Positions 1-64,000 of a DNA stretch of 64,000 nucleotides are shown here, one piece after another. Within the stretch, counting starts at the first letter, position 1; each line of letters starts with the position of its first letter. The DNA lies in the NCBI GenBank assembly GCA_965228475.1, contig OZ245817.1:4896001-4960000 (forward strand), in the 5' to 3' direction. The stretch is from Myxococcota bacterium (GTDB lineage Bacteria > Myxococcota_A > UBA9160 > JAFDDA01). The notes beneath the pieces were generated by a model. That model saw nothing but the letters and a program-made list of their open reading frames with translations, was not told where the DNA came from and ran no database searches. Position numbers and translations under genes: made by a program.

Positions 1-448
1 CGAGCTGTCCGAAGGGCGTCGCCAGCGCCGCGGGCAGCCCCGGCTGGTTCCGAACCAGCGCGACCTTCCGCGCGCCGGGCGCGTTCGAGTCGCGGTACTC
101 CTTGAGCTCGTAGCGCGAGAGCGTCCCTCCGACGGACTGGAGATCCACCTCGACGAGATCCGTCGTCACCGTGACCGTGCGGGCCTCGGCGGGGCGGGCG
201 CTCGGCGGCGCCGAGGGCGGAGCCGAACCGAAGGGCGCTTCCGTCTCCGTCGCCGCGGGAACCGGCGCCGGCTCCCAGGCCGGCAGCGCCCCGCCGGGCG
301 GGGTCGCGGCCTCGGGCGCCTGCGCGGCCTCGAGCGGCGCGGACGCAGCCGGGTCCTCGACCAGGGGGTCGGGCTTCGGCTGCAGAGACATCCACAGCGT
401 GATGACCATCATCGAAAGCGCGAAGGCGAGGAGGAAGTTCCGGTCCAA
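1..448 (-). CDS. yidC: Membrane protein insertase YidC, 5' part (runs off window)
   Basis: Manual translation from TTG at 448: MDRNFLLAFALSMMVITLWMSLQPKP..., the typical YidC N-terminal TM segment; lies downstream of rnpA-yidD. Confidence 0.85.
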   Translation of the reverse strand, partial: MDRNFLLAFALSMMVITLWMSLQPKPDPLVEDPAASAPLEAAQAPEAATPPGGALPAWEPAPVPAATETEAPFGSAPPSAPPSARPAEARTVTVTTDLVEVDLQSVGGTLSRYELKEYRDSNAPGARKVALVRNQPGLPAALATPFGQL

Positions 449-460
449 AGTTCGCTCGGT

Positions 461-715
461 TCAGGGGACGGGGTCGAGCCCGCCCTCATGGAAGGGGTGA
501 CAGCGCGCGATTCGCCGGGCAGAGAGCCAGCCGCCCCGCACGGGGCCGTGGCGTTCCACGGCCTCGGCGGCGTAGCTCGAGCACGACGGGTAGAAGCGGC
601 AGCTCGGCCCGAACAGCGGCGAGAGCGCGAGCTGCCAGAATCGGATGCCGAACAGGAGCAGCAGGGTAAGGCCCCGCTGGAGAAGGTTTTTTCGCTCCGG
701 AGCCGGCGCGCTCAC
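461..715 (-). CDS. yidD: Membrane protein insertion efficiency factor YidD
   Basis: [11 protein letters not shown]...[17 protein letters not shown] signature; synteny. Confidence 0.95.
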
Positions 716-1110
716 GAGATCTTCTCGAGCAGCTGGCCGCCGAGCGCGTCGAGGTCCGAGCGCAGAGCCGCGGAGTCCAGGCCGGCGGCCGAGGCGCGAG
801 CGATCACGACCCAGTCGAGCCCGCCGGTCTCCCGGAGGCTTCCCTCGCGGAACCAGCTGCGAAGCCGCCGCTTCACGCGGTTGCGGACGACCGCGTTCCC
901 GACCCGCTTGCTCACGGTCAGACCGATCCGCGCTGCTTCACCGAGTTCACCAAACGACGTTTCATCCCGAGGAGCCGCGAGCAGCACGAAATGACGCGAA
1001 GACGCACGGCGCCCCCGCTTCGAAACACGTCGGAAATCTCGACTGGCGCGGAGACGCCTCGCACGGCCGAAGTCCTGCGAGACGCCCGCTGCGGTGCCCG
1101 GGCCGGGCAC
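712..1110 (-). CDS. rnpA: Ribonuclease P protein component
   Basis: [24 protein letters not shown] (RNR motif); GTG start just after the rpmH stop. Confidence 0.93.
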
Positions 1111-1112
1111 GG

Positions 1113-1262
1113 CTACTTCGAGGGTACGGTCGCCGCGAGCCGCTTTCGGCCCTTGGCCCGCCGCCGCTTGAGAATGGCGCGGCCTGCACGGGTCTTCATG
1201 CGCGCGCGGAAGCCGTGGGTTCGCTTCCGCCGAATTCGGCTCGGCTGATAGGTTCGCTTCAT
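1113..1262 (-). CDS. rpmH: 50S ribosomal protein L34 (not in ORF track)
   Basis: Manual translation [49 protein letters not shown], 49 aa. Confidence 0.97.
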
Positions 1263-1651
1263 CGCTCGTCCGTCCTGAGGAGGGGGCCGCCCGAGGAGCA
1301 GGGAAGGATCGCAACTCCCGGGGCCACCGAAGGCGCGCGAGGGTAGCTAGCCGCCCCGATCCATGTCAACCGGGAGAGGCCAGTACAAACCCGTGTTTCA
1401 TCGCGGGATTTCCTCGGAGCAAAGCGGGCTTCGAAGCCCCCCAACGGGTTCTGACGGCCAAGGCCCATGGTAAGATCCACCCTGTTCCGGCGAGAGCCCG
1501 TCCCCCCTCCGCCGGGCAGATGGGGTGGTCTTGCGGACAGAGCGAAAGCATCGCCGTTTCCAACGGTTCGCTGCGTTTTGTCGCCGCTCGGACGGACCAC
1601 TACTCCCACTGACTTCCTTCATTGAAAAAGAAAGAACGGAGTAAGAGGGAG

Positions 1652-2776
1652 ATGAATCTTTCGATCAGCAAGCAGGAACTCCAGCGCGGTCTCGGTCGCA
1701 TCCAGTCGATCGTCGAGAAGCGCAATTCGATGCCGATCCTCTCGAACGTTCGCCTCGAAGCGGTGAAGGAGAAGTCCGGAGCCGCCTTGAAGCTCGCGGC
1801 GACGGACCTCGAGGTCGGCGTGCACAGTTCGCACGAAGCCCAGGTCAAGAAGGCCGGCGGTGTGACGGTCTCCGCGCGCAAGCTGCACGAGATCGTGCGC
1901 GAGCTTCCCGACGAGGACGTGAAGCTCGAGACCAGCGAGAACAACTACCTCGACATCGACTGCGCGCGTTCGCACTTCACGCTCGCGGGCACCGCGATCG
2001 AGGAGTACCCGACGCTGCCCGGTGCTTCGCCGAAGAAGATGATCCCGATGCAGGCGATCGTCCTCTCGCAGATGATCGACCGCACGATGTACGCGACCTG
2101 CGCGGACGAGACCCGTTACAACCTGAACGGCGTGTTCGTCGAGGTGCTCGCCGACGTCGGGAAGGTGCGGATGGTCGCGACGGACGGTCACCGTCTCGCC
2201 TGCGTCGATCGCGCCGTCGCGGAAGGCCTCGAAGACCTGCCGGCCGGCCTGATCATCCCGCGCAAGGGACTCGCCGAACTCAAGCGCCTCGTCGACGAAG
2301 AGGACGCGGACGAGGTCGAACTCGGCTTCGAGGGCAACAGCGGTCTCGTCCGCAAGGGCGACGTCACCCTCGCGATGCGGCTCATCGAGGGGGAGTTTCC
2401 GAACTATCGCCAGGTCCTCCCGAAGGAAGCCGGGCGTCGCCTCGCGGTGGCGGCCGAGCCTCTCGCCAAGGCGCTGCGCCGCGTGCACCTGCTCTCGAGT
2501 CAGCAGAGTCACGCGGTGAAGCTCGAGGTGAAGGAAGGCCAGATGGCGCTCTCGACGCGGAACCCGGATCTCGGCGAAGCGCGCGAGGAGATCGACGTCG
2601 ACTACGCCGGCGAGGAGGTCGAGATCGGCTTCAACGCGCGGTACCTGATGGACGCGGTCCAGGCGCTCGGCTCGAAGGAGATCATCCTCGGCCTCCAGGA
2701 CGGCCTCTCCCCCGTCGAGCTCCGCCCCGCGGACGACGACGAGTCGATCGCGGTCGTCATGCCGATGAGGCTCTAG
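1652..2776 (+). CDS. dnaN: DNA polymerase III beta sliding clamp
   Basis: ATDLE, DETRYNLNGV, VATDGHRL, GFNARYL and VVMPMRL motifs; GAGGGAG RBS before ATG 1652. Confidence 0.97.
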   Translation: MNLSISKQELQRGLGRIQSIVEKRNSMPILSNVRLEAVKEKSGAALKLAATDLEVGVHSSHEAQVKKAGGVTVSARKLHEIVRELPDEDVKLETSENNYLDIDCARSHFTLAGTAIEEYPTLPGASPKKMIPMQAIVLSQMIDRTMYATCADETRYNLNGVFVEVLADVGKVRMVATDGHRLACVDRAVAEGLEDLPAGLIIPRKGLAELKRLVDEEDADEVELGFEGNSGLVRKGDVTLAMRLIEGEFPNYRQVLPKEAGRRLAVAAEPLAKALRRVHLLSSQQSHAVKLEVKEGQMALSTRNPDLGEAREEIDVDYAGEEVEIGFNARYLMDAVQALGSKEIILGLQDGLSPVELRPADDDESIAVVMPMRL

Positions 2777-2828
2777 CCAGCCCAGAATGGGTTAAAAGAG
2801 CGCCATCTCGACATGATACTGTGTCGGG

Positions 2829-3890
2829 ATGTGGCGCTCTCTCGTGGTCATGCTCGTGCTGGTCGCATGGGTCCCGCACGTCTCGTCCGCCAGCGATGGA
2901 CGGATCGAGCTGAACCACGCCTGCGCCACCGGCGCCGGATGCCTCCCCGGAGATACCTCCGGCTACCCCATCACGATCGATCTTCCCGGTAGCTACGTCC
3001 TCACCGGGAATCTAATCGGTCCGGACCTCGACACGGACGTGGTCCAAGTCGGGGCTTCGGCCCGCGGCGTAAGCCTCCATCTGAACGGGTTCCGCATCTC
3101 CGGTCCGTTCCTCAGCTTCCGAACGGCGGGGCTCGGCAACGGGATCACGGTGGCGAGCCTCAGCGAAGTGCGGATCCACGGAGGCACGATCCGTGGCGTC
3201 GGTGGCTTCGGCATTCTCGGCGGGCCGGAGACCCGCGTGGATCGGGTGACGATCCAGGGAGTGGGACGGTCGGCCGTCGCGGGCAACGTCGGCTATGTCG
3301 GCCGAAGCTTCCTGCTCGACAGCCTCGAACTCGGGATCGATTTCCAGGGAACGAACGCCTCGACCGTCGTTGCGCAGACCGTCATGCGCGGAAACGACGC
3401 GGGCTCCTTCGACGTGCAGGGCGTCGTCGTGGAGCTCGGAGGCAACGCCTGCGACGATGGTCTTTGCGACCCTCAAGGACGCAAGAAGTTCTTCCTCACC
3501 CAAACACTCCACGCAGGCGACGAGGCACCCGAAGCGTGTGGTGCCGGCTACCACATGGCATCGCTGGTCGAGATCTTCAGCCCGTCGGGCTTCTTCTACG
3601 ACCGGCAGCGAGGCGTACGCTCCGCAGACAGCGGAGCGGGGCCTCCCAGCGGTCTCGACTTTCCGGAACGCGCGGCCTACGGCTGGATGCGAACGGGGTA
3701 CGTCGCGAACCCGGGCCTCGGCCCCGACAACTGCGAAGCGTATACGTCGAGTGAAGGCACCGGCCTTCTGATGGCCCTGCAAAGTCTCTGGGCGGTGGCG
3801 CCCGTCCCCGCATCGCCCTGGATCCAGATCACGGACGAGGCGGAGACGCTCTGCGAACGTCGACAGCTCGTCTGGTGCGTGCAGGACTGA
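2829..3890 (+). CDS. Secreted protein, beta-helix-like N region plus Cys-rich C-terminal domain (paralog 1)
   Basis: Signal peptide; GCxPGDxxGYPxTIxxPGSYVLT motif; ends VWCVQD; clearly homologous to the next ORF. Confidence 0.75.
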   Translation: MWRSLVVMLVLVAWVPHVSSASDGRIELNHACATGAGCLPGDTSGYPITIDLPGSYVLTGNLIGPDLDTDVVQVGASARGVSLHLNGFRISGPFLSFRTAGLGNGITVASLSEVRIHGGTIRGVGGFGILGGPETRVDRVTIQGVGRSAVAGNVGYVGRSFLLDSLELGIDFQGTNASTVVAQTVMRGNDAGSFDVQGVVVELGGNACDDGLCDPQGRKKFFLTQTLHAGDEAPEACGAGYHMASLVEIFSPSGFFYDRQRGVRSADSGAGPPSGLDFPERAAYGWMRTGYVANPGLGPDNCEAYTSSEGTGLLMALQSLWAVAPVPASPWIQITDEAETLCERRQLVWCVQD

Positions 3891-3902
3891 GGAGGTGAGC
3901 CG

Positions 3903-4976
3903 ATGAGAGTCGCGTCTCTGGCGCTGATCGCCTCGTTGACGGCCTTCGCGGTCCCCTCGAGCGGATCAGCGGAAACGGGCCGCTTCGAGATCCACGAGGC
4001 GTGCGCCACCGGCGCGGGCTGCTTCCCGGGAGATTCGGGTGGCTACCCGGTCACGATCCTGAACCCCGGAAGCTACGTCCTCACGAGCAACCTCTCGGCG
4101 CCCGATCTCCATACCGACGTGATCCAGGTGAACCTGTTCGGCCGAGGGGTCGACGTCGATCTCAACGGATTTCGCATCGGCGGGCCGCCGTTGGCCTACC
4201 GTAACCCGGGAACGGGGCACGGCGTTTCCGTCGCGCCGACGGCCGAAGCGAACGTCTCGAACGGAACCATCCGCGGGGTCGGCGGCTCGGGCGTGACCGG
4301 CGGGCCTGGAACCCGGGTCGAGAACGTGCTCATCGTCGGCGTGGGCCGGTCGGGCGTCGAAGGCTCCGTCGGCTACGTCGGCGACGCCACGCTGGCCGCG
4401 AACGTCGGCTATGGCCTCGATCTCGATGCTGGCGCGACCACGGCGATGGCCCGGACCGTGATACGTGGCAACAACCTCGGCTCCTTCGGCACCGATGGGG
4501 TCGTGGTCGAGCTCGGTGGCAACGGCTGTGAAGACTCGCGCTGCGACTCGATGGGCCGAAAGAAGTTCTACCTGACGACGGAGTTCTTCCGGGCCTTCGA
4601 GGCGCCGGGTGCCTGCGACGAGGGCTTCCACATGGCGTCGCTCTTCGAAATGATCGACCCCTCGGACCTCGTCTACGATGTCGGCCGCGGGACCGTCCAG
4701 GCGGACAGCGGCCTGGGGCCTCCTACCGGATCGCTCACGCTCAACCTGGGCTGGGTCCGGACCGGCTACTCCGCCAACCGGGTCGGGGACGACGGCCGTG
4801 GCAACTGTGAGGCGTACGCCGACCCGATGCCGGGCTTCTCGGACGTCGGAAGCGTCGTTTCGCTCCAGCCCTTCCTCGGTGCCGCCCGTGCGGTCTCCCC
4901 CTGGAGTACCTCGGGCGGCGGGCCCCCCGACGCCGAATGCTACGCGGACAATCGCGTCTGGTGCGTCCAGGACTAG
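3903..4976 (+). CDS. Secreted protein (paralog 2)
   Basis: GGAGG RBS; signal peptide; same motifs and same VWCVQD end as 2829-3890. Confidence 0.75.
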   Translation: MRVASLALIASLTAFAVPSSGSAETGRFEIHEACATGAGCFPGDSGGYPVTILNPGSYVLTSNLSAPDLHTDVIQVNLFGRGVDVDLNGFRIGGPPLAYRNPGTGHGVSVAPTAEANVSNGTIRGVGGSGVTGGPGTRVENVLIVGVGRSGVEGSVGYVGDATLAANVGYGLDLDAGATTAMARTVIRGNNLGSFGTDGVVVELGGNGCEDSRCDSMGRKKFYLTTEFFRAFEAPGACDEGFHMASLFEMIDPSDLVYDVGRGTVQADSGLGPPTGSLTLNLGWVRTGYSANRVGDDGRGNCEAYADPMPGFSDVGSVVSLQPFLGAARAVSPWSTSGGGPPDAECYADNRVWCVQD

Positions 4977-5071
4977 GCGGCATCCGAGAACGCCGGTAAA
5001 CAAGCAAAAATTCAATAACTCCCAGCCTTTACGCCAACTTCCGCTTGGATTACCCTCCCGGCCGGGCCTGA

Positions 5072-7558
<2,487 letters not shown>

Positions 7559-7580
7559 CGGCGGCGCAACCAAGGCGACC

Positions 7581-10154
<2,574 letters not shown>

Positions 10155-10243
10155 GCGAACCAGATTGAACGGACGCGAAGCCACCGCCGGCTGAGCGACC
10201 GGTAGAGGACGCCGCCGCCGATCGCGCGGCGGCGGGGGTTTGC

Positions 10244-11539
10244 ATGGCGCTTTCCCGATCGAAGAAACTCTTCAGCCGAGCGCGGCGCTCGATCCCCGGC
10301 GGGGTGAACAGCCCGGTGCGCGCCTACGGCTCCGTCGGCGGGACCCCTCCGTTCATCGAGCGCGGCAAGGGCGCCCGCCTCTGGGACGTCGACGGCAACG
10401 AGTACATCGACTTCGTCGGCTCCTGGGGGCCGCTGATCGTCGGCCACGCGAACCCGGGCATCCTGCGCGCGGTCCGCGAAGCCATGAAGAACGGCACGAG
10501 CTTCGGCGCGCCGACCGAACTCGAGGTGGAGCTCGCCGAGGCGATCTGCCGCGCCCTGCCCTCCGTCGACCGCGTCCGGATGGTGAGCTCCGGCACCGAA
10601 GCGGCGATGTCCGCGATCCGACTCGCCCGCGGCGCCACCGGCCGCGACCGCATCCTGAAGTTCGACGGCTGCTACCACGGCCACGTCGATTCGCTCCTGG
10701 TCGGCGCCGGGAGCGGCGTCGCCACGCTCGGCATCCCCGGCTCACCCGGCGTCCCCGCGGCCATGACCGAGCTCACGGTCCAGGCGCCCTTCAACGACCT
10801 CGAGGCCGTGGAGTCGGCCTTCCGCCGCTGGCCGGGCGAGATCGCGGCCGTCCTGGTCGAGCCGGTGGCCGGGAACATGGGCTGCATTCCCCCGGAGCCG
10901 GGCTTCCTCGCCGGGCTTCGCGCGCTCTGCACCGAGCACGGCGCCCTGCTCGTCTTCGACGAGGTGATGACCGGCTTCCGCGTGGCCTGGGGCGGTGCCC
11001 AGCGCCACTACCGGGTGAAGCCCGATCTGACCTGCCTCGGGAAGGTCGTCGGGGGCGGCATGCCCGCCGCGGCCTACGGCGGCCGCCGGGACCTGATGGC
11101 CCAGATCGCCCCGGACGGCCCCGTCTACCAGGCCGGGACCCTCTCCGGGAACCCGCTGGCGATGGCGGCGGGGCTCGAGACCCTGAACCAGCTCCAGGCC
11201 CCCGGGGCCTACAAGGCCCTGGCGGCCCACTCCCGGACCCTCGCCGAGGGGCTCGACGGCCTCGCCCGGGAGATCGGCGTCGAGTTCTCGACGGCCCACG
11301 TCGGCGGCATGTTCGGGTTCTTCTTCCACCCCGGCCCGGTGCGGAGCTTCGAGGACGCGAAGAAGGCCCACATCGGCCGCTTCCAGAAGTTCTTCGCCTC
11401 CATGCTCGAGCAGGGGGTCTACCTGGCCCCGTCCGCGTTCGAGGCCGGCTTCACCTCCCTGGCCCACCGCCCCCGCGACCTCTCCCGGACCCTCGAGGCC
11501 GCCGAAGTGGCCCTCCGGAAGGCCGCCCGTGTCCGCTGA
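10244..11539 (+). CDS. hemL: Glutamate-1-semialdehyde 2,1-aminomutase
   Basis: [30 protein letters not shown]. Confidence 0.97.
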
Positions 11540-11547
11540 CCCCGGCC

Positions 11548-11607
11548 CTCGGACCCGCCCGTGTGTGCCCGAATCTTGCTGGGGGGCTCGGACCCGCCCG
11601 TGTGTGC
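11548..11607 (+). repeat. Two copies of a 21-bp direct repeat (CTCGGACCCGCCCGTGTGTGC), 39-bp period
   Basis: Copies at 11548-11568 and 11587-11607, between hemL and the atp genes. Confidence 0.9.
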
Positions 11608-11685
11608 AGAGCTTTCGTTGAGCGCGGCCCGGCGACGGGCTAGTGTCTCCGCGCCTGCAGCGCCCGCGGAGCGAGCGCCTGCGGC

Positions 11686-11979
11686 ATGAATCGCAACACC
11701 GAGAAACTCGACGGCGAGAGCGGTCGGAACGAACCCAACCCGCCGAGGCGATCGACGCGGCGGATGGGCCGGGCCTACCAGGCTGCTTTCGAAGCGGTCA
11801 TCGCGGTGGTGGTGGCGGGAGCCGCCGGCGGTTGGGCCGACCAGCGCTTCGGAACGGAACCGTTCCTGCTGCTGGCCGGCGTGATCTTGGGTTTCGGAAC
11901 CTTCGTCCTGCGGCTGGTGCGGCTCATGAACGAGCTGGCGCCGAAGTCCGAAGGTGAAGACGACGAAGCGAAGAAGTAG
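11686..11979 (+). CDS. AtpZ/AtpI-family F0 accessory protein
   Basis: Two TM segments, GGWADQRFGTEP motif; first gene of the F0 operon. Confidence 0.8.
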   Translation: MNRNTEKLDGESGRNEPNPPRRSTRRMGRAYQAAFEAVIAVVVAGAAGGWADQRFGTEPFLLLAGVILGFGTFVLRLVRLMNELAPKSEGEDDEAKK

Positions 11980-11994
11980 GGGAACGAGCGAAGC

Positions 11995-12450
11995 GTGGGT
12001 CTCGACCGCACGGAACAGCTGAACTGGACGATCGCCGGCGGCGCGCTGGCGACCTCGGCCGCATTGGCTCCGGCGCCGTTCACCCTGAGCATGGCCCTCG
12101 GCGTCGCCCTCGAGGCGGTGAACTACCGCGCCCTGCGGCGCTCGACCGAGCTCTTCTTCAGCGGCCAGCTCCAGGGCTCGAAGGCGTGGAGCGCCGGGTT
12201 CGGCATGCGCTTCGCCTTCCTGGCCCTCGCCATGACCGTGGCGATCGGAGCCGGCGTGCACCCCGTCGGCCTGGTGATCGGCCTTTCGACGATCGTTCCG
12301 GCGGTCGTGATCGCCGCCCTCGGCAAACGACCGACCAACAACTACGCCGCCGTTCCGGGCCCGGGCCCCGACGACCCGAGCTGGGACGAGTGGAATGCGT
12401 GGACGGCCAGCGAGCGCACGCCCACGGACGACGAGGAAGAAGACCGTTGA
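11995..12450 (+). CDS. atpI: ATP synthase protein I-like membrane protein
   Basis: Four hydrophobic segments; sits between atpZ-like gene and atpB. Confidence 0.7.
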   Translation: MGLDRTEQLNWTIAGGALATSAALAPAPFTLSMALGVALEAVNYRALRRSTELFFSGQLQGSKAWSAGFGMRFAFLALAMTVAIGAGVHPVGLVIGLSTIVPAVVIAALGKRPTNNYAAVPGPGPDDPSWDEWNAWTASERTPTDDEEEDR

Positions 12451-13142
12451 GCATCTACGACCCGCTCATTCACGCCGGCATTGCCCGCGTCTTCCAGGCT
12501 GCCCTGCTGGTTTCGCTCCTGATCGTGGGTCTCGGCTTCATCGTCCGGCGCCAGCTCGCCGCGGCCAACGGCGGCATCATCCCCGACGAGGGCGTCACGG
12601 TCCGCAACGTGGTCGAGCTGATCGTCGACGGCCTCGCCGGCCTCGCGCGCGAGAACATGGGCGAGGACTGGCGCCGCTGGTTCCCCCTCGTCGGCACGAT
12701 CTTCTTCTTCATCCTGATCTCGAACCTGCTCGGCCTCGTCCCCGCCGTCGGCGGCCCGACCGACAACGTGAACACCACCGCCGGATGGGCGCTCCTCTCG
12801 GTGCTCGTCTCCGAGTACGCGGGCCTGCGCAAGCACGGCATGAAGTACGTGGACCACTTCCTCGGGCCGCGCTTCGGCAAGAGCCACTTCCCGGCGCTCT
12901 TCTTCATCTTCATTCCGCTCGAGCTGATCGGCCACGTCGCGCGCGTCGTGACCCTGGCGATCCGGCTGCTTGCGAACATGTTCGCAGACCACACCCTGGT
13001 CATCATCTTCCTGGGGCTCGTGCCGATCGCCATCCCGGCGATCTTCCTCGGCCTCGGAGCCATGGTTTCCATTCTTCAGGCCTTCGTGTTCGCGTTGCTC
13101 ACGATGGTCTACATCGGCTTGAACATCGAAGACGCGCATTAG
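12447..13142 (+). CDS. atpB: ATP synthase F0 subunit a
   Basis: SNLLGLVP, LAIRLLANM (essential Arg), LQAFVFALLTMVYI; TTG start overlapping the previous stop. Confidence 0.95.
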   Translation: MSIYDPLIHAGIARVFQAALLVSLLIVGLGFIVRRQLAAANGGIIPDEGVTVRNVVELIVDGLAGLARENMGEDWRRWFPLVGTIFFFILISNLLGLVPAVGGPTDNVNTTAGWALLSVLVSEYAGLRKHGMKYVDHFLGPRFGKSHFPALFFIFIPLELIGHVARVVTLAIRLLANMFADHTLVIIFLGLVPIAIPAIFLGLGAMVSILQAFVFALLTMVYIGLNIEDAH

Positions 13143-13186
13143 CTCGTCGGGTTCGGTCAAGACACAACAAGGAGAGACATTCCGTC

Positions 13187-13504
13187 ATGCGCAACCTCGC
13201 CAAGATCTTCGCCTGGGCCCTCGTGGGCGTTCTTCTTCCCGCCGTCGCTTCGGCTGCCGACCCGGCCGCCGCGGGTGATTCGAGCTGGGGCTATGCCCTC
13301 GGCGCCGGCCTCGCCATCGGCCTCGCCGGTCTCGGCTGCGGCATCGGCCAGGGCCTGACCGCGGGCAACACCACCGCCGGCATCGCCCGCAACCCCGGCG
13401 CCGCGGGCGACATGAACACGCCCTTCATCCTCGGGATGGTGCTCATCGAGTCCATCGCGATCTACGGTCTGCTGATCGGCCTGCTGCTGGTGTTCAAGTT
13501 CTAA
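13187..13504 (+). CDS. atpE: ATP synthase F0 subunit c with N-terminal extension
   Basis: GxGxGxGQG, IARNP loop, ion-binding E in LIESIAIY; AAGGAG RBS. Confidence 0.95.
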   Translation: MRNLAKIFAWALVGVLLPAVASAADPAAAGDSSWGYALGAGLAIGLAGLGCGIGQGLTAGNTTAGIARNPGAAGDMNTPFILGMVLIESIAIYGLLIGLLLVFKF

Positions 13505-13526
13505 GCTCCCGCACAAGCACCGACCG

Positions 13527-13568
13527 AAGACGCCTCCGTCGCTCCGCGCCGGGGGCGTCTTGCTTTTC
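13527..13568. terminator. Probable bidirectional intrinsic terminator
   Basis: AAGACGCCTCCG ... CGGGGGCGTCTT stem followed by GCTTTT on the + strand. Confidence 0.7.
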
Positions 13569-13735
13569 CGCCCCTGCCGTTCCGAGGAGGTCCCGGGTGG
13601 AAGTCATCGGCGCGGCCTCACCCCGTTCGTAAATTCCGCACCGACAAACCAGACCCCCACCCGGGCGCCTCGGACCCACCGCACCCCCGGTCCCGTTAGA
13701 GGGGTGTTGGGCGGGCGACGCCAACGCGTCTTGCT
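13527..13735 (-). ncRNA. Candidate sigma-54-dependent small RNA (~200 nt)
   Basis: Sigma-54 promoter immediately upstream, long nested hairpin 13582-13673, ends in the atpE-side terminator; no convincing ORF. Confidence 0.5.
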
Positions 13736-13745
13736 CCGTCGAGAG

Positions 13746-13761
13746 AGCAACCCGCATGCCA
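13746..13761 (-). promoter_or_regulatory. Sigma-54 (-24/-12) promoter
   Basis: Minus strand TGGCATGCGGGTTGCT, one mismatch to TGGCACGNNNNTTGCW with correct GG-N10-GC spacing. Confidence 0.7.
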
Positions 13762-13870
13762 GGCCTGGGGTCGGGAAGGGTTCGCCGGGAAGTCCGCCGA
13801 TCGCCTAGTGTTTCGCGTCGATCGCGCCCGGCCCGCTCGCCGCGGGAGGACGGCGCGGCACGGAGGGCGT

Positions 13871-14473
13871 GTGAATCCAGGGTTCCTGATCGCGTTGGAG
13901 GGGGTGGACGGCAGCGGGAAGAGCACCGCCGCCGCGGGCATCGCCCGCGGGCTGCGAAGCGACGGCCACGAGGTCGTCGAGACCCGCGAACCCACCGACG
14001 GCCCCTACGGCCGCCGCATCCGCGAGATGGCGCGCTCCGGCGAGACCGTCGCCCCCGAGGAGGAGCTCCGCTGGTTCCTCGAGGATCGAAGCGAACATGT
14101 TCGCAAAGTGATCCAACCCGCCGTGGATGAAGGGAAAGTCGTGATCACGGATCGCTACTTCCTCTCCACGGTGGCCTACCAGGGCGCGCGCGGCCTCGAC
14201 TGGCATGCGCTGCTCGAGGAGGCGGAGGCCCGTTTCCCCATCCCGGAACTCGCACTGATCTTCGAGATCGACCCGTTGGCGGGGCTCGCGCGCACGGCGG
14301 CGCGGGGGGGCGTCGCCGAACCGGCCTTCGAGGAGGCGACCTTCCTCTCCCGGGTGGCCGCGGTCTACGAAGCGATCGACCGGCCCTGGGTCGCCCGCAT
14401 CGATGCCTCGGCCGCGCCGGACGAGGTCGTCGAGGCGAGCCTCGCCGTCATCCGGGAGCGCTGTCCGAACTGA
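13871..14473 (+). CDS. tmk: Thymidylate kinase
   Basis: LEGVDGSGKST, TREP, TDRYFLSTVAYQG. Confidence 0.95.
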   Translation: MNPGFLIALEGVDGSGKSTAAAGIARGLRSDGHEVVETREPTDGPYGRRIREMARSGETVAPEEELRWFLEDRSEHVRKVIQPAVDEGKVVITDRYFLSTVAYQGARGLDWHALLEEAEARFPIPELALIFEIDPLAGLARTAARGGVAEPAFEEATFLSRVAAVYEAIDRPWVARIDASAAPDEVVEASLAVIRERCPN

Positions 14474-14479
14474 GAGCGC

Positions 14480-14893
14480 CTAGTAGTTGGCCGCGCGGCC
14501 GACGCCCTGGCGGGTCGCCGAGATCGGGATCCGCAGCGGGCGGCCGCCGAGGCTGCGTGCGACCTCGGGGCAGAAGCGCCAGGTCGAGATGGTCTCGAGG
14601 ATCTGCCGGCTCGGGATGCCGGCGGGGCTCGAGGATTCGATCCGCGGGCGCAGGACGTAGCCGTTCGAGTCGAGCGGAGCGCTGACCACCATGCGGAAGT
14701 TCGGGATGTCGCCGACCCAGTCGTCGATGCGCAGGGCATCGCCTTCGATCGGGTTGCGGAGCTCCGTGGGCGTCAGGGTCGGGCACTCGCTGACGTCGCG
14801 CTGCGGGAAGCCGTCGGAGACGCAGCCGAGGAGCGGGAGCAGAGCGAGCAGCGCGGGGAGCGCAAGGAAGTGGCAGAAGGGGCGGGAAGACAC
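14480..14893 (-). CDS. Lipoprotein with TonB C-terminal-like domain
   Basis: Lipobox LLGC after a hydrophobic stretch; ...IESSSP...TWRFCP resembles TonB_C. Start uncertain. Confidence 0.5.
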   Translation of the reverse strand: MSSRPFCHFLALPALLALLPLLGCVSDGFPQRDVSECPTLTPTELRNPIEGDALRIDDWVGDIPNFRMVVSAPLDSNGYVLRPRIESSSPAGIPSRQILETISTWRFCPEVARSLGGRPLRIPISATRQGVGRAANY

Positions 14894-14911
14894 AGCGAGA
14901 ACCTCCAAAAC

Positions 14912-14954
14912 CGGGCCGGGGGCAAAGCGGGCCGGGGGCAAAGCGGGCCTGGGG
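14912..14954 (+). repeat. 16-bp G-rich tandem repeat (CGGGCCGGGGGCAAAG) x2.7
   Basis: Copies at 14912, 14928 and a partial at 14944, in a divergent intergenic region. Confidence 0.85.
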
Positions 14955-15016
14955 CTACGGCGGGCCGAAACGTAGCGCAGCCCGCGTTTTCCCCGCCGCC
15001 CCGAGCTGACGGCACC

Positions 15017-15031
15017 GTACATTCGATGTAC
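15017..15031. promoter_or_regulatory. Palindromic operator GTACAT-N3-ATGTAC (probable autoregulatory site of the enhancer-binding protein)
   Basis: Perfect palindrome 8 bp before the ATG; near-identical copy at 17301-17315. Confidence 0.6.
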
Positions 15032-15039
15032 ATACAGGC

Positions 15040-16587
15040 ATGGCCCTCACCCGCGGCGCCGAGCGGCAGGCCCTCGAGGCCTTCGCCGCGCTGACCGACG
15101 GCAATCCGTTCCTCGCCGGCCGGCCCGAAGCCGAACGGGCCGTACTCGGGCGGAGCTTCGTCGCGACCAGCGCGGTCTGGCACGCCGAGGCGACCCTCCA
15201 CGGCCTGAACCCGAACCTGCCGAAGCTCGCCGAGCGCGCTGAGGCGCTGGCCGAGACGCTCCGCGAGCGCCTCGCCTCGGGCACGCGCGCCGAGGCGGCC
15301 GAGCTACGGAACTACGAGGCGCTGGTCCGCTACGTCCTCTATGCCCGCTTCGAAGCGGAGTTCCTCCGCTTGATCCACCGCTCGGCGGAAGGCAAGAAGA
15401 CGACCGGGCGCATCGGCGTCTACGCGGAGTTCGCGCGGGCCTTCGAGCACTTCCTGGTCTTCGGCGGTGAGGCGATCGAGGGCAGCGGCGGCGCGGCGGA
15501 CGTCTTCGCCTGGGGCTACCAGATCCGCCGCGCCTTCCACCACACCTACCGGCAGATCCACGGAGGCTCGATGCCCGCGGCCCGTCTGCGGGCGGCCGTC
15601 TGGCAGAGCATCTTCACGCGCGACGTCACGCGCTACCGGCGCACCCTCGCCGGGCGCATGAACGACATCCCGACCCTCGTCACGGGGGCGTCCGGCACGG
15701 GCAAGGAGCTCGTCGCCCGGGCGATCGGGCTCTCGGGTTGGATCCCCTTCGACGAGGCGAGCGAGAGCTTCGTCGCCGAGTTCGGCGACGCCTTCCATGC
15801 GGTGAACCTCTCGGCGCTCTCGCCGACCTTGATCGAGTCCGAACTCTTCGGCCACCGGCGCGGCGCCTTCACGGGTGCGATCGAGGACCGGACGGGTTGG
15901 CTCGAGACCTGCCCCGAGCACGGCACGGTCTTCCTGGACGAGATCGGCGAGCTCGACGCCGGCATCCAGGTGAAGCTCCTGCGCGTGCTCCAGGCGCGGA
16001 CTTTCCAGCGCATCGGCGAGACCCGCGAGCGCGAATTCCGCGGCAAGATCGTCGCGGCGACGAATCGCGATCTGGCCCGAGAGCTCTCCGAGGGGCGTTT
16101 CCGGCCCGATTTCTACTGGCGCCTCTGTGCGGACCGCATCCACACACCGAACCTCGCGGCCCTGCTCTCGGACTCCCGCGAAGACCTCCGCAGCCTCGTC
16201 GACGTGCTCGCGCGGCGCATCGTCGGCGAAGAGGAAGTGCCGGCCCTCGCGGACGAAGTCGAGGCTTGGATCGACCGGAACCTCGGGGCCGGGTACCCGT
16301 GGCCCGGAAACGTACGGGAGCTCGAGCAGTGTGTCCGGAGCATCCTCGTGCGCGGCGAGTACGTTCCACCCGCGCACGCCGCGCCGCCCGGAGACCTCGA
16401 CGCCGCACTGCGCGCTTGCGAGCTCTCCTCGGAAGATCTCGCGCGGCGCCACGCCACCCACGTCTACGCCCGCACTGGAAGCTACGAGGAAGCCGCGCGC
16501 CGGCTCGGGATCGACCGGCGCACGGTGAAGGCGCGCATCGACCGCGCCCTCCTCGACTCCCTCGCAGCGACTCCGCGCGCCGACTAG
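15040..16587 (+). CDS. Sigma-54 enhancer-binding protein (AAA+ and HTH, no receiver domain)
   Basis: GASGTGKE, ESELFGH, GAFTGA, FLDEIGE, WPGNVRELE, C-terminal HTH. Confidence 0.93.
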   Translation: MALTRGAERQALEAFAALTDGNPFLAGRPEAERAVLGRSFVATSAVWHAEATLHGLNPNLPKLAERAEALAETLRERLASGTRAEAAELRNYEALVRYVLYARFEAEFLRLIHRSAEGKKTTGRIGVYAEFARAFEHFLVFGGEAIEGSGGAADVFAWGYQIRRAFHHTYRQIHGGSMPAARLRAAVWQSIFTRDVTRYRRTLAGRMNDIPTLVTGASGTGKELVARAIGLSGWIPFDEASESFVAEFGDAFHAVNLSALSPTLIESELFGHRRGAFTGAIEDRTGWLETCPEHGTVFLDEIGELDAGIQVKLLRVLQARTFQRIGETREREFRGKIVAATNRDLARELSEGRFRPDFYWRLCADRIHTPNLAALLSDSREDLRSLVDVLARRIVGEEEVPALADEVEAWIDRNLGAGYPWPGNVRELEQCVRSILVRGEYVPPAHAAPPGDLDAALRACELSSEDLARRHATHVYARTGSYEEAARRLGIDRRTVKARIDRALLDSLAATPRAD

Positions 16588-17153
16588 CCGCGCGCCGTTT
16601 CGGACTGGAGATCGATGGCGTGCCAGAGGGTCGGCACGTCGCTCTTCCACTCGCGCAGCACGAGCGTGATGCCGATCTCTTCGATCGCTTCGTAGACGAG
16701 AGCCACCACGGCCAGGTGGAACGGCCAGGCCGGCCCGCCGGCGAAGAGCAGGAGCATGCCGATCCCCATCAGCACCGAAGTGCCCTTGGCCGCCCACGTG
16801 TGGTAGCTCGTCAGCCGCCCGAACTTCAGGAAGCCGGCGCCGATCGGCACCACGAACGCGGCGATTGCCACGAACAGGTAGCCGGCCTCGCGCTGCAGCA
16901 GATCCGGGAACAGCCACCAGGCGAACAGCGGGAGCGTCGCGTAGAGCAGGAGGTCGGCGCGGCTGTCGAGCTTGGCGCCGCGCTCGCTCTGGCAGCCGTA
17001 GCGCCGCGCGATGAAGCCGTCGGCGACGTCGGTCGCGAGCGTGAGGACCAGGCCGGTCAGGTAGACGCCCGTGGCGCCCGCCCAGGCCAGTCCGCCCAGC
17101 ACGGGCACGGCGAGGATGCGGAGCATCGAGAGCAGGTTGGGAATGCGTTCCAT
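16584..17153 (-). CDS. CDP-alcohol phosphatidyltransferase (PgsA-like)
   Basis: IPNLLSMLR start; DxxDGxxAR...GxxLDxxxD motif. Confidence 0.9.
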   Translation of the reverse strand: MERIPNLLSMLRILAVPVLGGLAWAGATGVYLTGLVLTLATDVADGFIARRYGCQSERGAKLDSRADLLLYATLPLFAWWLFPDLLQREAGYLFVAIAAFVVPIGAGFLKFGRLTSYHTWAAKGTSVLMGIGMLLLFAGGPAWPFHLAVVALVYEAIEEIGITLVLREWKSDVPTLWHAIDLQSETARG

Positions 17154-17187
17154 GGCAAGGGCTCCTTTCGGGTTCCACGGAGAACAT

Positions 17188-17203
17188 TGCCAGGGGCGTG
17201 CCA
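17188..17203 (-). promoter_or_regulatory. Sigma-54 promoter
   Basis: Minus strand TGGCACGCCCCTGGCA, GG-N10-GC, 35 bp upstream of the ATG. Confidence 0.7.
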
Positions 17204-17231
17204 AGAGGCCTCTTCTCGAAAACATCAGTGA

Positions 17232-17244
17232 AATCAGTTGTTTG
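17232..17244 (+). promoter_or_regulatory. IHF binding site
   Basis: AATCAGTTGTTTG matches WATCARNNNNTTR exactly; lies between enhancer and sigma-54 promoter. Confidence 0.6.
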
Positions 17245-17280
17245 AGGGGTGCGCCTCCGATCCGTGGGCAACCGAAAGAA

Positions 17281-17315
17281 TGGCAATCGATGTATGACAT
17301 GTACCTGGAATGTAC
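17281..17315. promoter_or_regulatory. Tandem upstream activator sites
   Basis: GTACCT-GGA-ATGTAC (17301-17315) and degenerate TGGCAATCGATGTAT (17281-17295), matching the 15017 palindrome. Confidence 0.55.
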
Positions 17316-17326
17316 TCAGCCGGTGT

Positions 17327-18403
17327 TCAGGCGGGGCGTTCTTCGAGCCCGAGCGTCTGCGCGACCTCGATCCCGCCGGCCTTCGCCATCGCTGCATCGA
17401 GGCGGATGCCCGTGCCGTCGGCCACGCGGTTGATGCCGTCGAAGGCGGCCACGACCGCCGCCGCGTGGGCCGCGCCTTCCGCGCCGACCGCTTCGGTGCA
17501 CGCCGCCCTCGCTCCCGCCAGATCCTCGCCGTCGACGAGGATCGCCCGGGCGAACCGGCGCAGGACGGCGCCGGCCGGCACCCCGCCGTCGGGGTCCTCC
17601 GCGGTGTCGTTCGCGACGCGCACGTCGAGCGCGCTGCCCTCGGCCAGCCCGCTCACCCGGAGCAGGTTCGCGTGCGAGACCGTTCAGTAGAAGCACTCGT
17701 TGATGGAAGAGGTGGACGCGGCGAGGAGCTCCACCTGCGGGCGCGAGAGGCTGCCCTTCGTTTCCCCGTGCGTGTGATACGCGGTCGAGAACACGCGGAA
17801 GAAGGTCTGCATCGCGTCGGGCACCGAGGTCAGGGCGCGGGCGACGTGGAAGACGAAGCCGGCGTCGGCGGCGATGCGCTGGTAGAGCATCCCGGTCATG
17901 CCTTCGGCCTGCTCCGGGTCGACCGTGGGCGCCCAGGCGCAGGAAGTCTCGAGGCCCCTCTGGCGCGCCCGGCTCGGACTCCCGGCGACGGCCGCCGGGA
18001 GCGCCCGTTCCGCGGCGCCGAGCGCCCGGTCGTGGGAGTCGATCATGGCGACCGTCGCCACGACGGCGACCAGCTCCACCGCGGCCTCGGGCTCGAGCCC
18101 GCTCGCCACGAGATCGTCGAACCAGCGCTGGGTGATCCGGCCGGGGTCCGTCGCGAGCCGGTGGACCGCATCGACCGCGGCGGCTTCGAGCACGGCGCCC
18201 GCAACGTGGCCGGCATCGACGGCGTAGGGGGAGAGCGCGGCCTTGCGTTCGGCGCAGCCCGTGCAGGCGTGGGCGGCCCGCGCCTCCTGCGCCATGGCCA
18301 GGCGCTCGGCCCCCGTCCACCAGGTGCCGGCGCGGCCGAGCTCGCGCCAGCTCTCTTCGACGGCGGCGGGAAGCGCGGCGAGCGGTTCGAGCGAACTCGA
18401 CAT
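17327..18403 (-). CDS. AhpD/CMD-like alkylhydroperoxidase-related selenoprotein (358 aa, in-frame UGA at 17684-17686 read as Sec)
   Basis: The two track ORFs are in frame; readthrough gives INECFYUTVSH (AhpD CxxC/U-xxx-H motif); SECIS-like hairpin follows the UGA. Confidence 0.8.
17641..17682 (-). promoter_or_regulatory. Bacterial SECIS-like hairpin
   Basis: CCTGCTC-CGGGT-GAGCGGG upper stem with the loop 24 nt after UGA; CGGTC/GGCCG lower stem. Confidence 0.65.
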
Positions 18404-18412
18404 GGCCCTACC

Positions 18413-21238
<2,826 letters not shown>

Positions 21239-21266
21239 GGCGGCCCGGCCCCGGGTGGCGGCGGCG

Positions 21267-22322
21267 CTAGGGGGCAAGGGGCGAGAGCCCGCGCTGACCC
21301 TCCAGCTGCGTCGGATCCGCGGCCTGCTCCGAGCCCAGCCGGGCCGCCTGGGAGAAGACGCCCTTGCGCTCGATGTAGGTTCGCCCGCGGAGCTCTTCCA
21401 TCCACTTCTCGTACTCGGTCTCGAGCCGCTCGTTGTAGATCTCGGTGTAGAGGTCCTGCTCGACGTCCGCGTAGTCCACGCGCTCGAAGCCGCGCCGCTC
21501 GACGACCTGGAAGAGGTTGCAGCCGAAGGGCATCTCGATCACTTCGGAGACGCCGCCGACGGGCAGGCCGCGCACCGCGTCCGCCATCCACGGCGCGATG
21601 TCCTCTTCGTGCACCCAGCCGACGTCGCCGCCGTTCTGGGGGTTCATGTCCGAGATTTCGCGCGCCACGGTGACGAAGTCCTCCCCGCCCTGGATGCGCA
21701 CGAGGCCGGCGCGCGTGCTCCCGCAGGCCTCCTCCATGCTGCGCGGGCCGTCCTTGCCGCCCGCGCGGACCAGGTGCCGCAGGTGCATCTCGTCGCCGCC
21801 GCTGCGCTGGCTCGCGTAGCGCCGGGCGTAGAGCTCCTTCACTTCCTTTTCTTCGATCTGGACCTTCGACCGCACCATCCCGTTCAGGATCTTCGTGCGC
21901 TGGATCTCGCCGCGGATCTTCTCGCGGTACTCCTCGAAGTCGACGTCGTGACTCTCGAGGCTCTCCTTGAGCTGATCCATCGTGATGCCGTTCTCGGTGG
22001 CGATGCTCTCGATGGCGGCGTCGATCTCGGCGTCGCTCGCCTCGAGCTCCATGTTCCGCACCACCTGCTCGACGAGCCGCCGCTCGATCAGCCGCTCGAG
22101 CATGTCCGAGCGGATCATGTCGATGTCGCGGTCCGTCGCGCCGGCGGCGCGCATCTTCTCTTCCATCGGGTCGGTGACGCGCGTGACCTCGGAGATCAGC
22201 ACGACGTCGGAGCCGACCTGCGCGGCGATCCCGTCGATCAGCTCCTCGGTCGCGGCGCCCGCGGGCGGTGCGGCGAGCGCGGCGGCGGTGAAGAGCGCGA
22301 GTGCGGAAAGCGGACGCAGCAT
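21267..22322 (-). CDS. surA: SurA-type periplasmic chaperone/parvulin PPIase
   Basis: Signal peptide, [16 protein letters not shown] SurA N-domain, [12 protein letters not shown]...GGDVGW parvulin motif. Confidence 0.85.
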
Positions 22323-22401
22323 GAGACCTCCGAGGTTCGGACACCGCACGGTGACCCTCGGGTTCGGACCGATCGCGAGGGGGCGGGGGTGCGCCGGGAT
22401 C

Positions 22402-23895
22402 TTAACTTGGCTCGGGGATCGGGTCTCGGGCCGTGTCGAGGGGGGGCTCGGCCTCGAGGCGGGCGCGCGCGCGGGCGAGGCGGGTTCGCCGCGCCTTCGG
22501 TTCCAAGGGATGGAAGGGCTCCATGCGGCGCGCGGCGCGGCCTTCGCCGCGGGGCTTCGCCGGGCCCGCTGCGCCCGGGGTCTTCTCCGCGCGGGCGAGG
22601 ACGTCGCGGCAGGTCCGCCAGAGGGTCGCCCGATCGGCCTTGCCGGGGCGAAGCTCGAGCGGCGGCTCCGGGCCCACGGCCAGGGCGTCCGGCCCCGCCG
22701 GCTCGCAGCCGGCGATGGGGAGCCCCTGCCCGATCCGCGCCACCGGCCGGCCGCTCGCGGCAAGCTCCGGGCAGCGCCGGGAGAGGTAGCGGGCACCCGC
22801 CAGGTAGTGGCCGTTGGTGACGACCCTCCGGCCCGCGGCGTCCCGGGCCCCGAAGGAGAGCTGGCGGTAGCGCTTGGGCTCGCCGCAGAAATCCATCCCG
22901 GCCAGGACGAAGCGGGCGGCGCCGAGCTCGGCGGCCAGGGCGAGCATGGTTTCCGAGACGGTCGTGACGGGCTCCGCGAGCACGGGCAGGCCCGCGCGCT
23001 GCCACGCCACCTGGTGGAGGTGGGGCGTCTCCAGGTGGAAGAGCACGGTCTTCCCGGGCCAGCGGTCGAGCAGCGCGGGCCGGACCGAGGTGTCGGCGAG
23101 CAGCACGCCGAAGTCGCCCGCGAGACCCTCGACGAAGGTCTCGAACTCGTGAGGGTCCGGCGCCACCACGAAGTCGGCGGTGACGCCCGCTTCCTCGAGC
23201 GGACGAAGCGCCTGGAGCGCGGCGAAGACGACGCCCCCCTCGCGGCGGCGAAGGGCCGCGAGGGCCTCCGCGTCGAGGGAGGGCCCCGGGGAGATGCAGA
23301 GAGCCGTCCGTCCGGCGCAGCACCCGGCGAGCTCCGCAGCCGTTCGTAGGTAGGGGATGCGCTCGAGCGCATCGATCGCGCGTTCGCTCACGACGGCGTC
23401 GCGCACGCGGAGCGGCTCGCGGGCTCCGCCGCCGAGTTCCGAGCGCGCAGCTTCGACGAGCCGCGCCGCGATGACGCGCGCCTCGAACCGGCACAGCTCG
23501 GTGTAGCCCGGGTGCAGCAGCAGCCGGCTCCCGCGCCGCCGCCCGGGGCACGCTTCGAGCCAGCGGTCGAGCGCTTCGAGATCCGAGACGACCGGCACCG
23601 GGGACGGCACGCGCTGCGCGCCGAGCTCGCCGGTGATCTCGGGGAACGGATCGAAGGCCACGGCGTCCGCGCCGACCGCCGCGAGGGCTTCGGGCACGTA
23701 GCCGAGCCCCAACCCGAGGAGCACCAGGCCGCCGCCGCCCGCAAGCTCGCCGGCCGCCCCCCGAGCGAAGCCCTCCGCCTCCCGCCGCGGCGCATAGCGG
23801 CTGTGGACGAAGCGCTCGCCGATCCGGAGCGTCGGCTCCCCGTCCCGGGAAGCCTCCGTCGCCCACTCGATCCCGGGCACCGCCGCTTGACTCAA
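22402..23895 (-). CDS. Maf/DUF115 (MptE-like) protein
   Basis: [31 protein letters not shown] motifs. Start uncertain. Confidence 0.75.
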
Positions 23896-24092
23896 TCCGG
23901 GCCCCTCCCTGCCCCTCACTTCGGTGCAACTCGCCGGCAGGTTGAGCCGGAGAGGGGCGCCTGGAGCGCCCTCTCCACGGCACCGCAAGAATTGGACCTC
24001 GATCGGCGGCCAAAATGGGAAGTAGGTACTTGATGCAATGGCGCACCAGTCCACCGGACCGCAGTCTTCGCTGTTAGTTCGGCGTGAGCGGC

Positions 24093-24464
24093 CTAGTCCG
24101 TCAGGTTCTTGGAGCGGATCTCGTGAGCGTGAACTCCGGACTCAATCTCGTTGATGAGCTTGAGCACCGCCTCGGTGGCGTCGCCCGCCTGTTGACGCAT
24201 GTGGATCCCTAGGTGGCCGATCAGCTCAACGGCTCGTTGCGCGAACTCGTGGAGCGTTGAGAGGTCGGCGATCTGCCGCTCCCGCAGCTCGTCGGTCAGG
24301 GCGTAGAGATTCGACGCGGTGGAGGCCGCGCCGAGCACGTCCGTGACCCAGGCGTTCGTGCTCTTGCCGGAGCGCGCCGCCGCAACCGAGACGGCCCGGT
24401 GAACCTCGGGACTCATCCGAATGCCCATCATCACCCGTTCGGTTTTCTCGGGGGTTGTAGTCAA
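24093..24464 (-). CDS. Ribbon-helix-helix (Arc/HicB-like) DNA-binding protein
   Basis: GIRMSPEVHRAVSVAAARSGKSTNAWV RHH pattern; GGGAGG RBS and TTG start 20 nt after the tRNA CCA. Confidence 0.75.
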   Translation of the reverse strand: MTTTPEKTERVMMGIRMSPEVHRAVSVAAARSGKSTNAWVTDVLGAASTASNLYALTDELRERQIADLSTLHEFAQRAVELIGHLGIHMRQQAGDATEAVLKLINEIESGVHAHEIRSKNLTD

Positions 24465-24483
24465 AGCTCCCTCCCTGGCGATT

Positions 24484-24573
24484 TGGCGGAGAGGGTGGGA
24501 TTCGAACCCACGGGGGGTGTAGGCCCCCAGGCGATTTTGAGTCGCCCGCCTTAAGCCGCTCGGCCACCTCTCC
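24484..24573 (-). tRNA. 90-nt class II tRNA: serine-identity body with CAA (Leu) anticodon
   Basis: GGAGAGG-TG-GCC GAGCGGCTTAA GGC-G-GGCGA CTCAAAA TCGCC-T-GGGGG CCTACA CCCCC-C-GTGGG TTCGAAT CCCAC-CCTCTCC-G-CCA; all stems pair; anticodon at 24539-24537. Confidence 0.92.
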
Positions 24574-24585
24574 GCCGTGATAGCG

Positions 24586-24614
24586 GAGTTAGCAACCAGG
24601 CATCTGATACGCAA
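24586..24614 (-). promoter_or_regulatory. Putative promoter of the tRNA-RHH operon
   Basis: TTGCGT-N17-TAACTC, ending 12 nt before the tRNA 5' end. Confidence 0.45.
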
Positions 24615-24632
24615 GAAATCTCGCACCCGCCC

Positions 24633-24670
24633 AAAAAAAGCGGGGCACGGGTCCTACACCCCCGTGCCCC
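24633..24670 (-). terminator. Intrinsic terminator
   Basis: Perfect 10-bp stem GGGGCACGGG/CCCGTGCCCC, 9-nt loop, then GC and 7 T on the minus strand. Confidence 0.85.
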
Positions 24671-24770
24671 TAGTTCGCGGTGGCCGAGCGGCCTAGTCCG
24701 CGTAACAGTCTTCCTCCGCTAGAGCGGATGGTCTTGGCGGCCCCTTTAGGGGGAGGTGTCCTTCACGACA
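24633..24770 (-). ncRNA. Candidate anti-tRNA small RNA (~140 nt)
   Basis: Putative promoter upstream, several hairpins, 3' terminator; two hairpins are complementary to the adjacent tRNA. Confidence 0.65.
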
Positions 24771-24776
24771 ACTCGC

Positions 24777-24806
24777 GTGTTACACCACCGCACTCGTGGG
24801 TCGCAA
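24777..24806 (-). promoter_or_regulatory. Putative promoter of the small RNA
   Basis: TTGCGA-N18-TAACAC, same pattern as the tRNA promoter. Confidence 0.4.
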
Positions 24807-24824
24807 GTATCCAGATTCTAAGCA

Positions 24825-24866
24825 ATTTCCGTGCCTTGACAAGTCGTGTCAAAAGGCACTGGAAAT
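24825..24866. promoter_or_regulatory. Long inverted repeat in the divergent control region
   Basis: ATTTCC-GTGCC-TTGACA-AGTCG-TGTCAA-AA-GGCAC-T-GGAAAT. Confidence 0.6.
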
Positions 24867-24973
24867 CAACATCTTTCCAAGCGCGTTGGATGGCTGCGGC
24901 GGAACGAAAGTTCACTACTTGGGAACTATCTTCTTATTTGCAATAAAGTAAAAGATACTGTATCGTCTTGGGT

Positions 24974-25966
24974 ATGGCGAAGAAGCACCCCCGCAACCCG
25001 ATCCTCGACGCGCTCCGCGAGGCAAGCCAGGACGAGGCGAAGGCCGTCGAGCTGCTTGAGGCTCGCCGCTTCGGCGACACGCCCGGCTGCCCCCGTTGCG
25101 GGGACACCGACGTCTACAAGATGCGGGACCGAAAGACGGGCGAGCGCGAGAAGAACTACCGATGGCGCTGCCGCGGCTGCAAGAAGATGTTCACGGTTCG
25201 CACCGGGACGATATTCGAGGAGACGCGGCTGCCGCTGCGCGTGTGGGTCTACGCTTTCTGGAAAGCGTGCGCGTCGAAGAAGGGTATCAGCGCCCTACAG
25301 ATCAGCCGGGAGTGCGAGATCAGCTACAAGAGCGCGCTCTATCTCATGCACCGCATCCGATATGCCATGCTCGAAGATCCCAGTGGCCAGCCGAAGCTCT
25401 CCGGCACGGTCGAAGTTGACGAGACGTTCGTCGGCGGAAAGCCGCGCCACTCCGTCCGAACGAAGATCAACCCGGTCACCGGAATGAAGCACCAGTACCT
25501 CCCGGCCTCCGCGAAGCCTGGTGGTTCGCCGAAGGTTCCCGTCGTTGCTCTGGTCGAGCGTGGAGGCCGTGTCCGTGCGCGTCAGATTGAGCGGGTGGAT
25601 CGCGAGTCTCTAGGCGGTGCCGTCCACGAGCTGGTCGAGTCTGGCGCAACGATCCATACCGATGAGAACCCGAGCTACCGCCACCTCGGCGCGCGCTACT
25701 CGCACGACTCCGTGAACCACACGCGGAAGGAGTACGTTCGTGGCGATGTGACTACCAACACGGTGGAAGGTTTCTTCTCCCTGCTCAAGCGTGGCGTCTA
25801 CGGGACGTTCCACTCCGTGAGCAAGCATCATCTTCATCGCTATCTGGCCGAGTTTGAGTTTCGGTACAACCACCGAGAACTCGACGACGGGGCGCGGACC
25901 CTCGCCGCTATCGACGGGGGAGAAGGGAAGCGCCTTTTGTATGAGCGATCTCCGACAACGGTCTAG
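24974..25966 (+). CDS. IS1595-family transposase
   Basis: Zn ribbon CPRCG...WRCRGCKK, HTH, VEVDET, IHTDE, TNTVEGFFSLLKRG, YLAEFEFRYN. Confidence 0.95.
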   Translation: MAKKHPRNPILDALREASQDEAKAVELLEARRFGDTPGCPRCGDTDVYKMRDRKTGEREKNYRWRCRGCKKMFTVRTGTIFEETRLPLRVWVYAFWKACASKKGISALQISRECEISYKSALYLMHRIRYAMLEDPSGQPKLSGTVEVDETFVGGKPRHSVRTKINPVTGMKHQYLPASAKPGGSPKVPVVALVERGGRVRARQIERVDRESLGGAVHELVESGATIHTDENPSYRHLGARYSHDSVNHTRKEYVRGDVTTNTVEGFFSLLKRGVYGTFHSVSKHHLHRYLAEFEFRYNHRELDDGARTLAAIDGGEGKRLLYERSPTTV

Positions 25967-25990
25967 TGGCGTACAGCTCCAACTTAAGCT

Positions 25991-26458
25991 CTAGCCCTGG
26001 ATCGTCACGCTGTGCTGCTTGATCTCAATGAAGAGTCTTCGGTCCTTCGCAGTCAGCCTGCGGTTGTGCTCCAGCTCGATCAGCTCAAGAGAGTGCTTGA
26101 CGCGGGCAAGCTCGCTCGCCTTGGTCTCGTTGCATTCGAGCGAGACCACGCCGAGGTTGCGCATTTTTGTGCGGCTACCCTTCGGCAGCCGTCGACTCGT
26201 CACCTCCTTGAAGTCCTTGTAGTTTCGTGTGACCAGAACCGCTCCGAGGTCATTCCCCGCCATCGCGATGACCTCGTCGGGTGACTGAAGGAGAAGGAGA
26301 TCGGAAACGTGGACGGTCTCGTGGTGCGCCGCCTTCAGTTCGTCGGCAACCCACAGGGGGACGTTCTCATCAATAAGGAAACGGATCCGTGGCTTGAGGC
26401 TCGGGTCAGCCGGCCTTGCGTCGTCGTGAGCGTTCGTCTCGGATCGCTGCCTTGACAT
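25991..26458 (-). CDS. PIN-like (DUF5615/Mut7-C type) toxin
   Basis: FLIDENVP...SPDEVI...LVTRNYKDF motifs; follows a DUF433 gene. Start uncertain. Confidence 0.8.
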   Translation of the reverse strand: MSRQRSETNAHDDARPADPSLKPRIRFLIDENVPLWVADELKAAHHETVHVSDLLLLQSPDEVIAMAGNDLGAVLVTRNYKDFKEVTSRRLPKGSRTKMRNLGVVSLECNETKASELARVKHSLELIELEHNRRLTAKDRRLFIEIKQHSVTIQG

Positions 26459-27047
26459 CCTTCTCAGTCAGTGTCGGGAAGCCGTCTACGATCTCTTCAA
26501 CGGTCATCCCAGAGCTGAAGTACCGCCAGATCAAACTGCTGGGAATCCGTGTTCCTGCAATCACTTGACGCCCGTTGAGGACATTCCTCCGTTTCGAGAG
26601 TTTCCCGATATCGGAGTCCTTCCGTGACCGCTTGCGCTTCAGAAGCCGCACGGTGTCGCTCCGCACTTCCTCAAGGTCGATCACCAGGATCGGGGTTTGC
26701 CTGTGAGGTTTCGTTGAGACGACTTCGTCAGTCCTAGGATCTCGGTACAGAAGCTCCTTCCCGGACAGAAAGAACTTGATGCTGGCCCACGGGTTGGGGT
26801 GATCTTCGTGAAACTCCTCATGGAGCGCACGATCTACCTTCCGAAGCTCTTGGAGGGGCACCCGCGTCCTGATCGGCGCGATGGCGCGAAGACCCACCAG
26901 GTCCCGGAACGAGTACACCCTTCGGTCGTCAACCAGGTACTCAGGGGAGAAGAAGTCAGTCTTGTCCCAGTATCGGAGTTGACGCTTGCTCAGTCCCGTC
27001 AGCTCCGCGACTTGGTCCTCGCCGAAGTAGGCGATCGAGTCAGTCAT
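26406..27047 (-). CDS. MerR-HTH plus DUF433 antitoxin
   Basis: VAELTGLSKRQLRYWD N-terminal HTH; GRQVIAGTRIP...GMTVEEIVDGFPTLTEKDVKAA DUF433. Confidence 0.85.
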   Translation of the reverse strand: MTDSIAYFGEDQVAELTGLSKRQLRYWDKTDFFSPEYLVDDRRVYSFRDLVGLRAIAPIRTRVPLQELRKVDRALHEEFHEDHPNPWASIKFFLSGKELLYRDPRTDEVVSTKPHRQTPILVIDLEEVRSDTVRLLKRKRSRKDSDIGKLSKRRNVLNGRQVIAGTRIPSSLIWRYFSSGMTVEEIVDGFPTLTEKDVKAAIRDERSRRRKAG

Positions 27048-27222
27048 CCGAGCACACCCCTATTGTTGCGTCCGAGCGGTTCGCTACCGTTCGGACGTCG
27101 GATGTGCCGACAGAGATTCCTCCTAAGACCTCGCCGGGCCAGGGCGGGGTCTTTGGTTTTCTGGGCCACGGCGGAAACCGGCCCTTCGGGTAGTCTCACC
27201 CCCCACACGCTATATTCCCGCT

Positions 27223-27372
27223 GTGGCTGATCCGGTCAAGCGCCCCGGCCCCGAGCCGGAGACATTGAAGGTCGAAATCGACCCCGAAGAGGGGTTGGCT
27301 CGCCTCTTGCGCGCCCAGCCGAAGCCGCCTCCGAAGGCGAAGAAAAAGCCCTCGAAGCGCCGGAAGTCCTAG
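27223..27372 (+). CDS. Small basic protein, 49 aa (not in ORF track)
   Basis: GTG start 6 nt after TATATT; MADPVKRPGPEPETLKVEIDPEEGLARLLRAQPKPPPKAKKKPSKRRKS. Confidence 0.55.
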   Translation: MADPVKRPGPEPETLKVEIDPEEGLARLLRAQPKPPPKAKKKPSKRRKS

Positions 27373-27515
27373 TCCTGGCCCTCTAGGGCCGCAGCGATCC
27401 TCTCCAGCGCCTCAGCGATCCGCCCAAATACCTGAACGATATTCGGATCTTCTCCGATCTTGGGAACGCGGTTGAAGGCATCGTTGACAGCCTGTGCGAG
27501 TGAGTCCTTGCTCAT
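27369..27515 (-). CDS. Small helical protein, 48 aa (not in ORF track)
   Basis: MSKDSLAQAVNDAFNRVPKIGEDPNIVQVFGRIAEALERIAAALEGQD; its stop overlaps the convergent ORF stop at CTAG. Confidence 0.45.
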   Translation of the reverse strand: MSKDSLAQAVNDAFNRVPKIGEDPNIVQVFGRIAEALERIAAALEGQD

Positions 27516-27581
27516 GGGTCACCAGGCTAACCGCAGGGCTCCGAACGCACAACGAACCGATAGACCGGCTACTTAGGCGAT

Positions 27582-27611
27582 TCCAATGCAATTCCGCGGC
27601 ATTGCATTGGA
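27582..27611. repeat. Subterminal palindrome of the IS right end
   Basis: TCCAATGCAAT-N8-ATTGCATTGGA. Confidence 0.8.
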
Positions 27612-27670
27612 TCCATACTTCCGGCCAAAATGGAGCTTTCCGGGACGGATTGGTGCCCTAGGCTCTCGCC

Positions 27671-29158
27671 ATGCTCGAGTTCAGCTTCCAGCCCGATCGC
27701 ACCCGCCGGGAGCCCGTCTATCGCCAGCTCGAGGGGTATCTCCGCGAGCTCGTCGAGAGCCGCCGGCTCGCCGCGGGGGAGCGCCTACCCGCGAGCCGCG
27801 AGCTGGCCGCGGCCCTCGGGCTCTCGCGCAACACGGTGAACCAGGCCTATCAGGCGCTGGTCGACGACGGTCTGCTCGCCTCCCACGTCGGCCAGGGGAC
27901 CTTCGTGCAGCGCCAGCCGGGGCCGGCCCTGCGGCCGGTCGGGCCCGCGGCGCGCGGCTTTGCCTGGGCCGGGCTGTTCGCGCGCCGCACCGCGGCGGTC
28001 GCGCTTCCGCCGGCCATCCTCGCCGCCGGCCGCATGCCGAACCCGCCCTTCGACTTCCGCCCGGGCCACGTCGACCTCGCGACGATCCCGAAGACGGAGC
28101 TCCGCCGCGCGATGTCGAAGGCGACGGAGCAGGTCGAGATGCTCGCGACCTGCCAGGACCCGCGCGGCTGGTTTCCGCTGCGCGAGCAGATCGCGCGCGC
28201 GCTCGTCGGGCGCGGCATCCGCTGCGGCCCGGACGACGTCGCGGTGGTGAGCGGTGCGCAGCAGGCCCTCGATCTCACCGCGCGCGTGCTCCTCGACCCC
28301 GGCGACACCGTCGTGATGGAGCAGCCGGGCTACTTCGGCGCCGCGCTGGCCTTCGGCGCGAGCGAAGCGCACCTGGTCGGTGTCGGCGTGGACGAGCACG
28401 GGCTTCGCACGGACGAGCTCGCCCGCATCCTGCGCGCGCGCCGCGTGAAGCTCGTCTACACGACGCCGGCCGTGCAGAGCCCGACGGGCGTCGTGCTCTC
28501 CGACGAACGCCGCCGCGCGCTCCTCGACCTCGCCGACGAGTACCAGGTGCCCGTGGTCGAGGACGACTACGACAGCGAGCTGCGCTACGGCACGCCGCCG
28601 ACGCCGGCCCTGAAGACCCAGGACGAAGCGGGCCAGGTGATCTACGCCGGCACCTTCTCGAAGGCGCTCTTCGCCGGCATCCGCGTCGGCTACGTCGTGG
28701 CGGCGCAGCCCTTCCTGCTCCAGCTGATGGCGACGCGCCTGGCCGCGGACTTCCGCACGGACCTGCTCGCCCAGGCCGCCATGGCCGAGCTGCTCGAGAG
28801 CGGCGGCCTCGAGCGCCACGTGCGGCGCGTGCGCCGCCTCTACTCCGCGCGCCGCGCCGCGATGCTCGACGCCCTGCGCGCGCACATGCCCGAGGGCACC
28901 CACGTCACCGAACCCGCCGGCGGCAACACGGTCTGGGTGCGGCTTCCGTCGGGCATCGACGGGGCCGCCTTCCACGCCGCGGCCCTGGCCGCCGGGATCG
29001 AGTACGGACGCGGCGATCTCTTCCGCCTCGACGGGGCGAGCATCGACCACGCCCATCTTTCCTTCGCCCAGATGGGGCCGCGCAAGATCCAGGAAGGCGT
29101 CGCGCGCCTGGCCGATCTCGCCCGCTCCGAACTCCGCCGCGCCCGCGAAACCGCCTAG
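27671..29158 (+). CDS. MocR-family (GntR plus PLP aminotransferase domain) regulator
   Basis: RLPASRELA..LGLSRNTVNQAY wHTH; SGAQQAL, EDDYDSE, GTFSK. Confidence 0.93.
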   Translation: MLEFSFQPDRTRREPVYRQLEGYLRELVESRRLAAGERLPASRELAAALGLSRNTVNQAYQALVDDGLLASHVGQGTFVQRQPGPALRPVGPAARGFAWAGLFARRTAAVALPPAILAAGRMPNPPFDFRPGHVDLATIPKTELRRAMSKATEQVEMLATCQDPRGWFPLREQIARALVGRGIRCGPDDVAVVSGAQQALDLTARVLLDPGDTVVMEQPGYFGAALAFGASEAHLVGVGVDEHGLRTDELARILRARRVKLVYTTPAVQSPTGVVLSDERRRALLDLADEYQVPVVEDDYDSELRYGTPPTPALKTQDEAGQVIYAGTFSKALFAGIRVGYVVAAQPFLLQLMATRLAADFRTDLLAQAAMAELLESGGLERHVRRVRRLYSARRAAMLDALRAHMPEGTHVTEPAGGNTVWVRLPSGIDGAAFHAAALAAGIEYGRGDLFRLDGASIDHAHLSFAQMGPRKIQEGVARLADLARSELRRARETA

Positions 29159-29171
29159 AAGCGAGACCTCG

Positions 29172-29612
29172 ATGAACGCGAAACGAGACGCCTGGTTCTA
29201 CGGATTGCTCCTGCTCGCGGCAGGGAGCCTCGGCAACGCCGTCTGGATGCTGGTCGACCCCCTGCGCTGGTACCACGACCTGCCCGCGGGCGTCCCGGAC
29301 TTCGGCGAGTTCAACCCGCACTTCGTGCGCGACATCGGCTGCGCGTTCCTGACGGTCGGGGTGGCCTTCCTGTGGGCCGCCTTCGCGCCGCGCCACCGCT
29401 ACCCGCTCGTCGCGATCGCCGCGGTCTTCCTCGTCGCGCACGCCGTCCTGCACGTCCACGACACGGCGCGCGGCATCGTCGATGCCCACCACTGGTGGCT
29501 CGACCTCCCCGGCGTCTACTTCCCGGCGGCCTTGACCGCCTGGCTCGTGTTCCGATTGAAGCGCCTCGAAGGAGAAGACCATGCGCATCCCGCCCGTCGA
29601 GAAGCCGCGTAG
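29172..29612 (+). CDS. Four-TM membrane protein
   Basis: Hydrophobic segments, FNPHFVRDIG motif; in operon with the CMD gene. Confidence 0.7.
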   Translation: MNAKRDAWFYGLLLLAAGSLGNAVWMLVDPLRWYHDLPAGVPDFGEFNPHFVRDIGCAFLTVGVAFLWAAFAPRHRYPLVAIAAVFLVAHAVLHVHDTARGIVDAHHWWLDLPGVYFPAALTAWLVFRLKRLEGEDHAHPARREAA

Positions 29613-30141
29613 CCTGCTGGCTCGCATCGCCTACGCCGTGACCCGCCGCCAGTTCGGCAAGGTCCCGTCCGCCTTCCAGGTGGTCTACGGGAACGCGCCG
29701 AACCTGCTCTGGCCGACCTACCAGATCGGCCAGACCCTCGAGAAGCGGCTCACCCTCGCGGACGAGCTCGTGCTGCTCGTGACGACGCAGTCCTCGCTCC
29801 TGAACGGCTGCGGCTTCTGCGCGGACTTCCACAAGGCCCAGGCCATCCAGGCGAAGATGGGGATGGAGCGCTTCAACGACCTGCTCGAGTTCCGCACGAG
29901 CCCGCACTTCAGTGACGCGGAGCGCGCGGCCCTGGCCTTCACCGAGGAGGTCACGCGCGAGCGCAAGGTCGCCGATGCGACCTTCGAAGCGCTGCGCCCG
30001 CACTTCTCGAACCAGCAGATCGTCGAGCTCACCTGGCTGAACGCCATCGGGAACTTCTTCAACCTGGAAGCGGTGGCCCTCCAGCTCGAGAGCGACGGCC
30101 TCGCGGAGCTGGCGGCGCGCCGCGCAGGCGCCGCCGCCTAG
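29581..30141 (+). CDS. Carboxymuconolactone decarboxylase/AhpD-family protein
   Basis: NGCGFCADFH, ERAALAF, FSNQQIVEL. Confidence 0.88.
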   Translation: MRIPPVEKPRSLLARIAYAVTRRQFGKVPSAFQVVYGNAPNLLWPTYQIGQTLEKRLTLADELVLLVTTQSSLLNGCGFCADFHKAQAIQAKMGMERFNDLLEFRTSPHFSDAERAALAFTEEVTRERKVADATFEALRPHFSNQQIVELTWLNAIGNFFNLEAVALQLESDGLAELAARRAGAAA

Positions 30142-30180
30142 CCGGGACCTCGCGCGCGGCAGGGCGGCTAAGCTCGCCCG

Positions 30181-30852
30181 ATGCCGAGCAAGACGCGGAT
30201 GCTGCTTTCCTGGAGCAGCGGCAAGGACAGCGCCTGGGCCCTGCACCGCCTGCGGGATCACGCGGAGTACGAGCTGGTCGGCCTGGTGACGACGGTGAAC
30301 GCCGAAGCCGAACGGGTCGCCATGCATGCGGTCCGGGAGACGCTGCTCGCGCGCCAGGCGGAGGCGGTGGGGCTCCCGGTCTGGCGCGTTCCGATCCCGA
30401 GCCCGTGCAGCAACGCCGAGTACGACGCGGCCATGACGCAACTCTTGACGCGGGCCCGGGCCGAAGGCGTCGAGGCCATGGCCTTCGGCGATCTCTTCCT
30501 CGAGGACATCCGGGCGTACCGCGAGACGCAGCTCGAGGGGACGGGCATCGCGCCGGTCTTCCCCCTCTGGGGCGAGGACACCGGCGAGCTGGCCCGAGAG
30601 ATGGTGGCGGCCGGACTCCGCGCCCATCTCACCTGCGTCGACCCGAATCAGCTCGACCCGGCCTTCGCCGGGCGCGTCTACGACGGCCGGCTGCTCGAGG
30701 ATCTGCCCGAAGCGGTCGACCCCTGCGGCGAGCGGGGCGAGTTCCACACCTTCGCCTTCGCCGGGCCGATGTTCGAGCGGGAGGTCGCCGTCCGCCCGGG
30801 CGAGGTCGTCGAGCGCGACGGCTTCTTCTTCGCGGATCTCGCCCCCGCCTGA
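30181..30852 (+). CDS. PP-loop ATPase, diphthine-ammonia ligase-like
   Basis: SWSSGKDS, FGDLFLEDIR, DPCGERGEFHT. Confidence 0.88.
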   Translation: MPSKTRMLLSWSSGKDSAWALHRLRDHAEYELVGLVTTVNAEAERVAMHAVRETLLARQAEAVGLPVWRVPIPSPCSNAEYDAAMTQLLTRARAEGVEAMAFGDLFLEDIRAYRETQLEGTGIAPVFPLWGEDTGELAREMVAAGLRAHLTCVDPNQLDPAFAGRVYDGRLLEDLPEAVDPCGERGEFHTFAFAGPMFEREVAVRPGEVVERDGFFFADLAPA

Positions 30853-30972
30853 GGGGCCTTCGGGAGCTCTCAGGGAACTCCCGGTTTTTCGCTCCGAACG
30901 GGCGTTTTCGTGCGCTCGGGGAGCGTTTTCGATCACTCGGACACGGGTTTCCGCCTTTTTGTCGAACACGCC

Positions 30973-31049
30973 TTGCGCGATCCGAGACCTCTGCTATATT
31001 TACCAAATCGTCATCGCAAAAACCGACCCGCTCTTCCGGCGGGTTTTTC
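30973..31049 (+). promoter_or_regulatory. Sigma-70 promoter followed closely by a terminator hairpin
   Basis: TTGCGC-N16-TATATT (30973-31000), then ACCCGC-TCTTCCG-GCGGGT-TTTTC. Confidence 0.5.
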
Positions 31050-31114
31050 AAGACCTCAAATTTTCGCTTTTTGTTCGCGTGCCATGGGCTGCCGGGCGTG
31101 ATTCATTCCCTGCC

Positions 31115-31303
31115 ATGAAGGTCACGATCGACTTCGATCTCTGTCAGGGCCACGGCGTATGCATGGGCGAAGCGCCCGAGGTCTTCCAAGTCAACGACGA
31201 CGGCGAGGTGACGATTCTCCAGGAGAATCCCGACGCCGGCCTCGAGAAGAAGACGCGCAACGCCGCGCGCTTCTGCCCGACGGGCGCGATCTCGGTCGAG
31301 TAG
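31115..31303 (+). CDS. Single-cluster ferredoxin (P450-associated type)
   Basis: CQGHGVC...CPTGAI, 62 aa. Confidence 0.9.
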   Translation: MKVTIDFDLCQGHGVCMGEAPEVFQVNDDGEVTILQENPDAGLEKKTRNAARFCPTGAISVE

Positions 31304-31347
31304 CGCGCCGACTCAGTCGCTCATTCGCTAGTCGGGTTGGGCCAGGC

Positions 31348-32034
31348 TCAGTCGCGTTCGATCGAGGCGAGGTAGTCCTCGAGCGTCTTCCCCGGCTCGT
31401 GCTCGAAGGGTTCGTCCGCCCGGACGTCGAGCCCCACCATCCGGTCCACGCGGAAGTTCCGGAAGTCGTCGCGCAGCTCGCACCAGGCCGACAGCGTCCA
31501 GTTGTATCCCCAGTAGAAGAGGCCGAGGGGCCGGACGGTTCGTTCGGAGCGTTCCTCGTCGCGCCTCGTGTAGTCGAAGCGGACGCGGTGCCGCTCGAGG
31601 ATGGCTGCGCGCAGGGCCGGGAGGTTCGCGGCGAAGGCGCGCGGCTCGCCCCGGAAGTTCGGTGCGAAGAGCGTCACGTCGGCGAGGCGGGAGCGGAGGC
31701 GTTCCGGGAGGACGGCCTCGATCTTCACGACGGCGGAGTCCGCGGCGCGCGCGAGCTCCGCGTCGGACCAGCTCTTGACGAGCCGTGCGCCCAGGACGAG
31801 CGCTTCGATTTCGGCGTGGCTGAACATCAGCGGGGGCAGGTCGAAGCTCTTCGGGAGCGCGTAGCCGACGCCCGCCTCGCCCTCGATCGGGACGCCCGAG
31901 GAGACGAGATCCCGCACGTCGCGGTAGATCGTCCGTTCGGAGACCTCGAGGGTCTCCGCCAGATGCTGGGCGGTCGTGACCCGGCGCGTCCGAAGGATCT
32001 GAACGATCTGGAAGAGTCGGTCGGCTCGACGCAC
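31348..32034 (-). CDS. YafY-family HTH-WYL regulator
   Basis: MRRADRLFQIVQIL, VSERTIYRD, AWCELRDDFRNFRVDR. Confidence 0.93.
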   Translation of the reverse strand: MRRADRLFQIVQILRTRRVTTAQHLAETLEVSERTIYRDVRDLVSSGVPIEGEAGVGYALPKSFDLPPLMFSHAEIEALVLGARLVKSWSDAELARAADSAVVKIEAVLPERLRSRLADVTLFAPNFRGEPRAFAANLPALRAAILERHRVRFDYTRRDEERSERTVRPLGLFYWGYNWTLSAWCELRDDFRNFRVDRMVGLDVRADEPFEHEPGKTLEDYLASIERD

Positions 32035-32037
32035 GTT

Positions 32038-32517
32038 CTAGGTATCTGCCCGTACCTCTCGGCGCGCAAGGGGAATGATCACCTGGGTGGCCGTGGCCTT
32101 CGCGGCGATGCGGCCGTCCTCCTGGGTGAAGACGACTTCGGCGTGGATCCGCGACCGGCCGCGGTGGACGACCTTGGCCTCGATCCGGACCTCACCCGCC
32201 ACGACCGGCCGGAAGAAGTGGATCTGGAGCTCGGAGGTCGTGAAGCCGTCGGCCTCGCTGAGGACGGAGCAGGTCGCCATGCCGAGGGCGTGGTCGGCCA
32301 GGGCGGCCAGGTAGCCGCCGAAGGCCGTGCCCGCGCCGTTTGCCATCGCCGGGTCCATCTTCCAGCGCAGCCAGACCTGGCCTGCGTCGTAGCCCTCGGC
32401 GCGCGGCATGCGGAGCGGCTCGACGTAGGGGGGCGGCGTGCCTCCACCGGAGACGATGGCTCGCATCACCTCGTGCCGCGCCCCGCCGAGCTCATCCTGC
32501 CGTTGCCAGACTCGCAT
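32038..32517 (-). CDS. PaaI-family thioesterase
   Basis: NGAGTAFGGYLAALAD hotdog motif. Confidence 0.85.
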   Translation of the reverse strand: MRVWQRQDELGGARHEVMRAIVSGGGTPPPYVEPLRMPRAEGYDAGQVWLRWKMDPAMANGAGTAFGGYLAALADHALGMATCSVLSEADGFTTSELQIHFFRPVVAGEVRIEAKVVHRGRSRIHAEVVFTQEDGRIAAKATATQVIIPLARREVRADT

Positions 32518-32603
32518 CTCGTTTCCCTCCTCGGTTCCGCCGCCCGGTGGAGGCTGGGCGCGGGGTTCGTTTCCTCTCGCCCCTTCTTGTACGGCACCCC
32601 TGG

Positions 32604-32652
32604 TGACAGCCTCCTGTCAGGGTCCTTTTCCCCTGCTGACACCGAGATGTCA
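32604..32652. promoter_or_regulatory. Two TGACA-N6-TGTCA palindromes
   Basis: At 32604-32619 and 32637-32652, upstream of the paaI-like/WYL operon. Confidence 0.6.
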
Positions 32653-32682
32653 GGAGACCTCGCGCGGGGGTAGAATCGCGCC

Positions 32683-33546
32683 GTGACTGAGGGGCAAGCG
32701 TGGAGCGTCGAGGGGAAGCGTTGCGTCGTGACCGGCGCGACCTCGGGCATCGGGCGCGCGACCGCGGTCGCCCTGGCCGAGGCCGGCGCTCGGGTCGCCA
32801 TCGTGTGCCGCAACCCGGTCCGCGGCGAGGAAACCGTGGCGGAGATCCACGAACGGACCGGCTCGACGGCGGTCGAGGTCTTCCTGGCGGACCTGTCCTC
32901 CCAGGAGGCGATCCGCCAGGTCGCGCGGGAGCTTCTGACGCGCTGCCCGCGGATCGACGTGCTCGTGAACAACGCCGGGACCGTGGAGCTCAACCGGAGC
33001 ACCACGGTGGACGGGATCGAGACGACCTGGGCCGTGAACCACCTCGGCTACTTCCAGCTCACGAATCTGCTGTTCGACCGGATCCGCGAGAGCGCGCCGG
33101 CGCGCATCATCAACGTCGCCTCGGACGCGCACAAGTTCGTGCGTCATTTCGACCCGGAGGAGAGCGAGGAGCCGCCCTTCCGCTGGTGGCAGGTCTACGG
33201 GCGCTCGAAGCTCGCCAACCTTCTCTTCACCCGGGAGCTCGCGCGGCGGCTCGAGGGCAGCGGCGTCACGGCGAACGCCGTGCACCCCGGCGCGGTTTCG
33301 ACGCGCCTCGGCCACCAGAACGGTTGGTGGGCCCGGCCGCTCACTGCTGCGCTCGGTCTCTTCTTCAAGAGCCCGGCCCAGGGAGCCGCGACCTCGGTGC
33401 ATCTGGCGACGGCCGCAGAGCTGGCCGACACCAGCGGCGGGTACTACGCGAACTCGAAGCCGCATCGGTCGAACGCCCTGGCTCGCGATGACGCACTGGC
33501 CAGGCGCCTCTGGGAAGTGAGCGCCTCTGCGGTCGGGGTTTCATAA
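32683..33546 (+). CDS. SDR oxidoreductase (retinol dehydrogenase-like)
   Basis: TGATSGIG, NNAG, YGRSK. Confidence 0.92.
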   Translation: MTEGQAWSVEGKRCVVTGATSGIGRATAVALAEAGARVAIVCRNPVRGEETVAEIHERTGSTAVEVFLADLSSQEAIRQVARELLTRCPRIDVLVNNAGTVELNRSTTVDGIETTWAVNHLGYFQLTNLLFDRIRESAPARIINVASDAHKFVRHFDPEESEEPPFRWWQVYGRSKLANLLFTRELARRLEGSGVTANAVHPGAVSTRLGHQNGWWARPLTAALGLFFKSPAQGAATSVHLATAAELADTSGGYYANSKPHRSNALARDDALARRLWEVSASAVGVS

Positions 33547-33579
33547 TCCGTAACCATTTCAGTCGATTAAGGGTCAAAT

Positions 33580-33720
33580 CAAGCGATCGCTTGGTTAGTT
33601 CTGTGCGTTCTCGGCCGGCCGACCCGGGGATCTGAATCCGTCCAAGGCATAACAAGCAATCGCTTGGTATAGAGAACGGCTGGAGGCGAACCGTCGAAAC
33701 CGCTACAAAGCATCTGCTTG
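33580..33720. promoter_or_regulatory. Three CAAGC-N4-GCTTG operators
   Basis: At 33580-33593, 33653-33666 and 33707-33720; the last overlaps the TTG start of the TetR gene. Confidence 0.7.
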
Positions 33721-34314
33721 GTACGCGAAACCAAAGACGCTCGCCCTCGGATCCTCGAGGCGGCCCTCCGCGTCGTGGTCGACGAAGGCCCGGAGGCTGC
33801 GTCGCTGCGCCGGATCGCCGCCGCCGCGGATCTCCACAACAGCAGCCTCTTCCATCATTTCCCGAGCAAGCAGGCCATCCATGACGCACTGGCCCGCCAG
33901 ATCATCGACGCGGCGGCGGCACAGCTGACACCGCCGCTTTCCGTGACGCCACCGCGAATCGAGGCGCTCCTGCTGGCCCTCGGCGACCTGGCCGAGCACC
34001 TGGCCGAACGCCCGGATGCGGCGGTCTACCTGACCCACGCCCTGGTCGGCGGCTCGGGCGGACCCTTCCGCACGGCCCGGGAGCGCGCGACGCAATCCCT
34101 GCTGCGTCCCGTCTGGGAGTGGCTCCTCCGCGCGCGCGACGCCGGCGAGATCCGCTCGGTCCGCCCTCAGCCCGCAACGCTTCAGCTCCTCGGCCTCGTG
34201 CTCCTCGAGCCGGCCTTCACCGGGCCGGCCCGCGGCGGCGGCCTCCGCCCCGCCTCCCGCGCCCGCCGGCGCGAGATCGAGGCCTGGGTGCGCGCGAACC
34301 TCTCGCGCCGATAG
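33718..34314 (+). CDS. TetR-family regulator
   Basis: RILEAAL...SLRRIAAAA...SLFHHFPSK. Confidence 0.9.
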   Translation: MVRETKDARPRILEAALRVVVDEGPEAASLRRIAAAADLHNSSLFHHFPSKQAIHDALARQIIDAAAAQLTPPLSVTPPRIEALLLALGDLAEHLAERPDAAVYLTHALVGGSGGPFRTARERATQSLLRPVWEWLLRARDAGEIRSVRPQPATLQLLGLVLLEPAFTGPARGGGLRPASRARRREIEAWVRANLSRR

Positions 34315-34315
34315 C

Positions 34316-35953
34316 ATGGCGCCCATGCCCCGACCCATCTCGGCCGCCGCCCCGCTCTTCCTGGCGGCCTGTCTCCTGGCCCCGGCCGCGCCCGCGGCGG
34401 AATACGATCTCGTGCTGCGAGGTGGAGAGCTCTACCGCGGCGGCACGACGATGGCCGGCGCCGGGGACGTGGCGATTCACGGCGATCGGATCGTCGCCGT
34501 CGGCGAGGTGCCCGGAAAGGGCCAGCGCGAGATCGACGTCACGGGCCGCGTCGTCGCGCCGGGCTTCATCGACGTCCACAACCACACCGACGAGATCTAC
34601 CGCTTCGCCGGCCGCTGGCCCCTGCCGGGCGCGATCCACGAGAACCGCAACTACGTCACCCAGGGCGTGTCGACCATCGTCACCGGGAACTGCGGGAGCG
34701 GGCCCGCCACCCCCGAGGCCGTCACGCGCTGGCTCGATCGCGTCGACGATCTTCCCTACGGGACGAACGTCGCCCACCTCGTGCCGCACGGTCAGCTCCG
34801 CGTGGAGGCCATGGGCAGCGGACAGGCCGACCGCGAGAGCCCGCACCCGACGCGCGAAGAGATGGCCCGCATGAAGGAGATGGTCGACGGGGGCATGCGC
34901 GCCGGCGCCTTCGGCCTCTCGACCGGCCTGATCTACGACCCGGGCGCGCGTGCCGGCACGCTCGAGATCGTCGAGTTGGCGCGTGTGACCGCGCCCCATG
35001 GCGGCGTCTACGTCTCGCACACGCGCCACGAGGGCCCGGACCCCGTGCGCATGTTCGCTTCCTACGCCGAGGCGATCACGATCGGCGAGCAGGCGGGTGT
35101 GCCCACGCACATCTCGCACATCAAGCTCGCCGGCAAGCGTGCCCACGGCCTGACGCCCGAGGTGGTGGCGCTCGTCGAAGCGGCCCAGGCGCGCGGCCAC
35201 ACCGTGACCGCCGACCACTACCCCTACGCCGCCTCGAGCACGACGCTCGCCGTGATGGTGCCGGCCGAGCTGCGCGACGGGCTCGTCGCCCACGATCGGT
35301 TCTGCGACAGCCCGGAAGGGCGCGCCGACCTGCGCCGCGGAGCGGAGCGCTTCCTCCGGGAAGAAACGCCCGCGAAGTCCGTACAGATTTCGGTGTACCC
35401 CTGGCGCTGGAGCTGGCAGGGCAAGCGCCTCTCGGAGGTCGCGGAAGCGGAGGGCAAGGCACCGGGCGAGCTGGCCGTCGAGATCGCCTGCGGCTGGCCC
35501 GGCGCCGGCATCTACCACGGCCAGAGCGAGGAGGACGTGCGGGCCTTCGCGCGCCAGGAATGGGTCGCGACGGCTTCGGACGGCTCGGCCATGATCGACT
35601 TCCTCGGACGCTTCGTTCATCCGCGTGCCTACGGCACGTTCCCGCGCAAGCTCCGCCACTACGCGATCGATCGCCTCGACGTGACGCTGGCCTTCGCCCT
35701 GCGCAGCATGACCGAGCTCCCGGCGGAGATCTTCGGCTTCGAAGGCCGCGGCCGGCTCGAGCCGGGCGCCTTCGCGGACGTCGTGGTCTTCGACCCGAAG
35801 ACGGTCCGCGACCTCGCCACCTACGAGAACGCGGCCCAGCACAGCGAGGGGATCGAATATCTGCTGGTGAACGGCCGGTTCGCGATCGAAGAAGGCGCGC
35901 CGACCGGAGAACGCTCCGGCCGCGCCCTGCGAAACCCGCGCGCCAGGCCGTGA
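34316..35953 (+). CDS. N-acyl-D-amino-acid deacylase family amidohydrolase, secreted
   Basis: PGFIDVHNH, TGNCG, GLSTGLIY, HPRAYGTFPR; signal peptide. Confidence 0.9.
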   Translation: MAPMPRPISAAAPLFLAACLLAPAAPAAEYDLVLRGGELYRGGTTMAGAGDVAIHGDRIVAVGEVPGKGQREIDVTGRVVAPGFIDVHNHTDEIYRFAGRWPLPGAIHENRNYVTQGVSTIVTGNCGSGPATPEAVTRWLDRVDDLPYGTNVAHLVPHGQLRVEAMGSGQADRESPHPTREEMARMKEMVDGGMRAGAFGLSTGLIYDPGARAGTLEIVELARVTAPHGGVYVSHTRHEGPDPVRMFASYAEAITIGEQAGVPTHISHIKLAGKRAHGLTPEVVALVEAAQARGHTVTADHYPYAASSTTLAVMVPAELRDGLVAHDRFCDSPEGRADLRRGAERFLREETPAKSVQISVYPWRWSWQGKRLSEVAEAEGKAPGELAVEIACGWPGAGIYHGQSEEDVRAFARQEWVATASDGSAMIDFLGRFVHPRAYGTFPRKLRHYAIDRLDVTLAFALRSMTELPAEIFGFEGRGRLEPGAFADVVVFDPKTVRDLATYENAAQHSEGIEYLLVNGRFAIEEGAPTGERSGRALRNPRARP

Positions 35954-35972
35954 CCTCCGAAAGGCTCCGCTC

Positions 35973-36722
35973 TTGATTCCGCTTCGCGACGACAACCCGA
36001 CGCTTGCGACCTCGGTCGTCACCTATGCGCTGATCGCGGCGAACGTCGCGTGCTGGTTCTTCGTGCAGGGCTTCGGACTCTCGCCGAAGCTCGCCGAATC
36101 CGTCTGCACGCTCGGCGTGATCCCCGGCGAGATCCTCGGGACGATCGCGGCCGGCACCCAGGTTCCCCTCGGCAACGGGACGGCCTGCGTCATCCAGGAG
36201 GGGCCCGCCTACGCGACCCTCGTGACCTCGATGTTCATGCACGGCGGCTGGATGCACCTCATCGGGAACATGTGGTTCCTCGCCGTCTTCGGGGACAACG
36301 TCGAAGACTCGATGGGGCGCGGGCGCTTCCTCGCCTTCTACCTGCTGTGCGGCATGGCGGCGGCGCTCGCCGAGGTCTTCGTGCAGTCGGACAGCGCCCT
36401 GCCGATGGTGGGCGCCTCGGGAGCGATCGGCGGCGTGATGGGCGCCTACGCGGTGCTCTACCCGCGCGCGCGGGTCGAGATGCTCTGGATCATCATCCTC
36501 TACATCGCGCGCATCCCGGTGCCGGCGATCGTGGTGCTCGGCTACTGGTTCTTCATCCAGCTCGTGTCGGGATACGGAAGCCTCGGCGCCGCCGGCGGGG
36601 GGACGGCCTTCTGGGCCCACGCCGGAGGATTCCTGGCCGGCGTCACGCTGATCTTCCTGTTCCGGGACCCGGCCCTCGTGGAAGCGCATCGCGCGCGCCA
36701 CCGCCTGGGGTTCCGGCGCTAG
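35973..36722 (+). CDS. Rhomboid intramembrane protease
   Basis: HGGWMHLIGNM, GASGAI, AHAGGF. Confidence 0.95.
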   Translation: MIPLRDDNPTLATSVVTYALIAANVACWFFVQGFGLSPKLAESVCTLGVIPGEILGTIAAGTQVPLGNGTACVIQEGPAYATLVTSMFMHGGWMHLIGNMWFLAVFGDNVEDSMGRGRFLAFYLLCGMAAALAEVFVQSDSALPMVGASGAIGGVMGAYAVLYPRARVEMLWIIILYIARIPVPAIVVLGYWFFIQLVSGYGSLGAAGGGTAFWAHAGGFLAGVTLIFLFRDPALVEAHRARHRLGFRR

Positions 36723-36729
36723 CCGCGCG

Positions 36730-38439
36730 CTACCAGCTCCCGCCGCCGCCCCCGCCGAAGCCTCCGCCGCTGAACCCGCCTCCGCCGAAGCCGCTGCTGC
36801 CGCTTCCGCCGCTGCTCGGCTGGGAGGTCAGAGCCTGGCCGATGGTGTCGAGGCCGCGTCCGACGTCGCTCACGAAGCGGTGGGCGCGGAAGCCGTCGAG
36901 GCCGTCGTAGCCGTGGTACCACGCGGGCGGTTCGGTGTAGATCTCGGCGAAGGCGTCGGCCCAGGCGTCGGCGGTCCCGAGCACGATGGCGTAGGGGAGG
37001 AGGCTCTCGAACTGCTCGCGCGTGTCGACGCCCATGCGCGCGAGCCGGTCGCGGTCCACGCGTTCCATGAACTCGCGCAGGCCGAGGATCTCTTCGTAGG
37101 CCCGCCGCCCCTTGCGCGTGCGGCGCGGCATGGCGTTCGCGAACAGGAAGAGGACGACGCCCGTCGCGGCGATGTACGCGCCGCCCGCCGCGCCGAGCAT
37201 GGCGATGGCGAAGACGCCGATGCCGAACACGAGCCCGCCGCCGATGCGCCAGCGCGTGCGCACCGAGTCCGGCGACGCGGCGAAGTGGGCGCCCCGGCCC
37301 GAGAGGCCTTCGTAGAGCGCCTCGCGGATGGCCGGGAGCTCGCGGTAGAACTCGTTCTTCAGGTCCGAGACGAGCACGCGGTCGCGGCCGTCGAAGAGCG
37401 CCGAGAGCAGCTTCGTCTGGTAGGGCTTGAGCGCGCCTCCTCCCTCGCGCTTCACGAGTTCGTAGTCCTTGCGCTCGAAGAAGAGGAAGCGCGTGGCCTC
37501 CTGCTCGTGGATCTCGATGTGCCCGAGCACGGCGAGCTGGAGGATGGTGGCGGTGACGTCGTTCAGGTCGGCCGTCTCGTCGAGCAGGGTCCCGACCTCG
37601 GCGGGTTCGAGCCCGGCCGGCGGCTCGTAGCGCACCGGGACCGCCGCGCCCGGTGCCGGGTCGCGTCCGTTGCGGCGCCAATGGCCGTAGAGGCCGAACA
37701 GCGCGGCGAAGGGGAGCGCGAGCCAGCCCGAAAGGAACGGGGCGAGGCGCGCGAGCCAGCGGTCGGCGTCGCTCGGCTCGCGGACGTGGCCCTTCGGCAG
37801 GGCGACGACCACGGTGAGGCCCTCTCCCGGAGCGAGCCCGGCCCTCGTCCGGAAGCGCGCGCCGTCCGGTTCGCGCAGGGCTTCGCAAGCGGTGCGCGTC
37901 GATCCCATCGGCCCGGTGAAGCAGGCCACGTCGTCGACGGCGTTCGGGGCGTTTCGCAGGGCCACGTGGACGCTCGCGGCGTCGATCGGGACGCGCCAGC
38001 CGTGCCCGGTCGCGTTCCAGTAGACCTCGTCGTGGGCGTCGAAGTGGAGCATCGCGAGCCGCGCCCGGTAGTGGATCCGGTACGTGTGGCGGCCGCGCAC
38101 GGTCTTGTTCGCGTCGCCGATGCGGATGCGGCGCGCGGCGTTCGTGCGCGAGACGCGGTAGGGAACGGGCAGGCCGTTGCCGTCCCGCACTTCGAGGACG
38201 TCGAGCACGATCCCGTGGTCCGGCGCCCCGCGCCGCGAGTAGCGGACGGGGATGTCGCGGAAGATCCCGTGCCGCTCCGCGCCGCCGAAGTCGTAGGCGA
38301 TGGTCTCGGTGACGTCGAAGGAGGCGTCCTCCTCGACCACGACCCGCACGTCGAAGCGCTCGATCCGCTCCTCGGCGCGGCCGTCGGCCGCCGGCAGGAG
38401 CACCGCGGCGGCGGCCAGGAGCGCGGCGAAGGCCTTCAT
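36730..38439 (-). CDS. DUF2207 membrane protein
   Basis: RHGIFRDIP, YWNATG, LLPYAIVLG, Gly-rich GGGGGGSW end; paired with lemA. Confidence 0.9.
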   Translation of the reverse strand: MKAFAALLAAAAVLLPAADGRAEERIERFDVRVVVEEDASFDVTETIAYDFGGAERHGIFRDIPVRYSRRGAPDHGIVLDVLEVRDGNGLPVPYRVSRTNAARRIRIGDANKTVRGRHTYRIHYRARLAMLHFDAHDEVYWNATGHGWRVPIDAASVHVALRNAPNAVDDVACFTGPMGSTRTACEALREPDGARFRTRAGLAPGEGLTVVVALPKGHVREPSDADRWLARLAPFLSGWLALPFAALFGLYGHWRRNGRDPAPGAAVPVRYEPPAGLEPAEVGTLLDETADLNDVTATILQLAVLGHIEIHEQEATRFLFFERKDYELVKREGGGALKPYQTKLLSALFDGRDRVLVSDLKNEFYRELPAIREALYEGLSGRGAHFAASPDSVRTRWRIGGGLVFGIGVFAIAMLGAAGGAYIAATGVVLFLFANAMPRRTRKGRRAYEEILGLREFMERVDRDRLARMGVDTREQFESLLPYAIVLGTADAWADAFAEIYTEPPAWYHGYDGLDGFRAHRFVSDVGRGLDTIGQALTSQPSSGGSGSSGFGGGGFSGGGFGGGGGGSW

Positions 38440-38449
38440 CGCGCGGACG

Positions 38450-39001
38450 CTAGAAGCTCACCTGCGGAGCCGTGCGCTCGGCTTCGTCGTCGAGCTCGAA
38501 GTAGTCCTTCTTCGTGAAGGAGAAGAAGTTGGCGACGAGGTTGCTCGGGAACGCTTCGCAGAGCGTGTTCAGATCGCGGACGACGGCGTTGTAGTAGCGG
38601 CGCGCGTTCTGGATGGCTTCCTCGATCCGGTTCAGGTCGGCCTGGAGTCCGAGGAAGTTCTCGTTCGCCTTGAGGTCCGGGTAGGCCTCGGCCACCGCGA
38701 AGAGCCCCTTCAGCGCGCGGGTGAGGCCGGTCTCGGCGCTCGCCTTGTCCGTTGCGCTCTCCGCACCCATGGCGCGCGAGCGCATCTCGGTCACCTCGCG
38801 CAGCGTCTCCTGCTCGTGTCCCGCGTAGCCCTTCACGGTTTCGACGAGGTTCGGGATGAGGTCCCAGCGCCGCTTGAGCTGGACGTCGATGTCGCTCCAC
38901 GCGCTCTCGGACGAGTTGCGCAGCGCGACCAGGCGGTTGTAGAGGCTCGCCGCGTAGAACGCGACCAGCACGATGCCCCCGAGAACGACCCAACCGATCA
39001 T
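38450..39001 (-). CDS. lemA: LemA family protein
   Basis: IDVQLKRRWDLIPNLV, EAYPDLKAN, ARRYYN, FPSNLVA. Confidence 0.95.
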   Translation of the reverse strand: MIGWVVLGGIVLVAFYAASLYNRLVALRNSSESAWSDIDVQLKRRWDLIPNLVETVKGYAGHEQETLREVTEMRSRAMGAESATDKASAETGLTRALKGLFAVAEAYPDLKANENFLGLQADLNRIEEAIQNARRYYNAVVRDLNTLCEAFPSNLVANFFSFTKKDYFELDDEAERTAPQVSF

Positions 39002-39013
39002 GGCGCCTCCCTT

Positions 39014-39049
39014 CCTCGAAGCGGATGTTCGCCTCGACGCGGATGTTCG
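39014..39049 (+). repeat. 18-bp tandem duplication
   Basis: CCTCGAAGCGGATGTTCG / CCTCGACGCGGATGTTCG, 17 of 18 identical, just upstream of the lemA RBS. Confidence 0.8.
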
Positions 39050-39090
39050 CGAGGGAGCCCTGCCCGCGTCAATGGGGCGCGGGCGCGCAT

Positions 39091-42687
<3,597 letters not shown>

Positions 42688-42763
42688 CGGGAAGCAAGGT
42701 AACGGACGTCCGGGAACGCCCCATCCGGCATTCTCAATCTCAACGAATCCAAACACTTGCAAT

Positions 42764-42786
42764 ACTGGTCATACCAGGTGACCAGT
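42764..42786. promoter_or_regulatory. FadR-type operator
   Basis: ACTGGTCA-N7-TGACCAGT with an inner TGGT-N3-ACCA, just before the GntR gene. Confidence 0.65.
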
Positions 42787-42801
42787 GCTAGGGTCTCCGC
42801 C

Positions 42802-43524
42802 ATGGCAGGCCTCCAACCCGTCCCGCGCCGTTCGCTCTCGGACCAGGTCTTCGACCAGCTCCGGGGCCAGATCCTCGCCGGGCGCTACGCGCCGGGGGAG
42901 GCCCTGCCCGGCGAGCGCGAGCTCTGCCAGACCTTCGAGGTGAACCGCGGCGCCCTGCGCGAGGCCCTGAAGCGGCTCGCGCAGGCGGGTCTCGTGCTCG
43001 TGCGCCACGGCGAGAGCACCCGCGTCGCGGACTACCTCGAGCTCGCGGGCCTCGATCTCCTCCCGGAGCTGCTGCGCGACGAAGCCGGCCAATGGGATCC
43101 CGACGTCGCCCTCGCCGTGATGGAGATGCGCTCGGCCCTCGCCCCGGACGTCGCGCGCCTGGCCGCGCTGCGCGGCGACGCCGAGCTCGCCCTCGCCCTC
43201 GACGGGATCGTCGCGCGCATGCAGCAGGCGGAGGACGACCTGCCGGGGCTCCAGCGGATCGCGCTCGAGTTCTGGTCGGAGCTCGTCCGCGCCTGCGGGA
43301 ACATCGCCTACCGGCTCGCCTTCAACTCCCTGCGCGCCGCCTACGCACGGAGCCTCGAACTCCTCACCGACGTGATGGCCGACGAGTTCCAGGACGTCGG
43401 CCGCTACGCATCGCTCGCCCGGGCCGTGAGCCTCGGCGAGTCGGAAGACGCCGAGGCCGAAGCGCGCTTCCTCGTCCGCCGCGGTGAAGCGCGGGTCCGT
43501 GCCGCCCTGGAGAACCTGTCATGA
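42802..43524 (+). CDS. FadR/GntR-family regulator
   Basis: LPGERELC...VNRGALREAL wHTH plus FCD-like domain. Confidence 0.92.
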   Translation: MAGLQPVPRRSLSDQVFDQLRGQILAGRYAPGEALPGERELCQTFEVNRGALREALKRLAQAGLVLVRHGESTRVADYLELAGLDLLPELLRDEAGQWDPDVALAVMEMRSALAPDVARLAALRGDAELALALDGIVARMQQAEDDLPGLQRIALEFWSELVRACGNIAYRLAFNSLRAAYARSLELLTDVMADEFQDVGRYASLARAVSLGESEDAEAEARFLVRRGEARVRAALENLS

Positions 43525-43566
43525 ACTCGACGGAAGCTCGTTCATGAACTCGACGGAAGCTCGTTC
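43519..43566 (+). repeat. Exact 23-bp tandem duplication across the gene junction
   Basis: ATGAACTCGACGGAAGCTCGTTC at 43521 and 43544. Confidence 0.95.
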
Positions 43567-44200
43567 GCAGGGCCCCCGTACGCTCGCAGCCGCGCTGCGG
43601 GTGTTCTTCTCCCACTTGAGTCCGCGCATCCTGGCCGCGACCGTTCTCACTGCGCTCGCGGTACGCCTTGCCCTCGGCGGTTTCGGATGGATCGACCTCG
43701 CGCCCTTCGCCGTGCTGCTCGCGATCTGGCCGCTCCAGGAGTGGCTGATCCACGTCTTCATCCTGCACTACCGCCCCGTCCGCTTCGCAGGCCGCACCTG
43801 GGACTTCGCCGTTCCCCGGAAGCACCGCGAACATCACGCCGACCCCTGGCGGCTCGATCTCCTCTTCATCCCGACCCACGTCTTCTCCTACGGCTTGCCG
43901 CTGCACGCGCTCTTCTGGTTCGGCGTCATGCCGACGCCCGAGCTCGCCTGCTCCGGCCTCGCCGCCTACTTCACGCTCGCCCTCCACTACGAGTGGGTGC
44001 ACTACCTCGCCCACGTTCCCTACACGCCCCCGCTCGAGCGCTACCGGCGTCTGATCAAGCTCCACCAGCGTCACCACTTCAAGAACGAGCACTACTGGTA
44101 CGGCGTGACGATGACCTCGGCGGACTACTGGCTCGCGACCACGGCCGAACCGGAGCACGTCGAGACTTCGCCGACCGCGCGGGAGCTGCTCGCTTCCTAG
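43544..44200 (+). CDS. Sterol desaturase/fatty-acid hydroxylase family protein
   Basis: His boxes HVFILH, HREHH, HYLAH, HQRHH. Confidence 0.9.
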   Translation: MNSTEARSQGPRTLAAALRVFFSHLSPRILAATVLTALAVRLALGGFGWIDLAPFAVLLAIWPLQEWLIHVFILHYRPVRFAGRTWDFAVPRKHREHHADPWRLDLLFIPTHVFSYGLPLHALFWFGVMPTPELACSGLAAYFTLALHYEWVHYLAHVPYTPPLERYRRLIKLHQRHHFKNEHYWYGVTMTSADYWLATTAEPEHVETSPTARELLAS

Positions 44201-44386
44201 CGAGTGTGGCTGGGGTCGCTTCCCCTGCCCGAGAACGCGTCATTTCGTACCCCGAGTCCGCGCTCGGCCGGAATCCGCTCCGACCCACACGTCTCGCACC
44301 GATGTTCCGCACGACGCGTGCCCTGCGGGCAGGCTGTGTGGCGCCCTCGCGGGCATGCTGTGTTGCGCCCCTGCTGAAAGTGCTGA

Positions 44387-46300
44387 ATGCGGAAGCTGTT
44401 GCGGTGGAACCCGGGGGGCGCGCGTCCTCTTCTCTGGCTGGTCTTCGCGCCGGCGTTCGCGCTGGCCTTCATGTTGGGCGCGGTCGCGGAAGCACGCGCC
44501 GTCGAGCGGTACCAGGGCCACATCGAGTTCGGCGCCCGTCCGGGAAGCGACCGCCTCCTCGGTGAAGGCGAGCTCTTCATCCCCGTCTGGCAGAACGAGC
44601 GCTCCCTCGCCTTCTTCAACGTGATCGGCCGCCTCGACGACGAGGACTCCCGGGAGGGCAACTGGGGCCTCGGCTTCCGCCGCATCGTCGCGGACGAGGT
44701 GATCGTCGGCGGCTACGGATTCTTCGACCTGCGGCGCACGCCGAACGGCAACGCCTTCCGGCAGGGCACGATCGGTTTCGACCTGCTCACCCGCACCCTC
44801 GATCTGCGCCTGAACGTCTACCTGCCCGAGGCCACCCAGCGCGAGGTCGACGGCACCGCCAGCGCGAACGTCTTCGCCGCGGGCACGGGCTTTCGCATCA
44901 CGAGCCAGGCGGAGACGCGCGAGCGCGCGCTGCCCGGCGTCGACTTCGAGATCGGCTCGCGCGTGCCGCTCCTCCCGACCGACACGCGCGTCTACCTCGC
45001 CGGGTTCCACTTCGACGCGGACGGCTACGAACACATGACCGGCGTGCGCGGCCGGATCGAGACGCGCCTGCTCGACCTGCCGTTCCTCGGCTACGGCTCG
45101 GAGCTCGTGGTCGGGTTCGAAGGCCAGTGGGACACCGTCCGCCACGCCGACGTGCGCGGGCTGACCCGCATCCGCATCCCCTTCGGCCGCCTGCGCGGGC
45201 CGAAGACGCCGCCTCCCTCCCAGGAGCTCTCCCGTCTCGAGCGCCGCATGACGACCCGGGTGGTGCGCGACGTCGACGTCGTAGCCGGGCTGCGCGAGGC
45301 CCCGGTGGTCGAAGAGGCGGCGCGGATCTCGCTCGGCGGGAAGCTCTTCGCCGGTTTCGACGGCACGCTCGTCGCCGGCGATCCGCTGACGGCCGACGTC
45401 GCGGCCGCCGGCGCGGGCGCGCTGCTGCTCGTCGACGGCAGCGCCGGCACGCTCACGACCGCGAGCCGGATCGACCTGCAGCCCGGCCAGACCCTGGTGG
45501 GAGGCGGGAGCGTCCTGTCCATCGTGGGTGCGGCGAGCGGAAGGACCTTCTCGGTCTTCGCGCCCGGCAGCCGGCCGACGATCCTCGGGACGGCCGGGAA
45601 CCGCGAGATCTTCCGGACCGCGGACGGAACGCGGCTCGAGGGCCTCGACCTGCGCGGCGGGCGCGACGGGATCGACGTGCGCGCCTCGGACGGCGTGACG
45701 CTGCGCGATCTCACCGTCGCCGGAACCGGCCGCCGCGGCGCGATCGTCCGCACCAACTCGAGCAACGTCCTCTTCCAGGACGTCCGCTTCTCGAACACCG
45801 GGAACGAAGGGCTCCGCGTCGTGAGCTCCACCGGGGTGACCCTCGACGGCGTGAGCATCTCGGGTGCGGGGGGCTCGGCCGGGCTCCGCATCCAGAACGC
45901 GACGAACCTCGCGATCCGGAACCTCGCGATCGAGAACACCAACCAGCGGGGCCTCTGGGTGCGGAACGCGACGAACGTCTCGCTCCTCGGCGCGAGCGTC
46001 CGCAACACGAACAACGAGGGCGTCCGCCTTCAGGGAAGCAACGGCGTGACGCTCGACGGCCTGACCGTCTTCGGTGCCGGCGGCGCCGCCGGCCTGCGCA
46101 TCCACGCGACCGACGCCGTCGTCTTCCGCAACGGCTCGATCACCGGCTCGACGAACCGTGGCATCCGCTTCAGCGGCACGAGCAACGGCATCTCGGGGAG
46201 CGGGAACACCGTCACCGGCAACGGCTCCCAGGACTGCTTCAACGGCGGGACGGTGAACGCCTCGACGCTCACGATCAACGGCGGAACGCCCTGCCCCTAG
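44387..46300 (+). CDS. Inverse-autotransporter beta-barrel protein with beta-helix passenger
   Basis: Signal peptide; GNWGLGFRR, GYGFFD, LRLNVYLP, GVDFEIG, RRMTTRVVRD barrel motifs; C-terminal PbH1-like repeats. Confidence 0.8.
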   Translation: MRKLLRWNPGGARPLLWLVFAPAFALAFMLGAVAEARAVERYQGHIEFGARPGSDRLLGEGELFIPVWQNERSLAFFNVIGRLDDEDSREGNWGLGFRRIVADEVIVGGYGFFDLRRTPNGNAFRQGTIGFDLLTRTLDLRLNVYLPEATQREVDGTASANVFAAGTGFRITSQAETRERALPGVDFEIGSRVPLLPTDTRVYLAGFHFDADGYEHMTGVRGRIETRLLDLPFLGYGSELVVGFEGQWDTVRHADVRGLTRIRIPFGRLRGPKTPPPSQELSRLERRMTTRVVRDVDVVAGLREAPVVEEAARISLGGKLFAGFDGTLVAGDPLTADVAAAGAGALLLVDGSAGTLTTASRIDLQPGQTLVGGGSVLSIVGAASGRTFSVFAPGSRPTILGTAGNREIFRTADGTRLEGLDLRGGRDGIDVRASDGVTLRDLTVAGTGRRGAIVRTNSSNVLFQDVRFSNTGNEGLRVVSSTGVTLDGVSISGAGGSAGLRIQNATNLAIRNLAIENTNQRGLWVRNATNVSLLGASVRNTNNEGVRLQGSNGVTLDGLTVFGAGGAAGLRIHATDAVVFRNGSITGSTNRGIRFSGTSNGISGSGNTVTGNGSQDCFNGGTVNASTLTINGGTPCP

Positions 46301-46306
46301 GTCCGG

Positions 46307-47101
46307 CTAGACCTCGATGCCCTGGACGCCCGGCTGGTCGTAGCGGCCGTGCAGGAACGGCAGCAGCCAATCGCCCGGGACGCTTCGCAGCACCCGGCCG
46401 TTGCTCTTCGTCGTGCCTTCCTCGTACTCCATGCGCACGATCCGATGGACCGGCAGGTCCGCCACCGGGTCGAAGGGCGAATCGCGCAGGACGACCTCCC
46501 CCTCCATCTGCGCGCTGCGCGTGTGTTCGTGCTGCCATTCGAGCTGCACGAGGATCGGGTCGCCGTCGAAGTCGCGGCCCGGGTCGCAGGACGGCAGGGC
46601 CTTGAAGCAGAAGGCGTGCTCCGAGAACTTGCGCGGCCCGATGGCGTCGCCGATTCGCCCGCGCACGGCGATGTACGGGATGCCCATGCGCGTGACGCGG
46701 CCGCCGATCTCCGGGCCGTCGAGATCGAACTCGATGTCCGCGATCTTCTTCGGCTCCCCGTAGGTCTCGCGCCCGCCGATCACCGCGGCCTCGGAGGTCA
46801 TCGGCATCGTGAGCAGATAGAGGCCTTCGCTGCCCTCATACCGGGCCGTGACGCCGAAGATCGTCGAGCCGATCTCGATGGTCATCTCCGGCGAGACGTG
46901 GATCGAAACCTGCGAGAGGGTGACCTGCACCTCGGGCCGCGGGCCGGGCTCGAGCGGCTGGGGGATCACGGCCTTCACCACCGCGGGCTCCGTTTCGTAG
47001 ACGGTCCGGATCGAGCGCACGGTGCTGCGCAGGAACTCCGGGTCGTTGTCCTTGGCCTTGGCGAGCTCCTCAGCGCCCTTCACCCAGCGAACCTGACTCA
47101 T
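46307..47101 (-). CDS. Acetoacetate decarboxylase family protein
   Basis: GGRETYGEPKK, DPVADLPV. Confidence 0.88.
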   Translation of the reverse strand: MSQVRWVKGAEELAKAKDNDPEFLRSTVRSIRTVYETEPAVVKAVIPQPLEPGPRPEVQVTLSQVSIHVSPEMTIEIGSTIFGVTARYEGSEGLYLLTMPMTSEAAVIGGRETYGEPKKIADIEFDLDGPEIGGRVTRMGIPYIAVRGRIGDAIGPRKFSEHAFCFKALPSCDPGRDFDGDPILVQLEWQHEHTRSAQMEGEVVLRDSPFDPVADLPVHRIVRMEYEEGTTKSNGRVLRSVPGDWLLPFLHGRYDQPGVQGIEV

Positions 47102-48297
47102 GACGTGGCTCCTTTCGAAGATCCGAACGTTCCCTTTTCCGGCCCGATGCTCGCGACGATGGGCGCGAGCTTCTCTTCGTCGAAGCCGTAGACCCGCGCG
47201 GCGTTGCCGCCGAGCATGGCTTCGAGCTCGTCCTCGGGCAGGCCGTCGAAGGTCTCGTGCAGCTGCTCCGATGTCTCGGGCCAGGTGCCTTCGGGGTGCG
47301 GGAAGTCGCTTCCCCACATGATGTTGCCGACGCCGATTTCATGGCGGAGATCCGCCTCCCGGCGCGGCATGCAGGAGGCGCCGTAGAAGACGTTGCGCCG
47401 GAAGTACTCCGACGGCTTCATCGAGAGGTGCGAGCGGTAGTCGCCGAGCTTCGCCGCGTAGTGGGTTTCCTCGTAGCGGAAGTCGAGCAGCCGCATGAGC
47501 TCGGGCGCCCAGATGCAGGTGCCCTCGGTGATGGCGACCTTGAGGCGCGGGAAGCGCTCGAAGACGCCGGCCCAGACGAGATGGGTGAGCGGCCGCGCCG
47601 TCCACCAGGCGACCTCGGAGATGTAGATGCCGACCATGCCCGGGCCTTCGCCGAAGTCCTTCATCGGTGCGCCGCCCGAGTGGAAGTTCACGACGAGATC
47701 GTGGTCCTGGCAGGCGGCCCAGAGCGGGTCGTAGCGCGGGTCCTGGTAGGACGGGTTCGACCCCCAGTGGCACGGGAAGAGCACCGAGCGGAGCCCGTTC
47801 TCCCGCGCCCAGGCGATCTCGCGCACGGACTCCTCGACGTCCCAGAGCGCCGGCACGATCGCCACGCCCGCGCGCCGCTCGGGCGCCATCTGACAGAACT
47901 CCGCGAGCCAGCGGTTGTGCGCCCGCGCACCGGCCCACTGGAGCTCCGGCACGACCTCGTCGACCGGGAGCGAGAGGCCCGCGCCGAAGGGCGGCATGTT
48001 CATCTCGGTGATGCCGTCCGGGAAGATCACCTCCCCGGCGATGCCCTCGGCGTCCATCACCTTCGTGCGCTGGTCGTGGTCCCACGCGCCGGAGAGCGCT
48101 TCGTCGGCGAGGCCCGAGCGCCAGGCGTCGTTGGCTTCGTCGACGAGGAACTTCTTGGCCGCTTCCTTGGTGCGCTCGATCTGGATCGGCAGCGCGACGT
48201 CGAAGGCGTCCCGGTACTTCGGGTCGACGTACTCGCGGTAGCGGTCGGGCAGGAGGCCGGCGTGGCCGTCGGAGGAGAGGACGAGGTAGCGGTTCAT
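47098..48297 (-). CDS. Amidohydrolase-2 family protein
   Basis: SSDGH, GVFERFPRL, MWGSDFPHPEGTWP. Confidence 0.9.
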   Translation of the reverse strand: MNRYLVLSSDGHAGLLPDRYREYVDPKYRDAFDVALPIQIERTKEAAKKFLVDEANDAWRSGLADEALSGAWDHDQRTKVMDAEGIAGEVIFPDGITEMNMPPFGAGLSLPVDEVVPELQWAGARAHNRWLAEFCQMAPERRAGVAIVPALWDVEESVREIAWARENGLRSVLFPCHWGSNPSYQDPRYDPLWAACQDHDLVVNFHSGGAPMKDFGEGPGMVGIYISEVAWWTARPLTHLVWAGVFERFPRLKVAITEGTCIWAPELMRLLDFRYEETHYAAKLGDYRSHLSMKPSEYFRRNVFYGASCMPRREADLRHEIGVGNIMWGSDFPHPEGTWPETSEQLHETFDGLPEDELEAMLGGNAARVYGFDEEKLAPIVASIGPEKGTFGSSKGATS

Positions 48298-49256
48298 GTG
48301 ACGGGCTCCGAGTAGAACTGCTTCGTCCACTGACGGAAGTGGGCGAGGTAGGTGTCGGCTTCGCAAAGCACCGGCCGGGCCCGGTGCACCTTGTTCTTCC
48401 AGATGCGCAGGTCTTCGAGGACGCCCTTCGTGAGCCCCGTCATCCACTCCTCGCCCGCGACGTCGGCCATGTTGTTCGTGACCGTGAGCGCCCAGCGCGA
48501 GATGCAGTTCTCGGCGTCGATCGGCGTGGTCGAGGTGAACATCAGGAGGCCCGCGCCGGGGATGCCCTTCGTGCGCACGCTCGAGATTCCGATCTGCCAG
48601 GTGTCGCGTTCGAGCACCGTGTGGAACGTTCCGAAGGGCGTCTTCCGCTCGCCCTCGTCGGTGATGCGGAAGAAGCGGCTGTCCTCGCCGAACTCGATCT
48701 TCGACTGCTCGGGCAGGTCCTGCATGCTGTGGACGTAGTGGAAGTGGACCGGATCGCAGTTGTTCTCGCTCATCTCCTGGAGATGGGCGGGGACCTCCAT
48801 CTCGTGGAGCCGCGGCTCCGTCCACTCGGCGTCCGAGAACTCGGGCATGATCGGGACGTCCCACTCGGGCGCCTTCCCCTCGGCGTGGTACCAGACGAAG
48901 ATCATCCGGTTCGCCTCGAGCACCGGCCAGGCGCGCACGCGCGCGCGCGGCGGGATCTTCTCGCAGTAGGGGATCTCGACGCACTCGCCCGTGTCGCCAT
49001 CGAAGCGCCAGGCGTGGAACGGACAGCGCAGCGTGTTGCCGTGCACTCGCCCGCCTTCGCCGAGGTGGGCGCCGAGGTGCGGGCAGTAGGCGTCGAGCAC
49101 CTTCGCTTCGCCTTCGCGCGAGCGGAAGAGCACCAGGTCTTCACCGAAGACGCGCGTCGGCTTCACGTCGCCCGGCAGGAGATCCCGGCTCCACCCGACG
49201 GCGAACCAGCCGTTGGGCAGGGGCAACGCGGTGTGGTGTCGGCTCTCGGTGTTCAT
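48294..49256 (-). CDS. Rieske oxygenase (KshA/Neverland-like)
   Basis: CPHLG...CPFHAW Rieske; ENNCDPVHFHYVH iron site; DLRIWKNK. Confidence 0.9.
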   Translation of the reverse strand: MNTESRHHTALPLPNGWFAVGWSRDLLPGDVKPTRVFGEDLVLFRSREGEAKVLDAYCPHLGAHLGEGGRVHGNTLRCPFHAWRFDGDTGECVEIPYCEKIPPRARVRAWPVLEANRMIFVWYHAEGKAPEWDVPIMPEFSDAEWTEPRLHEMEVPAHLQEMSENNCDPVHFHYVHSMQDLPEQSKIEFGEDSRFFRITDEGERKTPFGTFHTVLERDTWQIGISSVRTKGIPGAGLLMFTSTTPIDAENCISRWALTVTNNMADVAGEEWMTGLTKGVLEDLRIWKNKVHRARPVLCEADTYLAHFRQWTKQFYSEPVT

Positions 49257-49882
49257 GCCTGTTCTCCGTCGAGGGCGATGGCGCTGGCGAGAAAGCGGCC
49301 CGCTGCGGTGGCGCGCTCGCGCAGCGGATAGCCTTCGAAGTTCGTCCAGGAGAGCATCAGCGCGTAGTACGCGCCGAGGAGCATCTCGACGAGGGTCTCC
49401 TCGTCGTGTTCACGGGTCACGTCGCCGGCCTCGAGTCCGTCGCGGACGATGCCGGCCAGGGAGTCGTGGAGCTTCTGCGCGACGCCCTCGGGGTGGTTCG
49501 CGTGGGTGAAGCGGATGATCTCGTGGACGAGCTCCGGGCGCAGGGCGCCGGCGTCCTCGCAGCGATCGGCGAGCCACTCGAAGAAGCAGCGGATGCGCTC
49601 GCGCGAGGTCATCGGCTGCTTGCGCAGCTCCTCGACCCCGGCGAGGTGCTCGTCCATGGCGAAGCGCGCGATCGCTTCGAGCAGGTGCTGCTTCGAGGGG
49701 AAGTGGTTGAAGAAGGTCTTGTGGGCGACGTCCGCGCGTTCGCTGATCTCGCTGACCTTGGTGGCTTCGAAGCCCTGCTCGTCGAACAGGGCGATGGCGG
49801 CGGCGACGATGCGCCCGCGCACCTCGAGCTTGCGTCGTTCGCGGCGCGAGAGGGTCGGGTCCAGGGCGTCGAGGTCCGTCAT
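49253..49882 (-). CDS. TetR-family regulator
   Basis: RRERRK...GFEATKVSEI...TFFNHFPSK. Confidence 0.92.
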   Translation of the reverse strand: MTDLDALDPTLSRRERRKLEVRGRIVAAAIALFDEQGFEATKVSEISERADVAHKTFFNHFPSKQHLLEAIARFAMDEHLAGVEELRKQPMTSRERIRCFFEWLADRCEDAGALRPELVHEIIRFTHANHPEGVAQKLHDSLAGIVRDGLEAGDVTREHDEETLVEMLLGAYYALMLSWTNFEGYPLRERATAAGRFLASAIALDGEQA

Positions 49883-49989
49883 CGCCGGGATCCTGACACT
49901 GCCTGCACTCGATTGCAAGAGTATATTCGAGTGTAACTATGTCCCCGGCAGGGAAATTTCCGCTGCAAAAACGGAACCTTGGACGATGG

Positions 49990-51066
49990 CTAGGGCGCCG
50001 TGCCGGAGGGGCCGGGGAGGCCCGAGGTGAAGCCCGGCAGGAATTTGATGAAGTCGTCGACGTTCACGAAGCCGTCGCTCGTCATGTCCGTGCCGGATCC
50101 GGAGTCGAAGCCGCTCTGGAAGTCCGGGAGGAAGACGAGGAAGTCGTCGACGTTGCAGAACCCGTCGCCGGTGAAGTCGCAGTCGCAGCAGTCGCCGTAC
50201 TGGTCGCCGTCCGCGTCGTCCTGGTTCGGGTTGAACTCGTTGATGCAGTTGTCGTCGGCGTCGCTGACGCCGTCGCCGTCGGAGTCCGAGAAGGGCATCA
50301 CCGAGATGGCGTCGAGGTTGGCCCCCGCCCAGGCGCCGTGCTCGGCGTCGCCGTCGTAGCTGAGCTCCCAGGTTCCGCCGACCGGGTCGTACTCGAGCAC
50401 GTCCTCGTCGGCAAAGGTCACGCCGCCGACGGTCCCGCCCGTGTCGAAGGAGAGCAGCAGGTTGCCGTTGATCGAAAGGCGATCCGCTCCGTCGAGGTCG
50501 AGGGCCGTGCCGACGCCCGCCGCCGAGCCGTCGAAGAACAGGCTGAAGGCGCCGGTTCCCGCGTCGAAGCGCACGAGATCCTCGTCGTGGGCCACGACGC
50601 CGCCCGCGAGGGCGACGGTGATGTCGAAGGAGAGGAGCAGGTCGCCGTCCTCGGCGCGAGCCACGGCGTCGACGCGCGCGCCGGCGGGCACGCCGTTGGC
50701 AGCTGCGTCGAACTCGAGGGAATAGGTGGCGCCGTCCCAGCGCGCGACGTCCGCTCGCGTGGTGACGCCGGCGCCCGGCAGGTTCGTCGTGATGTCGAGG
50801 GAGAGCAGCCGGTCGGTGCCGCCGCCGTCGTGGGTGGCATCGAGATCCGCGGCGCCGGGCACGGGGCCGACGTCGAGCAGGTTCACCGTGCCGGCGAGGT
50901 CATCCTCGGCGACGTCTTCGTGCATGACGGTCTGGCCGCCGAGGTTCACCGTGATGTCCGGCGAAACGTCGAGGGCGGGAAGCGATGTGGCCGCGGTCGC
51001 CGGGGATGCCACGGAAAGCGCGAGCGCGGCGAGAGCGGAGAGGGACCAACCTTGGAGCTTCGACAT
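49990..51066 (-). CDS. Secreted acidic Ca-binding repeat protein (TSP3 plus dockerin/EF-hand-like C terminus)
   Basis: Signal peptide; LLLSFD repeats; DSDGDGVSDADDNC; two DxTxDGxxNVDDF motifs. Confidence 0.75.
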   Translation of the reverse strand: MSKLQGWSLSALAALALSVASPATAATSLPALDVSPDITVNLGGQTVMHEDVAEDDLAGTVNLLDVGPVPGAADLDATHDGGGTDRLLSLDITTNLPGAGVTTRADVARWDGATYSLEFDAAANGVPAGARVDAVARAEDGDLLLSFDITVALAGGVVAHDEDLVRFDAGTGAFSLFFDGSAAGVGTALDLDGADRLSINGNLLLSFDTGGTVGGVTFADEDVLEYDPVGGTWELSYDGDAEHGAWAGANLDAISVMPFSDSDGDGVSDADDNCINEFNPNQDDADGDQYGDCCDCDFTGDGFCNVDDFLVFLPDFQSGFDSGSGTDMTSDGFVNVDDFIKFLPGFTSGLPGPSGTAP

Positions 51067-51107
51067 CAGGGCCTCCAGCCGCCGGGTCGGCCCGGCTTCC
51101 AGGCCCC

Positions 51108-52283
51108 TCAATCTATCATGGATGGCCGAGCCGCCTCGCGGTCCGATTCCCCTGCGTCGACGAGGGTTTCGAGGAGCCCGAGGGTGCGCTCGGCCAGCTC
51201 CGGCCAGGCGTGGTGGCGCTCGAGATGGGCGCGCCCGGCCGCGCCGAGCCGCCGCGCGAGGCCACGGTCTTCGAGCAACAGGCAGAGGGCGTCGGCCCAG
51301 TCCTCGGCGCCGGCCGTGTCCGGGAGCAGCCAGGCCTCGCGTGCGTGGGTGAGGCCCGCGGCCACGCCGGCGTGCGCGAGCACGGGGCGCCCCGCCTCCA
51401 GGTAGTTCAGGAGCTTGATCGGGAAGCCGCCGGGGAGTCGGCGCGGAAGCACGGCCGCGCCGCAGGCGTGCAGCAGTGTGCGGACCTCCCGGGGGTTTGC
51501 GATCTCGAGAACCTCGAGGTGGGCGAAGTCCGCACCCTCCGCGTCGTGGGTCGCGACGACGACGCGCGTCTCGGGGATCCGCGCCGCCGCCGCGTCGAGG
51601 GTGGCGAGGTCCTGGTAGCCGTCGACGTTTCCCGCATAGAGCACGAAGGCGCCGGGCTCGAGGCCATGCCGCTTGCATGCGCCGAGCTGCTCGTCGCTCC
51701 CGATCTCCGGGCCGGGCACCAGACCCGGAGGGATGCATTCGACCGGCCCCCGCGCGAAGGGAGCCAGGGCAGCGCTCGCGGCTTCGCACAGCGTCACGAC
51801 CGCGTCGGCGCGCCCGGCCAGGAAACGCTCGAGCTTCCCGCCCGCGGAGGCGAGTGCCCGCGCCGCGGAGGCCCGCCCGTAGGTCGGCAGCTCGTGACAC
51901 AGGAGCGTGTGGGCGAGATAGACCACCGGTGCATCGAGGAAGCGCCGCACGAGCAGGGCGGCCGCGGTGGCCTCGGCGTTGTGGGCGACGACGGCGTCGA
52001 AGGGTTCACGCCGCGCGCTGCGCAGGAGGTGCCTCGCGAGGGCGAGGTCCGCGATCGCCTTCTTCGGGTGCGGACGCGAGCGCAGGCCCTGCGGCGTCAC
52101 CGCCGCCGAGGTCCGCACCGTCGGAAGATCCGTCTCCCCGCGCGAGGCCTCGCCCGTCGCGCCGTAACAGAAGAGCGTCACGTCCGCGCCCGTTTCTTCG
52201 AGGGCGCGCGCCTGTTCGGCGACGAAGACCTGGGAGCCCTGGTGCGAAGGGAACGGCGCCGCGAGGACCAGCGCGATGCGCAC
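51108..52283 (-). CDS. GT4 glycosyltransferase
   Basis: YAGNVDGYQD, GFPIKLLNYLEAGRPV. Confidence 0.85.
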   Translation of the reverse strand: MRIALVLAAPFPSHQGSQVFVAEQARALEETGADVTLFCYGATGEASRGETDLPTVRTSAAVTPQGLRSRPHPKKAIADLALARHLLRSARREPFDAVVAHNAEATAAALLVRRFLDAPVVYLAHTLLCHELPTYGRASAARALASAGGKLERFLAGRADAVVTLCEAASAALAPFARGPVECIPPGLVPGPEIGSDEQLGACKRHGLEPGAFVLYAGNVDGYQDLATLDAAAARIPETRVVVATHDAEGADFAHLEVLEIANPREVRTLLHACGAAVLPRRLPGGFPIKLLNYLEAGRPVLAHAGVAAGLTHAREAWLLPDTAGAEDWADALCLLLEDRGLARRLGAAGRAHLERHHAWPELAERTLGLLETLVDAGESDREAARPSMID

Positions 52284-52285
52284 GG

Positions 52286-53089
52286 CTAGCGGCGTCGCGA
52301 CACGCGCGCCAGGCGGCGTCGCGGCGCGCGGCCGAGTTCCCGGCGGAAGCGCACCAGCTCGTGGAGCGCGCGCCAGATCACGCGGGGCCGTGCGCCGCTC
52401 TGGCGCCCGTGGCGGCGCGGGCGGTGGGAGACCGGCACCTGGTGGATGCGGAAGCCCGCGAGCTGCGCGCGCAGCAGGATCTCGGTGTTCACGAAGGCGC
52501 CGACCGAGCGCAGGTCGATCCCGTCGAGCACTTCGCGGCGGAAGAGCTTGAAGGCGCAGTCGATGTCGCGCACGCGCAGGCCGAAGACGATCCGCACGAG
52601 GCTTCCCCAGCCGAAGGCGAGGAAGCGGCGCGGCCAGGGGTCGCGCCGGGGCGCGCGGTAGCCGGCGACGACGTCGAACTCGTCGGCGTGGTCGAGGAGC
52701 TCGCGGAGCTCGGCGAGGTCGAACTGGAGGTCCGCGTCGCTGAAGAAGACGAGCCGCCCGCGCGCCGCGCCCAGGCCCGTGCGCAAGGCGGCGCCATAGC
52801 CGCGGTTCGCCGCGTGGGAGACGAGCCGGACGCGCGGGTCGCCGCCGCGGGCGCGCTCCACCGCCTCCCCGCTGCCGTCGCGCGAGCCGTCGTCGACGAT
52901 CACCACCTCGAAGCTCGCCGCGAGCTGCGGCGCGAGCTCGCGGGTGTGCGCGAGCAGGGGCACGACGTTCGGGGCCTCGTCGAACATCGGATAGATGATC
53001 GAGAGCTCGGGGGCTTCGGCGGCGGGGTCCGGCGTCGCGGGCGCGGCGGCGCCGGCGACGCCGGCCAGCGCTCGGGAGGGCTCCGTCAT
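52286..53089 (-). CDS. GT2 glycosyltransferase (polyprenol-phosphate type)
   Basis: IVDDGSRD, NRGYGAAL, DADLQF, DIDCAFKLF. Confidence 0.9.
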   Translation of the reverse strand: MTEPSRALAGVAGAAAPATPDPAAEAPELSIIYPMFDEAPNVVPLLAHTRELAPQLAASFEVVIVDDGSRDGSGEAVERARGGDPRVRLVSHAANRGYGAALRTGLGAARGRLVFFSDADLQFDLAELRELLDHADEFDVVAGYRAPRRDPWPRRFLAFGWGSLVRIVFGLRVRDIDCAFKLFRREVLDGIDLRSVGAFVNTEILLRAQLAGFRIHQVPVSHRPRRHGRQSGARPRVIWRALHELVRFRRELGRAPRRRLARVSRRR

Positions 53090-54723
53090 TCGATGTAGCC
53101 GAGGGCGCGCAGCCGTGCGGCCACCTGCGCCTCCTCCTCTTCCGTATAGGGCGCGGCGTCGGCGCCGGGGCCCTCGTTCTCGTCCTGCCACGCGAGCCCC
53201 ATCGCCCGCGCGAGGACCGGCGCGCAGCCCGCCAGGCCCGCAGGCAACGTAGCAACCGCCGCCTCGCTGCCCGCCGCAAACCAGATGCCGTCGCGGCGGT
53301 GGGTGCCGTTCATGCCGTAGCCGCGCCCGCCGGCGAGGGCTTCGCCCTCGAGGCTCGTGACGCTCCCGGCCGCCGGATCGTTCCAGGGCGTCGGGACGAG
53401 GGAGTGGGCATAGCCCCCTTCCAGGGCGAGCTCGACGACGACGTCCGGCGCGCGCCCGACGTGCGGGCCTTCGTAGACCTCCTCGCGCCGGCGCGCCCGC
53501 TCGACCACGCGTGCGCCGCCCGGGAGCTTCCAATCGAGGAGGGCGGCGACCACGTCGTCGCGCACGCGCTCGTAGTCGCCCGCGGCGACCGAGCCCTCGG
53601 CCTCGCGCCCCGCGAGGTTGATCCAGACCCCGGGCTGGGTGTTCACCTCCTCGGAGAAGGCCACGGTCTTCGCCCAGTCGTTTCCGGCGAAGCGCACCGC
53701 GCTCTCCCAGCGAGCGGCGGCGCCCCGCGCGCGCCGGAAGGTCCACTGGGCGAGGCGGGGTGGCAGGTGGCGCACCACCGCATCCCGCGCGAGGCGCGCC
53801 ACGCCGTCGAAGCGCCCCGCCGCGCCCGGCGCCCGGGTGAGGAGGCCGCAATCCGCGAGGTACCGGTTCGCGTGGACGACGCGCCGGGAGGCGCCGCCCG
53901 TCCCGTGGTCCGAGACGACGAAGCACGCCGCGTCCTCGCCGAAGCGCGCGCGGATCTCGCCACAGGCCGCATCGAGGGCCACGTAGACGTCTTCGACGGC
54001 GCGCTTGCGCGCGGCGCTCGCGCCGGGGTCGTGGCGCGGCGAGTCCGGGTCGTGATCGCGCCAGTAGTGGTGCGCCACGGTGTCGCTCTCGGCGAAGACG
54101 ATGCAGGCGAGGTCCGGCCGCTCTCCCATCTCGTCGAGCGCGGCAAGGGTGAAGTCCCTCTTGCGCTCGATCCGGGCGAGCAGCGTTTCCCGGGCGCGCT
54201 CGTGCCAGGCGGCCTCGTCGGCGTCGTCCCCGAGCGGGGTCTCCATCCAGGGCCCGACCCGGGCGGCGATGCGCCGGTAGAGGGCCGGGTCGCTCGCCCG
54301 GGAGGGGTCCGTCCCGGCCGAGACCGGCGCGTCGAAGCCGGCGACGAGCAGCCCACGGAGCGGCTCCGGCGGGTGGGTCGCCGGCATCCCGAGCACGAGG
54401 ACCCGGCCGCCGGCCCGGCAGACCCGGGTGAAGAGGCTCGCCCCGTCCCGGTCCGCGGCGTTCACGAAGCGGACCCGGTAGGCGCCCGGGACCTTCTGGG
54501 TGAAGTCGAAGATCCCGTGCCGGCCCGGGCTCCGGCCCGTCATGAAGCTCGACCAGGCCGGGAAGGTCATGGGCGGGACGGTGCTCGGGAGGGGGGCTGC
54601 GGCCCCAGCCCGGCGCCAGGCGGCCAGGTTCGGCAGCCGCCCCGCCGCGATCAGCGGGTCGATCACGTCGAAGGTGGCCCCGTCCAGGGCAAGCACCAGG
54701 GCGGGGGCGAGGCGGCTCGACAC
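53086..54723 (-). CDS. Alkaline-phosphatase superfamily (type I phosphodiesterase-like) protein
   Basis: LDGAT, STVPPMTFPAW, VSDHG, GTHRRDG, RLRALGYI. Confidence 0.88.
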   Translation of the reverse strand: MSSRLAPALVLALDGATFDVIDPLIAAGRLPNLAAWRRAGAAAPLPSTVPPMTFPAWSSFMTGRSPGRHGIFDFTQKVPGAYRVRFVNAADRDGASLFTRVCRAGGRVLVLGMPATHPPEPLRGLLVAGFDAPVSAGTDPSRASDPALYRRIAARVGPWMETPLGDDADEAAWHERARETLLARIERKRDFTLAALDEMGERPDLACIVFAESDTVAHHYWRDHDPDSPRHDPGASAARKRAVEDVYVALDAACGEIRARFGEDAACFVVSDHGTGGASRRVVHANRYLADCGLLTRAPGAAGRFDGVARLARDAVVRHLPPRLAQWTFRRARGAAARWESAVRFAGNDWAKTVAFSEEVNTQPGVWINLAGREAEGSVAAGDYERVRDDVVAALLDWKLPGGARVVERARRREEVYEGPHVGRAPDVVVELALEGGYAHSLVPTPWNDPAAGSVTSLEGEALAGGRGYGMNGTHRRDGIWFAAGSEAAVATLPAGLAGCAPVLARAMGLAWQDENEGPGADAAPYTEEEEAQVAARLRALGYIE

Positions 54724-54845
54724 GGAAGGGGCTTCCTCCTATATTCCGCGGCCTTCCGGAGCTTCGAGGCATCTGCATGCGCCTCGCCGCTTCCCTTTAC
54801 CGAGAGCTCGCAGCGAGCTCCTACCGCCGAATTCCGGAGCACAGC

Positions 54846-55490
54846 GTGGCCATCGAACTCCTCTGCCGCAAGGTCGGCATGACCCAGATCTACGACGAGC
54901 AGGGAAATTGCATCCCGGTGACCGTGCTCGACGCCGCCGACAACCAGGTCGTCCAGAAGAAGACGGTCGAGACCGACGGCTACAGCGCCGTCCAGCTCGG
55001 CGGTGCCGGCTCGCGGCCGAACCGCGTCGTCGCCAAGGGCGAGCTCGGCCACTTCGAGAAGGCCGGCGTCGCGCCCACGCGCGCCGTCGTCGAGAGCCGC
55101 CTGACCGAGGAGGAGGTCGCCGGCTACGAAACCGGGCAGGCGATCGCCGCGCCGGACCTCTTCGAGAAGGGCCAGCGCGTCGACGTGATCGGCACCTCGA
55201 AGGGCCGCGGCACCGCGGGCGTCGTGAAGCGCCACAACTTCGCGGTGAAGCGCCGCACCCACGGTACCCACGAATACTTCCGCCACGGCGGTGCCATCGG
55301 CGCCGGCGCGTACCCCGGCAAGGTCATCAAGGGCATCGGCATGCCCGGCCGCTACGGGAACGAGCGCGTCACCGTGCGGAACCTCGAAGTCGTCGAGATC
55401 GACGGCGACAAGAGCCTGCTCTTCGTGCGCGGCGCCGTGCCGGGCCACCGCAACGCGGTGGTGCGGGTGCGCAAGGCCCTCGCGGGCTAG
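54846..55490 (+). CDS. rplC: 50S ribosomal protein L3 (outside the S10 operon)
   Basis: KVGMTQ, PVTVL, DGYSAVQLG, VDVIGTSKGRG, MPGRYG, VRGAVPG. Confidence 0.95.
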   Translation: MAIELLCRKVGMTQIYDEQGNCIPVTVLDAADNQVVQKKTVETDGYSAVQLGGAGSRPNRVVAKGELGHFEKAGVAPTRAVVESRLTEEEVAGYETGQAIAAPDLFEKGQRVDVIGTSKGRGTAGVVKRHNFAVKRRTHGTHEYFRHGGAIGAGAYPGKVIKGIGMPGRYGNERVTVRNLEVVEIDGDKSLLFVRGAVPGHRNAVVRVRKALAG

Positions 55491-55508
55491 CGCCGCTCCG
55501 GCCCCGCC

Positions 55509-56105
55509 ACGGCCTACGACCGCAAGGACGCCTACCACCAGCGCGCGAAGCGCGAAGGCTTCCGCTCGCGCGCGGCCTACAAGCTGCAGGAGATCCAGAA
55601 GGCCCAGCGCGTGCTCGCGCGCGGGAACCGCGCGGTCGACCTCGGCTGCTGGCCGGGCGGCTGGCTCCAGGTCGCGTCGCAGCTCGTCGGCCCGAAGGGC
55701 CGCGTCGTCGGCATCGACAAGGCCGAGATCGACCCGCCGCTCGGGCTCGAGAACGTCACCGCCCTCACGGGCGACCTCGAAGAGCCCGAAACCGCCGCCA
55801 CCCTGCTCGACGCCCTCGGCGGCCCCGCCGACGTGCTCCTCTCCGACGCCGCCCCGAAGCTCACCGGCATCCGCGACACCGACCGCGCCAACGAAGAGCG
55901 CCTGCTCGAGGCGATCGAAACCCTCGTCCCGGCGCTCCTGCGCCCGGGCGGCAGCCTGCTCGTGAAGATCCTCGAAGGTCCGGAAGCCCAGGCCATCGAC
56001 AAACGCATCCGGCGCGGCTTCGACCAGGCCCGCACCGTGAAGCCCAAGGCCAGCCGCAAGGGAACGACCGAGCGCTATCTGCTGGCGCGGGGGCGGAAGG
56101 CGTAG
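55509..56105 (+). CDS. rlmE: 23S rRNA Um2552 methyltransferase; apparent ACG start
   Basis: DAYHQRAKREGFRSRAAYKL lies upstream of the track start; DLGCWPGGW, LSDAAP, KPKASR. Confidence 0.85.
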   Translation, partial: TAYDRKDAYHQRAKREGFRSRAAYKLQEIQKAQRVLARGNRAVDLGCWPGGWLQVASQLVGPKGRVVGIDKAEIDPPLGLENVTALTGDLEEPETAATLLDALGGPADVLLSDAAPKLTGIRDTDRANEERLLEAIETLVPALLRPGGSLLVKILEGPEAQAIDKRIRRGFDQARTVKPKASRKGTTERYLLARGRKA

Positions 56106-56219
56106 GGCGCTTTCCGCCGGGGACGAGTGTGGGGTTCCGCCCATGTCCTCTGAGTGACTTATCGACCGCGCTCGATCACACTAGGATGCTTCGTGTGCTT
56201 CGGAACATGGGGGAATGCC

Positions 56220-59186
56220 ATGCGTCATCTCGGGTCAGCGAACTGTCAACGTGCGAGCCGGAGCCGCCGCCGCGTTCGCTCCGCCCTTTCCTGGTGCGCC
56301 GCGTCGATCGCTGCGAGCGCCGTGCTGCTTTCCGGCGCAGGCGATTCTCGAGCGCAGGCCGCTCCCGGCGGACCCACGCTCTACGGGGACGCCCACGCCG
56401 GCGCACATCCTGGACCCCATCCGCACGACGCGTTGAAGCGCTCCGAGCATCATGCGCTCATGGATCTGGTGGCTTCCGAAAAAGCCACCGCGGTGGCAAG
56501 CCGTAGCGGCGCATGGACCGATGAAGCGACGTGGAAGCAGGGCCGCGTTCCGAGCCACGATGCGAGGGTCTGGATTCCGGCCGGACACGAGGTCACGCTC
56601 GCCGAGCAGGTCGACGATCGTTCCTTCGACTGGATCCGCATCGATGGAGCGCTGAAGTTCCTTCCCGACCGCGACACGCGGCTGCGGGTCGGCACGCTGG
56701 TGGTCGGTGAGCCGGGGCGGCTCGAGATGGGCACACCGGAACGCCCCATCCGCGAGGACCGCAGCGCCGAGCTGATCTTCGCGGACCGTGGGCCTCGCGA
56801 TCGCGGCGAGGACCCGAAAGACATCGGACGTGGCCTCGTCTGCCACGGCGCGCTCGCGGTCCACGGGAGCCCGAGATCCGCCCATGCGATCGCAGAACAC
56901 GCGCTCGTTGCCGGGCTTTCGCGGCTGTCCTTTGCCGAGCCGCCGGCGCACTGGCGCCCGGGCGATCGACTCGTGTTTCCCGGAAGCGATCTCCAGGCCG
57001 ACCGCGACGAGCTGCGCGAGATCACGGCGGTCTCGAGCGACGGGCGCACGATCGAGCTGGATCGACCGCTCGAGGCGGACCATCCGGCACCGGCGGGGAG
57101 CCACGTGCCGGTGGGCAATCTGACGCGGAACGTCGTCTTCCGCTCGGAGAACGCGGCCGAGCTGGATCGGCGCGGCCATTTCATGGTGATGCACACGCAT
57201 CACCCGGTCACGATCGACGGCGCTGCCTTCATCGACCTCGGACGCACCGACACCCGGCGCGCCCACACGATCCCCGACGTCGATCACGAGGGTCGAGTCG
57301 TGCCCGGCTCCGATGCGAACACCCAGGGCCGCTACGCACTCCACTTCCACATGCGATCCGGCGCGAGCCGCGACCGGCCGCCGCACGTCGTCCGCAACAG
57401 CGCGATCGTCGGGAGCCCCAAGCACGGACTCGTGAACCACGGGGGCTACGTCGTCGCCGACGGCAACGTCGGCTACGCGATCGACGGAAGCCACTTCTTC
57501 TCGGAGAACGGCACGGAGATCGGCCGCTTCGCGAACAACCTCGCCGTGCGCTCGCTGGGCTCGGGCGACACCATCAGCAGCCGCGAGGGCACGCACGACT
57601 TCGGCCACCAGGGCCACGGCTTCTGGGCCCAGAGCGCCGGCGTCACCATGGAGGGCAACTTCGCCTTCGGCCACGCCGACGCTGCCTTCGCCATCTTCAC
57701 CCGCACGATCGAAGAGGCCGGCCGTTGGGTGCGGTTCCCGCGTGAGCTGGTGGAGGACCCCGCCGTTCATGCTGGACGCGATCACTTCAACCCCGGCGAC
57801 CTGCCCTTCCGGTTCGTCGGCAACGTGGGCGCTGCTTCGAACAGCGGTCTCGAGGTCTGGTACAACAAGGTCTACGCGCCCCACGACGTCTACAGCGAGG
57901 TGGAGGACTCGACCTTCTGGGCGCTTCGCGAGCACGGCCTCTTCGTTCCCTACGCGCGAAAGCTCGTCCTCCGCAACGTGCGCGTGCTCGGAGACGTCGC
58001 GAGCCCGGTCGGAATCGGCATCCGGGTGAACGACATGACCGACACGCTCCGGATCGAAGGGGTTCGCATCGAGGGCTTCCACGTCGGCATCGAGGCACCG
58101 CCGCGCGGCGACAACCGCATCGCCGACTCGGATCTCAACAACACGATCGACGTATGGGTGGCGAGCCCGAACCGGAACGGCCGGCGGCTCGAGCTCGTGG
58201 ACAACCGCCACGGCGTCCTCGCTCCGGACGCCCTTTCGCGCAGCCGGCACGCGTCGGCCGGTTCGCGTCTCGAGCGGGGACTTCGTGCGGTCGGACTCCT
58301 GCCCGTGCCGGAGCAGGCGCGGGTGTGGATCGCGGCGCCGCGCATTCCGCTCAACGGCGACGTCTCGGTCCTGTTCTCTCCGGACACCGTGATCGAGACG
58401 CGCGGGGACGAGACCCAGCAGATCTACTCGCTCGCCCAGCAAGGCGATGCCTTGCCCTTCCGGGAAACCGGTCACCCGGGCTTCGACTGCCGGACGGTGG
58501 CCGAGATCCATGAGGAGTTCGGCCTGGCCGTCGGCGGCGCGCTGGCCCCGGAAACCGCGCAGCGGGTGGCCGGCGTCCATGGCCTGGTCGGGCCGGTCGG
58601 CGGTGGAACGACGGCCGAGCCGCGGAGCCCGAGGACGACGCCGGGGCCCTACGGAGCCACGTTCAGCGTCCTCGCGCCCGAACCCGGGCGCGAGGAGTGG
58701 CTCATCCAGCCGGCCGCGGGGCCCGAAGCACGGCAGGTCGTGATGGCGTTTCACGACAGCGTGCCCCCGGTCTTCCATCCGAACGACACCATGCGATTCG
58801 AAATCCATCCGGATGACGTGAAGCACGGCTACCGCGTGGATGGCCTGCTGCACGATCAGGTGGGCGCCATGACCGCCAAGACCGCGTTCTCACACGATTT
58901 CCGGAACCTCCACGCCGACAGCGACGGGTTCGTACGGATTCCGATCGTGTTCGAGGACGACGCCGGGAATCAGGGGCGGCAGACGATCGAGATCCGGGTC
59001 ACGGAGACGGCGCAGAGGCGCGGGGCGAACACGACCTATTTCTTGCAGCAGGAGCACTGCCCGGGCTGCGGTGAACCGAGCATGGCCGAGCGGCTGCGCT
59101 CGCTGACCGACCGGGTCCGGTCGTGGTGGCCGCAATCCGACACCTGCACCGAGCTGCGAGCGTCGGGTCCGGTCGCGACGAGCTAG
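56220..59186 (+). CDS. Large secreted G8-domain/beta-helix protein
   Basis: SGAWTDEATW...VWIPAG...IRIDGALKF G8 pattern; GNLTRNVVF, GRYALHFH. Confidence 0.8.
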   Translation: MRHLGSANCQRASRSRRRVRSALSWCAASIAASAVLLSGAGDSRAQAAPGGPTLYGDAHAGAHPGPHPHDALKRSEHHALMDLVASEKATAVASRSGAWTDEATWKQGRVPSHDARVWIPAGHEVTLAEQVDDRSFDWIRIDGALKFLPDRDTRLRVGTLVVGEPGRLEMGTPERPIREDRSAELIFADRGPRDRGEDPKDIGRGLVCHGALAVHGSPRSAHAIAEHALVAGLSRLSFAEPPAHWRPGDRLVFPGSDLQADRDELREITAVSSDGRTIELDRPLEADHPAPAGSHVPVGNLTRNVVFRSENAAELDRRGHFMVMHTHHPVTIDGAAFIDLGRTDTRRAHTIPDVDHEGRVVPGSDANTQGRYALHFHMRSGASRDRPPHVVRNSAIVGSPKHGLVNHGGYVVADGNVGYAIDGSHFFSENGTEIGRFANNLAVRSLGSGDTISSREGTHDFGHQGHGFWAQSAGVTMEGNFAFGHADAAFAIFTRTIEEAGRWVRFPRELVEDPAVHAGRDHFNPGDLPFRFVGNVGAASNSGLEVWYNKVYAPHDVYSEVEDSTFWALREHGLFVPYARKLVLRNVRVLGDVASPVGIGIRVNDMTDTLRIEGVRIEGFHVGIEAPPRGDNRIADSDLNNTIDVWVASPNRNGRRLELVDNRHGVLAPDALSRSRHASAGSRLERGLRAVGLLPVPEQARVWIAAPRIPLNGDVSVLFSPDTVIETRGDETQQIYSLAQQGDALPFRETGHPGFDCRTVAEIHEEFGLAVGGALAPETAQRVAGVHGLVGPVGGGTTAEPRSPRTTPGPYGATFSVLAPEPGREEWLIQPAAGPEARQVVMAFHDSVPPVFHPNDTMRFEIHPDDVKHGYRVDGLLHDQVGAMTAKTAFSHDFRNLHADSDGFVRIPIVFEDDAGNQGRQTIEIRVTETAQRRGANTTYFLQQEHCPGCGEPSMAERLRSLTDRVRSWWPQSDTCTELRASGPVATS

Positions 59187-59194
59187 CCCAGGGC

Positions 59195-60559
<1,365 letters not shown>

Positions 60560-60632
60560 CGCGCCGGGAGGTTACCTGGCGGCGGCGGGTCGAGGTACCC
60601 TCCGCCGCCCCATCCATCCGAGGAGACCGACC

Positions 60633-61115
60633 GTGTCCGACCGTCCGTTCCGCATCCTGGGCCTGCAGCAGATCGCCGTCGGAGGCCTCGACAAGGGGCC
60701 CCTCCGCAAGCTCTGGATCGAGACCCTGGGTCTCGAATCCCACGGGAGCTACCGCGGCGAGAAGGAGAACGTCGACGAGGACATCGCCGTCTGCGGCGCC
60801 GGGGCCTTCCAGGTGGAGGTCGATCTGATGCAGCCGATCGATCCGGAGAAGCGGCCGAAGGTCCAGGACCCGGCGCTGAACCACGTCGGCCTGTGGGTGG
60901 ACGATCTCGCCACGGCCGTCGAGTGGCTGGCCGGCCAGGGCATGCGCTTCACCCCGGGCGGCATCCGCAAGGGCGCCGCGGGCCACGACGTGACCTTCAT
61001 CCACCCGAAGGGGAACGAGGAGTTCCCGCTCTGCGGCGAGGGCGTGCTGATCGAGCTGGTCCAGGCGCCGGCCGAGGTCATCGCCGCCCACGACCGCGAA
61101 GCCGCCGCGAGCTAG
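60633..61115 (+). CDS. VOC-family protein (methylmalonyl-CoA epimerase/glyoxalase-like)
   Basis: [23 protein letters not shown]. Confidence 0.85.
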
Positions 61116-61118
61116 GCC

Positions 61119-61763
61119 GTGGCGCGCACCGTCGGGATCCTGCTCTTTCCGGACGCGGAGGAGCTCGATTGGGCCGGGCCCTACGAGGTCTTCGGCATGG
61201 CGGCGGACCTCGCCGCCGACCGCGATTCCCAGCCCGGGCCGATCGCCGACGAGACCCGCGCCGGGGACGATCTCCGCCTCGTCACGATCGCCCAGACCAA
61301 GGACCCCGTGCGCTGCCGCAAGGCCCTGCGCGTGCTGCCGGACCATTCCTTCGCCGACGCCCCGAAGCTCGACGTCGTGCTGGTCCCCGGCGGCCAGGGC
61401 ACGCGCACCGAGGTGAACAACCCCGTTCTGATCGAGTGGCTCCGCACGGTGGGCGCCGGCTGCGAATGGGTGACGAGCGTCTGCACTGGTGCCCTGCTCC
61501 TCCACGAGGCCGGCTTCGCCCGGGGCAAGCGCGTCACCACCCACTGGGCCTTCGTCGAGCAGCTCGCGGCCCGGGGCGACGTCGAGGTGCTGAAGCGGCG
61601 GCGCTACGTGCGCGACGGAAACCTCGTCACCGCGGCCGGCGTTTCGGCAGGAACGGACATGGCGCTCTGGCTCCTCGGCCAGCTCTACACGCCGGACTTC
61701 GCCCGCATGGTGCAACGCGCCATGGAGTACGACCCCGCGCCCCCTTACACTGCAGAGACCTGA
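61119..61763 (+). CDS. DJ-1/PfpI family protein
   Basis: LVPGGQG, SVCTGALLL, TTHW, AAGVSAG. Confidence 0.92.
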   Translation: MARTVGILLFPDAEELDWAGPYEVFGMAADLAADRDSQPGPIADETRAGDDLRLVTIAQTKDPVRCRKALRVLPDHSFADAPKLDVVLVPGGQGTRTEVNNPVLIEWLRTVGAGCEWVTSVCTGALLLHEAGFARGKRVTTHWAFVEQLAARGDVEVLKRRRYVRDGNLVTAAGVSAGTDMALWLLGQLYTPDFARMVQRAMEYDPAPPYTAET

Positions 61764-61780
61764 ATCACCGAGGAGAGTCC

Positions 61781-62908
61781 GTGGCCAACCCCCTGGTCGA
61801 CGTGCAGCAGCACGGGCAGAGCATCTGGTACGACAACATCAGCCGCGGGCTCGTGACCTCGGGTGAGCTCGCGCGCATGGTCGCCGAAGACGGGCTGCTC
61901 GGCGTGACGTCGAACCCGGCGATCTTCGAGAAGGCGATGGCGGGGAGCGAAGACTACCTGCCCGCGACGCGCGCGCTGATCGCGAGCGGCATCGAAGACG
62001 CGACGGAGATCTTCGAGCGGCTCGCCGTCGAAGACATCCAGCTCGCCGCCGACGTGCTCGCCCCCGCCTACGAGCGCACCGGAAAGCGCGACGGCTACGT
62101 GAGCCTCGAGGTCTCGCCGCACCTCGCGAACGATACGGAGGGGACGCTCGCGGACGCACGGCGCCTGTGGGCCGCGGTCGGGCGGCCGAACCTGATGATC
62201 AAGGTCCCGGCCACGCCGGCCGGAGTTCCGGCGATCGAAGCGCTCATCGCCGAGGGCGTGAACGTGAACGTCACCCTGCTCTTCGCCGTCGACGCCTACG
62301 CGGACGTGGCGGAGGCCTACCTGCGCGGGCTCGAGCGGCGCGCGGAAGCGGGCGGCGCGCTCGATCACGTGGCGAGCGTGGCGAGCTTCTTCGTCTCGCG
62401 CATCGACAGCCTGCTCGACGGCCAGATCGCCGAGAGCGGGAAGCCCGAGATCGCGGATCTCTCCGGCCGCATCGCCATCGCCAACGCGCGGCTCGCCTAC
62501 GCCCACTACAACGGGGTCATCGCGAGCGAGCGCTGGCAGGCCCTGGCCGCGAAGGGCGCCCAGGTGCAGCGCGTGCTCTGGGCGAGCACGAGCACGAAGA
62601 ACCCGGACTACCCGACCACGCTCTACGTCGACGAGCTCGTCGGGCCGGACACCGTGAACACGCTCCCCGGTGAGACCTTCGAGGCCTTCGCCAAGGAGGG
62701 CACCGCGGCGAACGTGCTCGGCAGCGGCTTCGATGCCCAGCTCGCGGAAGCGCGCGGGCAGATCGCGCGGCTCGAAGCGGCGGGCATCTCCCTCGAAGGC
62801 GCCACGACCCATCTCCTCGAAGAGGGCGTGCGCAAGTTCGTCGAGCCCTTCGATTCGCTGCTCGCCACGATCGAGCGGCGCAAGCAGGAGATCCTGGCCT
62901 CCTCATGA
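61781..62908 (+). CDS. tal: Transaldolase
   Basis: GVTSNPAIF, MIKVPAT, ASFFVSRID, WASTSTKNP. Confidence 0.95.
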   Translation: MANPLVDVQQHGQSIWYDNISRGLVTSGELARMVAEDGLLGVTSNPAIFEKAMAGSEDYLPATRALIASGIEDATEIFERLAVEDIQLAADVLAPAYERTGKRDGYVSLEVSPHLANDTEGTLADARRLWAAVGRPNLMIKVPATPAGVPAIEALIAEGVNVNVTLLFAVDAYADVAEAYLRGLERRAEAGGALDHVASVASFFVSRIDSLLDGQIAESGKPEIADLSGRIAIANARLAYAHYNGVIASERWQALAAKGAQVQRVLWASTSTKNPDYPTTLYVDELVGPDTVNTLPGETFEAFAKEGTAANVLGSGFDAQLAEARGQIARLEAAGISLEGATTHLLEEGVRKFVEPFDSLLATIERRKQEILASS

Positions 62909-63567
62909 GCGCGGCGGAGAAGGCGCTCGAGTTCGTCGAAGACGGGAACGTGGTCGGTCTCGGGACGGGCCGCGCCGCCGCCGCCTTCGTGCGCGCCCTC
63001 GCCATCCGCATGAAGGAAGGGGGGCTCTCGGTGCGCGGCGTTCCGACGTCGCACGCCACCGAGGAGCTCGCGAAGGAGCTCGGCATTCCGCTCGTGGCCA
63101 TGGAGGAGGTCGAGGAGATCGACGTGACCTTCGACGGCGCCGACGAGGTCGACCCGGCCCTCGACGTCATCAAGGGCTACGGCGGCGCGCTCGTGCGCGA
63201 GAAGATCGTCGCCGCCGCCTCGCGCAAGCTCGTGATCCTGGTCGGCCACGAGAAGCTCGTCTCGCGCCTCGGCCAGCGCGGGAAGCTCCCGGTCGAGATC
63301 GTGCCCTTCGCCGCGGCCTTCTGCCGCCGCCGCTTCAAGACCCTCGGCTTCGAGGCCGCGCTTCGCCCGGACGATTCCGGCCAGCCGCTCGTGAGCGACA
63401 ACGGCAACTGGATCCTCGACTGCGAGGTCGAGCGCATCCCGAACCCCGCCCAGCTCGATGCGGCGCTGCTCGGCATCCCCGGCGTGATCGGGACGGGCCT
63501 GTTCGCCGACATGGCTGACGCCGTCATCGTCCAGGACGGCGACCGCATCGAGGTACGCGAGCGCTAG
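62905..63567 (+). CDS. rpiA: Ribose-5-phosphate isomerase A
   Basis: GLGTG, DGADEVD, KGYGGAL.REK, DNGN. Confidence 0.96.
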   Translation: MSAAEKALEFVEDGNVVGLGTGRAAAAFVRALAIRMKEGGLSVRGVPTSHATEELAKELGIPLVAMEEVEEIDVTFDGADEVDPALDVIKGYGGALVREKIVAAASRKLVILVGHEKLVSRLGQRGKLPVEIVPFAAAFCRRRFKTLGFEAALRPDDSGQPLVSDNGNWILDCEVERIPNPAQLDAALLGIPGVIGTGLFADMADAVIVQDGDRIEVRER

Positions 63568-63634
63568 GGCGGCCCGCCCCGCATCGTCCCGCCCAGCTGC
63601 CCAGCTGCCGGGCCTCCCGTGATAGGCTCGGACC

Positions 63635-64000
63635 ATGTTCGAAGGCATCCGATTCCTCGCGCGGGCGCTTCCGCACCTGCCGCGTTTCGCGAGCTACAAG
63701 CCGACGGGGAAGGACTGCGTCCCCCAGCTCCTCGAGGAGCGGGCCGAGGAGTTCGGCGACCGGCCCTTCCTCCATTTCGGCGAGCGGACGGTCTCGTACC
63801 GTGAGCACAACGCGGCGGCCAACCGGGTCGCCCACTGGGCCCACGAGCAGGGGCTTCGCCGCGGCGATTCCGTCGCGCTGCTCATGGAGAACCGGCCCGA
63901 GTATCTCGCCACGTGGATGGGGCTCTCGAAGCTCGGTGTGGTGACGGCGCTGATCAACACGAACCTCACCGGGAAGACGCTCCGCCACGCGCTCGCGACC
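63635..64000 (+). CDS. Long-chain acyl-CoA synthetase (FATP-like), 5' part
   Basis: Manual translation: ...ANRVAHW...GDSVALLMENRPEYL...GLSKLGVVTALINTNL; runs off the window. Confidence 0.85.
   Translation, partial: MFEGIRFLARALPHLPRFASYKPTGKDCVPQLLEERAEEFGDRPFLHFGERTVSYREHNAAANRVAHWAHEQGLRRGDSVALLMENRPEYLATWMGLSKLGVVTALINTNLTGKTLRHALAT

Follow-up and report, generated by a model that had tools for sequence, protein, structure and literature searches.

An IS1595-family cargo transposon from a Myxococcota bacterium carries, beside an RHH gene and a putative leader RNA, a serine-type tRNA whose anticodon is that of leucine

What is a tRNA whose body calls for one amino acid and whose anticodon calls for another doing among the cargo of a bacterial transposon? 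The question is raised by a locus in a 64-kb stretch of Myxococcota DNA (the window, meaning the whole stretch that was analyzed), in which such a tRNA is preceded by a putative leader and followed by a gene for a ribbon-helix-helix (RHH) protein. An initial annotation, made from the letters of the DNA, had read the locus as a mobile toxin-antitoxin module in which an antisense RNA silences a mistranslating tRNA.

A delimited IS1595-family cargo transposon

The tRNA and its neighbors lie within a 3,603-bp cargo transposon, or transporter IS, of the IS1595 family (24019–27621; Table 1), the setting that the initial annotation had given them. The transposase matches DDE_Tnp_IS1595 (1.1e-42) and Zn_ribbon_IS1595 (7.8e-9) in Pfam and transpos_IS1595 (3e-57) in NCBIfam. 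Short inverted repeats directly beside the transposase ORF were absent here and in 10 homologous loci, and the true ends were found instead at the borders of the island, which forms a low-GC block in the host. There, imperfect terminal inverted repeats (18 of 26 positions matching by eye, whereas a script scored only the 12-nt core, 24033–24044 with 27596–27607) are enclosed by a direct repeat. A genome of the same family (G002) has an empty site, and one of the same genus (G001) lacks the element.

IS1595-family transporter IS with passenger genes were reportedly described by Siguier, Gagnevin and Chandler in 2009, and the element resembles them in its DDE transposase with an N-terminal zinc ribbon, terminal inverted repeats, target duplication and passenger genes. 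It departs from them in the direct repeat, which measures 10–12 bp here compared with the 8-bp target duplication of IS1595 elements; the greater length counts against the transposon reading.

Table 1. Features of the transposon and of its tRNA module, in coordinates of the window
Feature	Coordinates	Strand	Basis
Left copy of the direct repeat, CGGCCAAAATGG, 12 bp, target duplication	24007..24018	.	exact 12-nt repeat with 27622-27633
Left terminal inverted repeat, GAAGTAGGTACTTGATGCAATGGCGC	24019..24044	+	compared with the reverse complement of 27596-27621
RHH (HicB-family) gene, 123 aa, TTG start, helical C-terminal domain	24093..24464	-	Pfam PF05534, AlphaFold
Cargo tRNA, Ser body (G73, Ser-type D arm, 5-bp extra arm), anticodon CAA	24484..24573	-	ARAGORN, Rfam, cloverleaf
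Leader (upstream) RNA, ~175 nt	24633..24808	-	promoter and terminator scan; 5' end predicted from the promoter
Intrinsic terminator: 10-bp GC stem, 9-nt loop, G, C, T7	24633..24670	-	scan
Antisense match to tRNA nt 47-61 (extra arm), 14/15, in terminator loop and flanks	24649..24663	-	complementarity search
Hairpin complementary to tRNA nt 6-22 (acceptor/D arm) at 16/17 positions	24679..24695	-	complementarity search
Sigma-70-like promoter, TTGTCA-16-TAGAAT (10/12)	24815..24842	-	scan
Imperfect palindrome over the -35 box, candidate operator	24826..24864	.	12-nt arms, 83% complementary, 15 nt apart
IS1595-family transposase, 332 aa	24968..25966	+	Pfam, NCBIfam
DUF5615 (PIN-like) cargo gene	25991..26458	-	Pfam; kept in the G889 element
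MerR-DUF433 cargo gene	26406..27047	-	Pfam; kept in the G889 element
Tiny 49-aa basic-tailed protein, kept in the transposon clade	27223..27372	+	tblastn; 49-aa ortholog in G889
Right terminal inverted repeat	27596..27621	+	paired with 24019..24044; G889 ends the same
Right copy of the direct repeat, 12 bp	27622..27633	.	similarity to the G002 empty site begins at 27624

The closest relative was found in G889, a genome of the same order. The transposase of its element is 78% identical, the cargo likewise comprises DUF5615, MerR-DUF433 and tiny-protein genes, and the end sequences are shared, with the terminus GAAGTAGGTA in common and a 12-bp repeat, CGCCTGAAATGG, at both ends. Only about 95 nt separate its left end from the transposase, and the tRNA module is absent. 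The module is thus an add-on, and the transposon does not need the tRNA. The 12-bp repeat in G889 lies upstream of an orthologous MocR-type gene, that is, at the same site; such a same-site insertion might instead reflect old vertical inheritance.

A tRNA with serine identity and a leucine anticodon

ARAGORN called a single tRNA in the window, 90 nt long and with the anticodon CAA, which reads the leucine codon UUG; the Rfam tRNA model recovers it as well (56.3 bits, E 1.8e-10). Its cloverleaf contains no mismatch in a 7-bp acceptor stem, a 3-bp D stem, a 5-bp extra arm and a 5-bp T stem. Over the first 27 and the last 30 nt it is 100% identical to the host tRNA-Ser(GGA), with which it has the discriminator base, the acceptor stem and the D and T arms in common, and its identity reaches 77–82% with the four host tRNA-Ser as against 60–68% with the five host tRNA-Leu. 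Serine identity in E. coli is specified by G73, G1-C72, G2-C71, A3-U70, C11-G24 and a 3-bp D stem, all of which occur in the cargo tRNA. Substrates of leucyl-tRNA synthetase are marked by A73 and a Leu-type D arm and loop; these features are absent from the cargo tRNA, which has G at position 73 and a D arm unlike that of any of the five host tRNA-Leu. The extra arm (T-GGGGG-CCTACA-CCCCC-C, 18 nt) leaves one unpaired base on each side of its stem, which is the Ser-type geometry.

A search of 401 genomes of the phylum identified tRNA-Ser(CGA) as the nearest natural tRNAs. The best of them agrees with the cargo tRNA at 77 of 90 nt, is of equal length and has an extra arm of the same length and layout. 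Its anticodon loop is CUCGAAA, compared with CUCAAAA in the cargo tRNA, which accordingly has the appearance of a tRNA of the Ser(CGA) type that underwent G35A. Differences between the two fall in the anticodon stem and the extra arm and, on a reading by eye, leave all stem pairs of the cargo tRNA in place. Every feature for charging and decoding is kept, including the A36-A37-A38 context.

Seryl-tRNA synthetase is established not to read the anticodon (PMC5389517), so the cargo tRNA should carry serine and place it at UUG codons, which specify leucine. The host, with 72% GC, has a true tRNA-Leu(CAA) of its own beside its four tRNA-Ser and uses UUG at 1.95 per 1000 codons, or 1.9% of leucine codons; with UUG so scarce, toxicity of the cargo tRNA should be weak there. 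The island occurs in three public sequencing runs from two studies, as identical contigs only, and no RNA run is listed.

CAA differs by a single base from the CGA anticodon of the closest natural tRNAs, and this, together with the scarcity of UUG, fits a neutral hitch-hiker: a spare tRNA-Ser(CGA) that was acquired, underwent G35A and has persisted since UUG is rare and expression low. We regard this as unlikely. A neutral passenger sits poorly with a cloverleaf free of defects, in which stem pairs are kept despite the changes from the nearest Ser(CGA), and with the recurrence of mismatched class-II tRNAs, described below, both beside related transposases and in other settings of mobile or defense genes.

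The apparent control region and the RHH gene

A scan of 23900–25100 recovered one promoter-like site, which reads toward the tRNA on the minus strand, and downstream of it an intrinsic terminator with a perfect 10-bp stem (24670–24661/24651–24642) followed by T7 at 24639–24633. An upstream promoter and a strong terminator had been proposed in the initial annotation and both were recovered; the second, similar promoter that it placed in front of the tRNA was not, the scan yielding none between the terminator and the tRNA. The structured RNA of about 140 nt that it described holds up as a putative RNA ending in a terminator, but promoter and terminator delimit some 175 nt, and the predicted fold (-82 kcal/mol) surpasses that of shuffled sequences by a moderate margin only (z -2.26). 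No Rfam family matched the leader at its gathering score, the sole row being CcsR1, whose 17.7 bits fall short of the 65.3 required; over 22000–28000 the gathering score was reached by the tRNA alone, with no match to a T-box or other known leader. The palindrome that overlaps the -35 box may serve as an operator.

The middle of the leader resembles a duplicate of the 3' end of the RHH gene, to which it is linked by the colinear repeats ATCCGCTC, CGGACTAGGCCGCTC and CGAACTA; at the protein level, no RHH remnant was found in the leader. Such a duplication would offer a possible non-functional origin for part of the antisense match discussed below.

The RHH gene follows the CCA of the tRNA directly, as had been annotated, with its TTG start 19 nt downstream and GGGAGGGAG in front of it as a predicted ribosome-binding site of its own. 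The protein belongs to the HicB family (PF05534, E 9e-8, 32.3 bits against a cutoff of 21), and its AlphaFold model (pLDDT 79.8; helices at 19–31, 36–63, 68–89 and 93–122) shows both RHH helices and a helical C-terminal domain. No HicA-like partner ORF adjoins the gene, and no protein toxin gene lies alongside. Among 1.84 billion representative sequences we found 17 full-length but distant relatives. The PDB yielded neither a sequence match with E <0.004 nor a Foldseek match with E <0.5; the faint hits that did appear, to bS20, Arc and a SerRS arm, were discounted as evidence on the fold.

We give roughly an even chance to the reading of the module as a mobile Ser-for-Leu missense tRNA under tight throttling. 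The left-hand cargo of the transposon consists, in minus-strand order, of a promoter overlapped by a palindrome, a leader of about 175 nt with a strong terminator, an intact tRNA and the RHH gene. Output of the tRNA would be held low by the leader terminator, which stands between the tRNA and the only recognizable promoter, so that the tRNA would be co-transcribed with the leader by read-through; a second restraint is probably the RHH protein, acting at the palindrome as a repressor of that promoter. Damage to the host would be limited further by the rarity of UUG and by competition from the true tRNA-Leu(CAA). The antisense matches may have a role, either in cis, on precursors made by read-through, or in trans; alternatively, they may be what remains of a duplication and of a tRNA fragment that was inverted. 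As for a benefit to the transposon, addiction, harm to incoming UUG-rich foreign genes and stress-linked mistranslation could each be envisaged.

Mismatched tRNAs recur, the complete module does not

Mismatched class-II tRNAs recur beside related transposases. We scanned 19 other transposase-homolog loci for tRNAs and found them in 3, the remaining 16, among them three distant plasmid IS1595 loci, having none in the flanks examined. In L066 and L064, whose transposases are 57% and 42% identical to that of the host element, bodies of 89–93 nt with A73 and a Leu-type D arm, hence of leucine type, were called Pro(UGG) by ARAGORN. Two further Ser-body tRNAs with a CAA anticodon, apparently intact and independent, were found in L014 and L026, in both cases adjoining Abi_2-type genes. 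Several other Ser-body/CAA matches are truncated or degenerate, so such sequences also arise as junk; this and the absence of the module from the closest related element are in keeping with neutral hitch-hiking. A small ORF 3' of the L026 tRNA appeared RHH-like by eye and was rejected as a counterpart of the RHH gene, matching neither Pfam nor an RHH-family profile.

A second module of leader, tRNA and RHH gene was found in none of the collections searched, and matches never extended beyond the tRNA part. DNA searches covered the host's own genome, 60 relatives and plasmids, and viral contigs were searched for the tRNA pattern, the RHH protein and a 22-mer of the leader. The RHH protein had no match on plasmids and found only itself in a word-index search. 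An RHH profile matched 9 of the 401 phylum genomes (8 besides the host, G000), mostly over the N-terminal part and with no tRNA at the 8 loci; it matched none of 351 genomes of another phylum and none of the 5 genomes that hold other Ser/CAA loci.

Complementarity between the leader and the tRNA

Two pieces of the leader are complementary to the tRNA, as had been claimed, at 16 of 17 and 14 of 15 positions, and complementarity of this extent is rare in genomic controls. A match as good as the better one turned up in 0.07% of 20,000 random genome segments of 186 nt, and a sum as high as that of both matches in 0.025%; when the 59 ARAGORN calls of the host genome were each compared with their own upstream 200 nt, the cargo tRNA ranked first. 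The predicted energy of binding between leader and tRNA is -12.2 kcal/mol, a value reached by 1% of 400 random segments. The match to the extra arm places a 6-nt loop-loop pairing within the terminator loop. The longer, 17-nt match is non-specific, fitting three host tRNA-Ser equally well, with predicted binding of -13.1, -12.0 and -11.5 kcal/mol for the GGA, UGA and GCU isoacceptors.

If the tRNA is a neutral hitch-hiker, these segments would be relics of rearrangement, comprising the duplicated 3' end of the RHH gene and inverted tRNA fragments, one of them reused as the terminator hairpin. The colinear repeats that tie the leader to the RHH gene fit such a history; moreover, since any sequence complementary to a tRNA hairpin can fold into a hairpin too, it could have been preserved by structure alone. 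It is harder to explain in this way why only two tRNA-complementary pieces survive, at 93–94% identity and out of colinear order, while the rest of the putative inverted copy has become unrecognizable.

The explanation originally offered makes the tRNA a toxin, stable and proteotoxic, and the leader its antitoxin, a labile antisense RNA pairing with the D and extra arms, with both regulated by the RHH protein; were the element lost or host transcription halted, the tRNA would be freed, resulting in addiction or abortive defense. Besides the rare complementarity, the favorable binding energy and the loop-loop pairing, this toxin-antitoxin model draws on the upstream RNA having a promoter and terminator of its own, on an RHH protein from an antitoxin-like family with no protein toxin gene next to it, on a 12-nt perfect complement to tRNA nt 2–13 just 5' of the Ser-body CAA tRNA in L014, and on the toxicity in E. 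coli of allo-tRNAs that combine serine identity with a leucine anticodon (PMC5389517). However, because the longer match also fits host tRNA-Ser, the leader would be titrated by these abundant tRNAs or would harm them, and the D arm that it would have to reach is buried in the folded tRNA. Toxin and antitoxin may share one transcript, given that the scan found no separate tRNA promoter, and both the rarity of UUG in the host and the resemblance of part of the leader to the RHH 3' end weigh against the model, as does the failure to find a homologous module. Related elements with mismatched tRNAs, L066 and L064, show no comparable upstream complementarity (best match 7–8 nt), contrary to what the initial annotation would lead one to expect, and the same is true of L026 and L013 (6–8 nt across the four loci). 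We therefore consider the toxin-antitoxin model possible but unsupported, and rather improbable. Serine identity with a leucine anticodon, carriage by an IS1595 element, an RHH gene next door and a complementary RNA stand from that account.

Relation to known mistranslating tRNAs and RNA toxins

To our knowledge, few natural tRNAs mistranslate deliberately, the cases being the allo-tRNAs and tRNAProX. Allo-tRNAs insert serine at leucine codons and arrest growth of E. coli, and they occur near toxin-antitoxin and transposon genes (PMC5389517, PMC7609411); the (9/3) type includes anticodons that read UUA/UUG (Mukai et al. 2017, PMC5389517; review PMC7609411). The cargo tRNA likewise joins a serine identity set to a leucine anticodon. 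Unlike allo-tRNAs, in which the 12-bp acceptor branch is split 8/4 or 9/3, it has canonical stems of 7 and 5 bp and three arms identical to those of a host tRNA-Ser, and it is carried by a delimited IS1595 transposon, in the company of an RHH gene and a leader RNA. The Streptomyces tRNAProX/ProA family combines proline identity with a dedicated synthetase, ProRSx, in programmed mistranslation (PMC10404621), and similarly consists of natural bacterial tRNAs in which identity and anticodon disagree. In contrast to that system, the host seryl-tRNA synthetase should suffice for the cargo tRNA, with no dedicated enzyme needed, and the main text on tRNAProX/ProA mentions no transposon, mobile or toxin terms (PMC10404621).

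Our literature search returned no description of an IS1595 tRNA cargo in which identity and anticodon conflict. In the type VIII toxin-antitoxin system CreT-CreA, the RNA toxin CreT sequesters tRNA. Under the toxin-antitoxin model the present module would resemble it, in that an RNA acting on translation would be checked by another RNA; the difference is that CreT sequesters a tRNA whereas the cargo RNA is one, with both toxicity and antitoxin action putative here.

The locus thus presents a canonical serine tRNA with a leucine anticodon in a complete genome, within a precisely delimited transposon and with an apparent control region adjoining. The host element and its module-less relative in G889 form a clean natural pair, with and without the module, and the purpose of mistranslating tRNAs in mobile elements becomes testable by ordinary genetics. 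In a broader reading, IS1595 cargo transposons would spread anticodon-swapped class-II tRNAs, with serine or leucine bodies whose synthetases ignore the anticodon, as regulated translational weapons, whether as a natural, mobile "genetic-code firewall" or as an addiction module in which a tRNA is the toxin. A Ser-inserting reader of UUG, restrained by the RHH-controlled promoter, the leader terminator and leader-tRNA pairing, would poison translation once released, and with UUG almost unused in a 72%-GC host, its preferred targets would be incoming phage or plasmid genes rich in UUG or, alternatively, cells that lose control of the element. We offer this as speculation with only a slim chance of being correct.

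Other cargo beside mismatched tRNAs

RNase-type cargo accompanies the odd tRNAs, namely the PIN-like DUF5615 in the host element, an NYN domain in L066 and HEPN Abi_2 homologs in L014 and L026, and this co-occurrence could indicate that the tRNA is not for decoding. It would instead be a decoy for tRNA-directed RNases, their substrate or their sensor, or else a transposon RNA with a structural or regulatory function. We deem this very unlikely, since mobile DNA is commonly furnished with such RNase genes, the G889 element carries the DUF5615 pair but no tRNA, DUF5615, NYN and Abi_2 have no known target specificity, and the tRNA retains all it would need for charging and decoding.

The tiny protein at the right-hand end of the element is also shared more widely, with tblastn matches in L066, L059, L063, L060 and L090. 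A rare-codon link considered for L066 was dropped, since the frequency of CCA codons in its tiny protein is ordinary for that element and such codons occur in the tiny proteins of tRNA-less elements as well.

An IS1595 transposon with an optional tRNA insert

The module under study, a minus-strand promoter, leader RNA, cargo tRNA and RHH gene, resides in a block (24019-27621) of 55-65% GC, compared with 70-78% in the surroundings. An exact 12-bp direct repeat, CGGCCAAAATGG, bounds the block at 24007-24018 and 27622-27633, and 26-nt imperfect inverted repeats, matching at 18 of 26 positions by manual count, lie just inside it. The sole transposase of the block belongs to the IS1595 family, whose direct repeats, at 8 bp, are shorter than the one here. 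The genus's other species lacks the block. In a family-level relative the site is empty: its flanking genes lie ~220 bp from each other, and similarity picks up again at 27624.

A relative within the order, G889, carries a related element whose transposase is 78% identical, with the same DUF5615, MerR-DUF433 and 49-aa tiny-protein cargo and the same end sequences. An exact 12-bp repeat of its own, CGCCTGAAATGG, flanks this element, which sits in front of the orthologous MocR-type gene; it has no tRNA, and just ~95 nt separate its left end from the start of the transposase. Given the repeats, the empty site, the IS1595 transposase and the matching element, the block is a cargo-carrying IS1595 transposon, the setting that the initial annotation had assigned to the tRNA, and the ~0.9-kb promoter-leader-tRNA-RHH module is an optional insert between left end and transposase. 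Insertion at the orthologous site in G889 points to CG(G/C)C(C/T)(A/G)AAATGG as a favored target sequence. A site common to both genomes could reflect target preference or old inheritance; independent insertions are favored because the repeat copies are identical within each genome and different between genomes.

The G889 version spans 2.55 kb, at about 3900-6450 of its locus (L089, on G889:C6). Separately, in a public run with contigs of the island (X2; window 23800-27800), island contig depth was 69-98 versus about 130 in flanking contigs, with one contig break exactly at 27622; the joined, island-free form is not reported there, and island-free cells or strains may co-occur in the sample.

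A serine-type tRNA with a leucine anticodon

The cargo had been described as an intact tRNA of Ser identity with a Leu anticodon, and this was borne out. ARAGORN reports a flawless cloverleaf (7-bp acceptor, 3-bp D stem, 5-bp extra arm, 5-bp T stem), the discriminator is G, and the anticodon loop, CUCAAAA, gives the anticodon CAA. The tRNA matches host tRNA-Ser(GGA) exactly over its first 27 and last 30 nt, and overall identity is 77-82% to the four host tRNA-Ser versus 60-68% to the five host tRNA-Leu. A normal tRNA-Leu(CAA) with A73 is encoded elsewhere in the genome. Because of its 7-bp acceptor and 5-bp T stem the cargo tRNA is canonical, ruling out an 8/4 or 9/3 allo-tRNA.

In a survey of 401 genomes from the phylum, the closest natural counterparts are tRNA-Ser(CGA), which share the cargo tRNA's length and extra-arm layout and carry the loop CUCGAAA (best match 77/90 nt). 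By manual reading, most differences fall in the anticodon stem or the extra arm, and the cargo tRNA's own stem pairs are all intact; its simplest description is a Ser(CGA)-type tRNA with G35A. SerRS does not use the anticodon, and the cargo tRNA is therefore expected to place Ser at UUG codons. Such anticodon independence has been shown for Ser-identity tRNAs with Leu anticodons (PMC5389517), and tRNAProX is likewise a natural mistranslator (PMC10404621), as the cargo tRNA is predicted to be. A literature search with little reach into subscription journals found no report of IS1595 cargo tRNAs with an identity/anticodon conflict and no description of a tRNA toxin with an antisense partner.

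Module organization and proposed mode of action

Features of the module and of tRNAs at related IS1595 loci
Feature	Coordinates	Strand	Remarks
Imperfect palindrome	24826-24864		Overlaps promoter
Sigma-70-like promoter, TTGTCA-16-TAGAAT	24842..24815	minus	Sole such match in 23900-25100
Leader, ~175 nt	24633-24808	minus	5' end predicted from promoter; ends in terminator; folding energy compared with shuffles
Terminator	T7 at 24639-24633	minus	10-bp perfect GC-rich stem, 9-nt loop, G, C, T7
Spacer, 59 nt		minus	Separates terminator from cargo tRNA
Cargo tRNA, 90 nt	24573-24484	minus	ARAGORN, Rfam
RHH ORF, 123 codons	24464-24093	minus	TTG start; N-terminus matches HicB/RHH family
Leu-type tRNA called Pro(UGG), L066	1234-1322 (in tRNA orientation)		Next to IS1595 transposase
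Leu-type tRNA called Pro(UGG), L064	1343-1435		Next to IS1595 transposase

The module elements are ordered along the minus strand from 24864 to 24093. The predicted fold of the leader is somewhat more stable than those of shuffled sequences (-82 kcal/mol, z -2.26), and a strong terminator separates the sole recognized promoter from the cargo tRNA; the second, similar promoter that the initial annotation had placed before the tRNA was not recovered in a scan of 23900-25100. The RHH gene is coupled to the 3' end of the tRNA, its start lying 19 nt past it and preceded by GGGAGGGAG.

In the reading we prefer, to which we give about an even chance, the transposon carries a throttled missense tRNA as cargo. 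Transcription would start at the promoter and mostly stop at the terminator, read-through would give a tRNA-RHH precursor from which the tRNA would be cut out, and the RHH protein would repress the module promoter. The released tRNA would be serylated and compete with tRNA-Leu(CAA) at UUG. That the tRNA is instead a neutral, mutated hitch-hiker seems unlikely.

An AT-rich palindrome shortly before the transposase start (24927-24957; TATCTTCTTATTT...AAAGTAAAAGATA) may be an operator for the transposase promoter.

Complementarity between leader and tRNA

Leader positions 24695-24679 are antisense to cargo tRNA nt 6-22 (16/17), and 24663-24649, which falls on the terminator loop and sequence to either side, to nt 47-61 in the extra arm (14/15). 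Among 20,000 length-matched segments drawn at random from the genome, the top match was reached in 0.07% and the two-match sum in 0.025%, the few that did so probably including antisense strands of tRNA-Ser genes. The cargo tRNA also ranks first of the genome's 59 ARAGORN calls for complementarity to its own upstream region, and the leader-tRNA co-folding energy of -12.2 kcal/mol is attained by 1% of 400 random segments. On these grounds, the complementarity is not a chance occurrence.

The initial annotation had taken this as a toxic tRNA held by an antisense RNA antitoxin. The complementarity stood; the specificity of the longer match did not, as it pairs equally well with host tRNA-Ser(GGA) (-13.1 kcal/mol), (UGA) (-12.0) and (GCU) (-11.5). 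Moreover, both matched tRNA segments are hairpins, so that their complements are hairpins too, with a G-run/C-run stem forming part of the match, and the two antisense pieces are out of order for an inverted tRNA copy. The leader middle also shares with the RHH gene 3' end and trailer the colinear blocks ATCCGCTC, an exact 15-mer, CGGACTAGGCCGCTC, and CGAACTA, which suggests, from sequence comparison, a partial tandem duplication as its source. We therefore consider the toxin-antitoxin reading doubtful. A non-decoding role of the tRNA linked to RNase-type cargo is improbable. Overall, the original observation is largely confirmed and its interpretation partly supported: the mobile, probably mistranslating tRNA has support, and the leader is only a candidate antitoxin.

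UUG usage and the tiny protein

In a rough sample of the host's coding sequence, 2,199 long high-GC3 ORFs, UUG accounts for 1,914 of 981,979 codons (1.95 per 1000; 1.9% of Leu codons). Since the codon is so rare there, the burden of a missense cargo tRNA on the host should be small, and UUG-rich foreign genes would suffer more.

The tiny protein (27223-27372, plus strand) is common to at least six other elements of the clade (G889, L066, L059, L060, L090 and, weakly, L063). TTG, the codon that the cargo tRNA should read, makes up 3 of its 4 Leu codons versus 2 of 74 in other island genes (post hoc binomial p about 8e-5), and 1 of 6 in the ortholog from the tRNA-free G889 element. This bias could couple the tiny protein to the cargo tRNA or be chance.

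Relatives of the module

We found no second copy of the module in its own genome, relatives, plasmids, viral contigs, 401 genomes from the phylum or 351 from one other phylum. A search of 1.84 billion representative sequences gave 17 full-length but distant relatives of the RHH protein (27-49% identity). A search for Ser-type D arms with CUCAAAA downstream located 7 loci among 185,579 species genomes, another 11 in a metagenome collection and none in viral contigs. Two of these 18 loci hold an intact Ser-body CAA tRNA (L014, L026). The others comprise a tRNA with a defective acceptor top (L013, present in two copies in its genome, on an element with a relaxase), one that is cut short at its 3' end (L016), one running off its contig (L018), one with acceptor mismatches (L035), four 5' halves or degenerate copies (L015, L017, L019, L034), one interrupted within a tRNA array (L033), five ordinary A73 tRNA-Leu (L027, L028, L029, L031, L036) and two that are not tRNAs (L030, L032).

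Both intact loci encode an Abi_2-type (RNRxAHHEPIF) protein within about 1 kb of the tRNA (L014 1444-1935, L026 3015-3809, both minus strand; BLASTP E 2e-9 to each other), a motif absent from the other 16 loci and from the window and its genome. A fragment of an IS1595 zinc ribbon also lies near the L014 tRNA, and a 12-nt stretch immediately 5' of that tRNA (3040-3056) is perfectly complementary to its nt 2-13; in a precursor the stretch would form a hairpin with the tRNA 5' strand.

tRNAs were present at 3 of 19 other loci with IS1595 transposase homologues. In L066 (57% transposase identity) and L064 (42%), the tRNA, 89-93 nt long and confirmed by Rfam, has a Leu-type body and A73 and is called Pro(UGG) by ARAGORN; by manual count, position 33 of the L066 copy is C in place of U, and the L066 element also encodes an NYN-domain gene. 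At these two loci antisense matches do not exceed 8 nt, and no RHH gene of the cargo module's family occurs.

Elsewhere in the host genome, ARAGORN made several odd calls (e.g. at 2026194, 2953628, 4378041 and 3967154), among them four-base anticodons and Gly/Ala/Arg "tRNAs" of 92-97 nt, probably false positives. Genome G420 holds two identical Ser-like CAA tRNA copies on different contigs (L013 and L076), with the top two acceptor pairs mismatched, one copy being flanked by HTH genes and a MobA/MobL relaxase. On the 1103-bp metagenome contig L033, four tRNA genes (Phe, Asn, Ile-TAT, Trp) precede a Ser-like CAA tRNA whose T loop is interrupted, an arrangement resembling a phage-type tRNA array that has taken up an insert.

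Follow-up and report, generated by a model that had tools for sequence, protein, structure and literature searches.

What is a tRNA with the body of a serine acceptor and the anticodon of a leucine acceptor doing in a bacterial genome, and how did it get there? The gene that raises this question lies in a 64,000-nucleotide stretch of DNA from a Myxococcota bacterium, the whole of which was analyzed and is referred to here as the window. An earlier reading of its letters (the original prediction) had described the gene as an intact tRNA of serine identity that would decode UUG as serine. In our reading, to which we assign a probability of roughly 0.6, it is an intact tRNA of class II, of serine identity but with the leucine anticodon CAA, carried as a passenger by a recently transposed 3.6-kb transposon of the IS1595 family, and it is predicted to cause low-level Leu-to-Ser mistranslation.

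The gene is the single tRNA that ARAGORN finds in the window.

24484 to 24573, minus strand: tRNA with a serine-type body and the anticodon CAA (ARAGORN, Rfam, and Ser/Leu covariance models)

It is 90 nt long, is labeled tRNA-Leu by ARAGORN from its anticodon, and scores 56.3 bits with the Rfam tRNA model (gathering score, 29). The acceptor stem consists of seven Watson-Crick pairs out of seven (G1-C72, G2-C71, A3-U70, G4-C69, A5-U68, G6-C67, and G7-C66). The D stem has three pairs (GCC/GGC), and G15 is present. The anticodon stem, GGCGA/UCGCC with G30-C40 included, closes the loop CUCAAAA, in which a normal U33 precedes C34. The variable region runs from U44 through a 5-bp stem (GGGGG/CCCCC) with a 6-nt loop (CCUACA) into C48 without a spacer, the T arm is standard with the stem GUGGG/CCCAC, and both G73 and CCA are encoded. 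In total, 22 of 22 stem pairs are Watson-Crick. The features that the original prediction had enumerated (G1-C72, G2-C71, A3-U70, G73, G15-C48, and a variable stem leading directly into C48) are thus all in the sequence, and the cloverleaf read-out agrees with its description of intact stems and an encoded CCA.

That the anticodon is an artifact of sequencing or assembly is exceedingly improbable, and we found no point in support of it. Logan contigs from three of four runs, which come from two studies, cover the gene at depths of 5 to 69 with zero differing letters, so that the check for an assembly error returned the same letters at the anticodon each time, although one of these three runs may be the source of the assembly itself. 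The supporting contigs include one of 44,353 nt at a depth of 37 and one of 3,168 nt at a depth of 68.7; the fourth run has no Logan contig on the tRNA stretch. The runs listed for this DNA include no RNA run, which bears on expression in neither direction. Logan contigs break at the T arm, as expected because that arm is common to several Ser tRNAs.

The tRNAs of the host itself provide the nearest standard of comparison. In the host genome (5.0 Mb in one contig), ARAGORN lists 60 tRNA genes, about 12 of which are, as judged by eye, false calls in GC-rich coding DNA. The credible set contains four Ser isoacceptors (UGA, GCU, GGA, and CGA) and five Leu isoacceptors (UAA, UAG, CAA, GAG, and CAG), plus the extra gene with a Ser body and CAA. 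The CAA tRNA is identical to the host's tRNA-Ser(GGA) over its first 27 and last 29 nt, the differences being confined to the anticodon arm and the variable arm, and the two match in 74 of 93 aligned columns; for the five Leu tRNAs, the matches amount to 54 to 61 of 94 to 104 columns. All four host Ser tRNAs share with the CAA tRNA the U44-stem-C48 layout, G15, and G73, and all five host Leu tRNAs have A15, an extra unpaired G (G47) before U48, and A73. Covariance models built from the tRNAs of relatives (13 Ser and 12 Leu) and scored on the held-out tRNAs of this genome gave the following values.

CAA tRNA: Ser model, 105.9 bits; Leu model, 68.7 bits
Four host Ser tRNAs: Ser model, 88.8 to 104.2 bits; Leu model, 44.5 to 64.2 bits
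Five host Leu tRNAs: Ser model, 40.8 to 55.2 bits; Leu model, 77.8 to 108.3 bits, the highest Leu value (108.3) being that of a training member

Serine is favored by this isotype-specific comparison despite the fact that eight of the 12 sequences in the Leu training set carry CAA, and the elements of a full bacterial serine identity set, which the original prediction had placed on a CAA anticodon, are present. Among the features of serine membership tested in the sequence, the sole mismatch is the anticodon itself, which is neither NGA nor GCU. Where tRNA-Leu has A73, the A15-U48 Levitt pair, a Leu-type D loop with its G18G19 placement, and A20a, the CAA tRNA has G73, G15-C48, and a Ser-type D arm. 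Excerpts of the review by Giege and Eriani (2023; PMC9976931) place serine identity in the variable arm and not in the anticodon, describe G1-C72 and G2-C71 as conserved in bacterial tRNA-Ser with G30-C40 as a weaker element, name G73 as an antideterminant for LeuRS, and list A73, A15-U48, G18G19, and A20a as requirements of E. coli tRNA-Leu. One serS gene in the host genome scores above the family cutoff (438.1 bits).

The origin of the gene is less simple than a change of anticodon. The original prediction had placed the loop one base from that of Ser CGA; the lineage's tRNA-Ser(CGA), however, differs in its D arm too, and a plain G35A change of tRNA-Ser(CGA) was therefore not the source. 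The acceptor, D, and T arms of the CAA tRNA equal the order-wide Ser consensus, and its anticodon arm (G-GGCGA-CUNAAAA-UCGCC-U-GG) equals that of tRNA-Leu(UAA) in two relatives, G012 and G009, except for base 34. Because the anticodon arm is shared with the tRNA-Leu(UAA) of relatives, a Ser/Leu chimera and a G35A point mutation are equally likely sources, and a recombinant origin is plausible from these alignments. The same anticodon arm, along with the ARAGORN label, is also what could suggest an ordinary second tRNA-Leu(CAA) that is charged by LeuRS in this lineage. We consider such a tRNA very improbable in view of G73, which is the LeuRS antideterminant in the excerpted review (PMC9976931), G15-C48, the Ser-type D arm and variable-arm junction, and a Leu-model score of 68.7 bits against 77.8 to 108.3 bits for true Leu tRNAs. 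Moreover, the host already has the real tRNA-Leu(CAA), with an identity of 83 to 93% in relatives. The gene with a Ser body and CAA is absent from 40 relatives, among which the best non-self match, 81% identical, is an ordinary tRNA-Ser.

The gene is real, but it is not a chromosomal oddity: the ends, the target duplication, and the empty site in relatives identify it as cargo of an IS1595-family transposon of 3,605 bp (24018 to 27622), whose features are as follows.

24008 to 24017, no strand: left copy of the target-site duplication, 10 bp (GGCCAAAATG), an identical 10-mer standing directly outside both inverted ends
24018 to 24044, plus strand: left terminal inverted repeat (GGAAGTAGGTACTTGATGCAATGGCGC), 27 nt, 74% complementary (20/27) to 27596 to 27622
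24093 to 24464, minus strand: HicB-like ribbon-helix-helix gene, 123 aa, with a UUG start and a GGAGG Shine-Dalgarno sequence (Pfam HicB, E = 9.1e-08, residues 4 to 33 only)
24974 to 25966, plus strand: IS1595-family DDE transposase, 330 aa, diverging from the tRNA (Pfam DDE_Tnp_IS1595, E = 1.1e-42, and Zn_ribbon_IS1595, E = 7.8e-09, both above the curated cutoffs)
25991 to 26458, minus strand: DUF5615/PIN-like gene, given as the longest ORF, the true start of which may be further in (Pfam DUF5615, E = 2.2e-10, and PIN_10)
26406 to 27047, minus strand: MerR-HTH and DUF433 gene, the upstream partner of the DUF5615 gene (Pfam DUF433, E = 9e-15, and MerR_1)
27223 to 27372, plus strand: tiny conserved ORF, 49 aa, with a GTG start, the motif KRPGPEPETLKV, and a basic tail, conserved in the G528 and G215:C2 elements and in no Pfam family
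27596 to 27622, minus strand: right terminal inverted repeat, pairing with the left end; homology to G002 resumes at 27624
27623 to 27632, no strand: right copy of the target-site duplication (GGCCAAAATG), a perfect 10-bp direct repeat

The insertion site is empty in G001, which belongs to the same genus, and in G002, which belongs to the same family; the genes that flank it are about 209 bp apart in G001, and homology to G002 picks up at window position 27624. Because the site is empty in both, the transposon inserted after the lineage had split from those of G001 and G002. The GC content is 0.61 to 0.62 in the 4 kb around the tRNA versus 0.66 to 0.76 in the surroundings. No inverted repeats of at least 10 matches close around the transposase gene, and the real ends lie further out; a possible inner left end just before the transposase has weak similarity. 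Ends resembling those of the host element (GGAAGTAGGTA.. and GGAAGTATGGA..) bound elements in G528 and G215 as well. Inside the element, the hicB-like gene is read from the same strand as the tRNA and starts 19 nt beyond it, and from this arrangement the two are probably cotranscribed. The similarity to HicB is limited to the 30-residue ribbon-helix-helix part, the only database match of the protein is to its own 123-aa form, and no match to HicA occurs among the larger ORFs of the element, which were the ones scanned. There is no synthetase gene in the element.

If the tRNA is cargo, then relatives of the element bear on what the cargo is for. A transposase search of 401 genomes of the phylum and 225 genomes of the class led to 20 places besides the host element, and all 20 were scanned for tRNAs with ARAGORN and Rfam across about 1.5 kb on each side of the transposase. 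Seventeen have no tRNA within that distance by either method, and one has an ordinary tRNA-Arg nearby. The remaining two, G215:C2 and G120:C54, each have within their own inverted repeats a class II tRNA whose body is of Leu type and whose anticodon is UGG (Pro). Their transposases are 57% and 42% identical, respectively, to that of the host element, G215:C2 has a 9-bp duplication, and the target duplications of the two sister elements are 9 to 10 bp. These tRNAs score 70.5 versus 45.7 bits (G215:C2) and 65.0 versus 39.5 bits (G120:C54) with the Leu and Ser models. Class II cargo tRNAs in this transposase group are therefore mismatched between body and anticodon in three of three elements and matched in none. 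Among plasmid copies of IS1595 (<43% identity), none of the three examined has a tRNA within 3 kb.

The closest element of all, G528:C6, has a transposase that is 78% identical, similar ends, its own 10-bp duplication, and the same pair of DUF5615 and DUF433 genes, which are both encoded in the host element. ARAGORN and Rfam found no tRNA in it. The distance from the left end to the start of the transposase is 82 nt in G528:C6 versus 956 nt in the host element. Given this short, tRNA-less left side, the roughly 0.9 kb in which the tRNA lies, together with the hicB-like gene and the RNA-like region upstream, is an addition to an older element, and the absence of a tRNA from the nearest element likewise shows the tRNA cargo to be recent and dispensable for the element. 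The elements also carry PIN-like (DUF5615) or NYN genes.

Serine bodies with a CAA anticodon are found elsewhere too. Using a pattern in which a YUCAAAA loop comes after the Ser D arm in a single spelling, which makes all counts lower bounds, we obtained the following.

185,579 species genomes: at least 8 loci with the Ser-D-arm/CAA pattern
Metagenome contigs: at least 11 loci with the pattern

Viral contigs had zero matches to the same pattern. Four of the 11 metagenome matches were set aside as eukaryote-type tRNA-Leu(CAA) with A73. All full-length prokaryotic matches score as Ser type when the Ser and Leu covariance models are compared. The most informative of them is L021, from a Rhodospirillaceae metagenome-assembled genome, which is an intact Ser-body/CAA tRNA (92.2 bits with the Ser model versus 62.9 bits with the Leu model). 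Its anticodon stem is that of tRNA-Ser(UGA), unlike that of the host element's tRNA, and we take this difference to mean an independent origin. About 270 nt away is an ORF that has an IS1595 zinc ribbon, narrowly missing the Pfam cutoff (E = 4.3e-05), and that matches the host-element transposase over 130 residues. L027 is an intact, prokaryotic, Ser-like tRNA with CAA and a very long variable arm, and it adjoins an Abi-like gene. Among the others, L024, Ser-like with CAA, is truncated where its contig stops; the end of the acceptor stem is unpaired in L020, which lies beside a relaxase on a 13.6-kb contig, and likewise in L035 and L025; L030 has an anticodon loop of odd size; and the remaining matches comprise five fragments and three that are not tRNA. 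Because most of the matches are fragments or have imperfect acceptor stems, Ser-like sequences with CAA can also arise as debris. A conserved module of tRNA and hicB-like gene was considered and rejected: the hicB-like protein has no tblastn match at the other Ser/CAA loci.

Taken together, the sister tRNAs with a Leu body and a Pro anticodon and the independent Ser/CAA tRNA in an alphaproteobacterial genome indicate that selection seems to favor the mismatch itself.

The DNA upstream of the tRNA contains the following candidate expression signals and complementary stretches.

24586 to 24614, minus strand: weak candidate promoter, TTGCGT-17 nt-TAACTC, ending 12 nt before G1 (read by eye; about 5/12 of the consensus)
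24633 to 24662, minus strand: terminator-like hairpin and T7 run, just upstream of the tRNA (terminator scan)
24679 to 24695, minus strand: 17-nt stretch whose minus-strand transcript pairs with tRNA nt 6 to 22 (16 Watson-Crick pairs and 1 G-U)
24815 to 24842, minus strand: promoter-like site, TTGTCA-16-TAGAAT (10/12 of the consensus)

The weak candidate promoter fits the TTGnnn-16/17-TAnnnT layout seen before many host tRNAs, but its -10 element is without the final T, and the site is not among the matches of a consensus promoter scan. The better promoter-like site is separated from the tRNA by the strong terminator-like hairpin; the two together would yield a transcript of some 180 nt ending just before the tRNA (fold z score, -2.25). 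The loop region of the hairpin (24649 to 24663) is complementary to the variable arm of the tRNA at 14 of 15 positions. The antisense stretches were not found in the G215:C2 or G120 elements, and L021 has a 10-nt leader complement. The stretches in the host element could be left over from the capture event or could act as a brake on the tRNA, and the expression signals of the CAA tRNA, as read from the DNA, are ambiguous. The flanking DNA also contains inverted, scrambled tRNA pieces and a 15-nt direct repeat whose copies are 600 bp apart.

These signals give some weight to the possibility that the tRNA is a silent or nearly silent passenger, that is, a Ser-type tRNA or Ser/Leu chimera that was captured recently, has not had time to decay, is barely transcribed, and serves no function. 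Such a passenger would account for the weak direct promoter with a terminator before it, for a gene that occurs once and is missing both in 40 relatives and in the closest sister element, for scrambled inverted tRNA pieces and a 15-nt repeat of the kind that a messy capture would leave, and for the many pattern matches elsewhere that are fragments. We nevertheless regard it as unlikely, although credible enough to be taken seriously. The 22 Watson-Crick stem pairs and the CCA end have been kept, the class II cargo tRNAs of the transposase group are mismatched in every one of the three cases, their bodies are of Ser or Leu type, which are the isotypes whose synthetases ignore the anticodon, and L021 came to a Ser body with CAA independently.

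Alternatively, a tRNA-shaped RNA might have a job other than decoding: as an RNase P/Z signal that frees the mRNA for the ribbon-helix-helix protein, as a decoy or target of the PIN-like/NYN nuclease, or as the partner of an antisense RNA. In favor are the 19-nt spacing before the hicB-like start on the same strand, the PIN-like (DUF5615) or NYN genes of the elements, and the 17 nt and 15 nt of complementarity in the upstream RNA; furthermore, excerpts of Mukai et al. (PMC5389517) voice the suspicion that many allo-tRNA(UAU) genes near toxin-antitoxin systems are unused in translation. We judge this decidedly unlikely. A mismatch is unneeded for such roles, for which a matched tRNA would be equally usable and harmless, but all three cargo tRNAs are mismatched. 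Also, the antisense stretches are absent from the G215:C2 and G120 elements, and nothing stops SerRS from charging the RNA once it is made.

Returning to the preferred reading, a serine-charged CAA tRNA, we considered what UUG means in this host. Rarity of the codon in a GC-rich genome was part of the original prediction and is borne out by the counts: in 2,814 ORFs selected with a crude GC3 filter, UUG makes up 2,866 of 1,202,648 codons (2.38 per 1000, or 2.3% of Leu codons), and 1,460 of these ORFs have at least one. In a small sample of 88 alignments to 400 kb of the relative G040, 49 UUG codons face 27 Leu, 7 Ile, 4 Val, 3 Thr, 2 Met, and 2 Ser. This profile resembles those of CTC, CTG, and CTT, whereas TCG, AGC, and TCC face Ser in 41 to 47% of cases. 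Reassignment of UUG was thus rejected (27 of 49 aligned codons face Leu and 2 of 49 face Ser, again in this small sample), and since UUG still aligns with leucine genome-wide, decoding would be ambiguous at most.

Recoding of the element's own genes was rejected as well, given that TTG codons are few in them and none of these genes relies on UUG. A single TTG occurs in the transposase, at codon 322 of 331, within a pair of adjacent leucines that the transposase of the tRNA-less G528 element has as well. There is also one in the DUF433 gene, the DUF5615 gene is free of TTG, and the hicB-like gene uses it only as the start codon. The suggestion that the tRNA is aimed at AT-richer invaders, in which UUG would be commoner, does not generalize to the sister elements, whose tRNAs have a Pro anticodon (UGG).

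Because a Ser-type CAA tRNA occurs here beside a complete, normal set of Leu and Ser tRNAs, the activity that we predict is insertion of serine at UUG. The host's single SerRS is of the bacterial type, is anticodon blind, and recognizes the long variable arm, G73, and G1-C72/G2-C71; it should therefore serylate the CAA tRNA. LeuRS should reject the same tRNA on account of G73 in place of A73 and G15-C48 in place of A15-U48. As the loop CUCAAAA is that of the genuine tRNA-Leu(CAA), the serylated tRNA would compete with tRNA-Leu(CAA) and tRNA-Leu(UAA) at UUG and place Ser where Leu belongs. With a codon this rare (2.4 per 1000) and a promoter that looks weak, the outcome would be low-level, proteome-wide Leu-to-Ser mistranslation, not a changed code. 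We consider serine insertion at UUG the best reading of the mechanism, somewhat better than an even bet and unproven.

What the element would gain is a matter of conjecture. Our guess is that the tRNA is a dosed translational poison that serves the element in addiction, stress response, or defense. The cotranscribed ribbon-helix-helix protein would restrain the tRNA, possibly with help from the upstream antisense stretches. A still broader proposal, which we hold to be doubtful, is that a widespread group of IS1595-type transposons uses mismatched class II tRNAs, with Ser or Leu bodies served by anticodon-blind synthetases, as a mobile poison. Such a tRNA would be the toxin of an addiction or abortive-defense module, held down by the element (here by the ribbon-helix-helix protein and the upstream RNA with its 17-nt pairing) and released under stress or infection to scramble the proteome at one codon.

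The real unit at this locus is a mobile element, and mismatched class II tRNAs are found in its relatives as well. Being small and clean ended, the transposon makes the CAA tRNA a horizontally transferable unit of mistranslation. If this is confirmed, mobile elements would join the factors that tune translational fidelity, and the practice of naming tRNAs by anticodon only in genome annotation would mislabel a class of tRNAs.

The element itself resembles the IS1595 family in its DDE_Tnp_IS1595 domain with an N-terminal zinc ribbon, its short inverted repeats, its target duplication, and its internal passenger genes. The target duplication of the IS1595 family is 8 bp; the host element instead has 10 bp. 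ISNwi1 and ISNha5 are passenger-carrying subgroups of IS1595 (ISfinder). We found no paper on IS1595 elements with tRNA cargo or on transposon-borne mistranslating tRNAs.

To our knowledge, natural code-breaking tRNAs come from few cases: the CUG-clade yeasts, tRNA-ProX, and the allo-tRNAs. The tRNA-Ser(CAG) of CUG-clade yeasts is likewise of Ser type with a Leu anticodon, and Ascoidea, which keeps tRNA-Leu(CAG) too, decodes stochastically as Ser or Leu, as described in excerpts of a JBC 2024 review (PMC11415595). However, as presented in the same excerpts, the yeast tRNA is eukaryotic, chromosomal, lineage-wide, and linked to reassignment, whereas the CAA tRNA is a single mobile copy in a host in which UUG is still Leu. 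The bacterial cases in the parts of this review available to us are only those of tRNA-ProX (ProA/ProN/ProT, from Streptomyces and Kitasatospora), which also has a natural mismatch between body and anticodon and mistranslates in E. coli (PMC11415595). It has a Pro body, A33/A34, and an adjacent ProRSx in that account, while the CAA tRNA has a Ser body, U33/C34, no nearby synthetase, and a single host serS.

The closest published relatives of this transposon-borne tRNA are the allo-tRNAs of Mukai et al. (2017, NAR 45:2776; PMC5389517). In excerpts of that paper, allo-tRNAs from Acidobacteria, Clostridia, and Proteobacteria combine serine identity (a long variable arm and G73) with non-Ser anticodons, those for UUA, UUG, CUA, and CUG included, and they insert Ser at Leu codons in E. 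coli, where they are toxic. Their genes are often near toxin-antitoxin genes and in one instance overlap a transposon-related ORF, according to the same excerpts (PMC5389517). The CAA tRNA occurs in a similar setting, with its serine identity and non-Ser anticodon near HicB-like and transposon genes. The two differ in architecture: allo-tRNAs are described there as having an 8/4 or 9/3 acceptor/T arrangement and a tRNA-Sec-like D arm with a long stem and a tetraloop, in contrast to the 7/5 arrangement and 3-bp D stem of the CAA tRNA, although polycistrons of irregular 7/5 tRNAs are also mentioned (PMC5389517). Unlike the allo-tRNAs, the CAA tRNA is a plain tRNA-Ser, with three arms identical to those of the host lineage, inside a delimited IS1595 transposon. 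Because the molecule is, apart from its mismatched anticodon, a textbook tRNA-Ser of the host type, nothing in its structure gives cause to doubt that the translation machinery of the host would use it.

An exact 15-nt direct repeat, GAGCGGCCTAGTCCG, occurs in the window at 24086-24100 and 24686-24700, a spacing of 600 bp. The two copies flank the tRNA together with its neighbor, the hicB-like gene, and one of them spans the stop codon of that gene. This repeat may be a trace of the entry of the tRNA module into the IS1595-family transposon. The hicB-like gene, which encodes a ribbon-helix-helix protein, begins with a UUG codon (window 24464) preceded by a strong GGAGG, and it adjoins a tRNA whose anticodon is CAA. 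Because translation initiation uses the initiator tRNA, the position of this UUG start beside a CAA tRNA is probably a coincidence.

Directly upstream of the tRNA lies a putative RNA of ~180 nt (window 24633-24842, minus strand), bounded by a terminator-like hairpin and, at its other end, by the promoter-like site TTGTCA-16-TAGAAT. Within it, 17 nt are complementary to nt 6 to 22 of the tRNA (16 Watson-Crick pairs and one G-U), and another 15 nt are complementary to the variable arm, pairing at 14 of 15 positions. On the plus strand of this region, the complementary pieces are tRNA-sense fragments in permuted order.

The transposon also carries a short reading frame:

27223-27372, plus strand: tiny ORF of 49 amino acids, with the motif KRPGPEPETLKV and a tail rich in lysine and arginine

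A Pfam family was not found for this ORF, which is conserved in the related elements G528:C6 and G215:C2. One possible role for its product is that of an accessory factor in this group of IS1595-type transposons.

Elsewhere in the window, the SurA-like ORF (21267-23372, minus strand) has, as drawn, an N-terminal extension of ~330 residues with no counterpart in the same-genus relative G001, and the true start of the gene is probably near 22400. On the host contig, two tRNA-Thr(CGU) calls (C1:1040397-1040476 and 1153046-1153121) share an identical 3' part of ~49 nt, running from the anticodon stem to CCA, while the 5' half of the first is unrelated to that of the second. This pair resembles the two copies of an integrative element's attachment site.

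The pattern scan for Ser-body/CAA tRNAs provided further loci. In a Rhodospirillaceae genome (L021), positions 4123-4197 and 4040-4054 cover a second odd tRNA beside such a tRNA and the leader of the latter. The second tRNA has an Arg-like body (GCGCCCG acceptor), a UGG anticodon, and one mismatched pair in its anticodon stem. The leader and the first 12 nt of the Ser/CAA tRNA can pair as a hairpin of ~11 bp. A metagenome contig (L030, 638-726) holds a Ser-type tRNA with G73 and CCA that scores 83.2 bits with the Ser model; its anticodon loop has 6 or 8 nt around UCAAA rather than 7, and the anticodon that ARAGORN assigns to it is two bases long. On a 391-kb metagenome contig (L027, 2437-2539), a Ser-body/CAA tRNA is intact and has a variable region of ~31 nt; a helicase fragment as well as an Abi_2/HEPN-like gene lie beside it, in what looks like a defense island.

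Finally, the G215:C2 transposon carries an NYN-domain gene as well as a class II, Leu-type tRNA with anticodon UGG (L094, 6872-6960). This tRNA has C33 in place of U33, and it combines C1-G72 with A73. These last two are acceptor features of bacterial tRNA-Pro, and therefore the tRNA could have a dual Leu/Pro identity.

What the first reader, a model, noticed from the sequence alone, without database searches (positions are those of the whole stretch)
24630..24702. Two hairpins antisense to the D-loop and variable loop of the neighbouring tRNA
Seen: minus-strand 24695-24679 UAGGCCGCUCGGCCACC pairs over 17 nt (one G-U) with tRNA GGUGGCCGAGCGGCUUA, and its loop GCUC faces D-loop GAGC. The terminator hairpin (loop GGUGUAGGA) gives 11 contiguous pairs with CCUACACCCCC of the variable arm, extendable past one bulge. 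The tail UUUUGGG could also pair with anticodon loop CUCAAAA, though that may be coincidental. The segment order (D, V, anticodon) is not that of an inverted gene copy, and each segment sits in its own closed stem. Inference: a kissing-loop RNA that masks the variable arm, the main SerRS determinant.
Basis: partly seen in the sequence, partly recalled or inferred. Interest (0 to 1): 0.88.

Follow-up and report, generated by a model that had tools for sequence, protein, structure and literature searches.

The report
Anti-tRNA leader before a miscoding tRNA
Just upstream of an odd tRNA that should be charged with serine but reads a leucine codon lies a probable short RNA with two hairpins complementary to that tRNA, which may hold it in check or may only be a scar of local DNA copying.

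Summary
The minus strand at 24695-24679 is complementary to tRNA nt 6-22 (16 of 17). The terminator hairpin at 24670-24642 is complementary to the variable arm: 14 of 15 ungapped, or 18 of 19 tRNA positions with one gap. Both local alignments beat all 300 shuffles.

The "tRNA-Leu(CAA)" is a chimera. Its first 27 and last 30 nt equal the genome's tRNA-Ser(GGA), discriminator G included, yet its anticodon is CAA. It should put Ser at UUG.

The hairpins sit between a good sigma-70-like promoter (24842-24815) and a 10-bp, U7 terminator. This makes a ~175-nt leader/sRNA on the tRNA's strand, followed by the tRNA and a co-oriented hicB-like gene, all in a low-GC islet.

I found no homologue of the leader and no RNA data. 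The anti-D tract pairs equally well with the canonical tRNA-Ser species. It also lies in a 26-30-nt direct repeat whose other copy ends the hicB-like gene, so local patch copying is demonstrable.

Other Ser-body/Leu-anticodon tRNAs show a promoter-leader-terminator layout more often than controls (3 of 12 vs 5 of 98). They show no significant antisense enrichment.

Verdict: a regulatory brake (about 0.4) and a neutral scar (about 0.38) are nearly level.

The parts
24815..24842 (-). sigma-70-like promoter TTGTCA-16-TAGAAT; predicted start near 24808
   Evidence: 10 of 12 matches; 1 site found against 0.3 +/- 0.6 in shuffles. TAGAAT is also the -10 of this genome's tRNA-Asn and one tRNA-Thr promoter.
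24633..24808 (-). putative ~175-nt leader / small RNA (promoter to terminator), no ORF
   Evidence: Folding gives -84.2 kcal/mol, z = -2.1, for 24625-24812. All three frames are closed. No Rfam family matches.
24672..24703 (-). anti-D hairpin; tract 24695-24679 is complementary to tRNA nt 6-22
   Evidence: I1 (17 nt, 94%); stem GGCC/GGCC, tetraloop GCUC, lower stem; score 29 against a shuffle maximum of 25.
24633..24670 (-). intrinsic terminator: 10-bp stem, 9-nt loop, U7; tract 24666-24649 is complementary to tRNA nt 47-65 (variable arm)
   Evidence: I9 and I3. Hairpin about -24 kcal/mol. A loop of 9 nt or more occurs in 16 of 148 terminator-like sites in the genome.
24574..24632 (-). 59-nt spacer between terminator and tRNA; only a weak promoter-like TTGCGT-17-TAACTC
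   Evidence: genuine tRNA genes here carry a TAnnnT -10 ending mostly 6-14 nt before the tRNA; this one lacks the final T. One search found no site here.
24484..24573 (-). chimeric tRNA: Ser-type acceptor stem, G73, D arm and T arm, long variable arm, anticodon CAA
   Evidence: ARAGORN Leu CAA; Rfam tRNA 56.3 bits; 27 + 30 terminal nt identical to tRNA-Ser(GGA); 72 of 90 against 59 of 90 to the genuine tRNA-Leu(CAA), which has A73.
24093..24464 (-). hicB-like ribbon-helix-helix gene, 20 nt after the tRNA, TTG start after GGAGGGAG, no terminator between
   Evidence: PF05534, E 4.4e-8, residues 6-44; sequence; no other member among 5.8 billion clustered proteins by the word-based search.
24075..24100 (.). 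left copy of a 26-30-nt direct repeat (covers the stop codon of the hicB-like gene); right copy is 24671-24700, the anti-D hairpin
   Evidence: D3 (15 of 15 exact, 600 nt apart); (score 31 against a shuffle maximum of 28).
24826..24864 (.). imperfect palindrome over the -35 of the minus-strand promoter; possible operator or abutting IS ends
   Evidence: I10 / I17 (12-nt arms, 83%). A related 11-nt motif lies near the transposase 3' end (I18).
24968..25966 (+). IS1595-family transposase, divergent from the leader
   Evidence: PF12762 E 1.1e-42; PF12760 E 7.8e-9.

Best explanation
The two hairpins form the 3' half of a ~175-nt leader transcribed from the promoter at 24842-24815 on the same strand as the tRNA.

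The leader acts as a brake on an aberrant, potentially harmful tRNA that has a Ser identity body and a CAA anticodon, and so should read UUG as Ser. The brake has three proposed parts:
- Step 1: the strong terminator stops most transcripts at about 24633. The leader RNA is therefore made in excess, and the tRNA and the hicB-like gene behind it are made mainly by read-through. This is the layout of type III toxin-antitoxin operons.
- Step 2: in read-through transcripts, the leader's 17-nt anti-D tract and its 15-19-nt anti-variable-arm tract compete with cloverleaf folding, so little precursor matures.
- Step 3: the released leader may also touch the tRNA's unusually large variable loop through its 9-nt terminator loop.

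What is shown: the complementarities, the signals, the tRNA's chimeric make-up and the predicted misfold.

What is inferred: transcription, read-through, any effect on maturation or charging, and that selection rather than mutation put the tracts there.
For: - The complementary tracts are far beyond chance.
- A good promoter and a strong terminator bracket them on the tRNA's strand. The promoter matches the consensus better than most tRNA promoters of this genome. The tRNA lacks the usual TAnnnT -10.
- The minimum-energy fold of the read-through RNA pairs the anti-D tract with tRNA nt 6-22 and destroys the acceptor and D stems.
- The tRNA is one that a cell has reason to restrain. Its body is Ser-type with G73 and its anticodon is CAA. 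A genuine tRNA-Leu(CAA) exists elsewhere. UUG occurs at 2.07 per 1000 codons in the 2110 filtered long ORFs used as genes.
- The anti-V tract targets the only part, apart from the anticodon arm, that differs from the host's tRNA-Ser(GGA).
- The patches are interleaved and not collinear, with different symmetry centres. One inverted duplication or one template switch cannot explain that (my reading of the coordinates).
- Among other Ser-body/Leu-anticodon tRNAs, a hairpin plus U-tail lies within 80 nt upstream in 3 of 12, against 5 of 98 controls (p = 0.04). In L072 and L150 a sigma-70-like promoter lies 70-85 nt further up. L097, a locus outside that count that is homologous to L150, has the same layout.
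- L072 carries a 9-nt tract complementary to its own, different variable loop inside that leader (p = 0.0035).
- Allo-tRNAs with Ser identity and Leu anticodons are reported next to toxin-antitoxin genes (PMC5389517, passages read).
Against: - No homologue of the leader turned up. Searches covered 40 relatives, 192 other genomes of the order, plasmids and phages. No covariation test is possible.
- No RNA data exist.
- The anti-D tract is not specific. Cofold gains with tRNA-Ser(GGA), (UGA) and (GCU) equal that with the neighbour.
- The anti-D hairpin is one copy of a local direct repeat. Patch copying without any antisense purpose therefore demonstrably happened here.
- Across the 17 other odd tRNAs, complementarity to the variable arm is not enriched (combined p = 0.54; smallest p times n = 0.06).
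- Upstream antisense words of 9 nt or more are not enriched over 88 normal tRNAs (5 seen, 2.4 expected, p = 0.09).
- L097 keeps the leader motif of its homologue L150, but its variable arm does not follow it.
- The terminator comparison is post hoc, and the controls differ in GC content and taxon.
- A 59-nt spacer could hold a promoter of the tRNA's own.
- tRNAs fold fast, so invasion of a closed leader hairpin is kinetically doubtful.
Confidence: 0.4

Rival explanations
1. Neutral scar. The tracts are by-products of small inverted and direct patch copying (template switching, gene conversion, illegitimate recombination) in a fast-changing, strain-variable islet. The terminator and the imperfect palindrome exist for other reasons, such as the end of a lost hicB-like gene copy or insulation from the IS. 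The complementarity has no selected role and no effect on the tRNA, which may itself be silent.
For: - The anti-D hairpin is the right copy of a 26-30-nt direct repeat whose left copy is the 3' end of the hicB-like gene. Further scrambled 8-20-nt matches lie between the two regions.
- The islet is low in GC.
- It is absent between the surA-like and gntR-like genes of the same-genus genome G001.
- In run X2 its contigs have a lower word depth (69-98) than the flanks (130), and contigs break at 23917-23946 and 27622-27651.
- It holds an IS1595 transposase.
- The locus is a singleton.
- There is no significant enrichment of antisense tracts at other such tRNAs.
- The genome holds 110 exact inverted repeats of 14 nt or more with 30-300-nt spacers, and this scan looks at very many windows.
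- The core of the anti-D tract, GGCCGAGCGGCC, differs from its own reverse complement at only two central bases and is GC-rich.
Against: - Two separate tracts with different symmetry centres, interleaved, need at least two independent events that both hit the same 90-nt gene.
- All five right-copy-specific bases (one G and the GGCC insertion) match the tRNA.
- One tract falls exactly on the terminator loop and the variable loop.
- A promoter-terminator unit encloses both tracts.
- The neutral model gives no reason why the target should be the one anomalous tRNA among 59 ARAGORN calls.
Confidence: 0.38
2. An independent small RNA acts only in trans. Its terminator loop kisses the variable loop of the mature tRNA and blocks SerRS, while the tRNA has its own promoter.
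For: - Promoter and terminator.
- A 9-nt loop faces a 6-nt loop with full complementarity.
- The variable arm is the part specific to this tRNA.
Against: - A 4-nt GCUC loop cannot kiss.
- The anti-D tract would also fit the essential tRNA-Ser species.
- The tRNA has no convincing promoter of its own.
- There is no conservation and no expression data.
Confidence: 0.12
3. DNA-level switch. The 17-nt inverted repeat (24552-68 / 24679-95) lets the 110-bp segment holding the tRNA's 5' end and spacer invert, turning the tRNA off and on.
For: Inverted repeats flank the tRNA 5' end. The islet is mobile DNA.
Against: - None of the four larger islet ORFs scanned matches a recombinase or invertase family, and no further ORF above 60 aa lies in 27040-27670 (the small ORFs there were not scanned).
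- No strand-changing joint appeared in the contigs of three runs (contigs can miss rare forms).
- This does not explain the second repeat.
Confidence: 0.04
4. A plus-strand transcript acting as a partial tRNA mimic, with a sense D arm and a sense variable arm.
For: On the plus strand the tracts read in tRNA sense.
Against: No plus-strand promoter or terminator was found around them. Rfam tRNA and tRNA-like models do not match there.
Confidence: 0.02

Closest known systems
Type III toxin-antitoxin operons (ToxIN type; recalled, no paper read here)
   Same: Order of parts: one promoter, an RNA antidote first, an intrinsic terminator that sets the ratio, then the harmful product.
   Different: No tandem repeats. 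The downstream product is a tRNA, not an endoribonuclease. The antidote would act by base pairing, not by binding a protein. No homologues.
T-box leaders
   Same: A leader RNA upstream of a terminator that base-pairs with a tRNA.
   Different: No T-box match in Rfam at E up to 10. The pairing is with the D and variable arms, not the anticodon and the NCCA end. The controlled gene is the tRNA itself.
Allo-tRNAs: Ser-identity tRNAs with non-Ser (including Leu) anticodons, often beside toxin-antitoxin genes (PMC5389517, passages read)
   Same: Ser identity with a Leu anticodon. Neighbourhood of toxin-antitoxin-like and transposase genes.
   Different: This tRNA has the canonical 7/5 acceptor/T-stem form, not 8/4 or 9/3 (fold, alignment). 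No antisense partner is described there; the word 'antisense' occurs 0 times in that paper.
tRNAProX / ProRSx of Streptomyces and Kitasatospora (PMC11415595, passages read)
   Same: Genome-encoded bacterial tRNA whose identity and anticodon disagree. That review stresses that encoded mistranslation must be regulated.
   Different: Different amino acid. It is paired with a dedicated synthetase, not with an RNA. No synthetase gene lies in this islet.
Kissing-loop antisense RNAs of plasmids (CopA/CopT, RNA I/RNA II; recalled)
   Same: Recognition would start between hairpin loops.
   Different: Their targets are mRNA or primer RNA transcribed from the opposite strand of the same DNA. Here the target is a tRNA encoded in tandem, and the complementarity comes from small inverted patches.

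Membership tests
Intrinsic (Rho-independent) terminator | GC-rich stem-loop directly followed by a U-tract | tested here: met
   10-bp stem, about -24 kcal/mol, seven U.
Base-pairing antisense small RNA | Own promoter and terminator on the strand that carries the complementarity | tested here: met
   (prediction only).
Base-pairing antisense small RNA | The transcript is detected | not testable with these tools
   No run on record as RNA holds the stretch.
Base-pairing antisense small RNA | Complementarity kept or co-varying in homologues | tested here: inconclusive
   No homologue found. Analogous loci give only hints.
Type III toxin-antitoxin | Antitoxin made of tandem RNA repeats processed by the toxin | tested here: not met
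   No tandem repeat in 23900-25000.
Type III toxin-antitoxin | Promoter - RNA - terminator - toxin order | tested here: met
   (the layout only).
T-box riboswitch | Match to the T-box covariance model; specifier and T-box sequence | tested here: not met
   No such hit at E up to 10.
Allo-tRNA | 8/4 or 9/3 acceptor/T-stem arrangement | tested here: not met
   7-bp acceptor and 5-bp T stem, identical to tRNA-Ser(GGA).
Allo-tRNA | Ser identity elements with a non-Ser anticodon | tested here: met
   G73, G1-C72, G2-C71, Ser-type D arm, long variable arm; anticodon CAA. Charging was not assayed.
tRNA-gene remnant at the edge of an integrated element | Direct repeat of the tRNA 3' part at the far end, plus an integrase | tested here: not met
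   The repeats are inverted and cover the D and variable arms. None of the four larger islet ORFs is an integrase.

The most novel reading that the evidence does not exclude
An all-RNA toxin-antidote pair on a mobile islet.

- The toxin would be a tRNA that SerRS charges and that reads UUG. That codon is rare in the 70%-GC host, at 2% of Leu codons in the 2110 filtered long ORFs. It may be commoner in lower-GC invaders, though no invader codon usage was measured here.
- The antidote would be the leader RNA, made in excess in front of a leaky terminator. It would trap the precursor through its anti-D tract, kiss the variable loop of the mature tRNA and keep SerRS off.
- The ribbon-helix-helix protein encoded behind the tRNA would shut the promoter through the palindrome over its -35.
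- Release of the brake would give a burst of Leu-to-Ser mistranslation that hits UUG-rich foreign genes hardest.
Probability: 0.12. Interest if true: 0.92.

Novelty: new variant of a known kind. Interest (0 to 1): 0.6.

Why it matters
Genome-encoded tRNAs whose identity and anticodon disagree are now known in bacteria, but how a cell keeps them harmless is open.

If this leader works as proposed, it would be the first RNA shown to restrain a tRNA by pairing with the tRNA body. It would also point to terminator-gated leaders as a general leash on miscoding tRNAs. Regulated mistranslation, and its possible use against foreign DNA, would then become directly testable with a 400-nt construct.

If it is only a scar, the locus still supplies a canonical-shaped tRNA-Ser(CAA). 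My term search of the paper library found that name only for synthetic systems.

Tried and rejected
- RNA evidence: no RNA holder was listed. Contigs of three runs were identical to the window, with no variant, indel or strand-changing joint in the leader or tRNA.
- Homologue searches that found nothing useful:
  - own genome;
  - 40 relatives (only the tRNA part matched);
  - 193 genomes of the order, the window's own included; the best outside hit was a 22-nt match that lies in unrelated sequence;
  - plasmids and phages;
  - viral contigs (0 hits; 5 hits, of which one is a genuine A73 tRNA-Leu of a giant-virus bin and the other four are not tRNAs).
- The hicB-like protein as a handle to related loci: only itself among 5.8 billion clusters. 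In 401 genomes of the phylum (8 with any match, the window's own included) only its ribbon-helix-helix domain matched.
- Left flank of the islet in G001 and G002: no DNA match.
- RNA.duplexfold on long sequences (and the duplex column) gives meaningless long-range pairings. I ignored it.
- My 'strongest simple hairpin within 80 nt' comparison was uninformative. It scored 50 of 71 GC-rich controls and missed known terminators. I dropped it.
- Integron attC reading of the direct repeat: by eye the GTT...AAC ends are in the wrong order for R''/R' cores, and no integrase is nearby. Rejected without a dedicated tool.
- Simple tandem duplication of a 600-bp unit: only about 30-55 nt are alike. Rejected.
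- Weak plus-strand Rfam hits on the terminator (CcsR1 17.7 bits against a gathering score of 65.3; RNaseP-T 12.9 against 60) were taken as chance.
- A recalled report of an antisense transcript at Streptomyces bldA could not be confirmed in the two papers I searched. I do not use it.
- Paper searches for an sRNA that pairs with a tRNA body gave nothing relevant (listing only).

Full report
**1.

The only tRNA in the window lies on the minus strand at 24573-24484.

The repeat finder reports an inverted pair at 24552-24568 / 24679-24695 (17 nt, 94%). It reports a second at 24513-24527 / 24649-24663 (15 nt, 93%). Read on the minus strand, the first is complementary to tRNA nt 6-22. The second is complementary to the variable arm. 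A gapped local alignment extends it to nt 47-65, with one mismatch and one 1-nt gap.

Both alignment scores (29 and 26) exceed the best of 300 shuffles (25). In the whole 5.0-Mb genome, the 15-mer at up to one mismatch occurs only in this pair. The only places within one mismatch of the 17-mer are itself, this tRNA and tRNA-Ser(GGA).

Each tract sits in its own hairpin. One is a GGCC/GGCC stem with a GCUC tetraloop. The other is a 10-bp stem with a 9-nt loop followed by U7.

The U-tail to anticodon-loop match exists, but it rests on a generic terminator tail.

**2. The neighbour is not an ordinary tRNA**

ARAGORN calls it Leu(CAA), and Rfam scores it 56.3 bits as a tRNA.

- Its first 27 and last 30 nt are identical to the genome's tRNA-Ser(GGA). 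That covers the acceptor stem, the D arm, the T arm, discriminator G and CCA.
- It shares 72 of 90 positions with that tRNA, against 59 of 90 with the genuine tRNA-Leu(CAA) at C1:1967053. The Leu tRNAs whose called 3' end reaches CCA show discriminator A.
- The variable arm has the Ser geometry: one unpaired base, a 5-bp stem, one unpaired base. Its loop is 6 nt.
- The anticodon arm resembles that of the genuine tRNA-Leu(CAA).
- G73 and the long variable arm are what SerRS reads, and SerRS ignores the anticodon (PMC7609411, passages read).

The tRNA should therefore be serylated and decode UUG. UUG makes up 2.0% of Leu codons, or 2.07 per 1000 codons, in 2110 long ORFs filtered by codon-position GC content. 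Charging was not assayed.

**3. Signals and layout**

On the tRNA's strand there is one promoter-like site in 24000-25300: TTGTCA-16-TAGAAT, 10 of 12, at 24842-24815. Shuffles give 0.3 expected. The terminator ends at about 24633.

Together they delimit a ~175-nt RNA. It has no ORF and no Rfam family.

Genuine tRNA genes of this genome carry a TAnnnT -10 ending mostly 6-14 nt before the tRNA. This one has only TAACTC.

A hicB-like ribbon-helix-helix gene starts 20 nt after the tRNA, behind a GGAGGGAG motif.

An imperfect palindrome covers the -35 of the promoter (I10).

The minimum-energy fold of a read-through transcript pairs the anti-D tract with tRNA nt 6-22 and abolishes the cloverleaf.

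In trans, the leader gains -12.2 kcal/mol with this tRNA. It gains -13.1, -12.0 and -11.5 with tRNA-Ser(GGA), (UGA) and (GCU). Only the anti-variable-arm tract is therefore specific.

**4. Where it sits and how it may have arisen**

- The unit lies in a low-GC stretch, about 23900-27650, at 55-66% GC against about 70-81% around it.
- The stretch also holds an IS1595 transposase and a DUF5615/PIN-like gene next to a MerR-DUF433 gene.
- In the same-genus genome G001, the surA-like and gntR-like genes that flank this region are adjacent.
- In run X2, contigs break at 23917-23946 and 27622-27651. The islet's word depth (69-98) is below that of the flanks (130).
- The anti-D hairpin is the right copy (24671-24700) of a 26-30-nt direct repeat. 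The left copy (24075-24100) covers the stop codon of the hicB-like gene. The repeat has a 15-nt exact core, 600 nt apart, and an alignment score of 31 against a shuffle maximum of 28.
- Relative to the left copy, the right copy has one substitution and a GGCC insertion, and all five of those bases match the tRNA.

Patch copying is therefore at work here.

The two inverted pairs are interleaved and have different symmetry centres (24623.5 and 24588, from the coordinates). One inverted duplication or one template switch does not explain them.

**5. Comparative tests**

No homologue of the leader was found.

I collected other Ser-body tRNAs with Leu anticodons from one genome scan and one metagenome scan.
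- The genome scan gave 36 loci.
- The usable cases are L046, L047, L057, L072, L090, L135, L143, L148, L150, L170, L185, L188 and L192, plus L097, L109, L110, L126 and L155.
- Ten A73 tRNA-Leu served as controls.

Results on antisense tracts:
- Upstream antisense words of 9 nt or more: 7 in 4 of 14 Ser-type loci, 0 in 10 Leu controls.
- However, 88 normal tRNAs of this genome and its relatives give 19 such words per 34.9 kb. The 5 words outside this window are thus not significant (2.4 expected, p = 0.09).
- Complementarity to the variable arm within 150 nt upstream is significant only here (p = 0.0015) and in L072 (9 nt, p = 0.0035). L150 has 7 nt (p = 0.056).
- Over all 17 other loci the combined p is 0.54.
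- L097 is homologous to L150 across promoter, leader, terminator and tRNA (79% column identity, with compensatory changes in the terminator stem). Its variable arm does not follow the leader motif.

Results on layout:
- A hairpin plus U-tail within 80 nt upstream occurs in 4 of 13 odd tRNAs: this one, L046, L072 and L150.
- The same feature occurs in 4 of 88 normal tRNAs and 1 of 10 tRNA-Leu.
- Without this window that is 3 of 12 against 5 of 98, p = 0.04.
- In L046, L072 and L150 the tail ends within a few nt of the tRNA. L097, not part of the count, looks the same in the sequence printed.
- L072, L150 and L097 have a sigma-70-like promoter 70-85 nt further up.

This comparison is post hoc, and the control sets differ in GC content and taxon.

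**6. Reading**

Secure:
- The complementarity is real and arose by copying.
- The target is a chimeric tRNA with a Ser body and a CAA anticodon.
- The tracts lie in a predicted promoter-to-terminator unit on the same strand.

Open: whether selection placed them there.

I commit, at about 0.40, to a brake. The terminator gates transcription into the tRNA. The leader's tracts misfold whatever precursor reads through. The released leader may add a specific loop-loop contact with the variable arm.

The neutral-scar reading is almost as likely (0.38), because the direct repeat proves local patch copying and the locus is a singleton.

**7. Against what is known**

- The layout works like a type III toxin-antitoxin operon (recalled), but the defining tandem repeats are absent.
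- The logic recalls T-box leaders, but no T-box model matches.
- The tRNA works like an allo-tRNA with a Leu anticodon. Allo-tRNAs are also found beside toxin-antitoxin genes (PMC5389517). This one, however, has the canonical 7/5 form.
- A review of mistranslating tRNAs stresses that encoded mistranslation must be regulated (PMC11415595).
- My term search for tRNASer-CAA names returned five papers. In the listing, the CAA name occurs in one of them, which is about genetic codes built in vitro (listing only).
It is an unchecked lead, not support.
- Another note (e1-7819308) calls this genome Myxococcota. I did not check that.

Noticed in passing
window 24484-24573 (-): The tRNA called Leu(CAA) has the acceptor stem, G73, D arm and T arm of the genome's tRNA-Ser(GGA). 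It shows 27 + 30 terminal nt identical, so it should insert Ser at UUG. A genuine A73 tRNA-Leu(CAA) lies at G000:C1:1967053.
   Followed up: partly
window 24075-24100 and 24671-24700: A 26-30-nt direct repeat with a 15-nt exact core, 600 nt apart, brackets the tRNA and the hicB-like gene. The left copy covers that gene's stop codon. It is not a tandem duplication and not attC-like by eye.
   Followed up: partly
window 24093-24464 (-): The hicB-like ribbon-helix-helix protein (123 aa) has no other member among 5.8 billion clustered proteins by the word-based search. The tRNA sits immediately upstream of it on the same strand; by recall, that is where hicA precedes hicB in HicAB operons.
   Followed up: partly
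window about 22330-27650: This whole stretch is missing between the surA-like and gntR-like genes of the same-genus genome G001. It comprises a very GC-rich MptE-like gene plus the low-GC islet with IS1595, DUF5615/PIN-like and MerR-DUF433 genes. In one metagenome run the islet has a lower contig depth than its flanks.
   Followed up: partly
window 24826-24864: An imperfect palindrome lies over the -35 of the minus-strand promoter, and a related 11-nt motif lies at 25929-25939 near the transposase 3' end. It may be an operator or two abutting IS ends. The IS borders were not resolved.
   Followed up: no
L046, L047, L057, L072, L090, L097, L109, L126, L143, L148, L150, L155, L170, L185, L192: Ser-body tRNAs with Leu anticodons (CAA, UAA, UAG) occur sporadically in MAGs and metagenomes of unrelated taxa. 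L150 lies beside a zinc-ribbon transposase-like ORF and L046 beside what looks by eye like an HTH regulator gene. L057 and L135 have damaged acceptor 3' strands. L064, L076, L120, L183 and L200 are 5' halves only.
   Followed up: partly
L047 (tRNA orientation, -15 to -4): A 12-nt perfect inverted repeat of tRNA nt 2-13 lies directly upstream of a Ser-body tRNA(CAA) in a Rhodospirillaceae MAG. It would form a hairpin that swallows the 5' acceptor strand.
   Followed up: no
L150 and L097: Two metagenome contigs share a homologous unit of promoter, about 70-nt leader, terminator and Ser-body tRNA(UAA), with compensatory changes in the terminator stem. This is an unnamed leader RNA family with no Rfam match.
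   Followed up: partly
G000:C1, e.g. 3261556-3261661, 1259032-1259137, 3436260-3436363: A family of inverted repeats with 27-35-nt GC-rich arms and spacers of about 45 nt recurs around the genome, resembling a MITE or REP element.
   Followed up: no
window 24093-27047 (islet genes): The four larger islet ORFs hold only 2 internal TTG codons among 76 Leu codons, even though the islet's GC content is lower than the host's.
   Followed up: no
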